A stretch of 32,419 nucleotides of DNA from Lentimicrobiaceae bacterium. Lineage in GTDB: Bacteria; Bacteroidota; Bacteroidia; Bacteroidales; SKPS01. The notes beneath the pieces are model-generated. The model worked only from the letters and a program-made list of their open reading frames with translations. It searched no databases and had not been told where the DNA came from. Shown here one piece after another: positions 1 to 32,419 of this stretch. Location of the stretch: positions 1 to 32,419 of the forward strand of contig SKPS01000153.1 in NCBI GenBank assembly GCA_007119395.1, given 5' to 3'. Made by a program: the position numbers and the translations under genes. Numbering within the stretch: the first letter of the stretch is position 1; the number at the start of each line of letters is the position of its first letter.

Positions 1-564
1 CCGGAGTCGATCGGGAAACTGCTTCCCGCACCATGGTCCGACGGCTTTGTAGCCATTGTGACTGGCGGTCGTTATGCTACAAAAATCTACCCCGCAGATC
101 TGCTGGCCGAGGTGGTGCGTCAACTACCCCTGCCCGTGGTTCTGTTGGGTGGACCCGAAGACCAACAAAGGGCTCAGGAAGTAACCAATGCCGCCCCGAA
201 ACAAAAGGTGCTGAACGGCTGCGGCTCTTTCTCCCTGCACGAATCAGCTATGGTCGTATCAAAAGCAAAACTGGTCATCACCAATGACACCGGATTGATG
301 CATATCGCCGCCGCCTTCGGGAAAAAAATAATCTCTGTCTGGGGAAACACTGTGCCTCAGTTCGGCATGTACCCCTACATGCCCCATAAACCTTCACACT
401 ACAGTAAAATCGTCGAAGTAAAGGGGCTCCCCTGCAGACCCTGCAGCAAAATCGGATACCAACAATGCCCCGAAAAACACTTCAGTTGCATGCATGAAAT
501 CAAACCCAACACCATCACAGAAACCGCATTACAGATGCTGGGCCACAAGCATGAACACCCGTGA
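1..564 (+). CDS. Glycosyltransferase family 9 (ADP-heptose:LPS heptosyltransferase-like), 5'-truncated by window edge
   Basis: Frame 1 is open from base 1 (PESIGKLLPAPWSDGFVAIVTGGRYATKIYP). Contains the GT9 motif ITNDTGLMHIAAAFGKKIISVWG and the C-terminal CRPC...CP..HF.CM cluster. Confidence 0.9.
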   Translation, partial: PESIGKLLPAPWSDGFVAIVTGGRYATKIYPADLLAEVVRQLPLPVVLLGGPEDQQRAQEVTNAAPKQKVLNGCGSFSLHESAMVVSKAKLVITNDTGLMHIAAAFGKKIISVWGNTVPQFGMYPYMPHKPSHYSKIVEVKGLPCRPCSKIGYQQCPEKHFSCMHEIKPNTITETALQMLGHKHEHP

Positions 565-591
565 CCTCAACAGATTGATGGCACTTCCTGA

Positions 592-1230
592 CTATAAAAA
601 TGAATTGTTGAGCCGCTCGAATCCAATGGTTGACTTTGGGCCATGACCGGGGTAGATCACGTAATCATCATCATATACCAATACCTTCTCCCTCACCGAA
701 CGTAACAATACCTCCAGACTACCGGTTGGCAAATCGGTTCTCCCGATGCTGAGCTGAAAGAGCAGGTCGCCGGTAACAATCCACTTCCCCGCTTCATGCA
801 CCAGACATACGCTGCCGTCGGCATGACCCGGAGTGTAGAGTACCCCTATCTTTTCACCTCCCAACATCAACTCATCTCCATCCTCAATAAACTCCTCAGG
901 GACAACCAGTTCATCGATTTCAAAACCGAACGAAAGGGCATGCGCAGCCATGTGATCGTAGAAAGGAAGCCCTGCCCGATGAATAACAGGCTTGAGTCCA
1001 TACTTACGATACATAAAACCAGTGCCCAGCACATGGTCAACGTGGCTGTGTGTGTTCACAATCCGCTCTACATTCAAACCATTGTCGGCTAAAAAGGCGG
1101 CGAGATGGTTTTGTTCCTGTTGCGAATAACACGCAGGATCCACCACAATACACTTACCCTTATCATCATAAATGACATAGGTGTTTACTTGAAAAGCATT
1201 GTAAACCAATGTTTTAATATTTAACGCCAT
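592..1230 (-). CDS. MBL-fold metallo-hydrolase (glyoxalase II/YcbL-like)
   Basis: Motifs THSHVDH, TPGH, GDLLF...GRTDLP and PGHG; 212 aa. Confidence 0.92.
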   Translation of the reverse strand: MALNIKTLVYNAFQVNTYVIYDDKGKCIVVDPACYSQQEQNHLAAFLADNGLNVERIVNTHSHVDHVLGTGFMYRKYGLKPVIHRAGLPFYDHMAAHALSFGFEIDELVVPEEFIEDGDELMLGGEKIGVLYTPGHADGSVCLVHEAGKWIVTGDLLFQLSIGRTDLPTGSLEVLLRSVREKVLVYDDDYVIYPGHGPKSTIGFERLNNSFL

Positions 1231-1296
1231 AGTGTGTTAGTTTGAGCACAAGGTATAAAAAAAAAGAAAAAGTATGGTTTGCATCAGATAACGGTT

Positions 1297-1304
1297 TACA
1301 TTTG
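1297..1304 (+). promoter_or_regulatory. Bacteroidota housekeeping sigma -7 box (TACATTTG) upstream of the flavin reductase-rubredoxin gene
   Basis: Matches TAnnTTTG and ends 27 nt before the ATG at 1332. Confidence 0.6.
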
Positions 1305-1331
1305 TAGGAAAGAAATAAACAAAACACGGTT

Positions 1332-2045
1332 ATGTCGAAGAGGGATGCATTTTTTAAGATGACGTATGGCTTGTACCTGATCAGTTGTACTGATGGTGAG
1401 GAGCACAATGCCTACATTGCAAACACGGCGTTTCAGGTTTCCAGCCAACCACCCCGATTTGCGATCAGTTGTCACAAAGAGAACTACTCATCACCTATGA
1501 TTGAGCGGGGCAAGGCGTTTGGTATATCGGTACTTCAGCAGGATACGCCATTGGAGTTTATCCAGCGTTATGGTTATCAGAGTGCCCACAAAGAGAAGAA
1601 GTTCGGTAGGTTGAATTACAAGCGTGGCAAAACGGGTGTGCCGGTGGTATACGATTATTCAGTGGCCTATTTCGAGTGTCGTTTGGTTGAGCAGGTTGAC
1701 GTTGGCACCCACTGGTTATTCATTGGGGAGTTGGTTGATTATGGTATGTTGAGCCGACTGGATGAGCCGTTGGATTACGCTTGGTACCGCAGGGAGCACA
1801 AAGCAGCCTCACCTTCGAAGGCGCCCACCTATGTGCCTGAAGAGGGGGAGGCGATGCCAGGTTCTGAGGTTCTGCAAGGTGCACCTTACGCTTGTGGGGT
1901 ATGTGAATATGTGTACAACCCGGCACGTGGTGATGTGGCGGCCGGTGTGTCTCCGGGTACTCCCTTTGAAGACCTTCCCCACGACTGGGTATGCCCCGTT
2001 TGCGGCGCAGGGAAGATGGTCTTCACAGAGACGGCTGTAGGTTAG
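1332..2045 (+). CDS. Flavin reductase-rubredoxin fusion (high-molecular-weight rubredoxin, Hrb-like)
   Basis: N-terminal flavin reductase-like domain (YGLYLIS...[12 protein letters not shown]...GTHWLFIGE). C-terminal rubredoxin with CGVC...YVY...[17 protein letters not shown]. Confidence 0.9.
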
Positions 2046-3262
2046 TCGGTCAGCCCGTTTTTGGTCACAATGCTCAGGGTGTCACGCGCAATCACCAGCT
2101 CCTCATTGGTGGTGATCACCATGGCTGTTTTGGCCGAACCGGGCCTGGTGAGAATCTCATCCTTGCCGCGCATTCCATGATTCTTCTGTGTGTCAAAGTC
2201 AATGCCCAGGTATGTAAGCCCTGTGGCTACCTTCTCACGTACCCCTGAATCGTTTTCTCCAATACCACCGGTAAAAATCAACAGGTCTACACCATCCATC
2301 ACCGCGGCATAAGCACCTACATACTTTTTCACCCGATGGCAATACATATCTTGTGCAAGCGTTGCCTGTGGATCTGCTTCCTTCTCAATGGCCGTCTCAA
2401 TGTCACGCATATCATAGGAAATACCATAGATACCCAGTACTCCGCTCTTTTTGTTGAACAGATTGTTCACCTCCTGAATGGAGAGGTTCTCTTTTTCCAT
2501 CAGATAGAGCACAACCCCGATATCGAGGTCACCGGTACGGGTACCCATCATCAACCCTTCAATGGGGGTAAAGCCCATGGACGTCTCAACAGATTTCCCT
2601 TTGTCAATGGCAGCAACCGATGCTCCATTGCCAAGGTGGCAGGTGATAATCTTTAACTCCTCCCAGTTTTTCCCAAGGATATCGCATGCTTTCTGGGCTA
2701 CGAATTTATGGCTGGTTCCGTGGAAACCATAACGGCGGATGTTGTACTTTTCGTAATACTCGTAAGGAATGCCATAGAGATAGGCATGTTTTGGCATGGT
2801 CTGGTGGAAGGATGTGTCGAACACAGCTACCTGAGGCACTTCCGGAAGAATTTCATCGATGGAGAGGATCCCTTTAAGGTTAGCCGGATTGTGTAATGGA
2901 GCCAGCTCACAACACTTTTCAATGTCTTGTTTGACCCGTTCGTTCACGCGAACGCTGCTCTTGAAGTTTTCACCACCATGAGCTACACGATGACCTACCG
3001 CTGTGATTTCCTCCTTGGCTTTAATGACGCCTTGTACAGGGTGGACAAGGATTTCCAGGATGAGGTTGATACCTGTTTGGTGATCGGGAATATCTTTCAC
3101 CATGTTGAACTTGTCGCGGTTCTTTGCCCTGTGGTTCAGTTCAGCGCAATTCATGCCAATTCTTTCCACGATCCCTTTGGCAAGCAAATCTGCTTCGTGC
3201 GACATATCGATCAATTGGTACTTGATAGAAGAGCTGCCACAATTCAGTACTAAGATTTTCAT
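2042..3262 (-). CDS. ackA: Acetate kinase
   Basis: Motifs [44 protein letters not shown] and TNEEL. Confidence 0.97.
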
Positions 3263-3306
3263 TTTTTCTGTTTAGGTTTACTGATATAATTTTGTGAAGG
3301 ATTGTT

Positions 3307-4311
3307 TTATTTTCCGGCGGCTTGGTTTGCCGTGATGGCAACTAAGTTTACGATATCGTCAACGGAACACCCTCTGGAGAGGTCGTTGATGGGTGCTGCC
3401 ATCCCTTGCAGTACGGGGCCTACAGCCTCTGCACCTGCAAGGCGTTGCACCAGTTTATAGGCGATATTTCCCACTTCCAGGGTGGGGAATACCAGCACAT
3501 TGGCTTTTCCGGCAATCTGGCTCTCGGGGGCTTTGCTTTTTCCAATTTTTTCCACGATCGCTGCATCAGCTTGCATCTCGCCATCAATCAGCAGATCGGG
3601 CGCCATTTCGCGTGCTATTTTTGTTGCTTCCACCACTTTGTCAACCATGGGATGGGAAGCGCTGCCCTTGGTGCTGAAACTCAGCATGGCAACCCTGGGC
3701 TCAATACCTGCAATGGCCTGTGCTGTACGTGCTGTGCTTACAGCAATCTGCGCCAGCTCGTCAGCCGTAGGATCAGGATGAACAGCACAGTCGGCAAAAA
3801 CCAGGATGCCCTGCTCACCCCATTGGGCATCGGGAAGTATCATGATAAACGCCCCTGATACCACACTGATGCCGGGGAGTGTTTTTACAATTTGAAATGC
3901 CGGCCTTAAAACATTGCCTGTGGCATTGGCAGCACCTGCTACTTCACCATCAGCATCACCGTTCTTGATCAACAGGGTGGCCAGATACAAAGGATCCTCC
4001 ACCTGCTGCAAGGCAACCTCACGTGTCATCCCCTTCTCCTTGCGTATGCCGTACAGCATGTCAGCATAAAACTCCTTCTTCGGATGATCTGCAGGGTCAA
4101 TGATCTCTGCAAGATGGATATGTGCCAAACCATGTGCCGCTGCCAAACCGTGAATCTCATCACGGTTACCCAGCAAAATAATCCGGGCAATCCCCTCGCC
4201 CAAGATAATATCAGCCGCTTTTAAGGTGCGTTCTTCTGTGCCTTCGGGTAATACAATACGTTTGTTTTGTGATGTTGCCCGCTCTCTGATGTCTTTTAAT
4301 AATTTGATCAT
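3307..4311 (-). CDS. pta: Phosphate acetyltransferase (short form)
   Basis: Motifs [39 protein letters not shown] and NDLSRGCS; directly upstream of ackA. Confidence 0.97.
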
Positions 4312-4437
4312 ATCTCTTGTGTTTTATCAACCGACTGTCGGCTGCACACAAGAAGAGGTTCAGCGCGATGGCCGGGGGTGAAAAGAATCAATCTTTCAAT
4401 AAGTTGCGACATGCTGCCACAACACTCAATCGCACGG

Positions 4438-4445
4438 CAAAAATA
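4438..4445 (-). promoter_or_regulatory. -7 promoter box (TATTTTTG) for pta-ackA
   Basis: The + strand CAAAAATA reads TAnnTTTG on the minus strand. It lies just downstream of the terminator at 4490-4553 and gives a leader of about 120 nt. Confidence 0.6.
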
Positions 4446-4489
4446 GGCTGATTCTATGAATGTTCCTAATGAATTGAGGGATAAATTTC

Positions 4490-4553
4490 AAAAAAAAACA
4501 CCGGACACCGGCTGCACCCATTGAAAGGGGTGGCTTGAAGCCGGTGTCCGGTG
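4490..4553 (-). terminator. Intrinsic terminator of the GIN/beta-barrel gene
   Basis: Perfect 15-bp inverted repeat CACCGGACACCGGCT (4499-4513) / AGCCGGTGTCCGGTG (4539-4553). The adjacent A-run at 4490-4498 is a U-tract on the minus strand. Confidence 0.85.
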
Positions 4554-4589
4554 GCAATCACTGTGGTTTTGCCACTTATGATGTGTTGA

Positions 4590-6014
4590 TTAATTGAACC
4601 CGGTGAGCACAATGCCGAACGATGCAGCATAGACCTCCGGTCCTTTGTCTTTCTCGAAGAAGGGTAGCAGATTGTATTCGGCGAAAAAGTTGAGTCTGCC
4701 AAAGCCAATTCTGCCGGCTGCAGCTACACGGTAAGGGTTGAGATTGTACCTGTCTCGGGTCCGCTCACGAATGGTGGCACCGCCATCAGAATACTTCACC
4801 CGGGCAGAAGTACCCAAACGCAGTCCGAGGTTTACACCACCGGCAATATGAAATCGCTGACGGACAGGCCCTTTATTGGTCTGGAACTCCAGCATAAACG
4901 GAACCTTCAGGTAGGTTGCAGTTAGCTTGTTGCGCGATAGTTCAATGTCGTCGGAATGGTGCTGTATTACGGTTTTGCCATCCTTTTTTGCCAACCTGAT
5001 ATTCTCTTCAAAATGGTAGTTGTTGAACTCAAAGCCCATACCTGTAACGATGCCGAACTGCTGACGGATCAAAGGCAGATTGGTTTGAAGCAGGTTTACA
5101 TTCCATACCCGTGATGAAGGGATGTTCAGTGCAAGGGATTTGGCCTCCCCTTCAAGATTGAAACTCCCTTTGGAGGTCATAAACGTATTGATACCCAGTT
5201 CAAAACCCTCAAAATGACCATTAAATTTTCCTCTGCCCGACTCTCTGGTTTTTCTCGCTTCTTTTACCACTTCACGCACTTCCATCTCTTTGGCTTCACC
5301 TTCTATGGTCACGTCAATGGTTTCGTTCAACACCTGACTCAGACCGGAGGCCATGGAGGTTACATTCACTTCGTTGATGACAGGCTCTGAAACAAACACT
5401 ACCGAAGCCATGCCTGATACTCTGCCCTCAACCTTCTCTGTGACATTGAGCCTGCCTAATGTAGCACCTGTAAGTCTGATAGATGCCCGATTGATAACCA
5501 GACTATCGAAACGGGCCTGAGAAGCTCCGCCCAGCTCCAAAGTTAGGATCTCAGCAGTGCCCGATACAGTGGCTGTGGCAGCCCCCGTAAGCTTGGCTGT
5601 AAGGTCGGTGCTAACAATTGACATCGTTACGGTTGCAGCCCCTTTCGACTCTAAATGAAATGTGTCAGCAACAAAAGTGCCGATGCCAAGTGCTGTGGAC
5701 GCATCCTGAACTACAAGATGTTCCAGCGAAGGTGTGGTGATGCGCACCAACGCATCGTTGTCGCCACGCGCCGATAACCTTAACGACCCGTCTTGAACAG
5801 CACCTACCACTACACTTTTGCGGTCAGCCTCAGTCCCTTCCACTTGAAGCAAATATGACGAACCCTGGTGTAGCTCAACATTCAATGTGCCGGCAATGGT
5901 CAAACGACTAAATGGTGATACCTCATGCTCCTGCATATCCACCTGTGCGTAACTGGCAGTACCTATCAGTGTGAATAGCAATGAAACGATTAAAAATCTT
6001 ACTGTTGTTTTCAT
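4590..6014 (-). CDS. Exported protein: DUF2807/GIN (autotransporter-adhesin-head-like) domain fused to an outer-membrane beta-barrel
   Basis: Signal peptide ending ASYA-Q. GIN-like start (FSRLTIAGTLNVELHQG) with repeated xxGAx beta-helix rungs (KGAA, TGAA, GGAS, TGAT, SGMA). C-terminal GHFEGFELG...YLKVPFMLEF...RIGFG...NFFAEY is typical of Bacteroidota OMP barrels. Confidence 0.75.
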   Translation of the reverse strand: MKTTVRFLIVSLLFTLIGTASYAQVDMQEHEVSPFSRLTIAGTLNVELHQGSSYLLQVEGTEADRKSVVVGAVQDGSLRLSARGDNDALVRITTPSLEHLVVQDASTALGIGTFVADTFHLESKGAATVTMSIVSTDLTAKLTGAATATVSGTAEILTLELGGASQARFDSLVINRASIRLTGATLGRLNVTEKVEGRVSGMASVVFVSEPVINEVNVTSMASGLSQVLNETIDVTIEGEAKEMEVREVVKEARKTRESGRGKFNGHFEGFELGINTFMTSKGSFNLEGEAKSLALNIPSSRVWNVNLLQTNLPLIRQQFGIVTGMGFEFNNYHFEENIRLAKKDGKTVIQHHSDDIELSRNKLTATYLKVPFMLEFQTNKGPVRQRFHIAGGVNLGLRLGTSARVKYSDGGATIRERTRDRYNLNPYRVAAAGRIGFGRLNFFAEYNLLPFFEKDKGPEVYAASFGIVLTGFN

Positions 6015-6099
6015 CTTTGTTGTTTTTTTGTTGATTTATTTTCTCCTGAACGGATTCTAATTTTTCCGTGATAACCTGTTTTGTTTTTGTCGATGGTAT

Positions 6100-6125
6100 G
6101 ACGGAGAAAGATCTTTTTTGTTACA
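6100..6125 (-). promoter_or_regulatory. Putative ECF sigma-factor promoter TGTAAC-N16-CGTC
   Basis: Minus strand reads TGTAAC aaaaaagatctttctc CGTC, the classic ECF AAC/CGT layout with a 16-nt spacer, about 85 nt upstream of the ATG at 6014. Confidence 0.6.
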
Positions 6126-6202
6126 GGAGATGAAAAAAAAATGAAGATTGGTGAAAAAATGAGGAGTATAGCCTCTTTGGTTATGTTGATTTTCCTTGGG
6201 CA

Positions 6203-6258
6203 ATAAAAGAATCGGGATGTGTTTGGGTAGTGTTTAAACCACTCACTCACATCCCGAT
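6203..6258 (-). terminator. Intrinsic terminator of the carboxyltransferase gene
   Basis: 11-bp inverted repeat ATCGGGATGTG (6211-6221) / CACATCCCGAT (6248-6258), followed on the minus strand by TCTTTTATT. Confidence 0.75.
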
Positions 6259-6350
6259 CAATGCCAGCCGTGTTTCAATATTGTTTGCAGTCCATGATCA
6301 CAAAACAGGCAATAGGTGTACTACCGTTTATGCCCCTGCAATCAGTGCAG

Positions 6351-8057
6351 TTAATCGTCGGTGCTCCAGTTATAACTGTAAAGGCCATCCAGCAGACGTT
6401 TCTTTTTCTCTTCATCAGAGAGCTTGTCGAAGGCTGCCTTTTCGGCGAGATGAGCTTCCACTTTCTTCATCTCTTCCTCATGAATCATTGCCCTGTACTC
6501 GCTCTCTTTCAGTTCTTGCAGGAACGTGGTGGCTACCTGAGGGAAAAGATCAAGCAACAACTCCTCTTTTTCGTTCTCTGCAAGTAACCTGTCACCGGCC
6601 TGATCCAGTTCGGGGTTTTCTGGCTTCTTGTAATTGTCAACGTTATAAGGGGTCTCTTCTCTGACACCACAAATCATCTCCCTGAAGTCGGGATCTATCT
6701 CTATGGGTGTTTTCCCATATTCACCTTTGACCAGGCTTACAAACTGATTGTTTTTGGTGGTGTAGGGCTTCTGCTTTTTGTTTTCGTCGATAACATAATT
6801 AACGGCCTGAACACCAACAATTTGAGAGGTTGGGGTTACCAATGGGGGGCACCCTGCAGCCAGTCGCACCACTGGTACCACTTCAAGAACCCTTGACATG
6901 AGATGATCGAGCTTGAGTTGTTTGAGCTGTGATATCATGTTGGTGTACATTCCACCGGGTATTTCTGCTTTTTTTACCTCTTCGTTGGGTTCGGGCAGGC
7001 CAAACCAACGTTCAATTGCCTGGGTAGCTTCCAGCAGCTTCTCTTCGTCATTTTTTCCGGCAAATTCTATTGCCTGGTCGAACAGTTGGTCTATTTCCGG
7101 GGGCAGTGTGTCTTTGGTAAGATCGAAGGTGCGGGGCAATTCGTAGTTGTCAATGTCTCCCATCTCTTTGCGGATCTCGCCGAGTTGTTCGTTGATGGTA
7201 GCGATCACGTTAACATTCACGCCGGTATCAACGCCCAATTTATTGCAGAAGAGTTGTATTATTTCGAATGATGGGGCAGCGGGGCCTCCGCTGAAGTTAA
7301 GGATGGATGTGTCAACGATATCTACTCCATTCATGATGGCCACCAGAGTGGATGCCAATCCGTAGCCGGGCGTACAGTGGGTGTGAAAGTCGATCGGGAT
7401 TTTCAGTTCCGCTTTCATTCTGGAGATGATTTTGGCTGCCTGACGCGGAGGAACGAGGCCTGCCATGTCTTTGATGGTGATCATATCGGCACCCATTGCT
7501 TCCAGCTCTTTGGCTTTGTTGACAAAGTAATCGGTTCGGAAGATTCTGCGGGGCACCTTTTTCATCTGCCAGAAGGCTTTTGCTCTTTCGCGCAGTGTGA
7601 ATTTGGGGTCAATGGTGTAACAGACACAACAGTCGGCAATACCTCCATTCTCTTTCACATATCCAATAGTTGACCGGATATTGCTGGTGTCATTGAGTGC
7701 ATCAAATATTCGCATGATGGAAATGCCTGATTGCACTGCATGACGGTTGAACCCCTCAATTACGCTTTCGGGATATGGATTGTATCCAAAGAGGTTTCTG
7801 CCTCGGGATAAGGCGGTTAGTTTGCTGACGCTTCCCACTTCACGATGAATGCTTTCGAGCCGGTGCCAGGGGTTCTCCTTCAGGAACCGCATAATGGCAT
7901 CCGGTACTGCGCCACCCCATACTTCCATGGCATAAAATCCTGCTTCCTTATAATAGGGCAACACACGGTCAACCTGATTCTGATTCATTCTGGTGGCAAA
8001 CAACGACTGCTGCCCATCCCTCAGTGTCAAATCCCTTATTTTTAATGTTTTGTTCAT
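6351..8057 (-). CDS. Pyruvate/oxaloacetate carboxyltransferase (OadA / pyruvate carboxylase B / transcarboxylase 5S family) lacking a biotinyl domain
   Basis: Motifs RDLTLRDGQQSL, EVWGGA, IKDMAG, HTH, IPGGM and PPLVTPTSQIVG; no AMKM biotin domain. ATG at 8057 preferred over the TTG at 8087. Confidence 0.9.
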   Translation of the reverse strand: MNKTLKIRDLTLRDGQQSLFATRMNQNQVDRVLPYYKEAGFYAMEVWGGAVPDAIMRFLKENPWHRLESIHREVGSVSKLTALSRGRNLFGYNPYPESVIEGFNRHAVQSGISIMRIFDALNDTSNIRSTIGYVKENGGIADCCVCYTIDPKFTLRERAKAFWQMKKVPRRIFRTDYFVNKAKELEAMGADMITIKDMAGLVPPRQAAKIISRMKAELKIPIDFHTHCTPGYGLASTLVAIMNGVDIVDTSILNFSGGPAAPSFEIIQLFCNKLGVDTGVNVNVIATINEQLGEIRKEMGDIDNYELPRTFDLTKDTLPPEIDQLFDQAIEFAGKNDEEKLLEATQAIERWFGLPEPNEEVKKAEIPGGMYTNMISQLKQLKLDHLMSRVLEVVPVVRLAAGCPPLVTPTSQIVGVQAVNYVIDENKKQKPYTTKNNQFVSLVKGEYGKTPIEIDPDFREMICGVREETPYNVDNYKKPENPELDQAGDRLLAENEKEELLLDLFPQVATTFLQELKESEYRAMIHEEEMKKVEAHLAEKAAFDKLSDEEKKKRLLDGLYSYNWSTDD

Positions 8058-8158
8058 GATAAACTTTAATTGGTTTAACAGTTCCAATGATTCTGTGCCG
8101 CCCCCGTATTAACGGCACAGAGGCAAGAGGCATCAAAAAAAGCCTTCTTTACCAAGTG

Positions 8159-8166
8159 CAAAGATA
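8159..8166 (-). promoter_or_regulatory. -7 promoter box (TATCTTTG) for the carboxyltransferase gene
   Basis: The + strand CAAAGATA reads TAnnTTTG on the minus strand, in the intergenic region. Confidence 0.65.
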
Positions 8167-8205
8167 AGATAATCAAATATACAATTCAAGTAATAAATTG
8201 TTTAA

Positions 8206-10221
8206 TCACTCACCGGGTAAGTCTGTGCCGGTGTTCAGGGGATTTTGTATTGGAGGTATGTGGTGTTTTTTGCCCAGCCAACGGATTATGCCATAAGCGA
8301 TGGCTGTTGAAATGGCAAATGCCGCCAATGGGTGTAATCCATATGATGTGGGGATGATTCCTGCTGCCATTGCGATGGTTCCGGTAGTGAGCGCGTAGGG
8401 CAACTGTGTTTTCACGTGGTCGATATGGTTGCATTGGGTGGCCAGCGAGCTCAATATTGTAGTATCGGATATGGGTGAGCAGTGGTCACCCATGACGGCT
8501 CCTGCGAGCACTGATGCCACGGTAGCATGGAACAGCATCATGGATGTGGGTTGATCCAACTGAAATTCGAAAAACAGGTTCCAAGAGGTGGGGAGCAGGA
8601 GTGGGAACAGGATGGCCATTGTACTCCACGAAGAGCCGGTGCTGAAGGCGACGCCGGCGGCCAGCAAAAAGGTGAGCAGCGGGATAAGGCGTGGGGTGAT
8701 CTCAGATGCGATCATCACATGCGACAAGTATTCGGCTGTGTGCAGATGCCTGGTGACCATGGCCAGTGCCCAGGCCAGTACCAGAATCAGCATGGCATGC
8801 AGCATCGTCTTGAACCCCTCTACCATCCCTTCGGTCACCTTCTGTAGCGAGAGCAGCTTTTGTGACACTGTGAGCAGGATGGCAAGAAGCAGTCCGCTGA
8901 AAGATGCCCAAAGCAACGCCCTGAAGGTGTCGGCCTGACCAATGATTTCTGACAGATTGGAGGCCAGTCCGAGTTGTGGCTGCCAGGCAGTGTGCTCCAT
9001 TCCTGTGATAATCAGTCCTGTAAAAGCTCCGGTAATCACCGTTATAACGGGCAACAGAGCATTCACTGCGCGAGGTTTGGAGTGCTTCGCTTCACCCATC
9101 GCTGTTGCCGGGTTATGATGGGATGCGGGGTCTTCTTCGGCAGATGATTCCGGTGTTGTCTGAAGGAGTGTTCGCTGTTCGGCATGGTACATGGCTCCAT
9201 AATCACGGCCACTCCATATCAGCATCACCACAAACAGCAACGTGAGGAATGGGTAGAATGCGTATCCCAATGAGCCCATAAAGATGGCATAGGGGCTTGC
9301 TTCTATGGCGGGGGCCGTTCCTGCGGCAATCACCTCCAGGGCATCTTTGATATAGCTTAGTTCGGCGCCGATCCAAGTGGTGATAAAGGCCACTGCGGCC
9401 ACCGGTGCAGCAGTTGAGTCAACCACATAGCTCAGCTTTTCCCGTGAAATACGCATCCGGTCACTCAATGGGCGCATGGTGTTGCCAACCACCAACGTAT
9501 TGGCATAGTCATCAAAAAAAAGAACCAGCCCCATCAACCAAGTCGACAAAAGGGTTGAGCGCCGGGTGCCGGCAACCTTCATTATGAGCAATACCACCCC
9601 TTTCATTCCGCCATTCAGGGTGATGACATGAACCATTCCTCCGATCATCAATGAGAAAACGATGATTGAGACATGGTCGCTGCTGGTCATGGTAGCCACG
9701 ATGTAGGTGTCTATGATGCGTAGCAGTCCGACGCCTGCTGCTGTAATGATCGTGTGGCCGCCATACCATGCGATCATCCAGGTGCCTGATAACAGTCCCA
9801 GAATCAAGGCAGAAAACACCTCTCTGAAGAATAGAGCCCACGCAATCGCTAACAGGGGTGGTATCAGCCCGTACCAGAGAGGGATGGCTCTTCCGGTGGA
9901 GGAGTGGTGTGTGTTGTTTACGATGATGGTCACCGGTTGATGTGCTGCTGGAATGAAAGGGATGAGGTGAGCACTGAGTGTGGAGTCTGCGGCGATTTCA
10001 AAGGCATCCTCACCAACGATCACGGAAAAGTGCCCATGGTATCTATCGGGTGTCAGAACCTCTGCCGCTGTTTCAACACCGGCAACCATGATGGCGGGGA
10101 ACAGCACCTCATGCTTCTCTTGATATTGGTTCGAGGGGGGCGTTCCACACGAAGAGAGGACGATGAGAACCGTTATGATGAGAGCCAATGCCGGCAGAAG
10201 CCTTGACACGTTGGGTCTCAT
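8206..10221 (-). CDS. Na+/H+ antiporter NhaC-family (ion transporter superfamily) protein with N-terminal extension
   Basis: Motifs FFDDYANTLVVGNTMRP, REKLSYVVDSTAAP, FSTGSSW and GDHCSPISDTTILSS...HIDHVKTQLPYA; ATGA overlap with the dxs stop. Confidence 0.88.
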   Translation of the reverse strand: MRPNVSRLLPALALIITVLIVLSSCGTPPSNQYQEKHEVLFPAIMVAGVETAAEVLTPDRYHGHFSVIVGEDAFEIAADSTLSAHLIPFIPAAHQPVTIIVNNTHHSSTGRAIPLWYGLIPPLLAIAWALFFREVFSALILGLLSGTWMIAWYGGHTIITAAGVGLLRIIDTYIVATMTSSDHVSIIVFSLMIGGMVHVITLNGGMKGVVLLIMKVAGTRRSTLLSTWLMGLVLFFDDYANTLVVGNTMRPLSDRMRISREKLSYVVDSTAAPVAAVAFITTWIGAELSYIKDALEVIAAGTAPAIEASPYAIFMGSLGYAFYPFLTLLFVVMLIWSGRDYGAMYHAEQRTLLQTTPESSAEEDPASHHNPATAMGEAKHSKPRAVNALLPVITVITGAFTGLIITGMEHTAWQPQLGLASNLSEIIGQADTFRALLWASFSGLLLAILLTVSQKLLSLQKVTEGMVEGFKTMLHAMLILVLAWALAMVTRHLHTAEYLSHVMIASEITPRLIPLLTFLLAAGVAFSTGSSWSTMAILFPLLLPTSWNLFFEFQLDQPTSMMLFHATVASVLAGAVMGDHCSPISDTTILSSLATQCNHIDHVKTQLPYALTTGTIAMAAGIIPTSYGLHPLAAFAISTAIAYGIIRWLGKKHHIPPIQNPLNTGTDLPGE

Positions 10222-12155
10222 AAATTGACAGCTTTTGATACAGGGTGAATTTTTGCTTCACGGTACCAGGTGAGTGCTGCCTGGTAAATGTCTTCAGCAT
10301 GAAAACCACACTCACGGTAGAGGGCATCGGGAGAACCATGTTCGATAAACTGGTCGGGGATACCGAGCCGTATCACCTGTGCGGTATGGTTGTGGTCGCT
10401 TTTAAACTCTGTCACAGCTGATCCGAACCCACCCTGGATGGTACCGTCTTCCACTACGATGAGGGCATTGTATTCTGTAAACACTTCATGAAGCAGTTTT
10501 TCATCCAGAGGTTTCAGGAACCGAATATCGAAATGTGCAGGTTTAAACCCTTTTTGTTCGAGTCGGTCTATGGCAGAGGAGGCGAAGTTCCCTGTATGTC
10601 CGATGGTTAGAATGGCGAGGTCTTCCCCATTTCTGATTCTTCGCCCTTTGCCTGGTTCGAGGCGTTTGAAGGGCTGTTTCCAGTTGGCTGTCACCCCGCG
10701 CCCTCTGGGGTATCGGATCACCCATGCCCCCATGTTGTCGAGCTGAGCTGTGTACATCATATTCCGCAATTCCACCTCGTTCATGGGTGCTGCAATGGTC
10801 AGGTTGGGGATGCACCGGAAGAAGGCCAGATCAAATGCACCATGATGCGTTGCACCATCTTCACCCACCAGCCCCGCCCTGTCGAGACAGAACACCACAG
10901 GCAGCTTCTGCAGAGCCACATCGTGTATTACCTGATCGTAGGCACGTTGCATAAAGCTGGAGTAGATGTTACAGAAAGGGATCATGCCTGAAGCCGCCAG
11001 ACCTGCTGAGAAGGTCACGGCATGTTGCTCTGCTATGCCTACATCAAAGGTTCGTTCAGGCATTACCGTCATCATCATATGCAGGGAGCACCCTGAAGGC
11101 ATAGCAGGTGTAATGCCTGTGATGCGGGGATTGGCATGAGCCAGTTCAATGATGGTTTTGCCGAATACATTTTGGTATTTTGGGGCATAGGCTGCGCAAG
11201 GCTTTGTTATCCTATTGCCCGTTTGCTTGTCAAATTGCCCCGGTGCATGAAACCGTGTTTGTTGTTTTTCAGCATGAGCATACCCTTTGCCTTTCACGGT
11301 GATACAATGCAGGATCTTGGGCCCCGGGATCTCTTTCAGGTCACGCATAAGGTGCACCAGTCGCTTTACATCGTGACCATCAACGGGCCCGAAGTACCGA
11401 AAGCCCAACGATTCGAACAGGTTACTCTTTGACAAGATGGTGGTTTTTACCGCTTTCTCAATCTGCTTGAGGATATTCCGGGTATTGGGGCCATATCTTG
11501 TTTTTCCGCCGGTAAGGTTCCAAATGGTATTTCGAAAGCGGTTGTATGTTCTGGAGATGGTGATGTCTGTTAGATACTCTTTCAGGGCGCCCACATTTTG
11601 GTCGATGGCTATGCCGTTGTCGTTGATCACGACCAGCAGATTGGATTTGACCCAACCGGCATGGTTCATCGCTTCAAAGGCCATTCCTGCCGTGAGGGAT
11701 CCATCTCCTATTACGGCAACGTGGTGCTTGTCTGTTTCACCTTGCATCGCACTGGCTTGTGCCATTCCCAGCAATGCAGAGATAGAGGTTGATGAGTGCC
11801 CCACCCCAAAGGCGTCGTACTCACTCTCTGCCATCTTCGGGAACCCACTGATGCCACCATATTGCCGGTTGGTGTGAAACCTGTTTTTTCTACCGGTGAG
11901 GATTTTGTGGGCGTAAGCCTGATGCCCCACATCCCAGATCAGCTTGTCGTAAGGGGTGTTGTACACATAATGCAATGCTACAGCCAGCTCCACCGCACCC
12001 AGGCTCGCACCAAAATGGCCCGGGTTAATCGATACCGCATCAATGATGAAATCACGCAGCTCACTGCACAATGATTCCAGCTGATCCTCTGCTAACCTTC
12101 GAAGGTCCTCAGGCAGATCAATCCCTGAGAGTATGGGTCCTTGTAAAATCGTCAT
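10218..12155 (-). CDS. dxs: 1-deoxy-D-xylulose-5-phosphate synthase
   Basis: Motifs GHFGASLG, WDVGHQAY, GHSSTSIS, ThDP motif GDG...NDN, DVGIAEQHAV, DRAGLVGEDGATH and IRYPRG. Confidence 0.97.
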   Translation of the reverse strand: MTILQGPILSGIDLPEDLRRLAEDQLESLCSELRDFIIDAVSINPGHFGASLGAVELAVALHYVYNTPYDKLIWDVGHQAYAHKILTGRKNRFHTNRQYGGISGFPKMAESEYDAFGVGHSSTSISALLGMAQASAMQGETDKHHVAVIGDGSLTAGMAFEAMNHAGWVKSNLLVVINDNGIAIDQNVGALKEYLTDITISRTYNRFRNTIWNLTGGKTRYGPNTRNILKQIEKAVKTTILSKSNLFESLGFRYFGPVDGHDVKRLVHLMRDLKEIPGPKILHCITVKGKGYAHAEKQQTRFHAPGQFDKQTGNRITKPCAAYAPKYQNVFGKTIIELAHANPRITGITPAMPSGCSLHMMMTVMPERTFDVGIAEQHAVTFSAGLAASGMIPFCNIYSSFMQRAYDQVIHDVALQKLPVVFCLDRAGLVGEDGATHHGAFDLAFFRCIPNLTIAAPMNEVELRNMMYTAQLDNMGAWVIRYPRGRGVTANWKQPFKRLEPGKGRRIRNGEDLAILTIGHTGNFASSAIDRLEQKGFKPAHFDIRFLKPLDEKLLHEVFTEYNALIVVEDGTIQGGFGSAVTEFKSDHNHTAQVIRLGIPDQFIEHGSPDALYRECGFHAEDIYQAALTWYREAKIHPVSKAVNL

Positions 12156-12187
12156 CAGCTTACAAAAAACTTCTATGCCTTATTTGG

Positions 12188-12195
12188 CAAAATTA
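12188..12195 (-). promoter_or_regulatory. -7 promoter box (TAATTTTG) for dxs-nhaC
   Basis: The + strand CAAAATTA lies 32 nt upstream of the dxs ATG. Confidence 0.6.
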
Positions 12196-12236
12196 TGTAT
12201 TTTTCCTGTAGCATAAACGATCGTAACGGTGCGAAT

Positions 12237-12267
12237 GTTGACGGAGCTCCAAAGATTGTTACTTTTG
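12237..12267 (+). promoter_or_regulatory. Promoter for murI (-33 GTTG, 19-nt spacer, -7 TACTTTTG)
   Basis: TACTTTTG at 12260-12267 and GTTG at 12237-12240; divergent from the dxs promoter. Confidence 0.65.
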
Positions 12268-12295
12268 TGCCTTCAAAGTAATGTGATTTCAGGCC

Positions 12296-13090
12296 ATGAA
12301 AGAGAGGCATTTCATAGGGGTTTTTGATTCGGGTATGGGAGGATTGTCTGTATTGCAGAGTTTGCTGGAGCTACTGCCAGGTGAGTCGTTTCATTATTTT
12401 GCCGATTCGGCCTGGTGCCCTTATGGTAACCGGAGCACAGAGGAGATTATCGCGCGGGCTGATGCCATCACGACCCATTTTCTGGCTGGTGGTGCGAAGT
12501 TGGTTGTAGTAGCGTGTAATACGGCGACTGCTGAGGCCATTGATCATTTGCGCAGCCACTACCCGGTTCCGTTCGTGGGCATTGAGCCTGCCATCAAGCA
12601 GGCGGCTTATCACACCGCATCAGGGAAGGTGGGTGTGTTGGCTACCAGAAATACCATACAGGGCAGACTGTTCCGGGAAACTTCAGCACGGTATGCCTCC
12701 GGGAAAGACATCATGATCCAGGTAGGGGAAGGGCTAGTTGAGGTGGTTGAGGAGGGTCGTATTGAGACCCCGGCGGCCATGGCACTGCTGAAGAGATATA
12801 TCACCCCCATGATTGAAGCGGGTGTAGACCAGGTTGTGCTTGGATGTACACACTACCCGTTTCTTATCCCTGCCATTCAACGTATAGTGCCGCCCGATGT
12901 GGTGATACATGACCCTTCTCCGGCTGTGGCACGACAAACCGCTGCTGTGTTGAAATCCAATAACCTGGAGGCAGTCACCGGAACACCTGTGCTACACCAG
13001 GCTGAGACAACAGGCAACAGAGAGCAACTGCTTGGCATGATACAACACCTGGGACTGGATATTTCTGACGTGACCTTCTCTTCGGTCTGA
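12296..13090 (+). CDS. murI: Glutamate racemase
   Basis: Motifs IGVFDSGMGG, PYG, VACNTA and LGCTHYP (two catalytic Cys). Confidence 0.96.
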   Translation: MKERHFIGVFDSGMGGLSVLQSLLELLPGESFHYFADSAWCPYGNRSTEEIIARADAITTHFLAGGAKLVVVACNTATAEAIDHLRSHYPVPFVGIEPAIKQAAYHTASGKVGVLATRNTIQGRLFRETSARYASGKDIMIQVGEGLVEVVEEGRIETPAAMALLKRYITPMIEAGVDQVVLGCTHYPFLIPAIQRIVPPDVVIHDPSPAVARQTAAVLKSNNLEAVTGTPVLHQAETTGNREQLLGMIQHLGLDISDVTFSSV

Positions 13091-13975
13091 TCAATAGGTT
13101 TTGGTTACCCGGTTGTTGACAACCAATACAAAGTCAGCCCTGCCGATGTAAGTGCTGTCCAATTGGTCAACCTGCGATTGCTCCACCGTAGAGATCGCCA
13201 TCATGTTTAACCCGGGCTTGTAGTGACGCAGATACCATAGTATACCCTCGTCGTTGTCGGAGTGATAGCTGCCATTATAATGGAGAAACCTTTGCCCCGG
13301 TTTCCAGTACTCAGCGATTGACCATGCCATGGTAGCATCTTTGATGGCCTGTGCTTTCGGAAGGTTGGGGCCTGCATGCATGGCGGGGCTGCCTTCTCCT
13401 GCCATGGCTGCATAACCGGGCAGCGTTGGGTCGTATGGAACAGGGAGTGGGGCCACATAACGTTTCGCTTCGTCGGAGAGCTCTTCCAACCCCTCGAACC
13501 CACGTGCATGAACCAACGCTGCGTACCTGCGGGGTATATTGGTGGCTATGAATGGAATGCCGTGCTCATGGGCAAAGCTTACCAGTGGCTTGTAATCGGT
13601 ACGGTAGTTTCTCCATAACCGTGCTTCCGACTCAAAATCCCGTTCCCGGATTAACCCGGAAAGATACTCGTTGATTATTAACTGGTTATCTCTTTCAAAC
13701 ATCTCAGCACCCAGTATCAAAGCGGTGGTGTCAACGTGATACAAGTCAATGGTGAGCTCCAGCTGTAACCAGTGACTGATGGCGTTGTTGTGCAACTCTC
13801 CGAAAAAGATCACATCAGCTTCTAACAGTTGCTCCGCCATGGTGGCATAATCAACCGGCTGCCCGTTTTTGTCAAACAACTGCCAGGCTCGCTTCTCAGG
13901 GAAGTCAAAACTGGTTGATAGCATTAAAACCGTTGTCAATGCCAGCAACGTTAAAATGGAATTCTTCATTTGCAT
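13091..13975 (-). CDS. ChaN-family (haem/iron-uptake-related) exported protein
   Basis: Signal peptide; motifs FFGELH, GAEMFE, DYKPLV, ATNIPR, QAIKDATMA and NGSYHS. Confidence 0.8.
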   Translation of the reverse strand: MQMKNSILTLLALTTVLMLSTSFDFPEKRAWQLFDKNGQPVDYATMAEQLLEADVIFFGELHNNAISHWLQLELTIDLYHVDTTALILGAEMFERDNQLIINEYLSGLIRERDFESEARLWRNYRTDYKPLVSFAHEHGIPFIATNIPRRYAALVHARGFEGLEELSDEAKRYVAPLPVPYDPTLPGYAAMAGEGSPAMHAGPNLPKAQAIKDATMAWSIAEYWKPGQRFLHYNGSYHSDNDEGILWYLRHYKPGLNMMAISTVEQSQVDQLDSTYIGRADFVLVVNNRVTKTY

Positions 13976-14053
13976 AATCTATTGATTTGGTTCATTCATT
14001 TCAGGTATAACAACGAGGGCTGGGATAGGTTTAACAGAACTGGGGCATTTTTT

Positions 14054-15661
14054 TTACTGATTGGTTGCAGTATCGGGCATTGGCTCCTTAGCTTCTGTGT
14101 TTTGAAACAATCTGAGGCTGTAGAAGAAAACGAAGAATGACACACCCACCTGTGTTTCCAGGGTATCTTCCACCAGCATGGAGAATAGTACGATGACGAG
14201 GAAGGCCATGTACACGGTGTCTATTTTGTTTTTTCTGATCATCAGGGGCAGGATGATGGCAGCGAGGAAGAGGATCAGTCCGGGCAGTCCGAAGGTGATA
14301 AGGATGGTAATGAATTGGTTGTGTGCTCTCAGCGGGGTTCCTGCAAGGGGTGATTGTTGGCGATGCAGTTGTTCTGCAAATTCGTCTTTCAGGTCACCGG
14401 TGCCAACCCCTGTAGCCAGGTTTGTGCGTGCCAGAGAGAGGCCTGTTTGCCAAAGCTCTATTCTTTGGAGGAGGGAATGGCCCCGGGAAGATCCACCTTC
14501 AAGGTAATTCCAATACTCCCATTTCAACTGGTCGATTCTGCGTCGCATGCCACTCCATTGATCGTACCGGTAATTGGTGATACCCCGTTCAATGGCACTG
14601 ATCTCTTCGTCGTCAAGTGATGCAACGCCTTCGGCATCTTTTCGCAGACCTTTTGAGGTGAGAAACCTGAGCAGCACGTCGGCGATTCTTCCGCCACCGG
14701 GCAGTTTTGCATCAAACGCGAGATGGCTTCTTTCTTCCCAGGCTTCCTCCATCTCTTTGAGGTTTACATAGATCCACACCAGGTGACCGTTTTCATTCAC
14801 CGGCATCGAAAGGTCATGGTAGTATGGGTTGCCCAGCGCAGTAACACTGTCGAGATCGGCATAGGTGAGGCCGTGATCAGGGTTGAACTCTCTGCTTGTT
14901 TCAGAGATAAGCCAAATACCTGTAACTGATAGGATCACCAATATGGCAACGCTTCCCCAGGTGATCAATCTGCTTTTCCCACTGAAGATGCCTTTTGCGA
15001 GCAGCATCCCCAATATCAAAATAAAGGAGAGCATGCCGGTGAGTGATTCAAGCATCACCAGTGCCACGAGGAACCATGCTGCGAGGACAATCAGGATTGT
15101 TTTGACAAGGTTATTCTTTTCTGCGGTGAGTGCCAGGTGTGCTGCGGCCACTGCCGCCAGGCACAGCATCATGCTGAACCGTATATGGGAGATGAATGGG
15201 GTAAGGTCGCGGGCATCGGGTGGCTGCAGGAAAAGCTGACGGTAGAGTGCCACCAGAGAGACTGCCAGCACTGCTATCAGAAACGTTTTCATGACACCTC
15301 TCTCCTGTCGTTCCTTTAAAGGGGGAGCGGTGATCATAAAGAGTGGAATGATCAATAGAGGAAGCTTGATTCTCAGATCTTTCAGGGCATATTCAAAATC
15401 AGAGGTGTAGAGTAACCCCACAAGATGTATCACCACAATCAACATAAAGAAAGCGAAAGCGGCACCTCTCCCTTTGCGAAGCGTAGGAAAATGACGATAC
15501 CCCTGCCCTAGCAGGAAATGAATGGCAAGCAGCAGCAAAGCCAGAGACATCACCGTTTTGGAAAGGGGTAGCCCAATGGCAAAAAGCATCAGCCCGGCAA
15601 GATATACATGCCGGTATCTGTCCCGCTGTAAAAACGATATTACACGCTGACCACTCATCAT
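14054..15661 (-). CDS. O-antigen ligase (Wzy_C) family membrane protein
   Basis: Multi-pass membrane protein with QRIELW...GVGTGD...AHNQF...GLPG and EDTLETQVG motifs. Confidence 0.8.
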   Translation of the reverse strand: MMSGQRVISFLQRDRYRHVYLAGLMLFAIGLPLSKTVMSLALLLLAIHFLLGQGYRHFPTLRKGRGAAFAFFMLIVVIHLVGLLYTSDFEYALKDLRIKLPLLIIPLFMITAPPLKERQERGVMKTFLIAVLAVSLVALYRQLFLQPPDARDLTPFISHIRFSMMLCLAAVAAAHLALTAEKNNLVKTILIVLAAWFLVALVMLESLTGMLSFILILGMLLAKGIFSGKSRLITWGSVAILVILSVTGIWLISETSREFNPDHGLTYADLDSVTALGNPYYHDLSMPVNENGHLVWIYVNLKEMEEAWEERSHLAFDAKLPGGGRIADVLLRFLTSKGLRKDAEGVASLDDEEISAIERGITNYRYDQWSGMRRRIDQLKWEYWNYLEGGSSRGHSLLQRIELWQTGLSLARTNLATGVGTGDLKDEFAEQLHRQQSPLAGTPLRAHNQFITILITFGLPGLILFLAAIILPLMIRKNKIDTVYMAFLVIVLFSMLVEDTLETQVGVSFFVFFYSLRLFQNTEAKEPMPDTATNQ

Positions 15662-17329
15662 CTATAACGGTCTGTATCCTCCTGCAAGCATCTTGAGATA
15701 GCTCTCACGGTCGTTAATTATTCGATAGGCTTCCTGTAGTTCAGGGTCATGGGCCAGTCCATGCTTAATCAACCCTTTATCGAAATAGTAGCGGTAGATG
15801 ATCTCTCGCTGTAACAGTCGTGATATCTCTTCTCTGTTACGTTCCAGGTCATCCTGCTTCAGTCGTTGCATGGTTGCCGACACTGCATTGATCTCTTCTT
15901 GAAGGTATGTTTTATACCCCTCCTCTTCAGCGGCCGCCATCAGTTCAGTCAGTCTCTCTTCTGAAGCGGTACGGTATGAGAATCCTTCCCTGTTTAGGAA
16001 TTCCACGAAGGCATTCCAAATCTGGTGTGTGATATCGAAGCTTTCGGGGGGAGCCACAGAGTCGTGTTGTGTTCTGTACCAGGTGGCAAAGTCGAATATT
16101 TGGTAGCTGTTCATCAGGGCACGGCCTATGGGGCTGAGATCCGGTCGGCCGGTGTGTATGTCGGGAATAATCCCTTTTCCATCAAATACCGTTCTGCCAT
16201 TGCGTGTTGTAAACGGTGTGATCAGTGAATCGGGGATCGGATCGGTTGTGCCGGGCAAGTATTCAGCCTGAATACATCTTCCGCTGGGAATGTAGTATTT
16301 TGCAATGGTTACTTTTAATTGTGAATTGTAGACCAGTGGCACAACATTCTGTACGGTTCCTTTTCCGTAGGAGGTTTTTCCGATCACAATGCCACGGTCA
16401 AGGTCTTGCATTGCCCCTGCAACGATTTCAGAAGCGGAGGCACTTTGTTCATCGATCAGGATCACCACCGGCATCTCCATATCCATGGGAGAGGAGAAGG
16501 TGCGGTATACACGGTTTCGGTCACTGATACGCCCACGGGTACTGGCAATTACTTCATTTTGTCTGACAAAAAGATTGGCAATATTCACAGCTTCCAGCAA
16601 CAACCCTCCACCGTTTCCGCGAAGATCCAGGATCAGACCATTTACATCGTTTTCGGAAGTGAGTTGCACAAAAGACTCTTTCACATCCCTGCCGGCGTTT
16701 TGAAGAAAAGTGCGCAGGCTTACGTAGGCAATACCCTCTCTGGGCATCCCTGACCAGGGGATCAGCTGCTCACGGATGTTGGCGCGTTCCAGTTGACGAT
16801 TCAGCATCTCCTCTGTATATGGGCGCTGCAGTTTTACCCTTACCCTGGTGCCCGTTTGCCCATTCAGCAGGTAGTTCACCTCCTCTGCCGACCGACCCTC
16901 AACAGATAATCCATCCACCTCAAGCAACACATCGCCAACGAGCAACCCTTCGTTCATGGCCGATGAGTTGTTGTTGATGGTGATCACCACATGACGCCCC
17001 TGACGCAACTGCACAGCAAAACCGGCACTGCCGGCATGGGTAGCTTGCATCATACGGTAATCCTCAATGTCAGCTTCAGGGATGTATTCCGTAAAAGGAT
17101 CCAGCGATAACAGCATGGCATCAATGGCTACCTTCGTGAGCTTTCCCGGATTGATCTCTTCAACATAGTTTGTGTTGAGCTGACGAAACAATGTGGCGAA
17201 AATGTCAAGGTTTTTTGAGATCTCAAAATCGTTGTGGATCACACTGCCTAAAGAGACGACCGCTGCAATGGCCAACCCCAGCAACCAATAGGTTCCCTTT
17301 TTAAGCCTGTTTTTAAAAAATGATTTCAT
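15662..17329 (-). CDS. S41 family C-terminal processing peptidase (PDZ + protease)
   Basis: Motifs LDPFT, PDZ-like segment, LDLRGNGGG, SASASE (catalytic Ser), GKGTVQ (Lys) and YYIPSGRCIQ. ATG at 17329 chosen; a TTG at 17338 is possible. Confidence 0.92.
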   Translation of the reverse strand: MKSFFKNRLKKGTYWLLGLAIAAVVSLGSVIHNDFEISKNLDIFATLFRQLNTNYVEEINPGKLTKVAIDAMLLSLDPFTEYIPEADIEDYRMMQATHAGSAGFAVQLRQGRHVVITINNNSSAMNEGLLVGDVLLEVDGLSVEGRSAEEVNYLLNGQTGTRVRVKLQRPYTEEMLNRQLERANIREQLIPWSGMPREGIAYVSLRTFLQNAGRDVKESFVQLTSENDVNGLILDLRGNGGGLLLEAVNIANLFVRQNEVIASTRGRISDRNRVYRTFSSPMDMEMPVVILIDEQSASASEIVAGAMQDLDRGIVIGKTSYGKGTVQNVVPLVYNSQLKVTIAKYYIPSGRCIQAEYLPGTTDPIPDSLITPFTTRNGRTVFDGKGIIPDIHTGRPDLSPIGRALMNSYQIFDFATWYRTQHDSVAPPESFDITHQIWNAFVEFLNREGFSYRTASEERLTELMAAAEEEGYKTYLQEEINAVSATMQRLKQDDLERNREEISRLLQREIIYRYYFDKGLIKHGLAHDPELQEAYRIINDRESYLKMLAGGYRPL

Positions 17330-17370
17330 ATACACCAATGGTTAATTCAATGAGGTGAACATATTATTTG

Positions 17371-17601
17371 TTAAGGTACCGGATCGTATCCACTGCCTCC
17401 CCAGGGATTACATGACAGGAAACGGCGCAAGGTGAGCCATCCGCCACGAAAAGGGCCATGTTTTCTGATCGCTTCGATACCGTATTGAGAACAGGTTGGA
17501 CTGTACCGGCATGATGGAGCAAAGTAAGGGGATATGGCACCCTGGTAGAACCTGATGAGCAAGAGCATCAAGCCGGAGAGAATTTTGTTAACCCACTTCA
17601 T
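17371..17601 (-). CDS. yidD: Membrane protein insertion efficiency factor
   Basis: Motif YQ..ISP...[16 protein letters not shown]...GYDPVP. Confidence 0.95.
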
Positions 17602-17623
17602 CCACGCCTTTTTTCATGATTGT

Positions 17624-18025
17624 TCAGCCACTTTCCAGCCGGTTCACAATATCGTGTAAAAGTAGCACTATTTTCTTTTCCAGTACCTGCCAGGTAACCG
17701 TTTCATCACCTATATAGGTAATAATGAACGACAGCCGGAGCTTATGATTGTGCAAAGCATCAAAAACAATGTGTTTGTTCCGTCGGTATGCCTCTTTGAT
17801 CTGGCGACGTCTTCTGTTTCGGTGGATAGCGAGTGGTATTTTCTTTTTGGAAATGGCCACCATGATCTCAGCGCGTGGTTGTGTTCCCTTATCCGCTTCT
17901 GTTGGTTCTGTAAGATAGCTGTATCTGAATGGGTAGATAAATCCTGTTGCTCCCGATTGGTACAGCTGACGTATGGTCTGGTACGACCTCAGACGTTGTG
18001 TCTTTGGAAGGGTGTGGCGTATCAT
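17624..18025 (-). CDS. rnpA: Ribonuclease P protein component
   Basis: LPKTQRL N-terminus and RNR motif (SKKK...AIHRNRRRRQIKEAYR); adjacent to yidD. Confidence 0.9.
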   Translation of the reverse strand: MIRHTLPKTQRLRSYQTIRQLYQSGATGFIYPFRYSYLTEPTEADKGTQPRAEIMVAISKKKIPLAIHRNRRRRQIKEAYRRNKHIVFDALHNHKLRLSFIITYIGDETVTWQVLEKKIVLLLHDIVNRLESG

Positions 18026-18039
18026 TGTATATGCATCGT

Positions 18040-18792
18040 CTAGCGGCGCTTGTTGCGAACTTCCAGGAACTGATCTATTGCCATTGACATGGAGGGTGCT
18101 GATGCTGTAGGGGCCTCAATGTTCAGGGTAAAGCCGGCATCGGTCACCGCCTTGCATGTTGCAGGGCCAAAAGCCCCGATCACGGTGTCGCCTTGCTTGA
18201 AATCGGGTTTCCCTTTCTGCAAAGCCTCTACTCCGTAAGGGCTGAAAAACACGATCATGTCAAAGCTGTCGATATCCACATCACTCAAATCATTAGGTAC
18301 TGTACGATATAAAGTGGCACGTGTGAAGTTGATCTTGTTCGATTCAAGGTCATCGATCAGGCCACCTTTGTTGAGGTCTGTACATGGAAGCAGAAAACGT
18401 TCGTCCTGGTGCTTGATGATGAGCTTGATCAGGTCATCATGCTTTGGATTGGCGAAGAAGATCTTCCGCTTGCGGTATTGAATGTAACGTTGCAGATAGA
18501 GTGCCGTAGATTCCGTGGTACAGAAATACTTCATGTTGTCAGAAACCTCCACCCGCACCTCTTTGCAAACCCTGAAGAAGTGGTCTACCGATTGCCTGGA
18601 TGTGAAAATTACAGCAGTGTGTTTTGGGATACTAATACGCTCTTTTCGGAATTCACGACCCGGAATCCCTTCAATGGCAATGAACTTGAAGAAATGGAGG
18701 TTTACACCATATTTTTTCTGAAGCTCTCCGTAGGGCGATTTTTCGATACTAGCCGGTTCCGGTTGCGAAATGAGAATGTTTTTGATCTTCAT
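18040..18792 (-). CDS. hemD: Uroporphyrinogen-III synthase family protein (Bacteroidota HemD-like)
   Basis: MKIKNILISQPEP start, IFTS, YRKRKIFF, FFSP and AFGPAT; typical DUF4271-hemD-rnpA-yidD order. Start placed at ATG 18792. Confidence 0.8.
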   Translation of the reverse strand: MKIKNILISQPEPASIEKSPYGELQKKYGVNLHFFKFIAIEGIPGREFRKERISIPKHTAVIFTSRQSVDHFFRVCKEVRVEVSDNMKYFCTTESTALYLQRYIQYRKRKIFFANPKHDDLIKLIIKHQDERFLLPCTDLNKGGLIDDLESNKINFTRATLYRTVPNDLSDVDIDSFDMIVFFSPYGVEALQKGKPDFKQGDTVIGAFGPATCKAVTDAGFTLNIEAPTASAPSMSMAIDQFLEVRNKRR

Positions 18793-18826
18793 TAGTTTCC
18801 ACTCCTTTTTCATCAAATACCCACCT

Positions 18827-19675
18827 TTAAGATCCTGCCAGGAAAAAATGCACTCCTTTTCCGGCAAGAACCAAAGGAATTATTTCGAGGGTGCAAAAAT
18901 ACAAAATATTGTGGAGAAACGAAAAAGGGGTGAGCATCATCCCCAGCCTCAGTGTTCTGAAAAGCCGTACCATCAGTAGTGAAAGCATCAGAAGAAGTGT
19001 TATATATAACGGTATGGCTGAAGAGGAGAATGCATCCACCACCACCAGTGGGGTGATGATAGCGGCTGAGGTGAAGGCAGAGAGCAGCAAGTGATCGCGG
19101 TAGCTTTGCCCTGCTTCAGGGGTTTGAAAGACTTGGTCAACCACCCATGACAATGCGATCTTGGCAGAAAGCAAGGCAATGAAACCGGCGGCAAAAAGAA
19201 AGAACAGAATAGGTTCGTGTGATAGGTGGATAAGGTTGTTGGCGTGGAGTAACGCAGCAACCGATAGCGCCAGCAGGCTGAAAGCGATACCATAGATAAC
19301 CATGAAAATCACAGAAAAACTGTTGAAATAAAACCCAAAGACCCGGTTCTCTCCTGTAGGGGTGGATGGGAAAACCATGGCCCTGAACAGAACGGCAATC
19401 TGTTGACGCCAGGTAAGACGTAACACCACAATCAGCAATAAAAGAAGTGCAAAGCCTCCAAGTAGCCAGTCATTATCAACTTCGTAACGCAAGGCGGGTT
19501 CCTGTTCCGGCTCTTTTCTCTTGGTGGTGGAGAAAAAGGATATGGGGAGTGGTGTTTCATCCACTTCAGCCTCCGATAGGGTATCAGGGGGTAGTCCGAT
19601 ATGAGCGTCGAGGGTGTGCCACACAGGTTGCGTGGTATCGGAACTGATAAACCGGGTTGGATCTGTTTTGCTCAT
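18827..19675 (-). CDS. DUF4271-like multi-pass membrane protein
   Basis: Several TM helices, C-terminal ILYFCTLEIIP, and position upstream of hemD as usual in Bacteroidota. Confidence 0.7.
   Translation of the reverse strand: MSKTDPTRFISSDTTQPVWHTLDAHIGLPPDTLSEAEVDETPLPISFFSTTKRKEPEQEPALRYEVDNDWLLGGFALLLLLIVVLRLTWRQQIAVLFRAMVFPSTPTGENRVFGFYFNSFSVIFMVIYGIAFSLLALSVAALLHANNLIHLSHEPILFFLFAAGFIALLSAKIALSWVVDQVFQTPEAGQSYRDHLLLSAFTSAAIITPLVVVDAFSSSAIPLYITLLLMLSLLMVRLFRTLRLGMMLTPFSFLHNILYFCTLEIIPLVLAGKGVHFFLAGS
18894..18901 (-). promoter_or_regulatory. Possible internal -7 box (TATTTTTG) for hemD-rnpA-yidD, within the DUF4271 coding sequence
   Basis: Codons TAT TTT TGC (YFC) spell TAnnTTTG about 100 nt upstream of the hemD ATG. 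Confidence 0.4.
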
Positions 19676-19683
19676 GAAGGGGA

Positions 19684-19719
19684 CAAAGGTACAAAGGAAT
19701 TGCTTTTTTGGTATTTTTG
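19684..19719. promoter_or_regulatory. Back-to-back divergent -7 boxes: TACCTTTG (minus, 19684-19691, DUF4271) and TATTTTTG (plus, 19712-19719, yebC)
   Basis: Both match TAnnTTTG within a 79-nt divergent intergenic gap. Confidence 0.65.
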
Positions 19720-19754
19720 CATGCGGATATATAATATGAATTAAGAGAAAAGCG

Positions 19755-20498
19755 ATGTCAGGTCATAGTAAATGGTCAACCATTAAACGGAAGAAAGGGG
19801 CATTGGATGCCAAGCGAAGCAAAATATTCACCAAGATCCTGAAGGAGATCTCTATTGCTGTGAAGGAAGGTGGAGGCGACCCTGAAAGCAATCCCAGGTT
19901 GCGACTGGCCATTGCCAACGCCAAGGGGGCGAATATGCCCAAAGATAACATTCAACGTGCCATTACCAAGGCGGGCGACAAGAACAGTTCAAACTTCTCT
20001 GAGGTGACGTACGAGGGGTATGCTCCTTATGGAATTGCTATGTTTCTTGAATGCACAACAGACAACATTCAGCGCACAGTGGCCAACATCCGCTCCTACT
20101 TCAACAAGCACCAGGGTGAGCTGGGAAAGAACGGGTCATTGAGCTTCCTGTTTGAAAGGAAAGGTATCTTTTCGATTCCACAGGCTGATATTGACCGCGA
20201 TGAGTTTGAGCTTGCGCTGATTGAGGCCGGTGCTGAGGAGATTGAGTTGGAGGATGAGTACTACAGTGTCACAACCGCTATGGAAGACTTTGGGGCAATG
20301 ATGAAGAAGCTGGAAGAGCTCAACATCGCCCCTGAAAGTGCCAGGCTTGAAAGGATACCCAATGATACCAAAGCCCTGGGGCTTGAAGAGGCAAAAAAAG
20401 TGCTGAAACTGATCGATTTATTTGAAGATGATGATGACGTACAGAAGGTATATCACAATCTGGAGTTGACAGATTCTTTGCTGGCATCGCTTGAATAG
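19755..20498 (+). CDS. yebC: YebC/PmpR family protein
   Basis: Motifs MSGHSKWSTIKRKKG, NPRLR, YEGYAPYG, TDNIQRT and DDDDVQKVYHN. Confidence 0.96.
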   Translation: MSGHSKWSTIKRKKGALDAKRSKIFTKILKEISIAVKEGGGDPESNPRLRLAIANAKGANMPKDNIQRAITKAGDKNSSNFSEVTYEGYAPYGIAMFLECTTDNIQRTVANIRSYFNKHQGELGKNGSLSFLFERKGIFSIPQADIDRDEFELALIEAGAEEIELEDEYYSVTTAMEDFGAMMKKLEELNIAPESARLERIPNDTKALGLEEAKKVLKLIDLFEDDDDVQKVYHNLELTDSLLASLE

Positions 20499-20548
20499 AT
20501 AGAAAAAACAGGGAGAAGTCAGCAGCAACAGATTGGAAAGATCGTCTG

Positions 20549-20588
20549 AAAAAAAACGGTCAATGTCTTAAAGGCATTGACCGTTTTC
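20549..20588. terminator. Bidirectional intrinsic terminator between yebC and the decarboxylase beta gene
   Basis: AAAACGGTCAATG...CATTGACCGTTTT hairpin flanked by A and T runs between convergent genes. Confidence 0.85.
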
Positions 20589-20616
20589 TATATGAGGCAG
20601 ACGATTAAACGCCGTT

Positions 20617-22233
20617 TTACATCAGGAAGCTCAGTAGGATACCTGCGGCCACTGCTGAGCCGATCACTCCTGATACATTGGGTGCCATTGCGTGCATCAG
20701 CAGGTGGTTGTTGGGATCGTTCAGAAGCCCTTCATGTTGTACAACCCTTGCGCTGTCGGGTACTGCCGATACGCCGGAGGCACCAATCAATGGGTTGATT
20801 TTGTTCTCCTTGGTCAGGAACAGGTTCATCAATTTGGCAGAGAGGAGGCCTCCGATGGTAGCCACCATAAAGCTAACGGCTCCTAGTACGAAAATCAGCA
20901 CCGACTCTTTGGTGAGGAACACATCGGCCTGTGTTGAAGCACCCACTGTTAGTCCAAGCAAAATGGTAACAATATCCACCATGGCATTTCTGGCTGTTTC
21001 AGCCAATCGACGTGTTACACCACTCTCTTTAAGGATGTTGCCAAAGAAGAGCATGCCCAGAAGTGGCAGTGCACTGGGTGCGATAAAGGTGGTGAGGAAG
21101 AGACCCACAATCGGGAACAGGATTTTCTCCAGTTTCGATACAGAACGTGGTGGTTTCATCCGGATGAGTCGCTCTTTTTTATTTGTCAGCAGTCTCATAA
21201 ACGGAGGCTGAATAACAGGAACAAGCGCCATGTATGAGTAAGCGGCAATCGCAATGGGGCCAATCAGGTTTTTGACGATGATGGGATCACCGGCTGCTGT
21301 ATAACCGATTACATTGATCCCGTTGGCTAGCTTTGAGGAGATAAAAATGGCGGTAGGGCCGTCGGCACCTCCGATAATACCGATAGCAGCAGCCTCAGGT
21401 GGAGCAAACCCCAGATAGAGGGCACCAAGGAACGTAGCGAAGATACCGATTTGTGCGGCCGCTCCCAACAGCATCAATTTGGGATTCGACATCAGCGATG
21501 AGAAGTCGGTCATCGCACCAATACCAAGAAAAATCAACGGGGGATAAATACCTGCTGTTACTCCAAAGTACAGGTAATTCAGCACACTGCCACTTTCGTA
21601 GATACCCAGCTCCAGATTGAACCCTTCGGCCTGGAAAAACGGGATATTCCCCATGATGATCCCTGTTCCGATCGGTATCAACAGCAGCGGTTCGTAATCG
21701 TATTTGATGGCAAGGTAGATAAAGATCAACCCCACAATAAACATAATCAGGTGACCTGGTGTAGCATTGGGGAATCCTGAAAATTCGATAAAGTTCAACA
21801 ATCCGGCAACCGAAGTGGAGTGTCGTTTGTAGACGTCATTACCAATCACCAGGTGTCCATCCTGGTCGACAAATCCACGCTTGGTGGATAGCTCCACCGG
21901 ACCATGCGTTGCAAACTCCAGTACAATAATGTTGTCATCTACCTTCCAGCTACCGATAAATCGTTGTTTGGCAGAATCGAGGGCAAAAGCGCCGTCATCC
22001 TCAAAGAACAGCATTTTGTAGCGTTTCACCGTAGCACTGTCATCAGCACGTAAACGGTAGCCGTCGCTTTTGTTCAGCCATTTCCCCCTTGCAAGGTGAT
22101 CTTTCAATTCTGCTTTCGTTTTCTGCCCCGGAATGGAGGTAGAAATATCCTCCTGCACATAGTTGCCCATAAACAGGGCAGATAGGATGGACAGGAATAT
22201 TATGATCCCGATAAGGGTTGTCAATCTCTTCAT
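20617..22233 (-). CDS. Na+-translocating decarboxylase beta subunit (MmdB/OadB/GcdB family) with extra N-terminal soluble domain
   Basis: Motifs EPLLLIPIG, IFLGIGAMTDF, IGIIGGADGPT, IAAYSYMALVPVIQPP, GVSAVP and HAMAPNVSGVIGS. ATG at 22233 preferred over 22308, which overlaps the upstream gene. Confidence 0.93.
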   Translation of the reverse strand: MKRLTTLIGIIIFLSILSALFMGNYVQEDISTSIPGQKTKAELKDHLARGKWLNKSDGYRLRADDSATVKRYKMLFFEDDGAFALDSAKQRFIGSWKVDDNIIVLEFATHGPVELSTKRGFVDQDGHLVIGNDVYKRHSTSVAGLLNFIEFSGFPNATPGHLIMFIVGLIFIYLAIKYDYEPLLLIPIGTGIIMGNIPFFQAEGFNLELGIYESGSVLNYLYFGVTAGIYPPLIFLGIGAMTDFSSLMSNPKLMLLGAAAQIGIFATFLGALYLGFAPPEAAAIGIIGGADGPTAIFISSKLANGINVIGYTAAGDPIIVKNLIGPIAIAAYSYMALVPVIQPPFMRLLTNKKERLIRMKPPRSVSKLEKILFPIVGLFLTTFIAPSALPLLGMLFFGNILKESGVTRRLAETARNAMVDIVTILLGLTVGASTQADVFLTKESVLIFVLGAVSFMVATIGGLLSAKLMNLFLTKENKINPLIGASGVSAVPDSARVVQHEGLLNDPNNHLLMHAMAPNVSGVIGSAVAAGILLSFLM

Positions 22234-22270
22234 CTGGTGGAAACCTTTCTTGTGCAACACTTCTTTATTC

Positions 22271-22702
22271 TTATTCCATTTCGAGCAAAACTGCTCCCTG
22301 TAATACATTGTCTCCCGCCGAGACCTTGATTGATTTCACAACACCATCTTGTTCAGCCTGGATATTGTTCTCCATTTTCATGGCCTCCATCAGCAAGAGC
22401 TTATCGCCACGTTTCACGGCATCACCGGGTTTGACAAGGATCTGCAAAATGGTACCCGGCAGGGGTGAGGTTACGGGAATGGCTACCCCTCCACCTGCAG
22501 GAGGAGGTGCAGCTTCAGGAGAAGATGGAGCCGCTTTTACAACCGGACGCTTGATCTTAGGGGTTTTGGTGGCAGAGTCCTTGTGTGTTACCTCCACCTT
22601 GAACGGTGTGCCGTTCACCTCTATATCAGCTACATTGTCTGCATATTCCTTGATCTCAACTGCGTATTCAAGTCCGTTTATTACAAATTTATACTGCTTC
22701 AT
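22271..22702 (-). CDS. Biotin carboxyl carrier protein of the decarboxylase
   Basis: Pro/Ala linker, SPLPG and the EAMKMEN biotinylation motif. Confidence 0.95.
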   Translation of the reverse strand: MKQYKFVINGLEYAVEIKEYADNVADIEVNGTPFKVEVTHKDSATKTPKIKRPVVKAAPSSPEAAPPPAGGGVAIPVTSPLPGTILQILVKPGDAVKRGDKLLLMEAMKMENNIQAEQDGVVKSIKVSAGDNVLQGAVLLEME

Positions 22703-22741
22703 ATTGTTTCCGGTTTTTCCTCAAAAAATTTCTTCACTCAT

Positions 22742-23104
22742 TTACCAGTTCTTGCGATTCAGGGTGTTCAAACCGTAAATCTTTGAACTCCACGGGGAGT
22801 AACTCCGGGATACCTTTCTGATGGTAATCACATTGCTCTCTTCGTCGTGTATTTCACTGAAAAAGAGATGTAGCGCCATAGAAATGGCTGCGTTCTCCTC
22901 TCCGCTCACTTGTGTGGGTTCTTTCTGTTGTGACACATCCACCCCCTTTTTCTTCAGCCTGTTACGTGCCTCAATGGAAAGGATTTTGGGGAGGTTGTAG
23001 AACAGGGTTACCAAACTTACCAATACAGTAAATACGATAATATACCCCACAAGCGCAATAGTAATGTGTTCATTGGTAATATGTTCAAAACTTGCCAGGA
23101 TCAT
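22742..23104 (-). CDS. OadG-family (gamma/delta) membrane anchor subunit
   Basis: Single N-terminal TM helix, AAISMAL and HDEES...SPWSSKIY tail; lies in the decarboxylase operon. Confidence 0.85.
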   Translation of the reverse strand: MILASFEHITNEHITIALVGYIIVFTVLVSLVTLFYNLPKILSIEARNRLKKKGVDVSQQKEPTQVSGEENAAISMALHLFFSEIHDEESNVITIRKVSRSYSPWSSKIYGLNTLNRKNW

Positions 23105-23122
23105 AGCTAAACTGTTGATAGA

Positions 23123-24682
23123 TTATAGAGGGATGTTACAATGCTTTCTCGGAGGGTTGGTGTCTTTTTTGGTTGCCAGTGCCTGCAGTGCTCTGATGAC
23201 CCTGAAGCGGGTGTTTCGGGGCTCAATGACATCGTCAATATATCCGAATTTGGCAGCCTCATAAGGGTTGGCAAACTTGTCTTTGTACTCTTGTTCTTTC
23301 TCAGCGATGAATCGTTTTTTCTCCTCTTCATCGGTTATCTCAGCCAACTCTCTACTTCTGAGCACCTCAATGGCACCTTTGGGTCCCATAACTGCAATCT
23401 CAGCAGAAGGCCAAGCATAATTGATGTCACCTCGTAACTGTTTGCTGCTCATTACATCGTGAGCACCACCATATGATTTCCTCAGGGTGATGGTCACCTT
23501 TGGTACCGTTGCCTCACCATAGGCAAACATCAGTTTGGCTCCATGAAGAATGATGCCACCGTACTCCTGTTGGGTGCCGGGAAGGAAACCGGGTACATCT
23601 ACCATCGTGACCAATGGTATATTGAAGGCATCGCAAAATCTTACAAAGCGTGCTGCCTTACGTGATGCATCAATATCTAGCACACCTGCCAGGTAGCTGG
23701 GCTGATTGGCCACAACGCCCACAGGCATTCCATCAAACTTGGCAAAACCAGTTACAATGTTTTTGGCATAATGACGATGCACTTCCAGAAACTCGTTGTC
23801 ATCTACTACAGCGTAGATAATGTCTTTTACGTCGTACGGTTTATTGGGGTCTGAAGGGATAAAATAATTCAGTGAGTCTTCCAGTCTGTCGATGGGGTCG
23901 TTGCACTGTACCATGGGTGGGTCTTCCAGGTTATTGGAAGGCAGGTACGAGAGCAGCTTGCGAATCATCATCAGCCCCTCTTCTTCTGTTTCAGAGATAA
24001 AGTGGCTAACACCTGATTTGGCGGCATGCACATGAGCCCCACCCAGTTCGTCAACCGTAACCACTTCGCCGGTTACTGTTTTCACCACCTTAGGGCCTGT
24101 AACAAACATGTAACTGTTGCGCTCACTCATCAGGATGAAATCAGTAAGGGCAGGTGAGTAAACAGCTCCTCCGGCACATGGGCCGAAGATAGCAGAGATC
24201 TGTGGTATCACACCGGATGCATTGATGTTGCGCTGAAAGATCTCGGCATAACCCGCCAGGCTTTTCACACCTTCCTGGATTCGTGCACCACCACTGTCGT
24301 TCAAACCAATCACCGGAGCACCTACTTTCATGGCCTGGTCCATCACCTTGCAGATCTTTTTGGCATATGCCTCTGACAGGGATCCACCGAAAACAGTGAA
24401 ATCCTGTGAGTAAACATACACAATACGACCATCAATGGTACCATAACCAGTTACTACACCATCAGACAAAATACGTTGCTTTTCCAACCCAAAATCGTGG
24501 GAGGTGTGGGTGACAAACATGTCAAACTCCTCAAAACTTCCTTCGTCTAACAGAATTTCAATACGCTCACGGGCTGTGAGTTTGCCCTTTTTATGCTGTG
24601 ATTCAATTCTGGCTATTCCACCACCGAGCCTCGCTTGCTCGCGCCTCGCCATGAGGTCCTTAATTTTGTCTTCTATCGCCAT
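23123..24682 (-). CDS. mmdA: Methylmalonyl-CoA decarboxylase alpha / acyl-CoA carboxyltransferase subunit
   Basis: Motifs [51 protein letters not shown] and KHCNIPL; lies between the epimerase and the membrane subunits. Confidence 0.9.
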
Positions 24683-24703
24683 TTTGATCAATATCTGTAT
24701 GGG

Positions 24704-25123
24704 TTATTCCTTTACTTTCTTGTCTTCGCAAAACTCAGTCAACACACCAAATGTGCTTTTCGGATGTAAAAAGGCAATATCGAGCCCTTCAGCTCCGCGA
24801 CGGGGCACGGAGTCAATCAGTGAGACCCCATGCTCTTTGGCAGCCTCTAGGCATTGCTCTATCCCTTTCACTGCAAACGCTATATGATGAACTCCCTGGC
24901 CACGCTTCTCGATGAATTTTCCAACCGGACCCTCAGGATCTGTAGACTCAAGCAACTCTATCTTGGTGTCACCCACCTTGAAAAAAGCTGTGCGAACCCG
25001 CTGATCCTTCACCTCTTCAATCGCATAGCAGGTGAGACCCAATACCTTCTCGTAATAGGCTATGGCAGCATCCATGTCCTTTACCGCAATCCCAATGTGT
25101 TCAATGTGCGTTGGCTTCATCAT
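24704..25123 (-). CDS. mce: Methylmalonyl-CoA epimerase
   Basis: VOC-fold motifs HIEHIGIAV, IELLE, GVHHIAF and AFLHPKSTFGVLTE. Confidence 0.95.
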   Translation of the reverse strand: MMKPTHIEHIGIAVKDMDAAIAYYEKVLGLTCYAIEEVKDQRVRTAFFKVGDTKIELLESTDPEGPVGKFIEKRGQGVHHIAFAVKGIEQCLEAAKEHGVSLIDSVPRRGAEGLDIAFLHPKSTFGVLTEFCEDKKVKE

Positions 25124-25300
25124 TTATTATCATTTGGTTTGTTAACACATGTTGCAAAATACCATCAAAACCAACCAGCCCTGTAAAGGGACAATCGGCC
25201 ACCTTATCCTCATGTAACCACAGCAGAGCCTCAACCAAAGGCAGGCCCATAGTAGTTCCTATGAAACGGAGCGGGTGTGTGCAACGGCAAAATTGCGGTG

Positions 25301-25308
25301 CAAAGGTA
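25301..25308 (-). promoter_or_regulatory. -7 promoter box (TACCTTTG) for the mce-mmd operon
   Basis: The + strand CAAAGGTA gives a leader of about 175 nt. Confidence 0.6.
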
Positions 25309-25354
25309 CAACGAAAGAAGTTGATAAAAAAGAATTTTGCAAAAAATCGATTCG

Positions 25355-26065
25355 CTATACAATGGTTTTTACCCTGTTTCTCTCCTGAATGTATTGTTCA
25401 TATTTCCCTTCAAAGCGGATTCTCGCAGCCACTACAGTATCAAACTGTTTCAGGCTGGCAATCAGCAATTCACACACCTCCCTCAGCGCCATATTTCCCC
25501 CTGTAGAGCCGGTGATATAATCAGCCAAACGGTGTTCCAATACATATCGTCTGGTAAGGGGAGCTGCCGGCTGGTTAAAAAACAGCCTCAGCCCGCACCG
25601 CTGAGCCAAGGTGAAATCAATGATGTCATCAAAAAAAAATGCTGTCTCTTCCGGTACCACTGCATGGTCACGTGACAGAACAGAAAGCGCTTCATCCTTA
25701 CGCTTCACACCTGTCATTACCATATTAAAGTGCTCACGGGTTGCAAACTGCTTCGCTGTTTTATTGTCAGCACCCGACACGATCGCAGTAATGGGCATCT
25801 CCCCCTTGTTTTGTAGCCAGATGGCAAAACGGAGCATGTTCACCCCCATTGAGTCAGCCTCCGTGAAGCCACTTCCGTCGAGATGGGTCTTATGGCCATT
25901 GTTGAATACACCGTCCCAGTCGAATACCAAAGCCCTGACACGCGCTAAACGCCCGGCAAATGATGCATACCCCTCAGGAAACTCACCCCCCAACTCTTTG
26001 AAAGGGGTGATGAGCGCGCTGTCAAACCCAGGCTGTTGTTGTGGATCGTGATGCATGTTGTTCAC
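25355..26065 (-). CDS. KdsC-like HAD phosphatase (divergent)
   Basis: HAD motif I FDWDGV, motif II IVSG, K/DD motifs (KRK...FDDIID) and GGNMALREVCELL resembling the KdsC GG.GA.RE tail. GTGA overlap with the upstream gene; alternative ATG at 26056. Confidence 0.8.
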   Translation of the reverse strand: MNNMHHDPQQQPGFDSALITPFKELGGEFPEGYASFAGRLARVRALVFDWDGVFNNGHKTHLDGSGFTEADSMGVNMLRFAIWLQNKGEMPITAIVSGADNKTAKQFATREHFNMVMTGVKRKDEALSVLSRDHAVVPEETAFFFDDIIDFTLAQRCGLRLFFNQPAAPLTRRYVLEHRLADYITGSTGGNMALREVCELLIASLKQFDTVVAARIRFEGKYEQYIQERNRVKTIV

Positions 26066-27084
26066 GGCCTGCCGTTTTTAAAGAGATCATGGATGTCCAT
26101 GATGCCGATTGGCTTACCATCTTTGGTAACCACAATGTTATCGATTTTCTTTTTCCTGAACAACAATGAAGCATTGTGCAGTGACTCCTCTGCATCGATG
26201 CAGACAGGTGTTTTCACGGGCATGGTATCGAGCTTTTTACGAAGAATTCCTTCCCCTTGTTGCTCAAGCATTCTACGCAGGTCTCCATCGGTGAAGATTC
26301 CTATCAGTGCTCCGTTGTCGTCTGTGATGCTGACGGCGCCAAACTGTGAAGTGGTCATAATGACCAGTGCATCCAGGATGGTTTTATGATGGCTTATGGT
26401 GGAGGGTGCATCTGAGATCACCTGGTGAACCTTAAGGGTGATGAGTCTGGTGTGCTCAAAGAACTGCTGTGTGCCAATGTCGGTGAAATGGTTTTTGAAC
26501 AATTGCTTCATCACCTTCCAGGGAATGGTACAGGCATGTACGCCAAGGTTCAATGCGTTGCGAACGTGTTCTGAATGCCTGACGGATGAGAACATAATTT
26601 TCGAAGGATATCGGTACCTGTCGGTGATCTCAACACATTGCCTGATGAGCCCCAGTGCGTCGTGCCCTTCGTCCTGCAATCGGCCTACCAATGGGCACAC
26701 ATAGGTGGCCCCTGCCGACAACGCCATATAGGCCTGCTGAATCGTATAGACTAGATGTACGTTCACCATCAGCCCTTGATCAATCAACTGCCTGCACGCC
26801 TTTATGCCGTCGGTGCTGACAGGGATTTTAAAGACTGTTCGTGACGGGTCGAGGCCCAATCCGATCAAACGATGCGCTTCAGAACAGATCTCCTCAGCAT
26901 CTTCTCCCAGTGCTTCCACCTGCAAAACAGGCACCCTGGTGGAGAGCTGAAGAATGGTGCTGTTGATGTCTGTGATACCATCACGGTGCATAAAAGTTGG
27001 TGTGGTGGTAAGCCCCGCAAGGATGCCCAATGACGCGGCCTCTTCAATCTCTTCAATATTGGCTGAATCAAGGTATAATTCCAT
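26062..27084 (-). CDS. Transaldolase/fructose-6-phosphate-aldolase family barrel fused to a C-terminal KdsD/KpsF-type CBS pair
   Basis: Residues 1-212: MELYLDSA, GLTTTPT, VFKIP (Schiff-base Lys86), AGATYVCPLVGRL, SSVR and CTIP. Residues ~214-340: LIGIFTDGDLRR and GIMDIHDL. Start placed at ATG 27084. Confidence 0.88.
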   Translation of the reverse strand: MELYLDSANIEEIEEAASLGILAGLTTTPTFMHRDGITDINSTILQLSTRVPVLQVEALGEDAEEICSEAHRLIGLGLDPSRTVFKIPVSTDGIKACRQLIDQGLMVNVHLVYTIQQAYMALSAGATYVCPLVGRLQDEGHDALGLIRQCVEITDRYRYPSKIMFSSVRHSEHVRNALNLGVHACTIPWKVMKQLFKNHFTDIGTQQFFEHTRLITLKVHQVISDAPSTISHHKTILDALVIMTTSQFGAVSITDDNGALIGIFTDGDLRRMLEQQGEGILRKKLDTMPVKTPVCIDAEESLHNASLLFRKKKIDNIVVTKDGKPIGIMDIHDLFKNGRP

Positions 27085-27964
27085 GTTCGTTTTTGTATTG
27101 GTTGATCGTGTTATGTATCTCAAGCAGTGGTTTTAAAAACATTTCCAAGTGTTGGGTATGCATTTGGCTTGCTGCATCGCACAACGCTTTGTCTGGTGCT
27201 GTGTGGGTTTCAATGAAAAGTCCGTCAATGCCTGCTGCCACGGCACTTCGTGCCAGTACACTCAAATATTCACGGGAACCGCCGGCTGGGTTGGAGCTTG
27301 GAATTCCATATCGTCTTACTGAATGTGTAACATCAAATACCACCGGGCATCCGGTTCGTTGCAGATGGTAAAAGCTCCGTGGATCAACCACCAGGTCGTT
27401 GTAACCAAAAGAGTAACCTCGCTCGGTTACCAGGATATTTCTGTTCCCTGCAGCCTCCACCTTGGCAACAGGCTTCAACATCTGTTCCGGTGCCAGAAAC
27501 TGACCTCGTTTGATGTTGACGACCTTGTTCGTTGAGGCCACCTTTTCCAATAGCTCGGTCTGCATGCATAGGTAGGCTGGTATTTGCAATACATCCAATA
27601 CAGCTGCCGCCTCATCAACGTGTTCGGGATAGTGCACATCCGATAACACAGGGAAGCCAAAATCGCCTCTGATCCGTTCCAGAATCCGCAACCCTTTTTC
27701 AAGCCCGGGGCCACGGTAGTAATTGGCAACACTGCGGTTGTCTTTGAGGAAAGAGGATTTGAAAATCACAGGTATGTTTAATCTGGCTGAAATACCTGCC
27801 AGTTGCTCAGCTACCTGCATCATAAGAGGCTCCTCTTCAATCACACAAGGGCCTGAAATTAAAAAGAGGGGAGGTGCTCCGCATACCAAGTCACCTATCA
27901 CCACCTGATGCTTTGTGCGTGACAGGTGACGATCGATTGGCCTAAGGTTGTTTTTCGTAGTCAT
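27068..27964 (-). CDS. kdsA: 3-deoxy-8-phosphooctulonate (KDO8P) synthase-like, non-canonical motifs
   Basis: Motifs GPCVIE, RGPG, SDVH, QIPA, GQF, ERG.SFGYNDLVVD, FDVTHSV and GLFIETH..P..ALCD. Start placed at ATG 27964. Confidence 0.85.
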   Translation of the reverse strand: MTTKNNLRPIDRHLSRTKHQVVIGDLVCGAPPLFLISGPCVIEEEPLMMQVAEQLAGISARLNIPVIFKSSFLKDNRSVANYYRGPGLEKGLRILERIRGDFGFPVLSDVHYPEHVDEAAAVLDVLQIPAYLCMQTELLEKVASTNKVVNIKRGQFLAPEQMLKPVAKVEAAGNRNILVTERGYSFGYNDLVVDPRSFYHLQRTGCPVVFDVTHSVRRYGIPSSNPAGGSREYLSVLARSAVAAGIDGLFIETHTAPDKALCDAASQMHTQHLEMFLKPLLEIHNTINQYKNEHGIIP

Positions 27965-27978
27965 ATCTGCATTGCTGG

Positions 27979-29787
27979 TTAAAAACTGATTTCCCAAACT
28001 ACCTCTTCCTCCCAGTTGGCTCGCAAAGAGACGGCACTGGGGATCACCTTCACTTTTTCGGGTTGTATTCTTTTCCAATAGTCACCGGTATCCCACCTGC
28101 CATTGCCATTGCTGTCGAGAATCGCTTTCAGGTAGTACTGTCCGGCAGGCAGGTATGGGAAAGTGATGGCCCCATCCTCAGAGAGGTTGCCACGGGTTAT
28201 CTCATTCATTCTTTCATCTGTGAGCAGCACAATCACTGAGGTTGCCTGCTCACCTTCCAATCCTGAAATCAACGTAAGGGTTCCAAAGTCTTCGCTGCGT
28301 GCCGGTGTAAAATGATAGCGGATGGTATCGTTGTTTGTGCCATCCCAGCCTGTAATCATTCCGGCGGGAATCATCAGGGTATACTCTGTGCCCTGTTCCA
28401 GGGTATTGGTAATTGCGAAGCGTATGGGTACCAGGGAGTCGATCACCTGAAGCTGCAGCGGGATAGTGTCTTCAGAAGTGGAGAGTGTGCTGCTGGTCAG
28501 GTCTATATGGCTCAATGGTGACGAGAAGGTAATGATGGGGTCACGTGCTGGCCTCAAAGAGCCACCGCGAGGCACATTCATCGACAGGGTGGTGGTGGGT
28601 TCCCGTAACCTGGTTCGGCCGGTACCGGTGGGCTGCCGAAGAGCAGTCCGCAGCGTGTCTGCGAAATAGGGTGTGTCAACAATAGCAAGCGGCAATGCTT
28701 CAAAGGTGTGTTGCTGTAACCATACCCACAAGGTGTCACGACCGGGCGTTAATTGCCATAGCATGATGGAGTCGAGACCCGGCTCAGGAGAAAAGATGTC
28801 AGGTTGCTGAACCGGATAACGGAATGCTACATACGCTTTGTTCCTGCCGTCTGATCGCGATGTAACCACTCTTTGGACACTGTCCTCTCCAACGAACATA
28901 CGCAATACAAAAGGTTCAGAATGTGTGGTGACTGTGTCTGTTCCATTTTCTGTGAGCGTATCCAATGTTGATTCATCGGTGGTGATAACAGCCGAGAGTG
29001 TATCGGAGAGCCCGGCGTTGCTCAAGGTGTCAGGATCGTCCGGTGGAGGCGACGGCATCCGCCATGGTCTCACAGGCTCGCTGTGAAAGGCCACCCCTTC
29101 GGTGAGGAGGTCGTAACGCATGTTGTTGTTCAGGTCAGCCAAGGCAAACAAATGATACAGCGTGTCAGCAATGTGTTGAAATTCAAAATGGCCGTTTTGG
29201 TCAGGGCGCGTAACATACCGCGGCTTCTCCAGGGCCACGGCTGAATCGCTCATGGGGAGCTTGTAGAGCATCACCAGGATGTTCTCTTCAACCTCCTGAT
29301 CCCACGCATTGAACACCCTCCCTTTAATGGTGTGCTGATCGATCTGCGGACCGGTTGAAAAGTAATAGGTATATGGTGGCAGCGGGTTCCCTTCGGTGAT
29401 GTCTTTGATGGCATCACCAAAGAAAAAGGCATAGGTTGCATTGGAGATTAAAGTGTCATGGAACCTGATGGTAAGATTTCTGCCACGAAGTCTTATCTCT
29501 ACCGGATTAGCAAGAGGTGGTGAAACGAGGAGCTGTTGCTGCAGGTTTCCGGTTTGAATGAACTCACTAAAGCGCAATGTAAAGCTGTTCTCTGTGAAAT
29601 CGACACCACCGGAGGGGGGTGTCTCCAGGATCACTTCCGGCGGAGTGGTATCACGCGGGCCACCCGTGGGAGATACAATGTTAGCACAACCGGCAGTCAA
29701 CAATGCAAGCAGATAGATGATCCCCCTTTTCGGCACGGCCGAAGTGATCTTGTGTCGCAGGTTCTGCATTATACAAAGTTCTTTCAT
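27979..29787 (-). CDS. Lipoprotein with Ig-like (Big_5/SbsA-like) domains
   Basis: Lipobox LTAG-C followed by ANIVSPTGGPRDTTPP and FSEFI; DxNxN-type loops; C-terminal ANWE. Confidence 0.8.
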   Translation of the reverse strand: MKELCIMQNLRHKITSAVPKRGIIYLLALLTAGCANIVSPTGGPRDTTPPEVILETPPSGGVDFTENSFTLRFSEFIQTGNLQQQLLVSPPLANPVEIRLRGRNLTIRFHDTLISNATYAFFFGDAIKDITEGNPLPPYTYYFSTGPQIDQHTIKGRVFNAWDQEVEENILVMLYKLPMSDSAVALEKPRYVTRPDQNGHFEFQHIADTLYHLFALADLNNNMRYDLLTEGVAFHSEPVRPWRMPSPPPDDPDTLSNAGLSDTLSAVITTDESTLDTLTENGTDTVTTHSEPFVLRMFVGEDSVQRVVTSRSDGRNKAYVAFRYPVQQPDIFSPEPGLDSIMLWQLTPGRDTLWVWLQQHTFEALPLAIVDTPYFADTLRTALRQPTGTGRTRLREPTTTLSMNVPRGGSLRPARDPIITFSSPLSHIDLTSSTLSTSEDTIPLQLQVIDSLVPIRFAITNTLEQGTEYTLMIPAGMITGWDGTNNDTIRYHFTPARSEDFGTLTLISGLEGEQATSVIVLLTDERMNEITRGNLSEDGAITFPYLPAGQYYLKAILDSNGNGRWDTGDYWKRIQPEKVKVIPSAVSLRANWEEEVVWEISF

Positions 29788-31010
29788 AGTTTGAATTCTA
29801 CTACATCAGGTGACAACCGTCGTACCGGCAGCCAGGCAGCCAGCAAACCAATGGTCATCACCGAGAAAAATATCAGCACAAAATCAGCCCAATGAATCTT
29901 TACGGGATAAGTATCGAAAACCAGGGTATCCGCTACCCCAATGCCAATGAGACCAAACTGTTGCTGTATCCAGGCCAGCAACCCTCCGATAAAAAGGCCC
30001 GTGACAACACCCACGAAAGAGATCTGTAGCCCCTCGAGTAAAAAGATTCTGCGGATGATGCGGTTGCTGGCTCCCATTGCCTGCAAAATGGCGATGTCTT
30101 TCTTTTTCTCCAGAATCAGCATTGTAAGAGACCCGACAACGTTGAAGATGGCCAGTAACAGAATAAAAGAGAGGATGGCAAAGATCGCCCATTTCTCTGA
30201 TCGTATGATTCTGTATAAAAGCTCCTGTTGCTCAAACCGGTCTTGAATCACATATTTCTCTCCCATCAATTGCTGCAACTGCTCTTTGATTCGACGTGTT
30301 GATGCGTTGGGCTTCAGGCCGAGTTCCAGTGAAGTGATTTCGTTGTCGTATGCCATCAGGTCACGCATAAGGTCTATGGGTACCAAAACATACCGGTTGT
30401 CGATCTCTTGTTGCACGGAAAACACCCCTGATGGCCACATCTCTCTGGTGGTGAAAGCCGAAAGTCTGTCGCCGGGTGAAGCAAACCGGTTGGCCATGTA
30501 CACCTCTACGGGGTGTTCAGCCACATCGATGATGGCACCCAGCCTGAAAGCAACACCCGATCCAAAGACTGCACGCGGCATCCTTCCGGGTGCCACCACA
30601 AAGTTGCCCGCATAGACCATGGTGTCCAACCCTGTCATCTCATCGTAATAACCGCTAACACCTTTTAGTGTTGCCAAATGCTGCTTTTCACGGAAACGCA
30701 ATAAAGCGTTCTCTTCGATCACCTCATGGTAATGAACAATCCCTTCCACACCTCTGATCTCCTGAGCCATATATTCGTCGATCTCAAAGGTCTTCCCTTC
30801 AGCAGCCGTAACCCTGATGTCAGGGTGAAAAGCATTGAACAGAGAAAGCACCACCCCTTCAAATCCATTAAAAACAGACAATACCAAAATAAACGCCATG
30901 CTGCCACCCATCACCCCAATGGCCGAAATCGCAGAAATCAGGTTGATGGCATTGTGCTTCTTTTTTGAAAGGAGGTAACGCCTGGCTATATATAATGGAA
31001 AGAGATTCAT
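29784..31010 (-). CDS. LolC/E-like (FtsX/MacB family) ABC transporter permease
   Basis: Motifs IARRYL, VLSVFNGF, large periplasmic domain, EKKKDIAILQAMGA...IRRIFLLEG and YPV; ATGA overlap with rbfA. Confidence 0.88.
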   Translation of the reverse strand: MNLFPLYIARRYLLSKKKHNAINLISAISAIGVMGGSMAFILVLSVFNGFEGVVLSLFNAFHPDIRVTAAEGKTFEIDEYMAQEIRGVEGIVHYHEVIEENALLRFREKQHLATLKGVSGYYDEMTGLDTMVYAGNFVVAPGRMPRAVFGSGVAFRLGAIIDVAEHPVEVYMANRFASPGDRLSAFTTREMWPSGVFSVQQEIDNRYVLVPIDLMRDLMAYDNEITSLELGLKPNASTRRIKEQLQQLMGEKYVIQDRFEQQELLYRIIRSEKWAIFAILSFILLLAIFNVVGSLTMLILEKKKDIAILQAMGASNRIIRRIFLLEGLQISFVGVVTGLFIGGLLAWIQQQFGLIGIGVADTLVFDTYPVKIHWADFVLIFFSVMTIGLLAAWLPVRRLSPDVVEFKL

Positions 31011-31348
31011 TCCTGCAATAACCGGTCAATGTTGTCGATATAGTCCAATGAATCATCTTCATAAAACTCTAACGCAGGAATCACCCTTAACTGATGTCGC
31101 ATGGCACGCCCCAGTTGAAACCGGATTTCACCCCCCTTTTCACGGATCTTCTCCACCAATAACGATTTGTCAGTTGTGCCAAATATACTCAGGTACACTC
31201 TGGCTATCTGCAAATCTTTCGTAATGCGTACTCCGGTTACCGTAACCAAAGCACCACTCCCCCAGATACCCTGACCCTCGCGCTGAAACAGCTCTCCCAT
31301 CTCCTTCTGTATCTGCTTTGAAACACGTTGTTGTCTGACAGAATCCAT
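31007..31348 (-). CDS. rbfA: Ribosome-binding factor A
   Basis: Motifs RQQRVSKQIQKE, VTVTGVRITKDLQIARVYLS and LRVIPALEFYEDDSL. ATG 31348 chosen because the promoter box lies downstream of ATG 31393. Confidence 0.95.
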   Translation of the reverse strand: MDSVRQQRVSKQIQKEMGELFQREGQGIWGSGALVTVTGVRITKDLQIARVYLSIFGTTDKSLLVEKIREKGGEIRFQLGRAMRHQLRVIPALEFYEDDSLDYIDNIDRLLQE

Positions 31349-31376
31349 CGTTGTGCATTTATCGGTTGTGATGTGG

Positions 31377-31405
31377 CAAAGATAACGTTTCATCCGTTAC
31401 CTTTG
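31377..31405. promoter_or_regulatory. Back-to-back divergent -7 boxes: TATCTTTG (minus, 31377-31384, rbfA operon) and TACCTTTG (plus, 31398-31405)
   Basis: Two perfect TAnnTTTG matches 13 nt apart on opposite strands. Confidence 0.65.
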
Positions 31406-31509
31406 CCGAACTGTTTTATAAATGTGTTTGTTATACATTCACACCGTTATTAACATCCAGCGGTTTTTATTCACAGTGTATATTGTATCTATAACAAAAA
31501 CAAATTGTT

Positions 31510-31989
31510 ATGCCAAGGCATATCCAATGCAATACCCCAACACCTGACCCGCGTATGGTCACCTTTGTTCGTGAGCACCATGTGATGACCCTCGCTACCA
31601 CCGATGCATCGATGACCCCATGGTGCGCATCGTGCTTTTATGTGTATATGCCCAAAACAAACCAATTCGTCTTTACCACAGATGAAGAGACACGCCATGG
31701 CCGACAGATGATCGACAATCCGGTAGTAGGTGCATGTATCGCTTTGGAAACCAATATTACAGGCAAAATTCGGGGGGTCCAAATCACCGGTGTGGTAAAA
31801 AAAGCCACAGGCAAAGAACACTTCAGGGCCTCTTTGGCTTTCCTTAGAAAATTTCCGATCGCAGCCCTGAAAAAAACCACCCTGTGGATCCTCGAACCAC
31901 ACCATATTAAAATGACCGATAACCGGCTTGGTTTCGGAGTAAAACTGCTGTGGGACCAACCTGTATCATCGGACAGTAGCACAACATAG
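31510..31989 (+). CDS. Pyridoxamine 5'-phosphate oxidase-like / YhbP (UPF0306) family protein
   Basis: Motifs HHVMTLAT, PWCASCFY, TRH, IRGVQITG and IKMTDNRLGFGVKL.W. Confidence 0.85.
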   Translation: MPRHIQCNTPTPDPRMVTFVREHHVMTLATTDASMTPWCASCFYVYMPKTNQFVFTTDEETRHGRQMIDNPVVGACIALETNITGKIRGVQITGVVKKATGKEHFRASLAFLRKFPIAALKKTTLWILEPHHIKMTDNRLGFGVKLLWDQPVSSDSSTT

Positions 31990-32145
31990 CCGATACCAGA
32001 CAGATGGAGCATGTGTTTATAATATTGATTTAGAACAAATTAACATAATCAAGGGGTCGTTACGGATTTATTACGGTTTTTTGTGCTCTTATGCAGTGTG
32101 TTAAGTCGTCACGTTGAAAACTCCATCGGATTGTTAAAAAAAAAG

Positions 32146-32178
32146 TGTTGCCCACAGCGAGTTGTCGGGTTATCTTCG
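32146..32178 (+). promoter_or_regulatory. Possible promoter (-33 GTTG, 21-nt spacer, -7 TATCTTCG)
   Basis: One-mismatch -7 box with a correctly spaced TTG, upstream of the ORF at 32274. Confidence 0.4.
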
Positions 32179-32273
32179 TTAGCGAAAAACTGCCTGGGAT
32201 TTATTTTTACAGTGTGTTAAAAACCAAGCTATTAAAGAAAACGTTACGATAATTTTTTTTGAAAGGAAGAGGG

Positions 32274-32419
32274 ATGGAAGTTAAATCAATGACTGACGTG
32301 AACAAGGCGTCTGAGGCTACTAACAAAGAGAAAGAGTTGTACGACGTGCTGAAAGACCGGGTGAGGCCGTCGTCGTCAGAAAAGGAGGTACACATGGAGG
32401 AGAGCTCCGACAGGAACCA
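32274..32419 (+). CDS. N-terminus of an unidentified protein, truncated by window end
   Basis: ATG at 32274 with frame open to the end (MEVKSMTDVNKASEATNKEKELYDVLKDRVRPSSSEKEVHMEESSDRN); preceded by a purine-rich stretch and a candidate promoter. Confidence 0.5.
   Translation, partial: MEVKSMTDVNKASEATNKEKELYDVLKDRVRPSSSEKEVHMEESSDRN

Follow-up and report, generated by a model that had tools for sequence, protein, structure and literature searches.

The window is the whole stretch of 32,419 nucleotides analysed here. From its sequence and list of open reading frames we observe three co-directional, overlapping genes on the minus strand at 25355–27964: kdsA, a fusion of a transaldolase-type barrel with a CBS pair (TAL-CBS) and a HAD phosphatase. 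The kdsA gene (27068–27964, minus strand, ATG 27964 to TGA 27068) encodes a 298-residue KDO8P synthase of a clade specific to such cassettes. The fusion gene (26062–27084, minus strand, ATG 27084 to TGA 26062) encodes 340 residues, with a transaldolase/FSA-fold barrel at residues 1–215 (26440–27084) and a KdsD/KpsF/GutQ-like CBS pair at about residues 225–338 (26071–26412). The HAD gene, of the KdsC/YrbI lineage, occupies 25355–26065 (minus strand, GTG 26065 to TAG 25355). A preliminary description of this DNA had reported a 17-nt overlap between kdsA and the fusion gene, which the coordinates bear out, and an overlap of the fusion stop with the HAD start as GTGA, which is seen with GTG 26065 and vanishes if translation starts at ATG 26056 (233 aa); the choice between GTG and ATG is undecided. 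It had also placed the cassette in an rbfA-lolE-lipoprotein run; a Big_5 lipoprotein and a LolE-like FtsX permease do lie upstream, and the ORF called rbfA (31489–31959) has no Pfam match. Bacteroidota promoters are not of the sigma-70 type, and a promoter and terminator scan of 24900–31400 gave counts equal to those of shuffled sequence, hence uninformative.

The kdsA product carries the Pfam domain DAHP_synth_1. It passes two NCBIfam KDO8P synthase equivalog cut-offs (NF003543, 341.8 against 242; TIGR01362, 328.8 against 314) and falls below that of a third model (NF009109, 257.1 against 457); its nearest solved structure is 6mdy (275.6 bits). Judged by these matches it is a variant member of the KDO8P synthase family, so that the earlier label of a variant KdsA holds, but not in the sense of an outlier. 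The window protein is 53–67% identical to cassette KdsAs versus 42–49% to KdsAs from genomes lacking the fusion. In a quick IQ-TREE phylogeny with SH-aLRT support only, 59 cassette KdsAs form their own clade on a branch with support of 100 against 28 others, and 13 near-fixed columns separate the two sets, which supports the proposal that the cassette has co-evolved.

Several of the altered residues lie where sugar phosphate is presumably bound, if, as we assume, KANRS is a sugar-phosphate motif and the Arg of FLCRQT part of the sugar-phosphate site. KDNRS, with its N-R-S part retained, is found in 59/59 cassette KdsAs and KANRS in 28/28 others; Met134 replaces the FLCRQT Arg in all 59, and the Arg is kept in all 28. 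The 59 also have new Arg217 and Arg231 and an altered loop, with a one-residue insertion, after the metal His214. The site thus appears rebuilt, and with that Arg lost and KANRS altered the sugar substrate could differ from plain A5P (D-arabinose-5-phosphate). The set Cys40/His214/Glu252/Asp263, to which we assign metal-ligand roles by assumption from A. aeolicus KDO8P synthase, is invariant in 32 cassette KdsAs. One reading of the rebuilt site is that the sugar phosphate which the cassette makes or uses is not A5P, the end product being a modified 3-deoxy-ulosonate or Kdo (3-deoxy-D-manno-octulosonate) reached via a modified intermediate: the barrel would build an unusual aldose phosphate, KdsA would add PEP and the HAD enzyme would remove a phosphate. 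The uniformity of the changes across all 59 sequences is in its favour, and it has to contend with the two equivalog cut-offs passed and with the retained N-R-S and metal-type residues.

The HAD protein has no Pfam match and scores far under the NCBIfam KdsC models (NF007019, 53 against 208; TIGR01670, 41.6 against 106.95 bits). Among solved structures its best relatives are phosphatases of the KdsC/YrbI type, such as E. coli KdsC (2r8e, 41 bits), and some of them carry the deposited name of a hypothetical protein; the three weakest solved matches are KDN9P-phosphatase-type chains deposited as ‘Acylneuraminate cytidylyltransferase’. Besides these relatives it shares with KdsC/YrbI (C0-type HAD) enzymes the motifs DxDGV (here DWDGV) and DDxxD (DDIID) and a C-terminal GGxxAxRE segment, all of which align with E. 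coli KdsC; it differs from them in its sub-threshold scores, in about 40 extra residues at its N terminus and in reading GAD where E. coli KdsC has GRK. The claim that each of the three enzymes deviates from the motifs of its family is upheld by comparison for KdsA and the barrel, and for the HAD protein rests only on sub-threshold scores and one pairwise alignment. Relatives of the protein have been named ‘KDO 8-P phosphatase’ by JGI, and it is probably the Kdo-8-phosphate phosphatase of the cassette, a function inferred from likeness and gene position. That role is not forced, because two canonical KdsC-family genes lie elsewhere in its own genome and a canonical-type KdsC is also present in 21 of 50 further fusion genomes. 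This co-existence, together with the low KdsC scores and the GAD substitution, also counts in favour of a sugar other than A5P.

The fusion protein has the Pfam domains TAL_FSA and two CBS. The barrel matches PF00923 with 121 bits (gathering threshold 27), stays under the fsa_talC_mipB equivalog cut-off (TIGR00875, 170.9 against 245.95) and is 33–42% identical to short transaldolases/FSA. An AF2 model (pLDDT 88.1) gave Foldseek TM scores of 0.88–0.94 against TM0295 and the T. thermophilus and T. acidophilum transaldolases. The barrel is like the short (type 3B) transaldolases and E. coli FSA (PF00923) in fold, in Asp6, Glu57, Lys86 and Asn108 and in its phosphate site (Arg135, Ser167, Arg169), and these seven residues are observed in 85/85 fusions. 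It is unlike them in its position 132, which is neither the transaldolase Phe nor the FSA Tyr, in the fused CBS pair and in its linkage to Kdo genes rather than pentose-phosphate genes. We take Lys86 to be the Schiff-base lysine, Asp6, Glu57 and Asn108 to be catalytic and the other three to bind phosphate; these roles, and those of the positions changed in the family, 132 among them, find support only in the PDB titles ‘E60Q/F132Y’, ‘Lys86Ala’ and ‘FSA Q59E’. The changes N28T, S55Q, T110H, F113Y, F132L and D137Q are invariant in the family, in which position 130 is Cys; T28, H110 and L132 occur in 85/85 fusions, versus N, T and F in 24/24 plain TALs of the phylum.

Since several canonical catalytic-site positions are changed and CBS pairs are regulatory modules, the fusion could be imagined as a protein that senses or regulates the Kdo pathway without catalysis, its dead barrel binding a sugar phosphate and its CBS pair a nucleotide. 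The seven invariant residues, and a barrel more conserved (70–88% identity among top matches) than the whole protein (61–86%), fit instead an enzyme under strong selection, and we give such a sensor hardly any credence.

An active barrel might still belong to central carbon metabolism, as a CBS-regulated transaldolase or F6P aldolase that neighbours an envelope operon by chance, with A5P coming from an unrecognised isomerase. The score well over the PF00923 threshold, the complete set of Schiff-base residues and the name ‘transaldolase family protein’ given by the sources would suit this, as would the failure to find a plain TAL in its own genome (an 86.4% complete MAG). It is contradicted by the score below the fsa/talC equivalog cut-off, by T28, H110 and L132, and by the plain TAL that the fusion genomes G125, G195 and G371 carry besides. 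Moreover, no TAL at all was found in seven same-order relatives of the window genome, so that TAL is no housekeeping need there. From these comparisons of sequence we conclude that the fusion barrel is not a housekeeping transaldolase. A CBS-less variant barrel was ruled out as the common form: in a search with the barrel alone, 116 of the best 120 matches carry CBS, and the remaining four are short proteins (one on a 668-bp contig, one partial, two of 268–269 aa).

The CBS pair also speaks against a place in central metabolism. The CBS-containing NCBIfam models that match the fusion best are kpsF, KdsD and GutQ, and, among solved structures, the CBS-only matches that score best come from the CBS pairs of arabinose-5-phosphate isomerases (4o9k, 3fna, 3k2v). 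The fusion matches the kpsF model only at positions 154–267, the CBS part, for which it is the best match in its own genome, and it has no SIS Pfam match. By such matches the pair is most like that of KdsD; its role is inferred only.

The TAL-CBS fusion is a conserved family without a name of its own, present in at least 579 species-level genomes, mostly of Bacteroidota, with others in Desulfobacterales and SAR324. A search for this architecture, which the preliminary description had proposed, therefore finds it widespread, and linked to the distinct KDNRS-type clade of KdsA. The gene order is conserved in relatives as well: among 67 loci with adequate flanks, kdsA / TAL-CBS / HAD was observed in 49, from different orders and phyla, so that the arrangement is not due to chance. 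The fusion directly follows kdsA in 51 of these loci and is directly followed by HAD in 59; six have neither kdsA nor HAD beside the fusion. Pathway genes were counted in 80 fusion loci, with HAD in 67, KdsA in 54, KdsB in 17 and a WaaA-like gene in seven, and a search of the same 80 for a further universal partner found none beyond HAD, KdsA and KdsB. In G195 kdsA, TAL-CBS, HAD and kdsB are consecutive. Such tight linkage to kdsA, HAD and kdsB is not expected of a central-carbon enzyme. Six of six inspected KdsD-type genomes from other classes have kdsA, kdsD (SIS+CBS) and lpt-like genes in this order; the fusion thus occupies the slot held by kdsD in other members of the phylum.

Linkage bears also on the product. 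A DegT-type aminotransferase and an Fe-ADH adjoin the cassette in 9 of 80 loci, which would agree with an unusual sugar. Such a pair reportedly turns Kdo into 8-amino-Kdo in Shewanella. On the other side, an ordinary KdsB over cut-off is present in 5/5 fusion genomes and a WaaA N-domain in 4/5. In the phylum sample, each of the five other genomes with the fusion has one KDO8P synthase match at E <= 1e-50, which sits in the cassette in four (G195, G267, G311, G125); in the fifth, G371, the cassette kdsA is not adjacent to the fusion. A check of the window's own genome for a second kdsA or kdsD, also proposed earlier, found no KdsD-type SIS protein and did find a second KdsA-like paralogue on contig C329 (199.7 bits, below the cut-off of 314), which is cut short by the contig end. 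We regard a sugar phosphate other than A5P as unlikely. The preliminary description had left two branches, Kdo by way of a new A5P source or a different ulosonate; the kdsB and waaA-like genes that join some cassettes and the sole KDO8P synthase match lying in the cassette in four of five genomes favour the first.

In a phylum sample of 401 genomes, KdsA was found in 296, KdsD-type proteins in 288 and the full-length fusion in six; overlaps were worked out by hand from the genome tables for the three proteins. Among the 296 genomes with KdsA, 286 also have KdsD, six have the fusion but no KdsD, and four lack both; the fusion is absent from all 105 genomes without KdsA. In the five complete genomes with the fusion, matches to the kpsF model are confined to its CBS part, even at E <= 1e-3. 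The window's genome likewise lacks a detectable KdsD, although at 86.4% completeness its absences are weak evidence. Within one genus (g41), G183 and G347 have KdsD and G195 and G267 the fusion. No KdsD-type match was found in 47 of 50 further fusion genomes, which include Thermonema rossianum, Thermoflexibacter ruber, Rapidithrix thailandica and the complete Chitinophagaceae bacterium LGM1. Canonical KdsD accompanies the fusion in the other three (G420, G435, G437), so the two are not strictly exclusive. In total, 54 of the 57 fusion genomes analysed lack KdsD. The pattern recurs in another phylum. G443 is a MAG with the label Deltaproteobacteria, and its cassette KdsA clusters with those of Desulfobacterales MAGs; of 61 genomes in its order, three have the fusion and 49 KdsD, with KdsD in 0/3 fusion genomes versus 49/58 others. 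Related genomes are not independent in these counts. The phyletic pattern of fusion and KdsD is complementary, and the fusion goes with absence of SIS-CBS KdsD, a co-occurrence that the preliminary description had proposed to test.

Four KdsA-positive genomes (G079, G151, G283, G077) have neither protein and only canonical TAL. Another source of A5P must therefore exist, which could in principle serve fusion genomes too, and this lends some support to a central-carbon role with an unrecognised isomerase. The absence of KdsD from 54/57 fusion genomes is against that role, which we consider improbable overall. A CBS-less variant barrel was ruled out in these four genomes, their TALs having canonical N28, T110, S130 and F132, and the genes around kdsA in G079 do not point to an A5P source.

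The explanation we prefer, and think likely, is that the fusion supplies A5P in place of KdsD; it is inferred from gene context and phyletic pattern, without assay or genetics. In place of the SIS catalytic domain of KdsD there would now be a barrel of the transaldolase fold (class I, Schiff-base), with the KdsD-type CBS pair and the gene position downstream of kdsA retained. The TAL-CBS protein would deliver A5P, the cassette KdsA would condense it with PEP to Kdo-8-P and the divergent KdsC-like HAD enzyme would dephosphorylate the product; activation and transfer of Kdo would fall to KdsB and WaaA, encoded elsewhere or, in other genomes, attached to the cassette. In this explanation the module is both inherited and passed on horizontally as a unit, its own KdsA lineage coming along and KdsD being displaced. 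A complex prediction for TAL-CBS with KdsA scored 0.00, run without controls, and is evidence neither way.

The fusion is like KdsD/KpsF/GutQ in its place downstream of kdsA, in its C-terminal CBS pair by best match and in its inferred role as A5P supplier; it is unlike them in that it has no SIS domain and that its catalytic part is a TIM barrel of the transaldolase fold with a Schiff-base lysine, which means that its chemistry need not be isomerisation. Its substrate and product, and any catalysis of Ru5P <-> A5P, are inferred without assay. We lean towards a retained aldol reaction rather than an isomerase, a chemistry inferred and not demonstrated. In the aldol option the C2–C3 bond would be made or broken between a C2 glycolaldehyde unit and glyceraldehyde-3-P; A5P being fructose-6-P minus C1, the Lys86 imine would form at C1 of A5P. 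E. coli FSA is known to carry out such a reaction. In the second option the barrel would have become an aldose-ketose isomerase that interconverts Ru5P and A5P by means of Glu57 and the new His110. FsaA has been used as an ‘arabinose 5-phosphate aldolase’ that forms A5P from glycolaldehyde and GA3P (PMC9947464), so that an enzyme of the TAL family can make A5P. Free glycolaldehyde has no obvious physiological supply and the FSA-type Tyr is missing, position 132 being Leu; both count against an aldolase route. The more specific proposal is that Kdo synthesis here begins not with Ru5P isomerisation but with class I aldolase-type assembly of A5P at C2–C3, either by joining GA3P to a C2 unit or by epimerising another pentose phosphate through retro-aldol and aldol steps, under KdsD-type CBS control and with the product passed to a co-evolved KdsA with a rebuilt site. 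This remains tentative, and we would not yet bet on it.

Almost all Gram-negative bacteria need Kdo for their LPS. To our knowledge, the four steps of KdsD, KdsA, KdsC and KdsB have been regarded as the universal route to it, and the enzymes as targets for antibiotics. A literature search, with subscription journals mostly outside its scope, found no report of a transaldolase-CBS protein that takes part in Kdo synthesis, nor of a replacement of KdsD. If the preferred explanation is true, hundreds of Bacteroidota and some Desulfobacterales have a non-homologous first Kdo enzyme, and an annotation gap is filled in genomes that seem to lack an A5P source and whose gene is named only ‘transaldolase family protein’. 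The transaldolase fold would gain a new physiological role, by a domain-level displacement that retained the regulatory module and set the KdsD CBS pair on a new catalytic domain. Engineers already using FSA for A5P might find here a natural, optimised A5P-forming enzyme. With its own KdsA lineage and transfer into another phylum, the cassette would be a clear-cut example of a pathway module that moves as one unit. Should the aldolase-type proposal also be true, it would be a new biosynthetic entry to the LPS core and the first natural anabolic role of FSA-like glycolaldehyde chemistry.

Another remodelling of the KdsD architecture occurs in the same phylum, in Bacteroides, whose B. fragilis API is said to be a single-SIS-domain arabinose-5-phosphate isomerase. 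There the SIS domain was kept and the CBS pair lost, whereas the fusion kept CBS and lost SIS. For the B. thetaiotaomicron control and five of the seven same-order relatives, the match to the kpsF model reaches only about 1e-45, with the control below the cut-off; of the 288 kpsF-matching genomes, 280 are over it.

The cassette consists of three closely packed genes on the minus strand. The first, kdsA (27964-27068), encodes a 298 aa protein with the Pfam domain DAHP_synth_1 and overlaps by 17 nt the second (27084-26062), which encodes a 340 aa fusion (termed X in what follows) of a transaldolase barrel (Pfam TAL_FSA) with two CBS domains. The third, encoding a HAD protein of 233-236 aa with no domain match in a Pfam search, starts either at a GTG at 26065, overlapping the stop codon of X as GTGA, or at an ATG at 26056, and ends at 25355. 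ORF coordinates and domain matches thus confirm the overlapping KdsA, transaldolase-CBS and KdsC-like HAD genes of the preliminary description. Among NCBIfam models, KdsA exceeds two KDO8P-synthase equivalog cut-offs (341.8 against 242; 328.8 against 314), the barrel of X falls under that for FSA/TalC (170.9 against 245.95), the tail of X is closest to the kpsF, KdsD and GutQ models in their C-terminal parts, and the HAD protein has only sub-threshold KdsC-family matches (53 bits against 208). Upstream of the cassette lie genes for a Big_5 lipoprotein and a LolE-like permease, and downstream a methylmalonyl-CoA epimerase/decarboxylase operon. This operon (20617-25123, minus strand) has the epimerase gene followed by a Na+-pumping decarboxylase set of carboxyltransferase, OAD gamma-like, biotin carrier and OAD beta; the OAD beta ORF is 563 aa, of which the Pfam model spans residues 186-562 only, leaving an N-terminal extension of ∼185 residues.

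X belongs to a large family. Its best 120 relatives in a collection of 5.8 billion proteins all share the transaldolase-CBS architecture at 61-86% identity, with names that go no further than 'transaldolase family protein' or 'CBS domain-containing protein', and when the barrel alone is the query the CBS pair is still present in 116 of the 120 best matches. The search for this architecture proposed earlier was met by at least 579 relatives in a scan of one genome per species, the best 80 of them from Cytophagales, Chitinophagales, Saprospiraceae, Flavobacteriales and Bacteroidales. Among the cultured carriers are Thermoflexibacter ruber, Thermonema rossianum and Rapidithrix thailandica; X is likewise encoded in the complete genome of Chitinophagaceae bacterium LGM1, in Desulfobacterales/Desulfobacteraceae MAGs and in one SAR324 MAG. 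An AlphaFold model of X, built from 27 family members, is of high confidence (pLDDT 88.1), and superposition of the barrel on solved short transaldolases gives TM 0.88-0.94.

Gene context was compared at 80 loci encoding X, gene order being counted at the 67 with enough flank on both sides. The order kdsA / X / HAD is found at 49 of the 67, X / HAD without kdsA at 10 and kdsA / X without HAD at two. Clustering of all neighbouring ORFs over the 80 loci places HAD near X at 67, KdsA at 54, KdsB at 17 (downstream of HAD or upstream of kdsA) and a WaaA-like Kdo transferase at seven, all Desulfobacterales-type, and reveals no further widespread partner. At its fullest the module thus reads waaA-kdsB-kdsA-X-HAD and covers CMP-Kdo synthesis and transfer completely, X standing where the step that forms arabinose-5-phosphate (A5P) would be expected. 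In six genomes from other classes of the phylum, kdsA is followed by kdsD, encoding the SIS+CBS A5P isomerase of the ordinary pathway, and then by lpt-like genes; in the cassette, X occupies the kdsD slot. Beside the cassette, Fe-dependent alcohol dehydrogenase and DegT/LegC-type aminotransferase genes (clusters of L099:2010-3086 and L129:368-1573) each occur at nine of the 80 loci, a pair that resembles KdnB/KdnA of Shewanella, which convert Kdo to 8-amino-Kdo.

We infer, without experiment, that X probably supplies A5P in place of KdsD. This inference rests on gene context and phyletic pattern. The phylum was sampled evenly with 401 genomes, for which three genome tables and per-family tallies were compared by hand: KDO8P synthase occurs in 296 (E ≤ 1e-50), a KdsD/KpsF-type protein in 288 (E ≤ 1e-25, at which the Bacteroides thetaiotaomicron control, presumably with a single-SIS isomerase, is still detected) and full-length X in six, the genome under study (G000) among them. 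The 296 KdsA-positive genomes divide into 286 with KdsD, six with X and no KdsD, and four with neither; the 105 KdsA-negative genomes include two with a KpsF-like gene and none with X. In five complete genomes with X the kpsF model matches only the CBS half, even at E ≤ 1e-3. No KdsD-type SIS protein was found in G000 (86.4% complete), whose SIS proteins are only GlmS and one GmhA-like protein, the latter encoded beside heptose-pathway genes. Genus g41 has two species with KdsD and two with X. Among the genomes behind the 80 loci, a subset of 50 was searched for KdsD, which is absent in 47; its presence alongside X in the other three weighs against the replacement. An independent replicate is the order of G443, a MAG labelled Deltaproteobacteria whose cassette KdsA groups with Desulfobacterales MAGs: X is found in three and KdsD in 49 of its 61 genomes, KdsD being in none of the three with X versus 49 of the 58 others. 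The proposed co-occurrence of X with absence of KdsD thus holds in 54 of all 57 genomes with X examined. Related genomes do not count as independent, and any one absence means less in an incomplete MAG, a concern largely met by the complete genomes and the second order. Downstream functions are retained, with KdsB over cut-off in five of five genomes with X and the WaaA N-domain in four, the missing one being the incomplete MAG.

Seven complete genomes from the order of G000 (G031, G075, G119, G127, G231, G243 and G299) have no transaldolase-family match at E ≤ 1e-10. For five of these, matches to the kpsF model reach only ∼1e-45, as in the B. thetaiotaomicron control, a level consistent with a single-SIS isomerase. 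G000 departs from its order on both counts.

Two further observations count against X as the A5P supplier. Neither kdsA nor HAD adjoins X at six of the 67 well-flanked loci, and the four KdsA-positive genomes with neither solution (G079, G151 and G283 of family f12, G077 of family f38; loci L147, L148, L178-L181) have only canonical transaldolases. These four are complete, and relaxing the threshold to E ≤ 1e-3 still detects no KdsD-type SIS protein in them, so a third, unidentified source of A5P must exist in the phylum. KDO8P synthase is absent in 105 of the 401 genomes, and KdsD also in all but two of these. Whole families are affected, and most of the examples (G003 and G008 of f22; G013 and G040 of f27; G018 of f30; G023 of f31; G028, G032, G044 and others of f32) are 99-100% complete; in five of five checked no KDO8P synthase was found, only DAHP-synthase-level matches or none. 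Kdo synthesis may be lacking in such lineages.

The cassette appears to travel as a module together with a KdsA lineage of its own. Identity to the window's KdsA is 53-67% for KdsAs encoded beside X and 42-49% for those from genomes of the phylum that lack X, some of them of the same genera. A maximum-likelihood tree (a quick search only, with L133, L175 and L007 on long branches) splits 59 cassette KdsAs from 28 others along a branch 0.9 long, with SH-aLRT 100. Thirteen alignment columns are near-fixed and different between the groups. The motif is KDNRS in 59/59 cassette KdsAs and KANRS in 28/28 others, bearing out the suggested tie between X and a distinct KDNRS-type KdsA. Cassette KdsAs also have Tyr131 for Phe, Met134 for the Arg of FLCRQT, His153 for Lys and Cys262 for Ser, and, in the loop after the metal-binding His, Arg217, Tyr219, an inserted Ile221, Asp225 and Arg231; the metal ligands are unchanged, as is N-R-S within the motif. 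In the Aquifex aeolicus and Escherichia coli enzymes, several of the differing positions line the A5P site. The rebuilt site leaves room for a non-standard substrate, a point against X as A5P supplier. The earlier interpretation, a co-evolved pathway that makes either Kdo from a new source of A5P or a different ulosonate, is supported by gene linkage, complementarity with KdsD and the cassette-specific KdsA clade.

Outside Bacteroidota the cassette is found in Desulfobacterales-type MAGs (L102, L105, L106, L107, L116, L118, L122), in SAR324 (L133) and in a 'Proteobacteria' MAG (L088). The Desulfobacterales KdsAs are nested inside the Bacteroidota cassette sequences of the quick tree, a nesting that points to horizontal transfer of the module as a whole; in Desulfobacterales it has kdsB and waaA attached. 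As to a second kdsA or kdsD in G000, no KdsD was found; a second KdsA-like gene is present (C329:4554-5252, minus strand, locus L156), its N-terminus cut by the contig end, and is sub-threshold (199.7 bits, cut-off 314). It may be a paralogue that serves a different ulosonate, or may stem from contamination, which is 2.4% in this genome.

How X would form A5P was considered by comparing 85 fusion barrels with 24 plain transaldolases of the same phylum; residue numbers coincide with those of the Thermoplasma acidophilum transaldolase. The fusion barrels retain Asp6, Glu57, Lys86, Asn108, Arg135, Ser167 and Arg169, and all 85 have N28T, S55Q, T110H, F113Y, F132L and D137Q; residue 130 is Cys in 27/27 aligned family members and Ser in aligned solved transaldolases. 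PDB titles name Lys86, E60 and F132 as studied catalytic positions of the T. acidophilum enzyme, and Gln59 at the Glu position of E. coli FSA. Asn28, Thr110 and Ser130 also have roles in the transaldolase active site. Judged from these residues, the Schiff-base machinery is intact and the donor-unit half of the site changed. A5P is fructose-6-phosphate without C1, in the same D-arabino configuration. E. coli FSA has been used as an 'arabinose 5-phosphate aldolase' on glycolaldehyde and GA3P (PMC9947464). Together these points favour retained aldol chemistry on A5P, an inference that sequence alone cannot decide and whose main weakness is the source of the C2 unit. The alternative is an isomerase built on Glu57, His110 and Lys86.

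As a whole, the module would operate in the manner of the KdsD-KdsA-KdsC pathway. Lacking a SIS domain, X itself lies outside the KdsD family and belongs, as an atypical member, to the transaldolase/FSA superfamily; the cassette KdsA is a KDO8PS of a distinct clade, and the HAD protein is of KdsC lineage under the family thresholds. We found no published description of the fusion or of a KdsD replacement in open-access literature and preprints. Public names are generic. What is new is that, in a known pathway, the first step is assigned to an uncharacterised enzyme not homologous to the usual one, paired with a synthase that has co-evolved with it.

The simplest reading of the HAD protein, less secure than the assignment of X, is that it is the Kdo8P phosphatase of the module. 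The solved structures closest to it are without exception KdsC or YrbI proteins (41 bits for KdsC of E. coli), HAD motifs are conserved, though with GAD in place of GRK, and proteins related to it carry the name 'KDO 8-P phosphatase' at JGI; further members of the family come from MAGs of Thiotrichaceae, other Gammaproteobacteria and Nitrospiraceae. A canonical-type KdsC is absent in 29 of 50 genomes with X and present in the rest, and absent in three of five tested (G000 and four complete genomes with X). G000 has two canonical-type KdsC genes, on C177 and C180 (C180:1065-1586). The one on C177 (142.9 bits), with a ∼70-aa N-terminal extension resembling a helix-turn-helix, lies in locus L157 (C177:1914-3614, minus strand), directly downstream of a gene for a 331 aa protein that resembles type I-beta DAHP synthases and scores 121 bits against the KdsA model.

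What the first reader, a model, noticed from the sequence alone, without database searches (positions are those of the whole stretch)
26062..27084. Domain swap: KdsD-type CBS pair grafted onto a transaldolase/FSA barrel
Seen: the C-terminal ~125 aa (about 26062-26445) read LITLKVHQVI...GAVSITDDNGALIGIFTDGDLRR...GIMDIHDLF. This closely resembles the KpsF/GutQ/KdsD linker and CBS signature (LL.V.D.M, G.L.GIFTDGDLRR, HDLL). The N-terminal 212 aa form a complete small transaldolase/FSA fold, and no SIS domain is present. Established: E. coli FSA can form A5P from glycolaldehyde + G3P, and aldol cleavage of D-glycero-D-ido-octulose phosphate yields A5P. Inference: this is a non-orthologous replacement of arabinose-5-phosphate isomerase that kept its regulatory module, possibly for nucleotide or CMP-Kdo feedback.
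Basis: partly seen in the sequence, partly recalled or inferred. Interest (0 to 1): 0.85.

Follow-up and report, generated by a model that had tools for sequence, protein, structure and literature searches.

The report
Aldolase-type stand-in for Kdo isomerase KdsD
A transaldolase-like enzyme with a rebuilt active site, fused to the regulatory tail of the sugar isomerase KdsD, sits inside the operon for the essential outer-membrane sugar Kdo in genomes where KdsD was not found, so it probably supplies that pathway's starting sugar by a route not yet described.

Summary
Window 26062-27084 (-) encodes a 340-aa protein: a TAL/FSA barrel (aa 1-212) plus a CBS pair (aa 213-340), with no SIS domain.

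The CBS pair is KdsD-type by HMM, PDB and tree. The fusion is not a chimera; thousands of homologues exist.

- **Context:** the gene overlaps kdsA upstream and a divergent KdsC-like phosphatase gene downstream. kdsA lies upstream in 48 of 72 related loci, and in 6 of 6 loci of a second clade only about 31% identical.
- **Phyletic pattern:** of 221 KdsA-positive genomes sampled in the phylum, 213 have KdsD, 4 have the fusion and no KdsD, and 4 have neither. A further 30 fusion genomes have no KdsD (0 of 30), while 29 of 30 have KdsA and 28 of 30 keep a separate ordinary transaldolase.
- **Active site:** the Schiff-base Lys86, Asp6 and Glu57 are kept. Four pocket residues are replaced in 120 of 120 members: N28T, T110H, S130C and F132L.

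Best reading (about 0.7): a non-orthologous replacement of arabinose-5-phosphate isomerase. The chemistry, the CBS ligand and the phosphatase's role are untested. No paper describing it was found.

The parts
27068..28078 (-). kdsA (KDO8P synthase). The ORF is listed from a TTG at 28078, but the probable start is the ATG at 27964 (residue 39). That start clears the upstream gene, which ends at 27979. The last 17 nt of kdsA overlap the start of the fusion gene.
   Evidence: NF003543 scores 341.8 bits (cut-off 242) and TIGR01362 scores 328.8 (cut-off 314). The junction was read. This KdsA belongs to the fusion-linked KdsA clade.
26062..27084 (-). TAL*-CBS fusion gene (340 aa plus a TGA stop).
26449..27084 (-). 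TAL/FSA-type TIM barrel, aa 1-212, with a remodelled active site. Kept: D6, E57 (26914-26916), K86 (26827-26829), N108, R135, S167, R169. Changed: T28 (27001-27003), Q55, H110 (26755-26757), Y113, C130 (26695-26697), L132 (26689-26691), Q137.
   Evidence: PF00923 scores 121 bits. The family-wide comparison covered 120 fusions against 24 standalone Tal. Residues were mapped onto E. coli FsaA, and the fold was checked.
26065..26448 (-). KdsD-type CBS pair, aa 213-340. It includes the invariant FTDGDLRR motif (aa 264-271, nt 26272-26295).
25355..26065 (-). KdsC-like HAD phosphatase paralogue ('KdsC*', 236 aa). Its GTG start overlaps the fusion's stop codon by 4 nt; an alternative ATG lies at 26056.
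   Evidence: NF007019 scores 53 bits (cut-off 208) and there is no Pfam hit. The HAD motifs D49xD51, K123 and D146-D147 are at least 95% conserved in 63 sequences. It has a KdsC-like fold in the Atlas. It was found only in fusion genomes in the phylum sample.

Best explanation
The gene encodes a neofunctionalised member of the transaldolase/fructose-6-phosphate-aldolase family, here called TAL*. It has taken over the job of arabinose-5-phosphate isomerase (KdsD/KpsF), which is to supply D-arabinose 5-phosphate (A5P) to KDO8P synthase for Kdo and lipopolysaccharide synthesis.

**Shown:**
- the domain architecture;
- the KdsD affinity of the CBS pair;
- the operon position between kdsA and a KdsC-like gene;
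- the conservation of that arrangement in two distant clades;
- the mutually exclusive distribution with KdsD;
- retention of the Schiff-base Lys together with replacement of the donor-pocket and proton-relay residues.

**Inferred:** the enzyme still works through a lysine Schiff base/enamine (K86, D6, E57). The new His110 would replace the Thr-water-Phe/Tyr proton relay. The changes N28T and S130C would retune the pocket away from dihydroxyacetone.

**Candidate reactions, conditional on the A5P role (my odds):**
- aldol addition of glycolaldehyde to glyceraldehyde 3-phosphate, about 35%. E. coli FsaA is reported to form only A5P from these substrates, and the family's stereochemistry gives the arabino configuration;
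- ribose-5-P to arabinose-5-P 2-epimerisation through a C1 iminium/enamine or a retro-aldol/re-addition, about 30%;
- non-covalent Ru5P isomerisation, about 20%;
- something else, about 15%.

The CBS pair inherited from KdsD presumably carries whatever regulatory or assembly role it has in KdsD. The linked KdsA clade and the KdsC-like phosphatase appear to travel with the fusion as one Kdo module.
For: **Gene order.** kdsA overlaps the fusion by 17 nt, and the fusion overlaps KdsC* by 4 nt. Among related genome loci, KdsA lies upstream on the same strand in 48 of 72 loci that have at least 1 kb of upstream sequence. KdsC* lies downstream in 50 of 75 loci that have at least 800 nt of downstream sequence. 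In a second clade, 30-33% identical over the full length, KdsA is immediately upstream in 6 of 6 loci with room. One of those loci reads KdsB-KdsA-TAL*-CBS.

**Phyletic pattern.** In 301 sampled genomes of the phylum, 221 have KdsA at E<=1e-60 and 216 have KdsD at E<=1e-40. Only 4 carry the full-length fusion: G000, G125, G195 and G267. By my hand comparison of the three lists, 213 KdsA+ genomes have KdsD and no fusion, 4 have the fusion and no KdsD, and 4 have neither.

Within one genus (g41), G183 has KdsD while G195 and G267 have the fusion. In 30 further fusion genomes, KdsD is over its cut-off in 0 of 30 and KdsA in 29 of 30. A separate canonical Tal is present in 28 of 30.

In the window's own genome, no KdsD was found. 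The only SIS proteins are GlmS and GmhA. KdsB and canonical KdsC are present.

**CBS origin.**

**Active site.** D6, E57, K86, N108, R135, S167 and R169 are kept. T28, Q55, H110, Y113, C130, L132 and Q137 are invariant in 120 of 120 fusions, against N, S, T, F, S, F and D in at least 22 of the 24 standalone Tal at every position. H110, C130 and L132 align with FsaA Thr109, Ala129 and Tyr131. PMC13259622 (passages read) names Asn28 and Ala129 as donor-pocket residues and Thr109/Tyr131 as part of the proton-shuttle and catalytic-water network.

**Chemistry precedent.** FsaA is used as an 'Ara5P aldolase' and is reported to produce only Ara5P from glycolaldehyde + GA3P (PMC9947464, passages read).

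**Linked KdsA.** Fusion-linked KdsA sequences form their own clade (29 vs 20 rows, split supported at 100 SH-aLRT). The KdsA of G195/G267 falls away from that of their congener G183.
Against: - Nothing biochemical was tested.
- I know of no TAL/FSA-family enzyme that isomerises Ru5P, and I found no physiological source of free glycolaldehyde.
- Four KdsA+ genomes (G079, G151, G283, G077) lack both KdsD and the fusion, and their Tal has the canonical signature. Some other A5P source must therefore exist in nature, so absence of KdsD alone does not prove that the fusion fills the gap.
- The window's genome is only 86.4% complete. The fusion is the only TAL_FSA gene found in it, so here a pentose-phosphate role cannot be excluded.
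- 24 of 72 loci show no kdsA within 5 kb. These are chiefly the Runella and Siphonobacter loci.
- KdsC* is unexplained. It co-exists with canonical KdsC in 3 of 3 genomes checked and was not found in 4 of 30 fusion genomes.
- Three related fusions have lost Lys86 and other catalytic residues, so some family members may act non-catalytically.
- The phyletic counts come from related genomes and are not independent events.
Confidence: 0.7

Rival explanations
1. It is an aldolase or transaldolase for a different sugar-phosphate step of envelope polysaccharide synthesis. On this reading A5P comes from a still unknown enzyme, and the link to kdsA reflects a shared LPS or capsule context, not a substrate supply.
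For: Four KdsA+ genomes have neither KdsD nor the fusion, so an unknown A5P source exists. The second-clade loci lie among polysaccharide genes: a UDP-GlcNAc 2-epimerase, methyltransferases and an acyltransferase. A fusion-specific KdsC-like phosphatase of unknown substrate travels with the gene.
Against: In the 301-genome sample no genome had both KdsD and the full-length fusion, and 34 of 34 fusion genomes examined lacked KdsD. The CBS pair derives specifically from KdsD. In the window the coding sequences overlap kdsA directly, and in one second-clade locus the order is KdsB-KdsA-fusion.
Confidence: 0.13
2. It is an ordinary pentose-phosphate transaldolase (F6P/S7P) that has merely acquired a CBS regulatory tail.
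For: The fold and the Schiff-base residues are those of small transaldolases. It is the only TAL_FSA gene found in the window's 86.4%-complete genome. Databases name it 'transaldolase'.
Against: Residues invariant in standalone Tal (N28, T110, S130, F132) are replaced in 120 of 120 family members. The protein scores below every NCBIfam Tal and FSA cut-off, for example TIGR00875 at 171 against 246. 28 of 30 fusion genomes keep a separate Tal that scores 187-300 bits on PF00923, against 105-129 bits for the fusion. This reading does not explain the kdsA linkage or the exclusion with KdsD.
Confidence: 0.07
3. It is a non-catalytic regulator or scaffold of KDO8P synthase that senses a metabolite through the barrel and the CBS pair.
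For: Relatives exist with the full architecture but without Lys86, Asp6, Arg135 and the phosphate-binding Ser/Arg. These are P0140, P0143 and P0165; P0143 is 40% identical over 334 aa. The linked KdsA forms a distinct co-inherited clade.
Against: In the window's family the catalytic Lys, Asp and Glu and the phosphate-binding Arg and Ser are invariant in 120 of 120 members, which argues for catalysis. A regulator would not explain how fusion genomes without KdsD obtain A5P.
Confidence: 0.05

Closest known systems
[quoted passage not shown]
   Same: It shares the TIM-barrel family and the Schiff-base Lys (K85 aligns with K86), Asp6 and Tyr112 (aligns with Y113). FsaA forms A5P from glycolaldehyde + G3P (PMC9947464 passages), which is the product needed here.
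   Different: Identity is only 24%. FsaA has Gln59, Thr109, Ala129 and Tyr131 where the fusion has Glu57, His110, Cys130 and Leu132. FsaA has no CBS pair. No link of FsaA to Kdo synthesis came up in the passages I read.
Small (decameric-type) transaldolases, e.g. B. subtilis 3r8r and T. maritima 1vpx
   Same: These are the best sequence and fold matches: 2.3e-40 by sequence, target TM 0.92-0.94 and 36-38% identity. They share D6, the catalytic Glu, K86, N108, R135, S167 and R169.
   Different: The conserved N28, S55, T110, F113, S130, F132 and D137 are replaced by T, Q, H, Y, C, L and Q. The fusion has a 2-residue insertion at positions 77-78 and a C-terminal CBS pair. A separate canonical Tal co-exists with it in 28 of 30 genomes.
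Arabinose-5-phosphate isomerase KdsD/KpsF/GutQ
   Same: The C-terminal CBS pair is of the same type. The gene has the same genomic partners, kdsA, kdsB and kdsC-like, and the two are mutually exclusive in their distribution.
   Different: The catalytic SIS domain is absent and a TAL/FSA barrel stands in its place. The protein scores 52.9 bits on TIGR00393 against a cut-off of 203.7.
Sulfofructose transaldolase BmSF-TAL (PDB 8bc3)
   Same: It is a precedent for a small-Tal scaffold recruited to a new substrate. It appears among the PDB sequence hits at 7.3e-21.
   Different: It has a different substrate and pathway, judging from the entry name only. It has no CBS pair. I did not compare its residues.

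Membership tests
Transaldolase/FSA family (PF00923, class I aldolase TIM barrel) | Pfam domain over the gathering score, and the fold | tested here: met
   PF00923 scores 121.2 bits against a cut-off of 27. Foldseek gives target TM 0.92-0.94 to 1vpx and 3r8r.
Transaldolase/FSA family (PF00923, class I aldolase TIM barrel) | Schiff-base lysine with Asp6 and the catalytic Glu/Gln position | tested here: met
   K86, D6 and E57 are invariant in 120 of 120 members. K86 aligns with FsaA K85.
Bona fide transaldolase (small Tal) | Conserved N28, T110, S130 and F132 pocket; NCBIfam Tal cut-offs | tested here: not met
   The fusion has T28, H110, C130 and L132 in 120 of 120 members, against N, T, S and F in 24 of 24 standalone Tal. 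All NCBIfam Tal models score below their cut-offs.
Fructose-6-phosphate aldolase (FSA, TIGR00875) | Gln59, Tyr131 and Ala129; equivalog cut-off | tested here: not met
   The fusion has E57, L132 and C130 at those positions. TIGR00875 scores 171.1 bits against a cut-off of 245.95.
KdsD/KpsF/GutQ arabinose-5-phosphate isomerase | N-terminal SIS catalytic domain | tested here: not met
   No SIS match was found. TIGR00393 matches only profile positions 154-267, at 52.9 bits against a cut-off of 203.7.
KdsD/KpsF/GutQ arabinose-5-phosphate isomerase | C-terminal CBS pair of the KdsD type | tested here: met
   The top hit is the KdsD C-terminus in 30 of 30 genomes. The fusion and KdsD CBS pairs form a clade at 100/99. 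PDB 4o9k matches at 6.9e-14.
KdsD/KpsF/GutQ arabinose-5-phosphate isomerase | Ru5P <-> A5P isomerase activity | not testable with these tools
   This needs an enzyme assay or a complementation test.
KdsC (YrbI) KDO8P phosphatase, for the downstream gene | HAD catalytic motifs and family cut-off | tested here: inconclusive
   The motifs are conserved and the fold is KdsC-like. However, NF007019 scores 53 against 208 and TIGR01670 scores 41.6-42.2 against 106.95. Canonical KdsC is present elsewhere in the genome.

The most novel reading that the evidence does not exclude
Kdo biosynthesis has a second, previously unrecognised entry step. In it, a Schiff-base (class I aldolase-type) enzyme derived from transaldolase makes arabinose 5-phosphate without a sugar isomerase. 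It would do so either by glycolaldehyde + G3P condensation or by ribose-5-P 2-epimerisation through an enamine. The enzyme would be governed by the CBS module inherited from KdsD. It would travel with its own KdsA and KdsC-like phosphatase as a self-contained module that has replaced kdsA + kdsD, even within a single genus, and that also occurs in a distant, apparently marine clade.
Probability: 0.5. Interest if true: 0.88.

Novelty: new variant of a known kind. Interest (0 to 1): 0.78.

Why it matters
Kdo is the conserved sugar that links lipid A to the rest of lipopolysaccharide. From recalled knowledge, its four-enzyme pathway (KdsD, KdsA, KdsC, KdsB) is textbook material and a target for antibacterial drugs.

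A widespread non-orthologous replacement of the first enzyme would do several things:
- close an annotation gap, because these genomes look as if they cannot make A5P;
- add a new reaction specificity to the transaldolase/FSA family, which is heavily used in biocatalysis;
- give a natural experiment on what the enigmatic KdsD CBS pair does, since it was kept while the catalytic domain was exchanged;
- show that Kdo genes can be swapped as a co-adapted module.

The prediction can be tested directly with cultured Runella, Flammeovirga or Siphonobacter genes and with standard E. coli genetics.

Tried and rejected
- ** error.** In the first synteny script I cut the KdsA query out of frame. Its KdsA column (about 32% 'hits') is meaningless and was replaced.

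- **Exceptions.** I looked for what replaces KdsD in the four KdsA+ genomes that have neither KdsD nor the fusion. Their Tal is canonical. The kdsA neighbourhood of G079 holds only OmpA-like and MgsA-like genes. This gave no lead.

- **Genes inserted between kdsA and the fusion.** In the 9 loci examined where kdsA and the fusion lie 0.7-1.9 kb apart, the inserted genes are heterogeneous: a Zeta_toxin/AAA-like kinase, a lipid A acyltransferase, a Uma2 endonuclease, DoxX and a glycosyltransferase. No conserved extra partner emerged.

- **Dead-barrel relatives.** I tested whether they co-exist with the active fusion in five genomes. They do not; the best hits there are the active fusion itself.

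- **KdsC* as the module's only KDO8P phosphatase.** Rejected, because canonical KdsC co-exists with it in the window's genome, in G304 and in G310.

- **Assembly chimera.** Rejected.

- **Literature.** Searches found no paper that describes a transaldolase-CBS fusion or an alternative A5P source for Kdo. Subscription journals and supplementary files were not searchable, so prior description cannot be excluded.

- **Recalled knowledge, not from any call.** These items are recalled: the T. acidophilum transaldolase residue roles beyond the PDB titles; the single-SIS isomerase of Bacteroides fragilis; the retro-aldol epimerase precedent (AraD); and the A5P auxotrophy of E. coli lacking kdsD and gutQ.
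Full report
**What is there.** On the minus strand, three genes abut or overlap.
- kdsA occupies ORF 27068-28078; its likely start is the ATG at 27964.
- A 340-aa fusion gene occupies 26062-27084.
- A 236-aa KdsC-like HAD gene occupies 25355-26065.

The fusion's ATG lies 17 nt inside the end of kdsA. Its TGA stop shares 4 nt with the GTG start of the HAD gene.

Pfam finds TAL_FSA (aa 3-201, 6.9e-35) and a CBS pair (1e-16), with no SIS domain. NCBIfam places the barrel nearest fsa_talC_mipB, but below its cut-off (171 vs 246 bits). It places aa 216-338 nearest kpsF, KdsD and GutQ (50-53 bits); the next CBS-containing model scores 40.

The upstream gene passes two KDO8P-synthase equivalog cut-offs. 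The downstream gene resembles KdsC only weakly, at 53 bits against a cut-off of 208. The AlphaFold2 model is confident (pLDDT 91.1). Its barrel superposes on small transaldolases with target TM 0.92-0.94.

**Not a chimera.** A search of 5.8 billion proteins gave 4041 hits at E<=1e-5 among the 8000 candidates scored. The 120 listed all carry both domains, are 333-347 aa long and are 61-100% identical. Sources name them only 'transaldolase family protein' or 'CBS domain-containing protein'.

Eighty loci were fetched from species genomes. They include cultured Runella, Siphonobacter, Flammeovirga pacifica and Xanthocytophaga flavus, and many Cytophagales, Flavobacteriales, Chitinophagaceae and Sphingobacteriales MAGs.

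**The CBS pair is KdsD's.** A profile of 28 fusion CBS pairs was run against 30 KdsD-bearing genomes of the phylum. In 30 of 30 the best hit was the C-terminal part of the KdsD gene (53-91 bits), with every other CBS protein at 49 bits or less (coordinates match the KdsD genes).

In a maximum-likelihood tree of 66 CBS pairs, the 28 fusion and 30 KdsD sequences form one clade (support 100/99). That clade excludes 8 standalone or IMPDH-type pairs. Within it the two groups are reciprocally monophyletic (94/95 and 96/89).

The fusion's CBS pair is therefore sister to the sampled Bacteroidota KdsD pairs, not nested within them. No KdsD from other phyla was included, so the donor lineage remains open. 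The best CBS match in the PDB is also an arabinose-5-phosphate isomerase CBS pair (4o9k, 6.9e-14).

**Gene order is conserved.** My first synteny script used an out-of-frame KdsA query, so the KdsA column is void. With the correct query:
- KdsA (53-66% identical) lies upstream on the same strand in 48 of 72 loci that have at least 1 kb of upstream sequence.
- The KdsC-like gene lies downstream in 50 of 75 loci that have at least 800 nt downstream.

Loci without kdsA nearby are chiefly from Runella and Siphonobacter.

A library-wide HMMER search with the barrel alone revealed more distant relatives. I followed one such clade, in which several records carry Tara source tags, into metagenome contigs. 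These proteins are only 30-33% identical to the window's over their full length. Even so, KdsA sits immediately upstream on the same strand in 6 of 6 loci with upstream room (7 of 8 loci were examined). One locus reads KdsB-KdsA-TAL*-CBS-UDP-GlcNAc 2-epimerase. That is the place KpsF occupies in capsule clusters (recalled).

**Phyletic pattern.** The window's own genome is 2.74 Mb in 372 contigs and 86.4% complete.
- No KpsF/KdsD over the cut-off was found. The best TIGR00393 match is the fusion's own CBS pair.
- Its SIS proteins are GlmS and GmhA, the latter in a heptose cluster.
- KdsB and two canonical KdsC genes are present.

In a 301-genome sample of the phylum:
- KdsA is present in 221 genomes (220 over the cut-off).
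- KdsD is present in 216 at E<=1e-40 (210 over the cut-off).
- The full-length fusion is present in 4: G000, G125, G195 and G267.

Comparing the lists by hand gives 213 genomes with both KdsA and KdsD, 3 with KdsD only, 77 with neither, and 8 with KdsA but no KdsD. Of those 8, four are exactly the fusion carriers. The other four (G079, G151, G283, G077) have only a canonical Tal.

No genome in the sample has both KdsD and the fusion. Within genus g41, G183 has KdsD while G195 and G267 have the fusion.

In 30 further fusion-bearing genomes, ten of them isolates:
- KdsD over its cut-off is found in 0 of 30. Matches are only to the CBS part, or weakly to GmhA- and GlmS-sized frames.
- KdsA over its cut-off is found in 29 of 30.

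These genomes are related to each other, so the counts are descriptive and are not a statistical test.

**Not the housekeeping transaldolase.** 28 of 30 fusion genomes hold at least one additional Tal that scores 187-300 bits on PF00923. The fusion's barrel scores 105-129 bits.

I aligned 120 family members with 24 standalone Bacteroidota Tal.
- Kept in both groups: D6, T26, T27, E57, K86, N108, R135, S167 and R169.
- Changed in 120 of 120 fusions: T28, Q55, H110, Y113, C130, L132 and Q137. The standalone Tal have N, S, T, F, S, F and D at these positions in 24 of 24.
- Also changed: T30 in the fusions, where 22 of the 24 Tal have S and 2 have T.
- The fusions also carry a two-residue insertion at positions 77-78.

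Against E. coli FsaA the mapping is:

| Fusion | FsaA |
|---|---|
| E57 | Q59 |
| K86 | K85 |
| H110 | T109 |
| C130 | A129 |
| L132 | Y131 |
| Y113 | Y112 |

A 2026 paper on FSA (PMC13259622, passages read) calls Lys85 the covalent catalyst and Tyr131 the main proton shuttle. It describes Asp6 and Asn28 as donor-recognition residues, Ala129 as a donor-pocket residue, and Gln59/Thr109/Tyr131 as the holders of the catalytic water. Another paper reports that A129S raises efficiency for F6P about 20-fold (PMC7767278, passages read).

The covalent machinery is thus retained. The residues that choose the donor and relay protons are all exchanged, and a histidine appears where Tal and FSA have threonine.

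**Mechanism (inference).** The stereochemistry that FSA imposes gives the arabino configuration. FsaA is used as an 'Ara5P aldolase' and is reported to give only Ara5P from glycolaldehyde + GA3P, with a Km of 0.56 mM for GA3P (PMC9947464, passages read).

An A5P-forming aldol reaction is therefore the simplest chemical reading. Loss of the Ser that binds the donor's C1 hydroxyl (S130C; the role of this Ser is recalled) fits a donor other than dihydroxyacetone. Its weakness is that I found no source of free glycolaldehyde.

An alternative needs no unusual substrate: 2-epimerisation of ribose 5-phosphate through a C1 iminium/enamine, or through cleavage and re-addition. Glu57 and the new His110 would act as the two bases. 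Nothing here tests this.

A non-covalent Ru5P isomerase is also possible, but I know of no precedent in this family. I rate the A5P-supply role at about 0.7 and none of the three chemistries above 0.35.

**The module.** The downstream KdsC-like protein keeps the HAD catalytic motifs (D49xD51, K123, D146-D147) in 63 sequences and has a KdsC-like fold.
- In the 301-genome sample it was found (E<=1e-20) only in the four fusion carriers.
- It is present in 26 of 30 other fusion genomes. It was not found in the four Siphonobacter genomes.
- It co-exists with canonical KdsC in the window's genome, in G304 and in G310. The three Siphonobacter genomes tested have neither form.

It is therefore not simply the pathway's only phosphatase, and its role is unexplained.

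KdsA genes linked to the fusion (29) separate from KdsA of KdsD-bearing genomes (20) on a long branch, supported at 100 SH-aLRT in a quick search. G195, G267 and G125 fall with the fusion type and not with their own genus or family. The three genes thus behave as one unit that has replaced kdsA + kdsD.

**Wider family.** Among the 150 best representatives, the H110/C130/L132 signature occurs in CBS-fused proteins (for example P0130, P0137, P0139, P0146) and in standalone proteins of about 215-221 aa (for example P0125, P0136, P0138, P0178).

Three full-length fusions (P0140, P0143, P0165) keep a high-scoring CBS pair but have lost Lys86 and other catalytic residues. P0143 is 40% identical over 334 aa with a single one-residue gap. 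No such protein was found beside the active fusion in the five genomes tested.

**Known or new.** Six full-text searches found no description of this fusion or of a KdsD substitute of this kind.

I rate this a new variant of a known kind. The fold and the Schiff-base catalysis are known. The pathway role, the active-site constellation and the retained KdsD regulatory module are new.

**Verdict.** Interest 0.78.

Noticed in passing
window 25355-26065 (-); L009, L011, L211-L222: A divergent KdsC-like HAD phosphatase with intact catalytic motifs was found only in fusion-bearing genomes: 4 of 301 in the phylum sample and 26 of 30 other fusion genomes. It co-exists with canonical KdsC. Its substrate and role are unknown.
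   Followed up: partly
window 27068-28078 (-); L009-L011, L039-L117, L191-L210: KdsA genes linked to the fusion form their own clade on a long branch, apart from KdsA of KdsD-bearing genomes, even within one genus (G195/G267 vs G183). This suggests replacement or transfer of the module as a whole.
   Followed up: partly
G079, G151, G283 (family f12) and G077 (f35); loci L142, L183-L186: Four complete or near-complete genomes have KdsA but neither KdsD nor the fusion, and their Tal is canonical. A third, unknown source of arabinose 5-phosphate may exist.
   Followed up: partly
phylum sample, (e.g. family f29 0 of 49; f19, f24, f27, f28, f31): 77 of 301 sampled genomes of the phylum showed neither KdsA nor KdsD at the thresholds used, and whole families are affected. 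These lineages may lack Kdo or use very divergent genes.
   Followed up: no
proteins P0140, P0143, P0165: Three full-length TAL-CBS relatives have lost the Schiff-base Lys, Asp6 and the phosphate-binding residues while keeping a well-conserved KdsD-type CBS pair. They are possible pseudo-enzymes. Their source organisms and genome context are unknown.
   Followed up: partly
L223-L230; proteins P0138, P0271-P0385: A second clade, apparently marine, of H110/C130/L132 Tal-like proteins occurs both with and without the CBS pair, next to kdsA and kdsB among polysaccharide genes. Source names include a Chloroflexota MAG and a 'Heimdallarchaeota' MAG; the second may be a binning error.
   Followed up: partly
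L068:3984-4877; L065:4339-4947; L074:4238-4885: In some genomes unrelated genes are inserted between kdsA and the fusion: a lipid A acyltransferase, a Zeta_toxin/AAA-like kinase and a Uma2 endonuclease.
   Followed up: no
window 20617-25123 (-), 2042-4311 (-): An ordinary anaerobe gene set is present. It includes a Na+-pumping methylmalonyl-CoA/oxaloacetate decarboxylase cluster (carboxyltransferase, epimerase, gamma, biotin carrier and beta subunits), plus acetate kinase and phosphotransacetylase. No mobile-element gene turned up among the window ORFs I scanned near the kdsA module.
   Followed up: no
window 27979-29787 (-): A 602-aa Big_5-domain protein with an N-terminal lipoprotein-like signal ends 15 nt before the probable kdsA start. 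An FtsX/MacB-type permease gene lies upstream of it (29784-31010).
   Followed up: no

Follow-up and report, generated by a model that had tools for sequence, protein, structure and literature searches.

A gene from a Lentimicrobiaceae bacterium joins a small transaldolase-type barrel with a rewired active site to a CBS pair of the kind found in KdsD, and the resulting fusion is probably a non-orthologous supplier of D-arabinose 5-phosphate (A5P) to KdsA, acting by proton transfer and not by aldol chemistry. Fusions of this type are linked to Kdo genes, have an exclusive distribution across genomes and carry a conserved active-site signature. The A5P function and the chemistry proposed below draw on gene context, on this distribution and on residue roles borrowed from homologues. 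Most Gram-negative bacteria require Kdo for their lipopolysaccharide; arabinose-5-phosphate isomerase catalyses the first committed step towards it and has been studied as a drug target.

Architecture of the fusion protein

The window (the whole 32,419-nucleotide stretch of contig SKPS01000153.1 that was analysed) contains the following features of interest:

26062 to 27084, minus strand: fusion gene (protein P0001, 340 aa plus stop), a rewired barrel of transaldolase/FSA type with a CBS pair after it
26449 to 27084, minus strand: barrel domain (residues 1 to roughly 212), with Foldseek and NCBIfam matches
26071 to 26436, minus strand: CBS pair, residues about 217-338, of KpsF/KdsD/GutQ type by NCBIfam and PDB matches
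27068 to 28078, minus strand: kdsA (Kdo-8-phosphate synthase, NCBIfam NF003543), open from 28078, with a likely start at ATG 27964
25355 to 26065, minus strand: divergent kdsC-like HAD phosphatase (NCBIfam KdsC, 53 bits, below the cut-off of 208)

The reading frame of the fusion (26062-27123, minus strand) is open from a TTG, but the ATG at 27084 is the start used by its homologues, in which M1 is invariant. Pfam places a TAL_FSA domain at residues 3-201 (E 6.9e-35) and two CBS domains after it (E 1e-16); the PF00923 score of 121.2 bits, against a gathering cut-off of 27, assigns the protein to the Transaldolase/FSA superfamily. In Foldseek the AlphaFold2 model (mean pLDDT 91.6) matches 1vpx, 3r8r and 3s0c, all of them small transaldolases with the (beta/alpha)8 fold, with TM-scores (by target) of 0.92-0.95 and an rmsd of 1.3-1.4 Å. 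The protein nevertheless scores below every NCBIfam transaldolase/FSA equivalog cut-off, the best of these matches being to fsa_talC_mipB (TIGR00875, 171.1 vs 245.95 bits), with NF009299 (94.6 vs 214), TIGR02134 (66.5 vs 281.95) and TIGR00874 (48.4 vs 396.2) lower still.

The affinities of the C-terminal region are of another kind. KpsF, KdsD and GutQ head its NCBIfam matches (E 3.9e-14 to 1.8e-13), ahead of all other CBS families, and its best PDB matches are the CBS domains of arabinose-5-phosphate isomerases (4o9k, E 6.9e-14; 3fna; 3k2v). The kpsF model (TIGR00393/NF008141), used as the test for the KdsD/KpsF/GutQ family, aligns at positions 154-267, within the CBS part only, and scores 52.9 bits (cut-off 203.7); a C-terminal CBS pair is thus present, while the SIS catalytic domain sought at the N-terminus with the KdsD/KpsF/GutQ models is absent. 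The fusion resembles KdsD, KpsF and GutQ in the type of its C-terminal CBS pair, in length (about 320-340 aa), in its placement by kdsA and kdsC, in the phyletic slot that it occupies and, probably, in its product A5P; it differs in having a transaldolase-fold barrel where these enzymes have their SIS catalytic domain. With that domain replaced, the catalytic residues and the mechanism of KdsD cannot be the same in the fusion. The protein would work like KdsD, but the missing SIS domain places it outside the KdsD family; it belongs to the transaldolase/FSA superfamily, yet lacks the defining catalytic residues of both transaldolase and FSA.

More than 4000 relatives of the protein exist, and their annotations go no further than 'transaldolase family protein' or 'CBS domain-containing protein'; in the ESM Atlas, 13 clusters share the fusion architecture and none is named an isomerase. 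A full-text search of openly accessible articles returned no description of a transaldolase-CBS protein as a source of A5P. The sequence-only reading of this gene had been confined to 26578-27084, that is, to residues 1-169 of the 340-aa protein, and had missed the CBS pair, the neighbouring genes and the Kdo context.

A conserved active-site signature

Residues of P0001 were mapped through HMMER alignments against the solved small transaldolases 3r8r, 1vpx and 1wx0. Asp6, Glu57, Lys86, Asn108, Arg135, Ser167 and Arg169 are the canonical residues at their positions, and three motifs are altered: TTTP stands for the canonical TTNP, NVHLVY for NVTL(I/V)F and YVCPLVGR for YVSPF(L/V)GR. These alignments bear out the retained and replaced residues named in the sequence-only reading, and all codon positions that it gave are correct. 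The positions concerned are:

26827 to 26829, minus strand: K86, the Schiff-base lysine position (AAA codon), aligned with the catalytic Lys on strand 4
26755 to 26757, minus strand: H110 (CAT codon), aligned with the Thr of transaldolases and FSA
26695 to 26697, minus strand: C130, aligned with Ser (Ala in FSA)
26689 to 26691, minus strand: L132, aligned with Phe (transaldolase) or Tyr (FSA)
27001 to 27003, minus strand: T28 (ACA codon), aligned with Asn and specific to some lineages
26578 to 26682, minus strand: phosphate-site stretch, with R135 at 26680-26682, S167 at 26584-26586 and R169 at 26578-26580

The small (subfamily 4/5) transaldolases of B. subtilis (3r8r), T. maritima (1vpx) and T. 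acidophilum (3s0c) are thus alike in fold, at 33-38% identity, and have in common with the fusion Lys86, Asp6, the Glu, Asn108 and the Arg/Ser/Arg phosphate site. The fusion differs from them in its His110, Cys130 and Leu132 (for Thr, Ser and Phe), in an unconstrained position 28 (Asn in these enzymes), and in being CBS-fused, set in a Kdo context and coexistent with a true transaldolase. FSA (E. coli 1l6w) has the same fold but is more distant (22-25% identity, 53 bits only), and it carries Gln59 and Tyr131 where the fusion has Glu57 and Leu132.

The replaced residues are far from random. In an alignment of 137 full-length fusions, H110 is found in 133, C130 in 131, L132 in 133, K86 in 133 and T28 in 127 (Asn in 9). 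K86, H110, C130 and L132 are also retained by representatives of 50%-identity clusters, even those at only 29-45% identity, and by unfused proteins of about 215 aa. When 23 subfamily representatives were compared with 60 canonical ones, positions 110, 132 and 130 were the top three discriminators; position 110 is His in 23/23 and Thr in 60/60, as the two groups were defined by this very residue, and position 132 is Phe in 90% of the 60 canonical forms. Position 28 behaves otherwise, with Asn in 13 and Thr in 10 subfamily representatives against Asn in 59/59 canonical forms. Of T28, H110, C130 and L132, whose invariance among homologues the sequence-only reading had proposed to check, the last three are conserved and the first is not. 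In a tree of 98 barrel domains (a quick search, unrooted), a branch with 98% SH-aLRT support splits the H110 forms, together with the degenerate fusions derived from them, from the canonical ones; within the former, fused and unfused proteins interleave.

Whole genomes gave the same picture in two sets that may have species in common. Of 34 fusions recovered from species-representative genomes, 31 are identical to the window's protein at all eleven residues checked and keep K86, while in a second set, of named genomes, the eleven-residue active site is intact in 22/22, K86 included; position 28 is Thr in all 31 intact fusions and in 22/22 of the named ones. The three remaining fusions (G100, G134 and G191) come from one family and are degenerate, K86 having become Arg and H110 being lost. 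They are still open frames, as are the other members without K86 (P0126, P0128, P0129 and P0147). The random variation among homologues that would have betrayed decay of the site was not seen, and with the signature invariant in 31/34 and 22/22 genome copies a decaying or pseudogenised barrel is ruled out. Judged by these alignments, the rewired barrel is a distinct and conserved subfamily of the small transaldolase/FSA barrel, with the signature H110/C130/L132; T28 lies outside this defining set, position 28 being Asn or Thr according to lineage.

Kdo genes and the distribution of the fusion

Immediately upstream of the fusion gene, on the same strand, lies a canonical kdsA (341.8 bits on NF003543, cut-off 242); the two genes overlap by 17 bases, the end of kdsA running into the beginning of the fusion. 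Downstream, the kdsC-like gene begins either with a GTG overlapping the fusion's TGA stop (GTGA) or with an ATG 9 bases later. The arrangement recurs: kdsA directly precedes the fusion in 5/11 loci of a first set and in 18/22 of a second set, which includes Desulfobacterales and Gammaproteobacteria MAGs, and a kdsC-like gene directly follows it in 10/11 and 10/22 loci, respectively. On one metagenome contig an unfused 207-aa member with the signature sits between a kdsB-methyltransferase fusion and kdsA. A transaldolase-like gene can, however, occur among kds genes without replacing KdsD, since one metagenomic kds operon (L046, L048) holds a different small-transaldolase variant together with a normal kdsD. 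The KdsD-type CBS pair and the kds neighbours together indicate that the fusion has the architecture and the gene address of KdsD, with the SIS domain apparently exchanged for a rewired transaldolase barrel, and the Kdo context makes A5P the likely product. The sequence-only reading had guessed at a pentose-phosphate isomerase or epimerase created by a new His or Cys beside the Schiff-base Lys; the kds context, the KdsD-type CBS pair and the exclusion of SIS-type enzymes described below support that guess in part, whereas the N28T change that was part of it is no conserved signature.

The window's own genome is 86% complete, so that a missing kdsD or second transaldolase is weak evidence there if taken alone. 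Profile searches of this 86% complete assembly found no kpsF-type gene and no WaaA (PF04413), the fusion is its only PF00923 match, and kdsB is present. SIS matches are limited to a two-SIS frame of 590 aa, read as a putative GlmS-like protein, and a GmhA-like gene (E 2e-67 on sedoheptulose-7-P isomerase models, below their cut-offs) that has nucleotidyltransferase and HAD genes alongside; read in this way, they leave no hidden SIS-type isomerase among the contigs of this assembly.

A broader survey covered 200 Bacteroidia genomes, each at least 90% complete, with P0001, the kpsF model and a protein combining an RPE-like barrel with a CBS pair as queries. This last fusion had come to light in a search of genomes that lack both the SIS-type enzyme and the transaldolase-CBS fusion. 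The genomes fell out as follows, in counts that are inflated by relatedness within the 200 and do not represent independent events:

123/200: SIS-type arabinose-5-phosphate isomerase (115 score above the kpsF cut-off, 2 are full length and narrowly miss it, and 6 carry one SIS domain); two of these genomes, G088 and G166, are unpublished, and without both the count is 121/198
31/200: intact transaldolase-CBS fusion
38/200: full-length RPE-like barrel with CBS pair
5/200: shorter RPE-like form (G017, G164 and the three genomes with a degenerate fusion)
3/200: none of the three systems (G008, whose two congeners carry the fusion, and two symbionts with genomes of 0.5 Mb)

The SIS-type, intact-fusion and RPE-like classes show zero overlap among the 200 genomes. 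No SIS-type match was obtained with the kpsF model in the 31 intact-fusion genomes, and what this model matches best in every fusion genome (34/34) is the CBS pair of the fusion itself. The same holds beyond this sample, where a SIS-type match was found in 0/5 further fusion genomes from independent lineages: three are Gammaproteobacteria (including a closed chromosome of 4.7 Mb), another is a Desulfobacteraceae MAG, and the last belongs to the isolate Plebeiibacterium marinum D04. All three degenerate fusions come from genomes with a match to the RPE-like query, and the one that was opened (G100) holds an operon of RPE-like, DAHP-synthase-like and kdsC-like genes. The RPE-like class, 43 genomes in all and with an operon of similar kind, may not be strictly equivalent to the other two, because its neighbour is a DAHP-synthase-like gene (NF006421, 359.9 bits, cut-off 335) in place of canonical kdsA. 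Among 20 small transaldolases fetched from genomes that lack both the SIS-type enzyme and the fusion, no unfused rewired barrel was found; all 20 are canonical (N28/T110/S130/F132).

Proposed chemistry and competing explanations

According to our proposal, the barrel would stand in for the catalytic SIS domain of KdsD, joined to a CBS pair of KdsD type, and the A5P formed would be supplied to KdsA for the synthesis of Kdo and lipopolysaccharide. Position 110, Thr in the canonical enzymes, is the catalytic-water site, and position 132 is occupied by Phe in transaldolases or by an acid/base Tyr in FSA; the titles of PDB variants (E60Q/F132Y and Q59E) fit the Glu/Gln and Phe/Tyr pair as the known switch between the two. 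Leu132 is neither Phe nor Tyr, which argues against aldol chemistry. Work on FSA adds to this: there the side chain of N28 stabilises the oxyanion at C4 during the aldol step, and activity was abolished by N28X replacements (PMC6099348); given that role, both T28 and the lack of constraint on position 28 argue against an aldol reaction. With no aromatic residue left at 132 and with N28 relaxed, aldol chemistry would have been switched off. Position 130 corresponds to the A129 site of FSA, near C1 of the donor, where a Ser hydrogen-bonds the donor C1 hydroxyl (PMC3962088); Cys130 would accordingly adjoin C1/C2 of a bound sugar, and Cys130 and His110 may be new acid/base residues around these two carbons.

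Two reaction schemes can be considered. Ribulose 5-phosphate could be isomerised to A5P through an enediol, with K86 acting electrostatically, but the retained Schiff-base K86 and its partners D6, E57 and N108 would then be unneeded, and the phosphate of ribulose 5-phosphate bound through C2 would probably miss the retained site by one carbon. The Schiff base of a ketose would lead to a dead-end Heyns or Amadori amine and so cannot serve isomerisation. Alternatively, ribose 5-phosphate could undergo 2-epimerisation to A5P on a C1 iminium (Schiff base) formed with K86, assisted by a two-base pair; here an aldose 5-phosphate bound via C1 at K86 would bring its phosphate into the R135/S167/R169 site that the subfamily has retained. 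A fully specified version of this second scheme, namely a K86-Schiff-base pentose-5-phosphate 2-epimerase in which H110 and C130 invert C2, three unrelated domains (SIS, transaldolase-like and RPE-like) having been swapped onto one and the same CBS module for a single pathway step, is tentative and on balance rather unlikely to hold in every part. If true, Kdo would be reached by a hitherto unknown route, and the transaldolase fold would have its first reaction that is not of the aldol kind. Proton transfer on a pentose phosphate by a Cys base paired with a His is the business of the ribose-5-phosphate isomerase RpiB, and L-ribulose-5-P 4-epimerase (AraD) is an aldolase scaffold turned epimerase; both have unrelated folds and serve as analogies only.

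An aldol route to the same product deserves to be weighed against proton transfer. The fusion could be an FSA-like aldolase that condenses glycolaldehyde with glyceraldehyde 3-phosphate into A5P on the K86 Schiff base, for which K86, D6, E57 and N108 are indeed kept. Glycolaldehyde is, on general grounds, no central metabolite, so that a steady supply of it for lipopolysaccharide is hard to see. The RPE-like barrel found in the same phyletic slot acts on ribulose 5-phosphate without a lysine Schiff base, which speaks for proton transfer with a pentose phosphate as substrate rather than for a condensation of glycolaldehyde. E. coli FsaA carries out the A5P reaction reversibly (PMC6900487; PMC13550131), cleaving A5P with a KM of 0.65 mM (PMC6900487); its binding and cleaving of A5P fits the fact that A5P is fructose 6-phosphate minus C1, a relation by which A5P would also suit the phosphate site retained in the fusion. 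Yet the N28 that is essential to the aldol step of FSA (PMC6099348) is Thr in 31/31 intact genome fusions and in 22/22 named ones, and the acid/base Tyr of FSA is Leu, so that we consider the aldolase reading unlikely.

A role outside A5P synthesis has to be considered as well. Public annotation as a 'transaldolase family protein', the Pfam TAL_FSA match and the transaldolase fold would all suit an ordinary transaldolase of the pentose-phosphate pathway to which a regulatory CBS pair had been added, and in the window's own genome and in G003, though in no other fusion genome of the set, the fusion is the sole PF00923 match. Elsewhere a separate small transaldolase accompanies it, in 33/34 fusion genomes and in 30/31 of those with an intact fusion (G003 being the exception), and scores 179-210 bits on PF00923, compared with 108-128 for the 31 intact fusions and 43-85 for the three degenerate ones. 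This separate and higher-scoring canonical copy rules out a housekeeping transaldolase role for the fusion; with T110 and F132 replaced in every intact member, with scores under all the equivalog cut-offs, and with the kds context and the exclusion of KdsD left unexplained, an ordinary transaldolase is very improbable. It is quite unlikely, too, that the fusion handles some other sugar phosphate of a Kdo-related branch (a variant precursor, for example) or serves mainly as a regulator or scaffold while A5P comes from an unrecognised enzyme. Such a role would accommodate the persistence of members without K86 as open frames and the great divergence of the kdsC-like neighbour (53 vs 208 bits), but the degenerate forms are confined to genomes with the RPE-like system, eleven active-site positions are invariant in 31/34 and 22/22 genomes, and the direct neighbour is a canonical kdsA scoring above its cut-off.

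If A5P supply is indeed the function of this subfamily, an enzyme that annotation pipelines label 'transaldolase' makes A5P in roughly one-sixth of the sampled Bacteroidia (31/200) and in some Gammaproteobacteria and Desulfobacterota, and pathway reconstructions for them err twice, by a spurious gap at kdsD and by one transaldolase too many. The transaldolase fold would then have a new job and probably a new chemistry, its class I aldolase/transaldolase barrel having been turned naturally to proton transfer by three substitutions round the Schiff-base lysine. The parallel fusion of an RPE-like barrel to a CBS pair suggests, finally, that this pair can move between enzymes as a regulatory module for the A5P step.

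Distribution of the transaldolase-CBS fusion

The transaldolase-CBS fusion was absent from all six genomes of the same order that we compared with that of the window (G027, G070, G106, G140, G170 and G197), and none of these contained a transaldolase-family match better than E 1e-8; their isomerase is a single-SIS-domain protein in four cases and a full KpsF in the remaining two. Copies with the full signature, at 50-59% identity, are held by Gammaproteobacteria and Desulfobacterota. Taken together, this absence and these distant copies suggest that the kdsA-fusion pair has spread horizontally. Neither a second PF00923 (transaldolase) match nor WaaA (PF04413) was found in the window's genome, an assembly 86% complete in 372 contigs, so that the absence of either is not established.

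A second KdsD look-alike and degenerate fusions

A protein of about 335 aa, in which a ribulose-phosphate-3-epimerase (RPE)-like barrel is joined to a KdsD-type CBS pair, is a second KdsD look-alike. It was located at:

L043:180-1184, RPE-like-CBS fusion (genome G011)
L040:2475-3479, RPE-like-CBS fusion (genome G097)
L041 and L042, further RPE-like-CBS fusion loci

Downstream of it come a gene for a DAHP-synthase-like protein (NF006421, 359.9 bits, above the cut-off) and one for a kdsC-like phosphatase. Full-length versions occur in 38 of the 200 Bacteroidia genomes, all 38 of which lack both the SIS-type isomerase and the transaldolase fusion; canonical kdsA exceeded its cut-off in none of the five checked among them.

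The RPE-like query also matched, in a shorter form (307-310 aa), in three genomes that carry degenerate transaldolase-CBS fusions (proteins P0126, P0128, P0129 and P0147 are of this degenerate kind); the operon of the shorter form was viewed directly in G100 and G017.

L073:2998-4005, degenerate transaldolase-CBS fusion (genome G100)
L074:2995-3996, degenerate transaldolase-CBS fusion (genome G134)
L075:3001-4008, degenerate transaldolase-CBS fusion (genome G191)

K86, H110 and C130 are gone from the degenerate proteins, as are most of the remaining residues of the active site, yet their frames are still open. Their neighbours are two genes conserved among the three loci, one of 570-583 aa and the other, partial, of 395-416 aa; kds genes are not adjacent.

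Other arrangements within kds operons

L046 and L048 (two metagenome contigs), about 2930-6650, kdsB-kdsA-kdsC-small transaldolase-kdsD (SIS type) operon
L050:3481-4992, 504-aa fusion of a kdsB-like cytidylyltransferase and a class I methyltransferase domain

The small transaldolase of the first operon, which continues with more genes 3' of kdsD, carries N108T and S130C, with T110 and F132 retained. P0189 and P0203 show this variant signature too; position 108 is V or A, not T, in P0173 and P0220. Immediately downstream of the 504-aa fusion come the unfused rewired barrel and kdsA.

Genes flanking the kds cluster of the window

23123-25123, minus strand, glyoxalase-fold protein (methylmalonyl-CoA-epimerase-like, by Pfam) and 522-aa ORF
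27979-31010, minus strand, 602-aa Big_5 (bacterial Ig-like) protein and FtsX/MacB-type permease

The former two lie downstream of the cluster and look like ordinary metabolism. The Big_5 protein, whose N-terminus is lipoprotein-like, and the permease are encoded on the strand of kdsA, upstream of it, and their genes may share a transcript with the kds cluster.

Follow-up and report, generated by a model that had tools for sequence, protein, structure and literature searches.

KDO8P synthase (KdsA) is an essential and much-studied drug target, in which the motifs KANRS and PAFLxR are regarded as family hallmarks. The Arg of PAFLxR (R120 in E. coli, R106 in A. aeolicus) is, we assume, an inter-subunit ligand that reaches in from the neighbouring subunit to the phosphate of arabinose 5-phosphate (A5P). 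The passages of PMC6650799 that deal with the N. meningitidis enzyme describe the carboxylate of PEP as bound by Lys50, Lys55 and His197 and its phosphate by Lys133 and Arg163, with Asn57 and Arg58 contacting the A5P part. Several metal-dependent enzymes have been solved, including that of Aquifex aeolicus (1fwn and related entries) and 6mdy. The ordinary synthase is partnered by the isomerase KdsD, and the canonical gene set is kdsA-kdsD-kdsC. Here we describe a variant KdsA whose partner is instead TAL-CBS, a fusion of a remodelled transaldolase barrel with a CBS pair. It is encoded in a window of 32,419 nucleotides, the whole stretch of DNA analysed, from a Lentimicrobiaceae bacterium. A search of a library of papers found none on this KdsA subfamily or on its pairing with TAL-CBS; the strict pairing of the two, and the relocation of an arginine within the synthase, are what the present analysis adds.

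Table 1. Positions in the window of the variant kdsA gene, its diagnostic codons and the two genes that follow it.
Feature	Position	Strand	Remarks
Variant kdsA (variant KDO8P synthase)	27068..27964 with stop; 27071-27964 without stop	minus	298 codons + stop
G-P-C codons (Cys of the metal-dependent class)	27853..27845	minus	C40 invariant in the alignment
K-D-N-R-S codons (ordinary: K-A-N-R-S/T)	27731..27745	minus	translation and alignment
P-A-Y-L-C-M codons (ordinary: P-A-F-L-x-R)	27563..27580	minus	translation and alignment
N-I-K-R-G-Q-F codons (ordinary: N-I-K-K-G-Q-F)	27497..27517	minus	translation and alignment
T-H-S-V-R-R codons (metal-ligand His, then gained Arg, start of rebuilt loop)	27311..27328	minus	T-H-S at 27328..27320
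C-D-A-A-S-Q codons (ordinary: S-D-G-P-N-x)	27164..27181	minus	metal-ligand Asp kept, surroundings changed
TAL-CBS fusion (remodelled short-transaldolase barrel + KdsD-like CBS pair)	26062..27084	minus	overlaps variant kdsA stop by 17 nt
Divergent KdsC-family HAD phosphatase	25355..26065	minus	start overlaps TAL-CBS stop

The variant kdsA frame is open throughout from an ATG at 27964. Its product scored 342.3 bits against NCBIfam NF003543 (cut-off 242) and 329.3 bits against TIGR01362 (cut-off 314), both KDO8P synthase equivalogs, and matched the Pfam family PF00793. The best solved relative is the KDO8P synthase 6mdy (E 4e-81, 52% identity over the whole core), which has KANRS; no structure in the PDB lies within the clade of the variant. 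With the solved metal-dependent enzymes (E 4e-81 to 3e-64) the protein shares fold, family and length, the Cys/His/Glu/Asp site, the PEP-binding Lys/Lys/Lys/Arg/His and the K-x-N-R-S backbone, and it differs from them at KANRS, PAFLxR, the second Lys of KK, THSxQ with the loop that follows, and SDGPN. The first-pass annotation had considered the GPC Cys and the His, Glu and Asp motifs intact, and indeed all four metal ligands (C40, H214, E252 and D263) align with those of ordinary enzymes and are invariant in the alignment; an I-E-T-H motif is also read on the minus strand. The residues examined for PEP binding were the Lys of FKxS, the Lys of KxNRS, the first Lys of KK, the Arg of ERG and the His of THS, with roles taken from the relevant passages of PMC6650799 and transferred by motif spacing. 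In the variant they correspond to K69, K74, K152, R182 and H214, all kept and invariant in the alignment.

Scores against the two DAH7PS type I-beta profiles remained far lower (122.6 bits for a cut-off of 335 and 106.4 bits for a cut-off of 267.75), and in a tree of KdsA sequences DAH7PS formed a very long outgroup branch, the variant grouping with KDO8P synthases. Where DAH7PS has K-P-R-S/T, the variant reads K-D-N-R-S with an extra Asn. The type I-beta DAH7PS of the same genome (contig C177), which shares PF00793, reads LIKRG and SDAAQQ, similar to the KRG-type motif within NIKRGQF and to the D-A-A-x-Q that follows the metal Asp of the variant. Judged from its sequence, the protein is a member of the KDO8P synthase family in which the metal and PEP sites are unchanged.

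The two motifs that had first drawn attention, KDNRS and PAYLCM, were recovered at exactly the codons previously assigned to them (Table 1). To describe them, 119 homologues of the variant clade were compared with 104 ordinary KdsA sequences, made up of 80 loci from a scan of a genome collection (mostly Pseudomonadota) and 24 from the window's own order. The second position of KxNRS is Asp in all 119 clade members (Asp75 in the variant) versus Ala in 103 of the 104 ordinary sequences; K, N, R and S are retained, so that the K-A-N-R-S/T pattern of the A5P site is lost by the change of Ala to Asp. The Arg of PAFLxR, present in 104/104 ordinary enzymes, is Met in 119/119 clade homologues, and the Phe of this motif (103/104 ordinary enzymes) is Tyr in the clade. 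The alteration reported in NIKRGQF proved real but narrower than the motif as a whole: the first Lys, which by spacing corresponds to the PEP-phosphate Lys133 of the N. meningitidis enzyme in the passages concerned of PMC6650799, is retained, and only the second Lys is changed. This residue is Lys in all 104 ordinary sequences and mostly His in the clade (97%), the Arg of the window being a minority form.

The earlier list of altered motifs was also incomplete, since further differences are equally fixed. THSxQ has become THSxR, with Arg (Arg217) in 119/119 clade homologues versus Gln in 104/104 ordinary enzymes; the loop that follows is rebuilt in the clade as R-[KR]-Y-G-I-P-S (RKYGIPS); and the metal-ligand Asp lies within CDAASQ. 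Altogether 11 positions are fixed differently between the two sets (119 versus 104 sequences), compared with 66 that are conserved and identical, the latter including the Cys/His/Glu/Asp ligands, FKSS, K-x-N-R-S, the first Lys of KK and ERG. The fixed differences concentrate in two places, the distal (phosphate) end of the aldose pocket and its closing loop. None of the 104 ordinary sequences carried the variant changes.

Among the best 120 database homologues (63-100% identity), KDNRS, K[H/R]xQF, TH[S/A]xR and CDA[A/S]SQ were each present in 120/120 and PAYLxMQT in 119/120. A scan of the genome collection with the KdsA of the window returned only ordinary relatives (47-56% identity), the peptide patterns of that scan having missed the clade, which was recovered instead by genome searches and from protein databases. 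Intermediate forms, in which KDNRS occurs with both the Arg and the Gln retained, exist as well. Named carriers of the variant are cultured Flammeovirga species and Thermonema lapsum, together with many uncultured Bacteroidota. The first-pass annotation had suggested a tree as a check on whether KDNRS/PAYLCM sequences form a clade linked to TAL-CBS neighbours, and they do: the variant sequences form a single clade (SH-aLRT 99) with a strict TAL-CBS linkage, and scores drop sharply, from 417 to 274 bits, between this clade and all other KdsA. At the sequence level, the motif changes are far beyond chance and define a distinct conserved subfamily, not a one-off.

The two arginine sites were then followed across the whole family in 137 representatives of KdsA clusters at 50% identity. 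An Arg at the THSx- position was found in none of the 124 representatives that keep the Arg of PAFLxR, versus 10 of the 13 that have lost it. The loss of one Arg is matched by the gain of the other, in a family-wide covariation of the two sites.

The gene that follows kdsA encodes TAL-CBS, which scored 171 bits against TIGR00875 (cut-off 246) and whose CBS part has its best match in KpsF/KdsD. Alignment with PDB entries revealed four substitutions at transaldolase active-site positions (Asn to Thr, Thr to His, Ser to Cys and Phe to Leu), all invariant in 10 orthologues. According to the portions concerned of PMC9947464 and PMC13550131, FSA-type enzymes make A5P from glycolaldehyde and glyceraldehyde 3-phosphate. 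The third gene encodes a divergent HAD phosphatase of the KdsC family, which reached 53 bits against NF007019 for a cut-off of 208 and lies after TAL-CBS at 7 of the 9 loci of other genomes and at 65 of the 80 metagenome loci. The variant module keeps the functional order of the canonical kdsA-kdsD-kdsC set (a synthase, a supplier with a KdsD-type CBS pair and a KdsC-family phosphatase), and in one genome (G234) kdsB then follows in the same gene string. It differs from the canonical set in that the SIS domain is replaced by the remodelled transaldolase barrel and in that the phosphatase falls far under the KdsC cut-offs. A canonical KdsC-family phosphatase was present alongside the divergent one in 5 of 8 variant genomes, with a sixth just under the cut-off, which suggests that the divergent phosphatase may have another task and hints at an extra phosphorylated intermediate.

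Among 401 genomes of the phylum, the variant KdsA and the TAL-CBS fusion were found in the same 6 genomes, and KdsD was found in none of these (0/6). The variant was seen in no KdsD-containing genome, and the possibility that KDNRS forms are common in ordinary kdsD genomes is therefore dismissed. No TAL-CBS with its CBS tail was seen adjoining an ordinary KdsA, and the KdsA neighbours of 80 metagenomic TAL-CBS genes were of the variant type in 62/62 cases. A SIS+CBS isomerase was not found in the genome of the window, in which the best match to TIGR00393 is the CBS part of TAL-CBS itself (53.5 bits, cut-off 203.7), and the other variant genomes that were tested likewise yielded no KdsD. The variant is the sole KdsA in 12/12 variant genomes. 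KdsB was above its cut-off in 9/9 variant genomes tested and WaaA was found in 7/8, though not in the window's own assembly, which is 86% complete. This genome has just one further KdsA-like gene, on contig C329, which was considered as a "real" KdsA and rejected: both the Cys and the His are gone, and it scores 199.7 bits for a cut-off of 314 and has secreted-protein genes as neighbours.

The module can be exchanged within a genus. In one genus G349 carries the variant module and G210 the ordinary KdsA with KdsD; in another, G234 and G305 are of the variant type and G222 and G385 of the ordinary type. In two genera (g70 and g1) the identity of KdsB (58-64%) tracks taxonomy rather than the type of module. 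In genus g73 the variant and the ordinary genomes have different KdsB proteins (34-38% identity), and kdsB lies within the swapped operon; on these identities, the downstream KdsB there is swapped along with the module. Genes for an Fe-ADH and a DegT-type aminotransferase adjoin the variant kdsA in G234 and G305, and an Fe-ADH relative is present in G349 and G032. A link to Kdo8N was considered as an explanation of the motif changes and rejected as not general, because the Fe-ADH relative is missing from G000, G003 and G165.

The same remodelled barrel, without the CBS tail, was also found on phage contigs, where it is followed by a KdsA gene in 2 of 3. This phage KdsA reads DKANRT, PAFLCK, IKKGQW and GHSTQ. 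The phage pairing, as read from these motifs, shows the remodelled barrel beside a KdsA with a pocket of the ordinary type (KANRT/PAFLCK/HSxQ).

The altered motifs had initially been taken as a possible sign of a different aldose co-substrate, matched to the product of the neighbouring aldolase-fold enzyme. Part of this proposal stands, since the changes do sit on the aldose-phosphate side and spare the PEP and metal residues. Fully developed, it would have the variant condense PEP with an aldose phosphate of another chain length, configuration or phosphate position produced by the TAL barrel; the HAD phosphatase would act on the resulting phosphorylated acid or on an extra intermediate, and the pathway would end either in a Kdo-like sugar or in Kdo reached by a different route. 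The strict co-occurrence of three divergent enzymes is what a changed intermediate would produce, but the co-inheritance of one operon explains this coupling as well. The confinement of the 11 fixed differences to the pocket for the aldose phosphate and the loop that closes it, the score gap that isolates the clade from all other KdsA, the rebuilt TAL-CBS active site, from which four residues of normal transaldolases (Asn, Thr, Ser and Phe) are gone, the retention of the HAD phosphatase even where a canonical KdsC exists and the swapped KdsB of genus g73 are all consistent with a new substrate. The genomic context, however, points the other way: the hosts have no other KdsA and keep KdsB and WaaA, and in two genera KdsB does not co-vary with the module. 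The enzyme itself retains the metal-ligand Asp and, in KxNRS, the K, N, R and S, and its lost Arg is replaced, not dropped; the CBS tail of TAL-CBS is KdsD-like, and the phage barrel is paired with a KANRT enzyme. The different-aldose idea is weakened by these observations and we regard it as unlikely. It also seems doubtful that the enzyme is tuned to another aldose phosphate, or to an open-chain intermediate handed over to it, rather than to free A5P, with the HAD phosphatase removing a phosphate foreign to the classical pathway.

Two further explanations were weighed. The reaction could be the ordinary one, with the changes fitting the enzyme to a new assembly, either an altered oligomer or a physical association with TAL-CBS through which open-chain A5P is passed on; the Arg of the neighbouring subunit would no longer be available and would have been rebuilt within the subunit. 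The lost residue, which we assume to be an inter-subunit ligand, is indeed replaced from the same chain, the pairing of the two genes is strict, and their overlaps (17 nt in the window, 8 nt in G003) fit co-translation in fixed amounts. A new assembly of either kind is more difficult to reconcile with the 2 of 12 variant genomes in which kdsA and TAL-CBS lie on different contigs (G040 and G409), with the 11 metagenome loci where the upstream DNA extends for 1.4 kb or more and no kdsA adjoins TAL-CBS, and with the phage barrel, which has no CBS tail and is paired with another type of KdsA. We find this reading quite improbable. That the variant is a decayed or non-catalytic paralogue, Kdo being made by something else, is hardly credible. 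Its sequence deviates from motifs invariant among ordinary enzymes, but the new residues are themselves invariant in 119-120 homologues drawn from many families, none of the metal and PEP ligands is missing, the curated cut-offs are exceeded and no other KdsA candidate exists in the 12 variant genomes, the C329 copy being devoid of Cys and His. Some genomes of the same genus (G002 and G006) have KdsB and WaaA but no recognisable KdsA, the KdsA-like copy of G006 scoring 211 bits for a cut-off of 242, and another route may therefore exist in the lineage.

We favour, with a probability of roughly 0.6, the reading that the variant is still a KDO8P synthase using A5P, with a relocated phosphate clamp, within an alternative three-gene Kdo module. 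It would be a working metal-dependent enzyme that condenses PEP with A5P, its presumed substrate, and its host would have no other source of Kdo 8-phosphate. The K, N, R and S residues that grip the near end of the sugar and the phosphate would act unchanged. The second Arg of the clamp, that of PAFLxR, being Met, its place would be taken by the Arg of THSxR, just after the metal-ligand His and on the rebuilt loop of the same subunit, with the Asp of KDNRS as its likely partner; these structural roles of the new Arg and Asp are predicted from their positions. TAL-CBS, a transaldolase fold with the CBS tail of KdsD, would take over from the isomerase as supplier of the sugar phosphate, and the synthase, TAL-CBS and the divergent KdsC-like phosphatase would be inherited as one unit.

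The motif-based rules that separate KDO8P synthases from DAH7PS are incomplete, since a large natural subfamily is devoid of the hallmark Arg and has an Asp inside KANRS, yet is apparently the sole Kdo synthase of its hosts. The variant is thus a natural experiment on the rebuilding of a sugar-phosphate clamp. If the reading with a different substrate were true, the three genes would represent a previously unknown route to Kdo or a Kdo-like acid in many Bacteroidota and their phages. The variant KdsA is the fixed partner of the TAL-CBS that replaces KdsD, and a characterised pair would reveal how these hosts make the Kdo precursor.

The window's three closely packed minus-strand genes encode a KdsA-like protein (variant KdsA), a transaldolase/FSA barrel fused to two CBS domains (TAL-CBS) and a divergent KdsC-like phosphatase (HAD phosphatase). 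The KDNRS and PAYLCM motifs reported in the first-pass annotation were borne out by reading of the DNA, as was its description of the metal motifs as intact, GPC, THS, IETH and the Asp of CDAASQ all being retained. The change from NxKKxQF to NIKRGQF is also present, with the correction that the first Lys of KK is unchanged and the second is the one replaced. In the flanks, genes were named from translations and not by family scan: on the downstream side are genes for a propionyl-CoA carboxylase beta-like protein and for a small protein of the glyoxalase fold, which is possibly a methylmalonyl-CoA epimerase, and on the upstream side genes for a 602-residue putative lipoprotein, a LolE-like permease and an RbfA-like protein. 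The same flanks are kept in two kindred genomes (G003, G004).

Coordinates of the genes and motifs under discussion (G000 is the window's own genome)
Feature	Source	Coordinates	Strand	Remark
kdsA-like gene (variant KdsA)	window	27964..27068	minus	298 codons
KDNRS codons	window	27745..27731	minus	read from DNA
PAYLCM codons	window	27580..27563	minus	read from DNA
NIKRGQF codons	window	27517..27497	minus	read from DNA
TAL-CBS gene	window	27084..26062	minus	start overlaps kdsA stop, 17 nt
HAD phosphatase gene	window	26065..25355	minus	start overlaps TAL-CBS stop
Flanks	window	23123-25123 and 27979-31393	minus	ordinary-looking
Second KdsA-like gene	G000 contig C329, L002	1486-2235	minus	
Second KdsA-like gene	G006, L151	7615-8451		
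Second KdsA-like gene	G005 contig C26			
Type I-beta DAH7P synthase	G000 contig C177, L003	1480-2475	minus	KPRTS, N-terminal regulatory domain
KdsC-family phosphatase	G000 contig C177, L003	775-1476	minus	follows DAH7P synthase
Barrel	phage loci L236 and L237	3483-4139		
KdsA	phage loci L236 and L237	4130-4882		
Barrel	phage locus L235	3492-4139		
Iron-type alcohol dehydrogenase gene	G234, L144 (with DegT-type aminotransferase gene)	9058-11374		just upstream of variant kdsA
Iron-type alcohol dehydrogenase gene	G305, L145	2575-3678		just upstream of variant kdsA

In the family scan, the variant KdsA scored above two curated KDO8P-synthase cut-offs (NF003543, 342.3 against 242; TIGR01362, 329.3 against 314) and far short of every DAH7P-synthase model, so that its identification as a DAH7P synthase was rejected. 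Profile score, fold relatives, ligands and genomic role make it a member of the KDO8P-synthase family, and one that fails two literal hallmarks of that family, KANRS and the Arg of PAFLxR. TAL-CBS scored 171 against an FSA/TalC cut-off of 246, and the CBS pair of KpsF/KdsD is the best match to its C-terminal part; the HAD phosphatase resembles KdsC weakly (53 against a cut-off of 208).

The motif changes were confirmed and extended by aligning the window protein and five relatives from kindred genomes with 104 ordinary KdsA sequences, 80 of which are loci found by scanning a genome collection and come mostly from Pseudomonadota, while the other 24 belong to the order of the window's genome. 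The former share FKSSF[LM]KDNRS, QIPAYL[CV]MQT, N[IL]K[RH]xQF, THS[IV]R[KR]YG and ALCDAASQ, at sites where the latter have [FY]xKANR[ST], PAFLxRQT, NIKKGQF, THSxQ and SDG[PA]N. The best 120 homologues in a large protein database (63-100% identity) all carry the variant set, with KDNRS in 120/120, PAYLxMQT in 119/120 and the other three motifs in 120/120. Named cultured carriers among them, according to source names, are Flammeovirga species and Thermonema lapsum, and the labels of metagenome-assembled genomes include Thermonema sp., Cyclobacteriaceae, Saprospiraceae, Crocinitomicaceae, Flavobacteriales and 'Chlorobi'. When 119 clade members were compared column by column with the 104 ordinary sequences, 66 positions were conserved and identical and 11 were conserved yet different (clade residue first: S37/A, D75/A, Y131/F, M134/R, H153/K, R217/Q, Y219/P, C262/S, A264/G, S266/N, F276/L; at 153 the window itself has Arg). 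A maximum-likelihood tree of 45 rows, built by a quick method and with DAH7PS as a very long-branched outgroup, recovered the 15 variant sequences as a single clade with SH-aLRT support of 99 and a stem of 1.06 changes per column, separate from the Pseudomonadota and ordinary Bacteroidota clades; a test for such a clade had been proposed in the first-pass annotation. In a search of single representatives of 50%-identity clusters, which together cover about 15 billion proteins, only one full-length sequence (417 bits) stands for the clade, and the next match scores 274 bits.

The Arg lost in PAYLCM is presumably the arginine that enters the active site from the neighbouring subunit and binds the A5P phosphate (E. 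coli R120, A. aeolicus R106). Co-variation was followed in 137 cluster representatives in which all three sites are occupied; because the rows are related to one another, and some are merely fragments from the variant clade, the counts are not a statistical test. PAFLx-Arg is kept in 124, none of which has Arg at THSx- (Gln 121, Lys 2, Gly 1), and is missing in 13, ten of which do. Asp occupies KxNRS in eight of these ten, and accompanies the ordinary Arg/Gln pair in four representatives. D-A-[AS]-[ST]-Q forms also occur with the ordinary pair, which makes CDAASQ less telling. As judged from aligned residues, the pattern is that of a moved residue and not of a lost function. The phosphate clamp would be rebuilt within one subunit, THSx-Arg replacing PAFLx-Arg, and Asp75 would probably pair with Arg217; the solved structures include none from the variant clade.

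The variant KdsA was found in 7 of 41 kindred genomes (G000, G001 (partial), G003, G004, G005, G032 and G040), the remaining genomes of the window's order having mostly ordinary KdsA of 40-48% identity. Full-length TAL-CBS was present in exactly these seven and adjoined the variant gene in six, the two lying on separate contigs in G040. Among 401 genomes drawn evenly from the phylum, 296 gave a KdsA match at E <=1e-30; six, from different families, were of variant grade (G000, G409, G165, G349, G305 and G234; 61-100% identity), the next best match showing 50% identity, and TAL-CBS at E <=1e-60 was confined to the same six. We also looked at whether KDNRS is common in ordinary kdsD-containing genomes: KdsD (TIGR00393, E <=1e-25) occurs in 288 of the 401 genomes and in none of the six, and a search for it in G003, G032, G040 and the window's own genome found none. 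Genus g70 contains variant G349 beside G210 with ordinary KdsA and KdsD, and genus g73 variant G234 and G305 beside G222 and G385 with the ordinary pair, so that in closely related genomes one kind of module takes the place of the other.

When ten aligned TAL-CBS proteins served as the query against metagenome contigs, 80 loci were kept. A KdsA gene lay in the flank of 62, always with variant motifs (62/62) and never with the ordinary motif (0/62), and in 60 of them the end of kdsA was <=200 nt from the TAL-CBS start. All 52 near-full-length copies had KDNRS, PAYLCM, HxxR and CDA[AS]S, MQS replacing MQT in eight. Among the 18 loci without KdsA, the upstream DNA is shorter than 500 nt in seven and spans 1.4-3.5 kb in the remaining 11, in which the gene is therefore not adjacent. 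The HAD phosphatase gene follows TAL-CBS in 65 of the 80 loci, and in 7/9 loci of other genomes, the other two being one cut by a contig end and one with the HAD gene elsewhere. The suggested linkage of the clade to TAL-CBS neighbours therefore held in the phylum sample and in the metagenomes.

Ordinary KdsA was absent from all 12 variant genomes searched for it. KdsB was over its cut-off in 9/9 variant genomes examined, and a Kdo transferase domain was present in 7/8, none being found in the window's own assembly (86% complete, 372 contigs). In G234, kdsB directly follows the HAD phosphatase gene in the same gene string. KdsB identity tracks taxonomy and not module type in g70 (58-64%) and in genus g1 (58-62%); in g73, the KdsB proteins of variant and ordinary genomes are dissimilar (34-38%), which indicates that the downstream gene was exchanged too. 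The PEP- and metal-binding residues and the K, N, R and S of KxNRS are all kept in the clade. Residue roles follow a report on the N. meningitidis KDO8P synthase (PMC6650799), whose PEP-phosphate Lys133 corresponds, by spacing from the Phe of PAFL, to the conserved first Lys of KK.

Aligned to the solved short transaldolases 3r8r, 1vpx and 1wx0, the TAL-CBS barrel retains the Schiff-base Lys, the Asp, the Glu, the Asn of N-x-T and the phosphate-binding Arg/Ser/Arg. Four active-site positions depart from those structures, each change being invariant in ten orthologues: T-T-T-P instead of T-T-N-P, His for the Thr of N-x-T, and Cys and Leu for the Ser and Phe of S-P-F. FSA-type enzymes form A5P from glycolaldehyde and glyceraldehyde 3-phosphate, according to two papers (PMC9947464, PMC13550131), which offers one possible chemistry for TAL-CBS; speculative alternatives are an isomerase-like reaction on Ru5P by the new His/Cys/Glu set and A5P release from octulose 8-phosphate.

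The first-pass annotation had proposed a different aldose co-substrate for the variant KdsA, matched to the neighbouring aldolase-fold enzyme. While the clade and its linkage to TAL-CBS stood, use of a different intermediate or aldose is unproven and appears unlikely. It would agree with the strict coupling of the three divergent enzymes, and with fixed KdsA differences that lie distally in the aldose pocket and in its closing loop. The HAD phosphatase is moreover kept despite a canonical KdsC-family phosphatase in five of eight variant genomes examined (G349, G040, G032, G409 and G000, the last on contig C177 with 141.9 bits by TIGR01670), and may thus act on something other than KDO8P; G003 scored 103.9, slightly below the 106.95 cut-off, and none was found in G234 and G165. 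Against it, the remodelled barrel recurs without the CBS tail on three phage contigs (60-62% identity, all four changes), and on two its gene overlaps the beginning of one for a short KdsA that reads DKANRT, PAFLCK, IKKGQW and GHSTQ and whose aldose-phosphate pocket is of the ordinary type (233 bits on NF003543, slightly below the cut-off). The two phage genes form a Kdo-precursor set, and their pairing is the best available hint that the barrel product fits an ordinary A5P site.

Several other genes were observed in these genomes. In the second KdsA-like gene, which occurs in the window's genus, the metal Cys and His are lost (GPS, LSNT). This gene reads KRVNST, PAYLFRDT and NIRKGMT, falls below the KdsA cut-offs, forms a long branch within the ordinary Bacteroidota clade and has large secreted-protein genes as neighbours; perhaps it is a decayed or re-purposed remnant of ordinary kdsA. 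On contig C177, 3 nt separate the DAH7P synthase gene from that of the KdsC-family phosphatase, which has an extra N-terminal helix-turn-helix-like stretch of ~70 residues, an unusual pairing. G234 also has a DegT-type aminotransferase gene just upstream of kdsA, and a small VapBC-like pair between kdsA and the dehydrogenase and aminotransferase genes; relatives of the dehydrogenase are present in G349 and G032 and absent from G000, G003 and G165. Two genomes of the window's genus, G002 (97% complete) and G006 (94% complete), have KdsB over the cut-off and WaaA, and G417 (100% complete) has KdsB; at the thresholds used, none of the three yielded ordinary KdsA, variant KdsA, TAL-CBS or KdsD. 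Three phylum-sample genomes of family f44 (G119, G190, G321) have ordinary KdsA but lack both TAL-CBS and a KdsD match at E 1e-25; their A5P may be supplied in a third way, or by a single-domain isomerase that the model does not recognise.

We found no account of such a KdsA subfamily, or of a transaldolase-CBS enzyme in Kdo synthesis, in a literature search that left most subscription-journal papers on KDO8PS outside its reach and is hence not proof that they are unpublished. Taken together, these results indicate that the window's KdsA is a novel variant within a known enzyme family and part of an alternative Kdo module.
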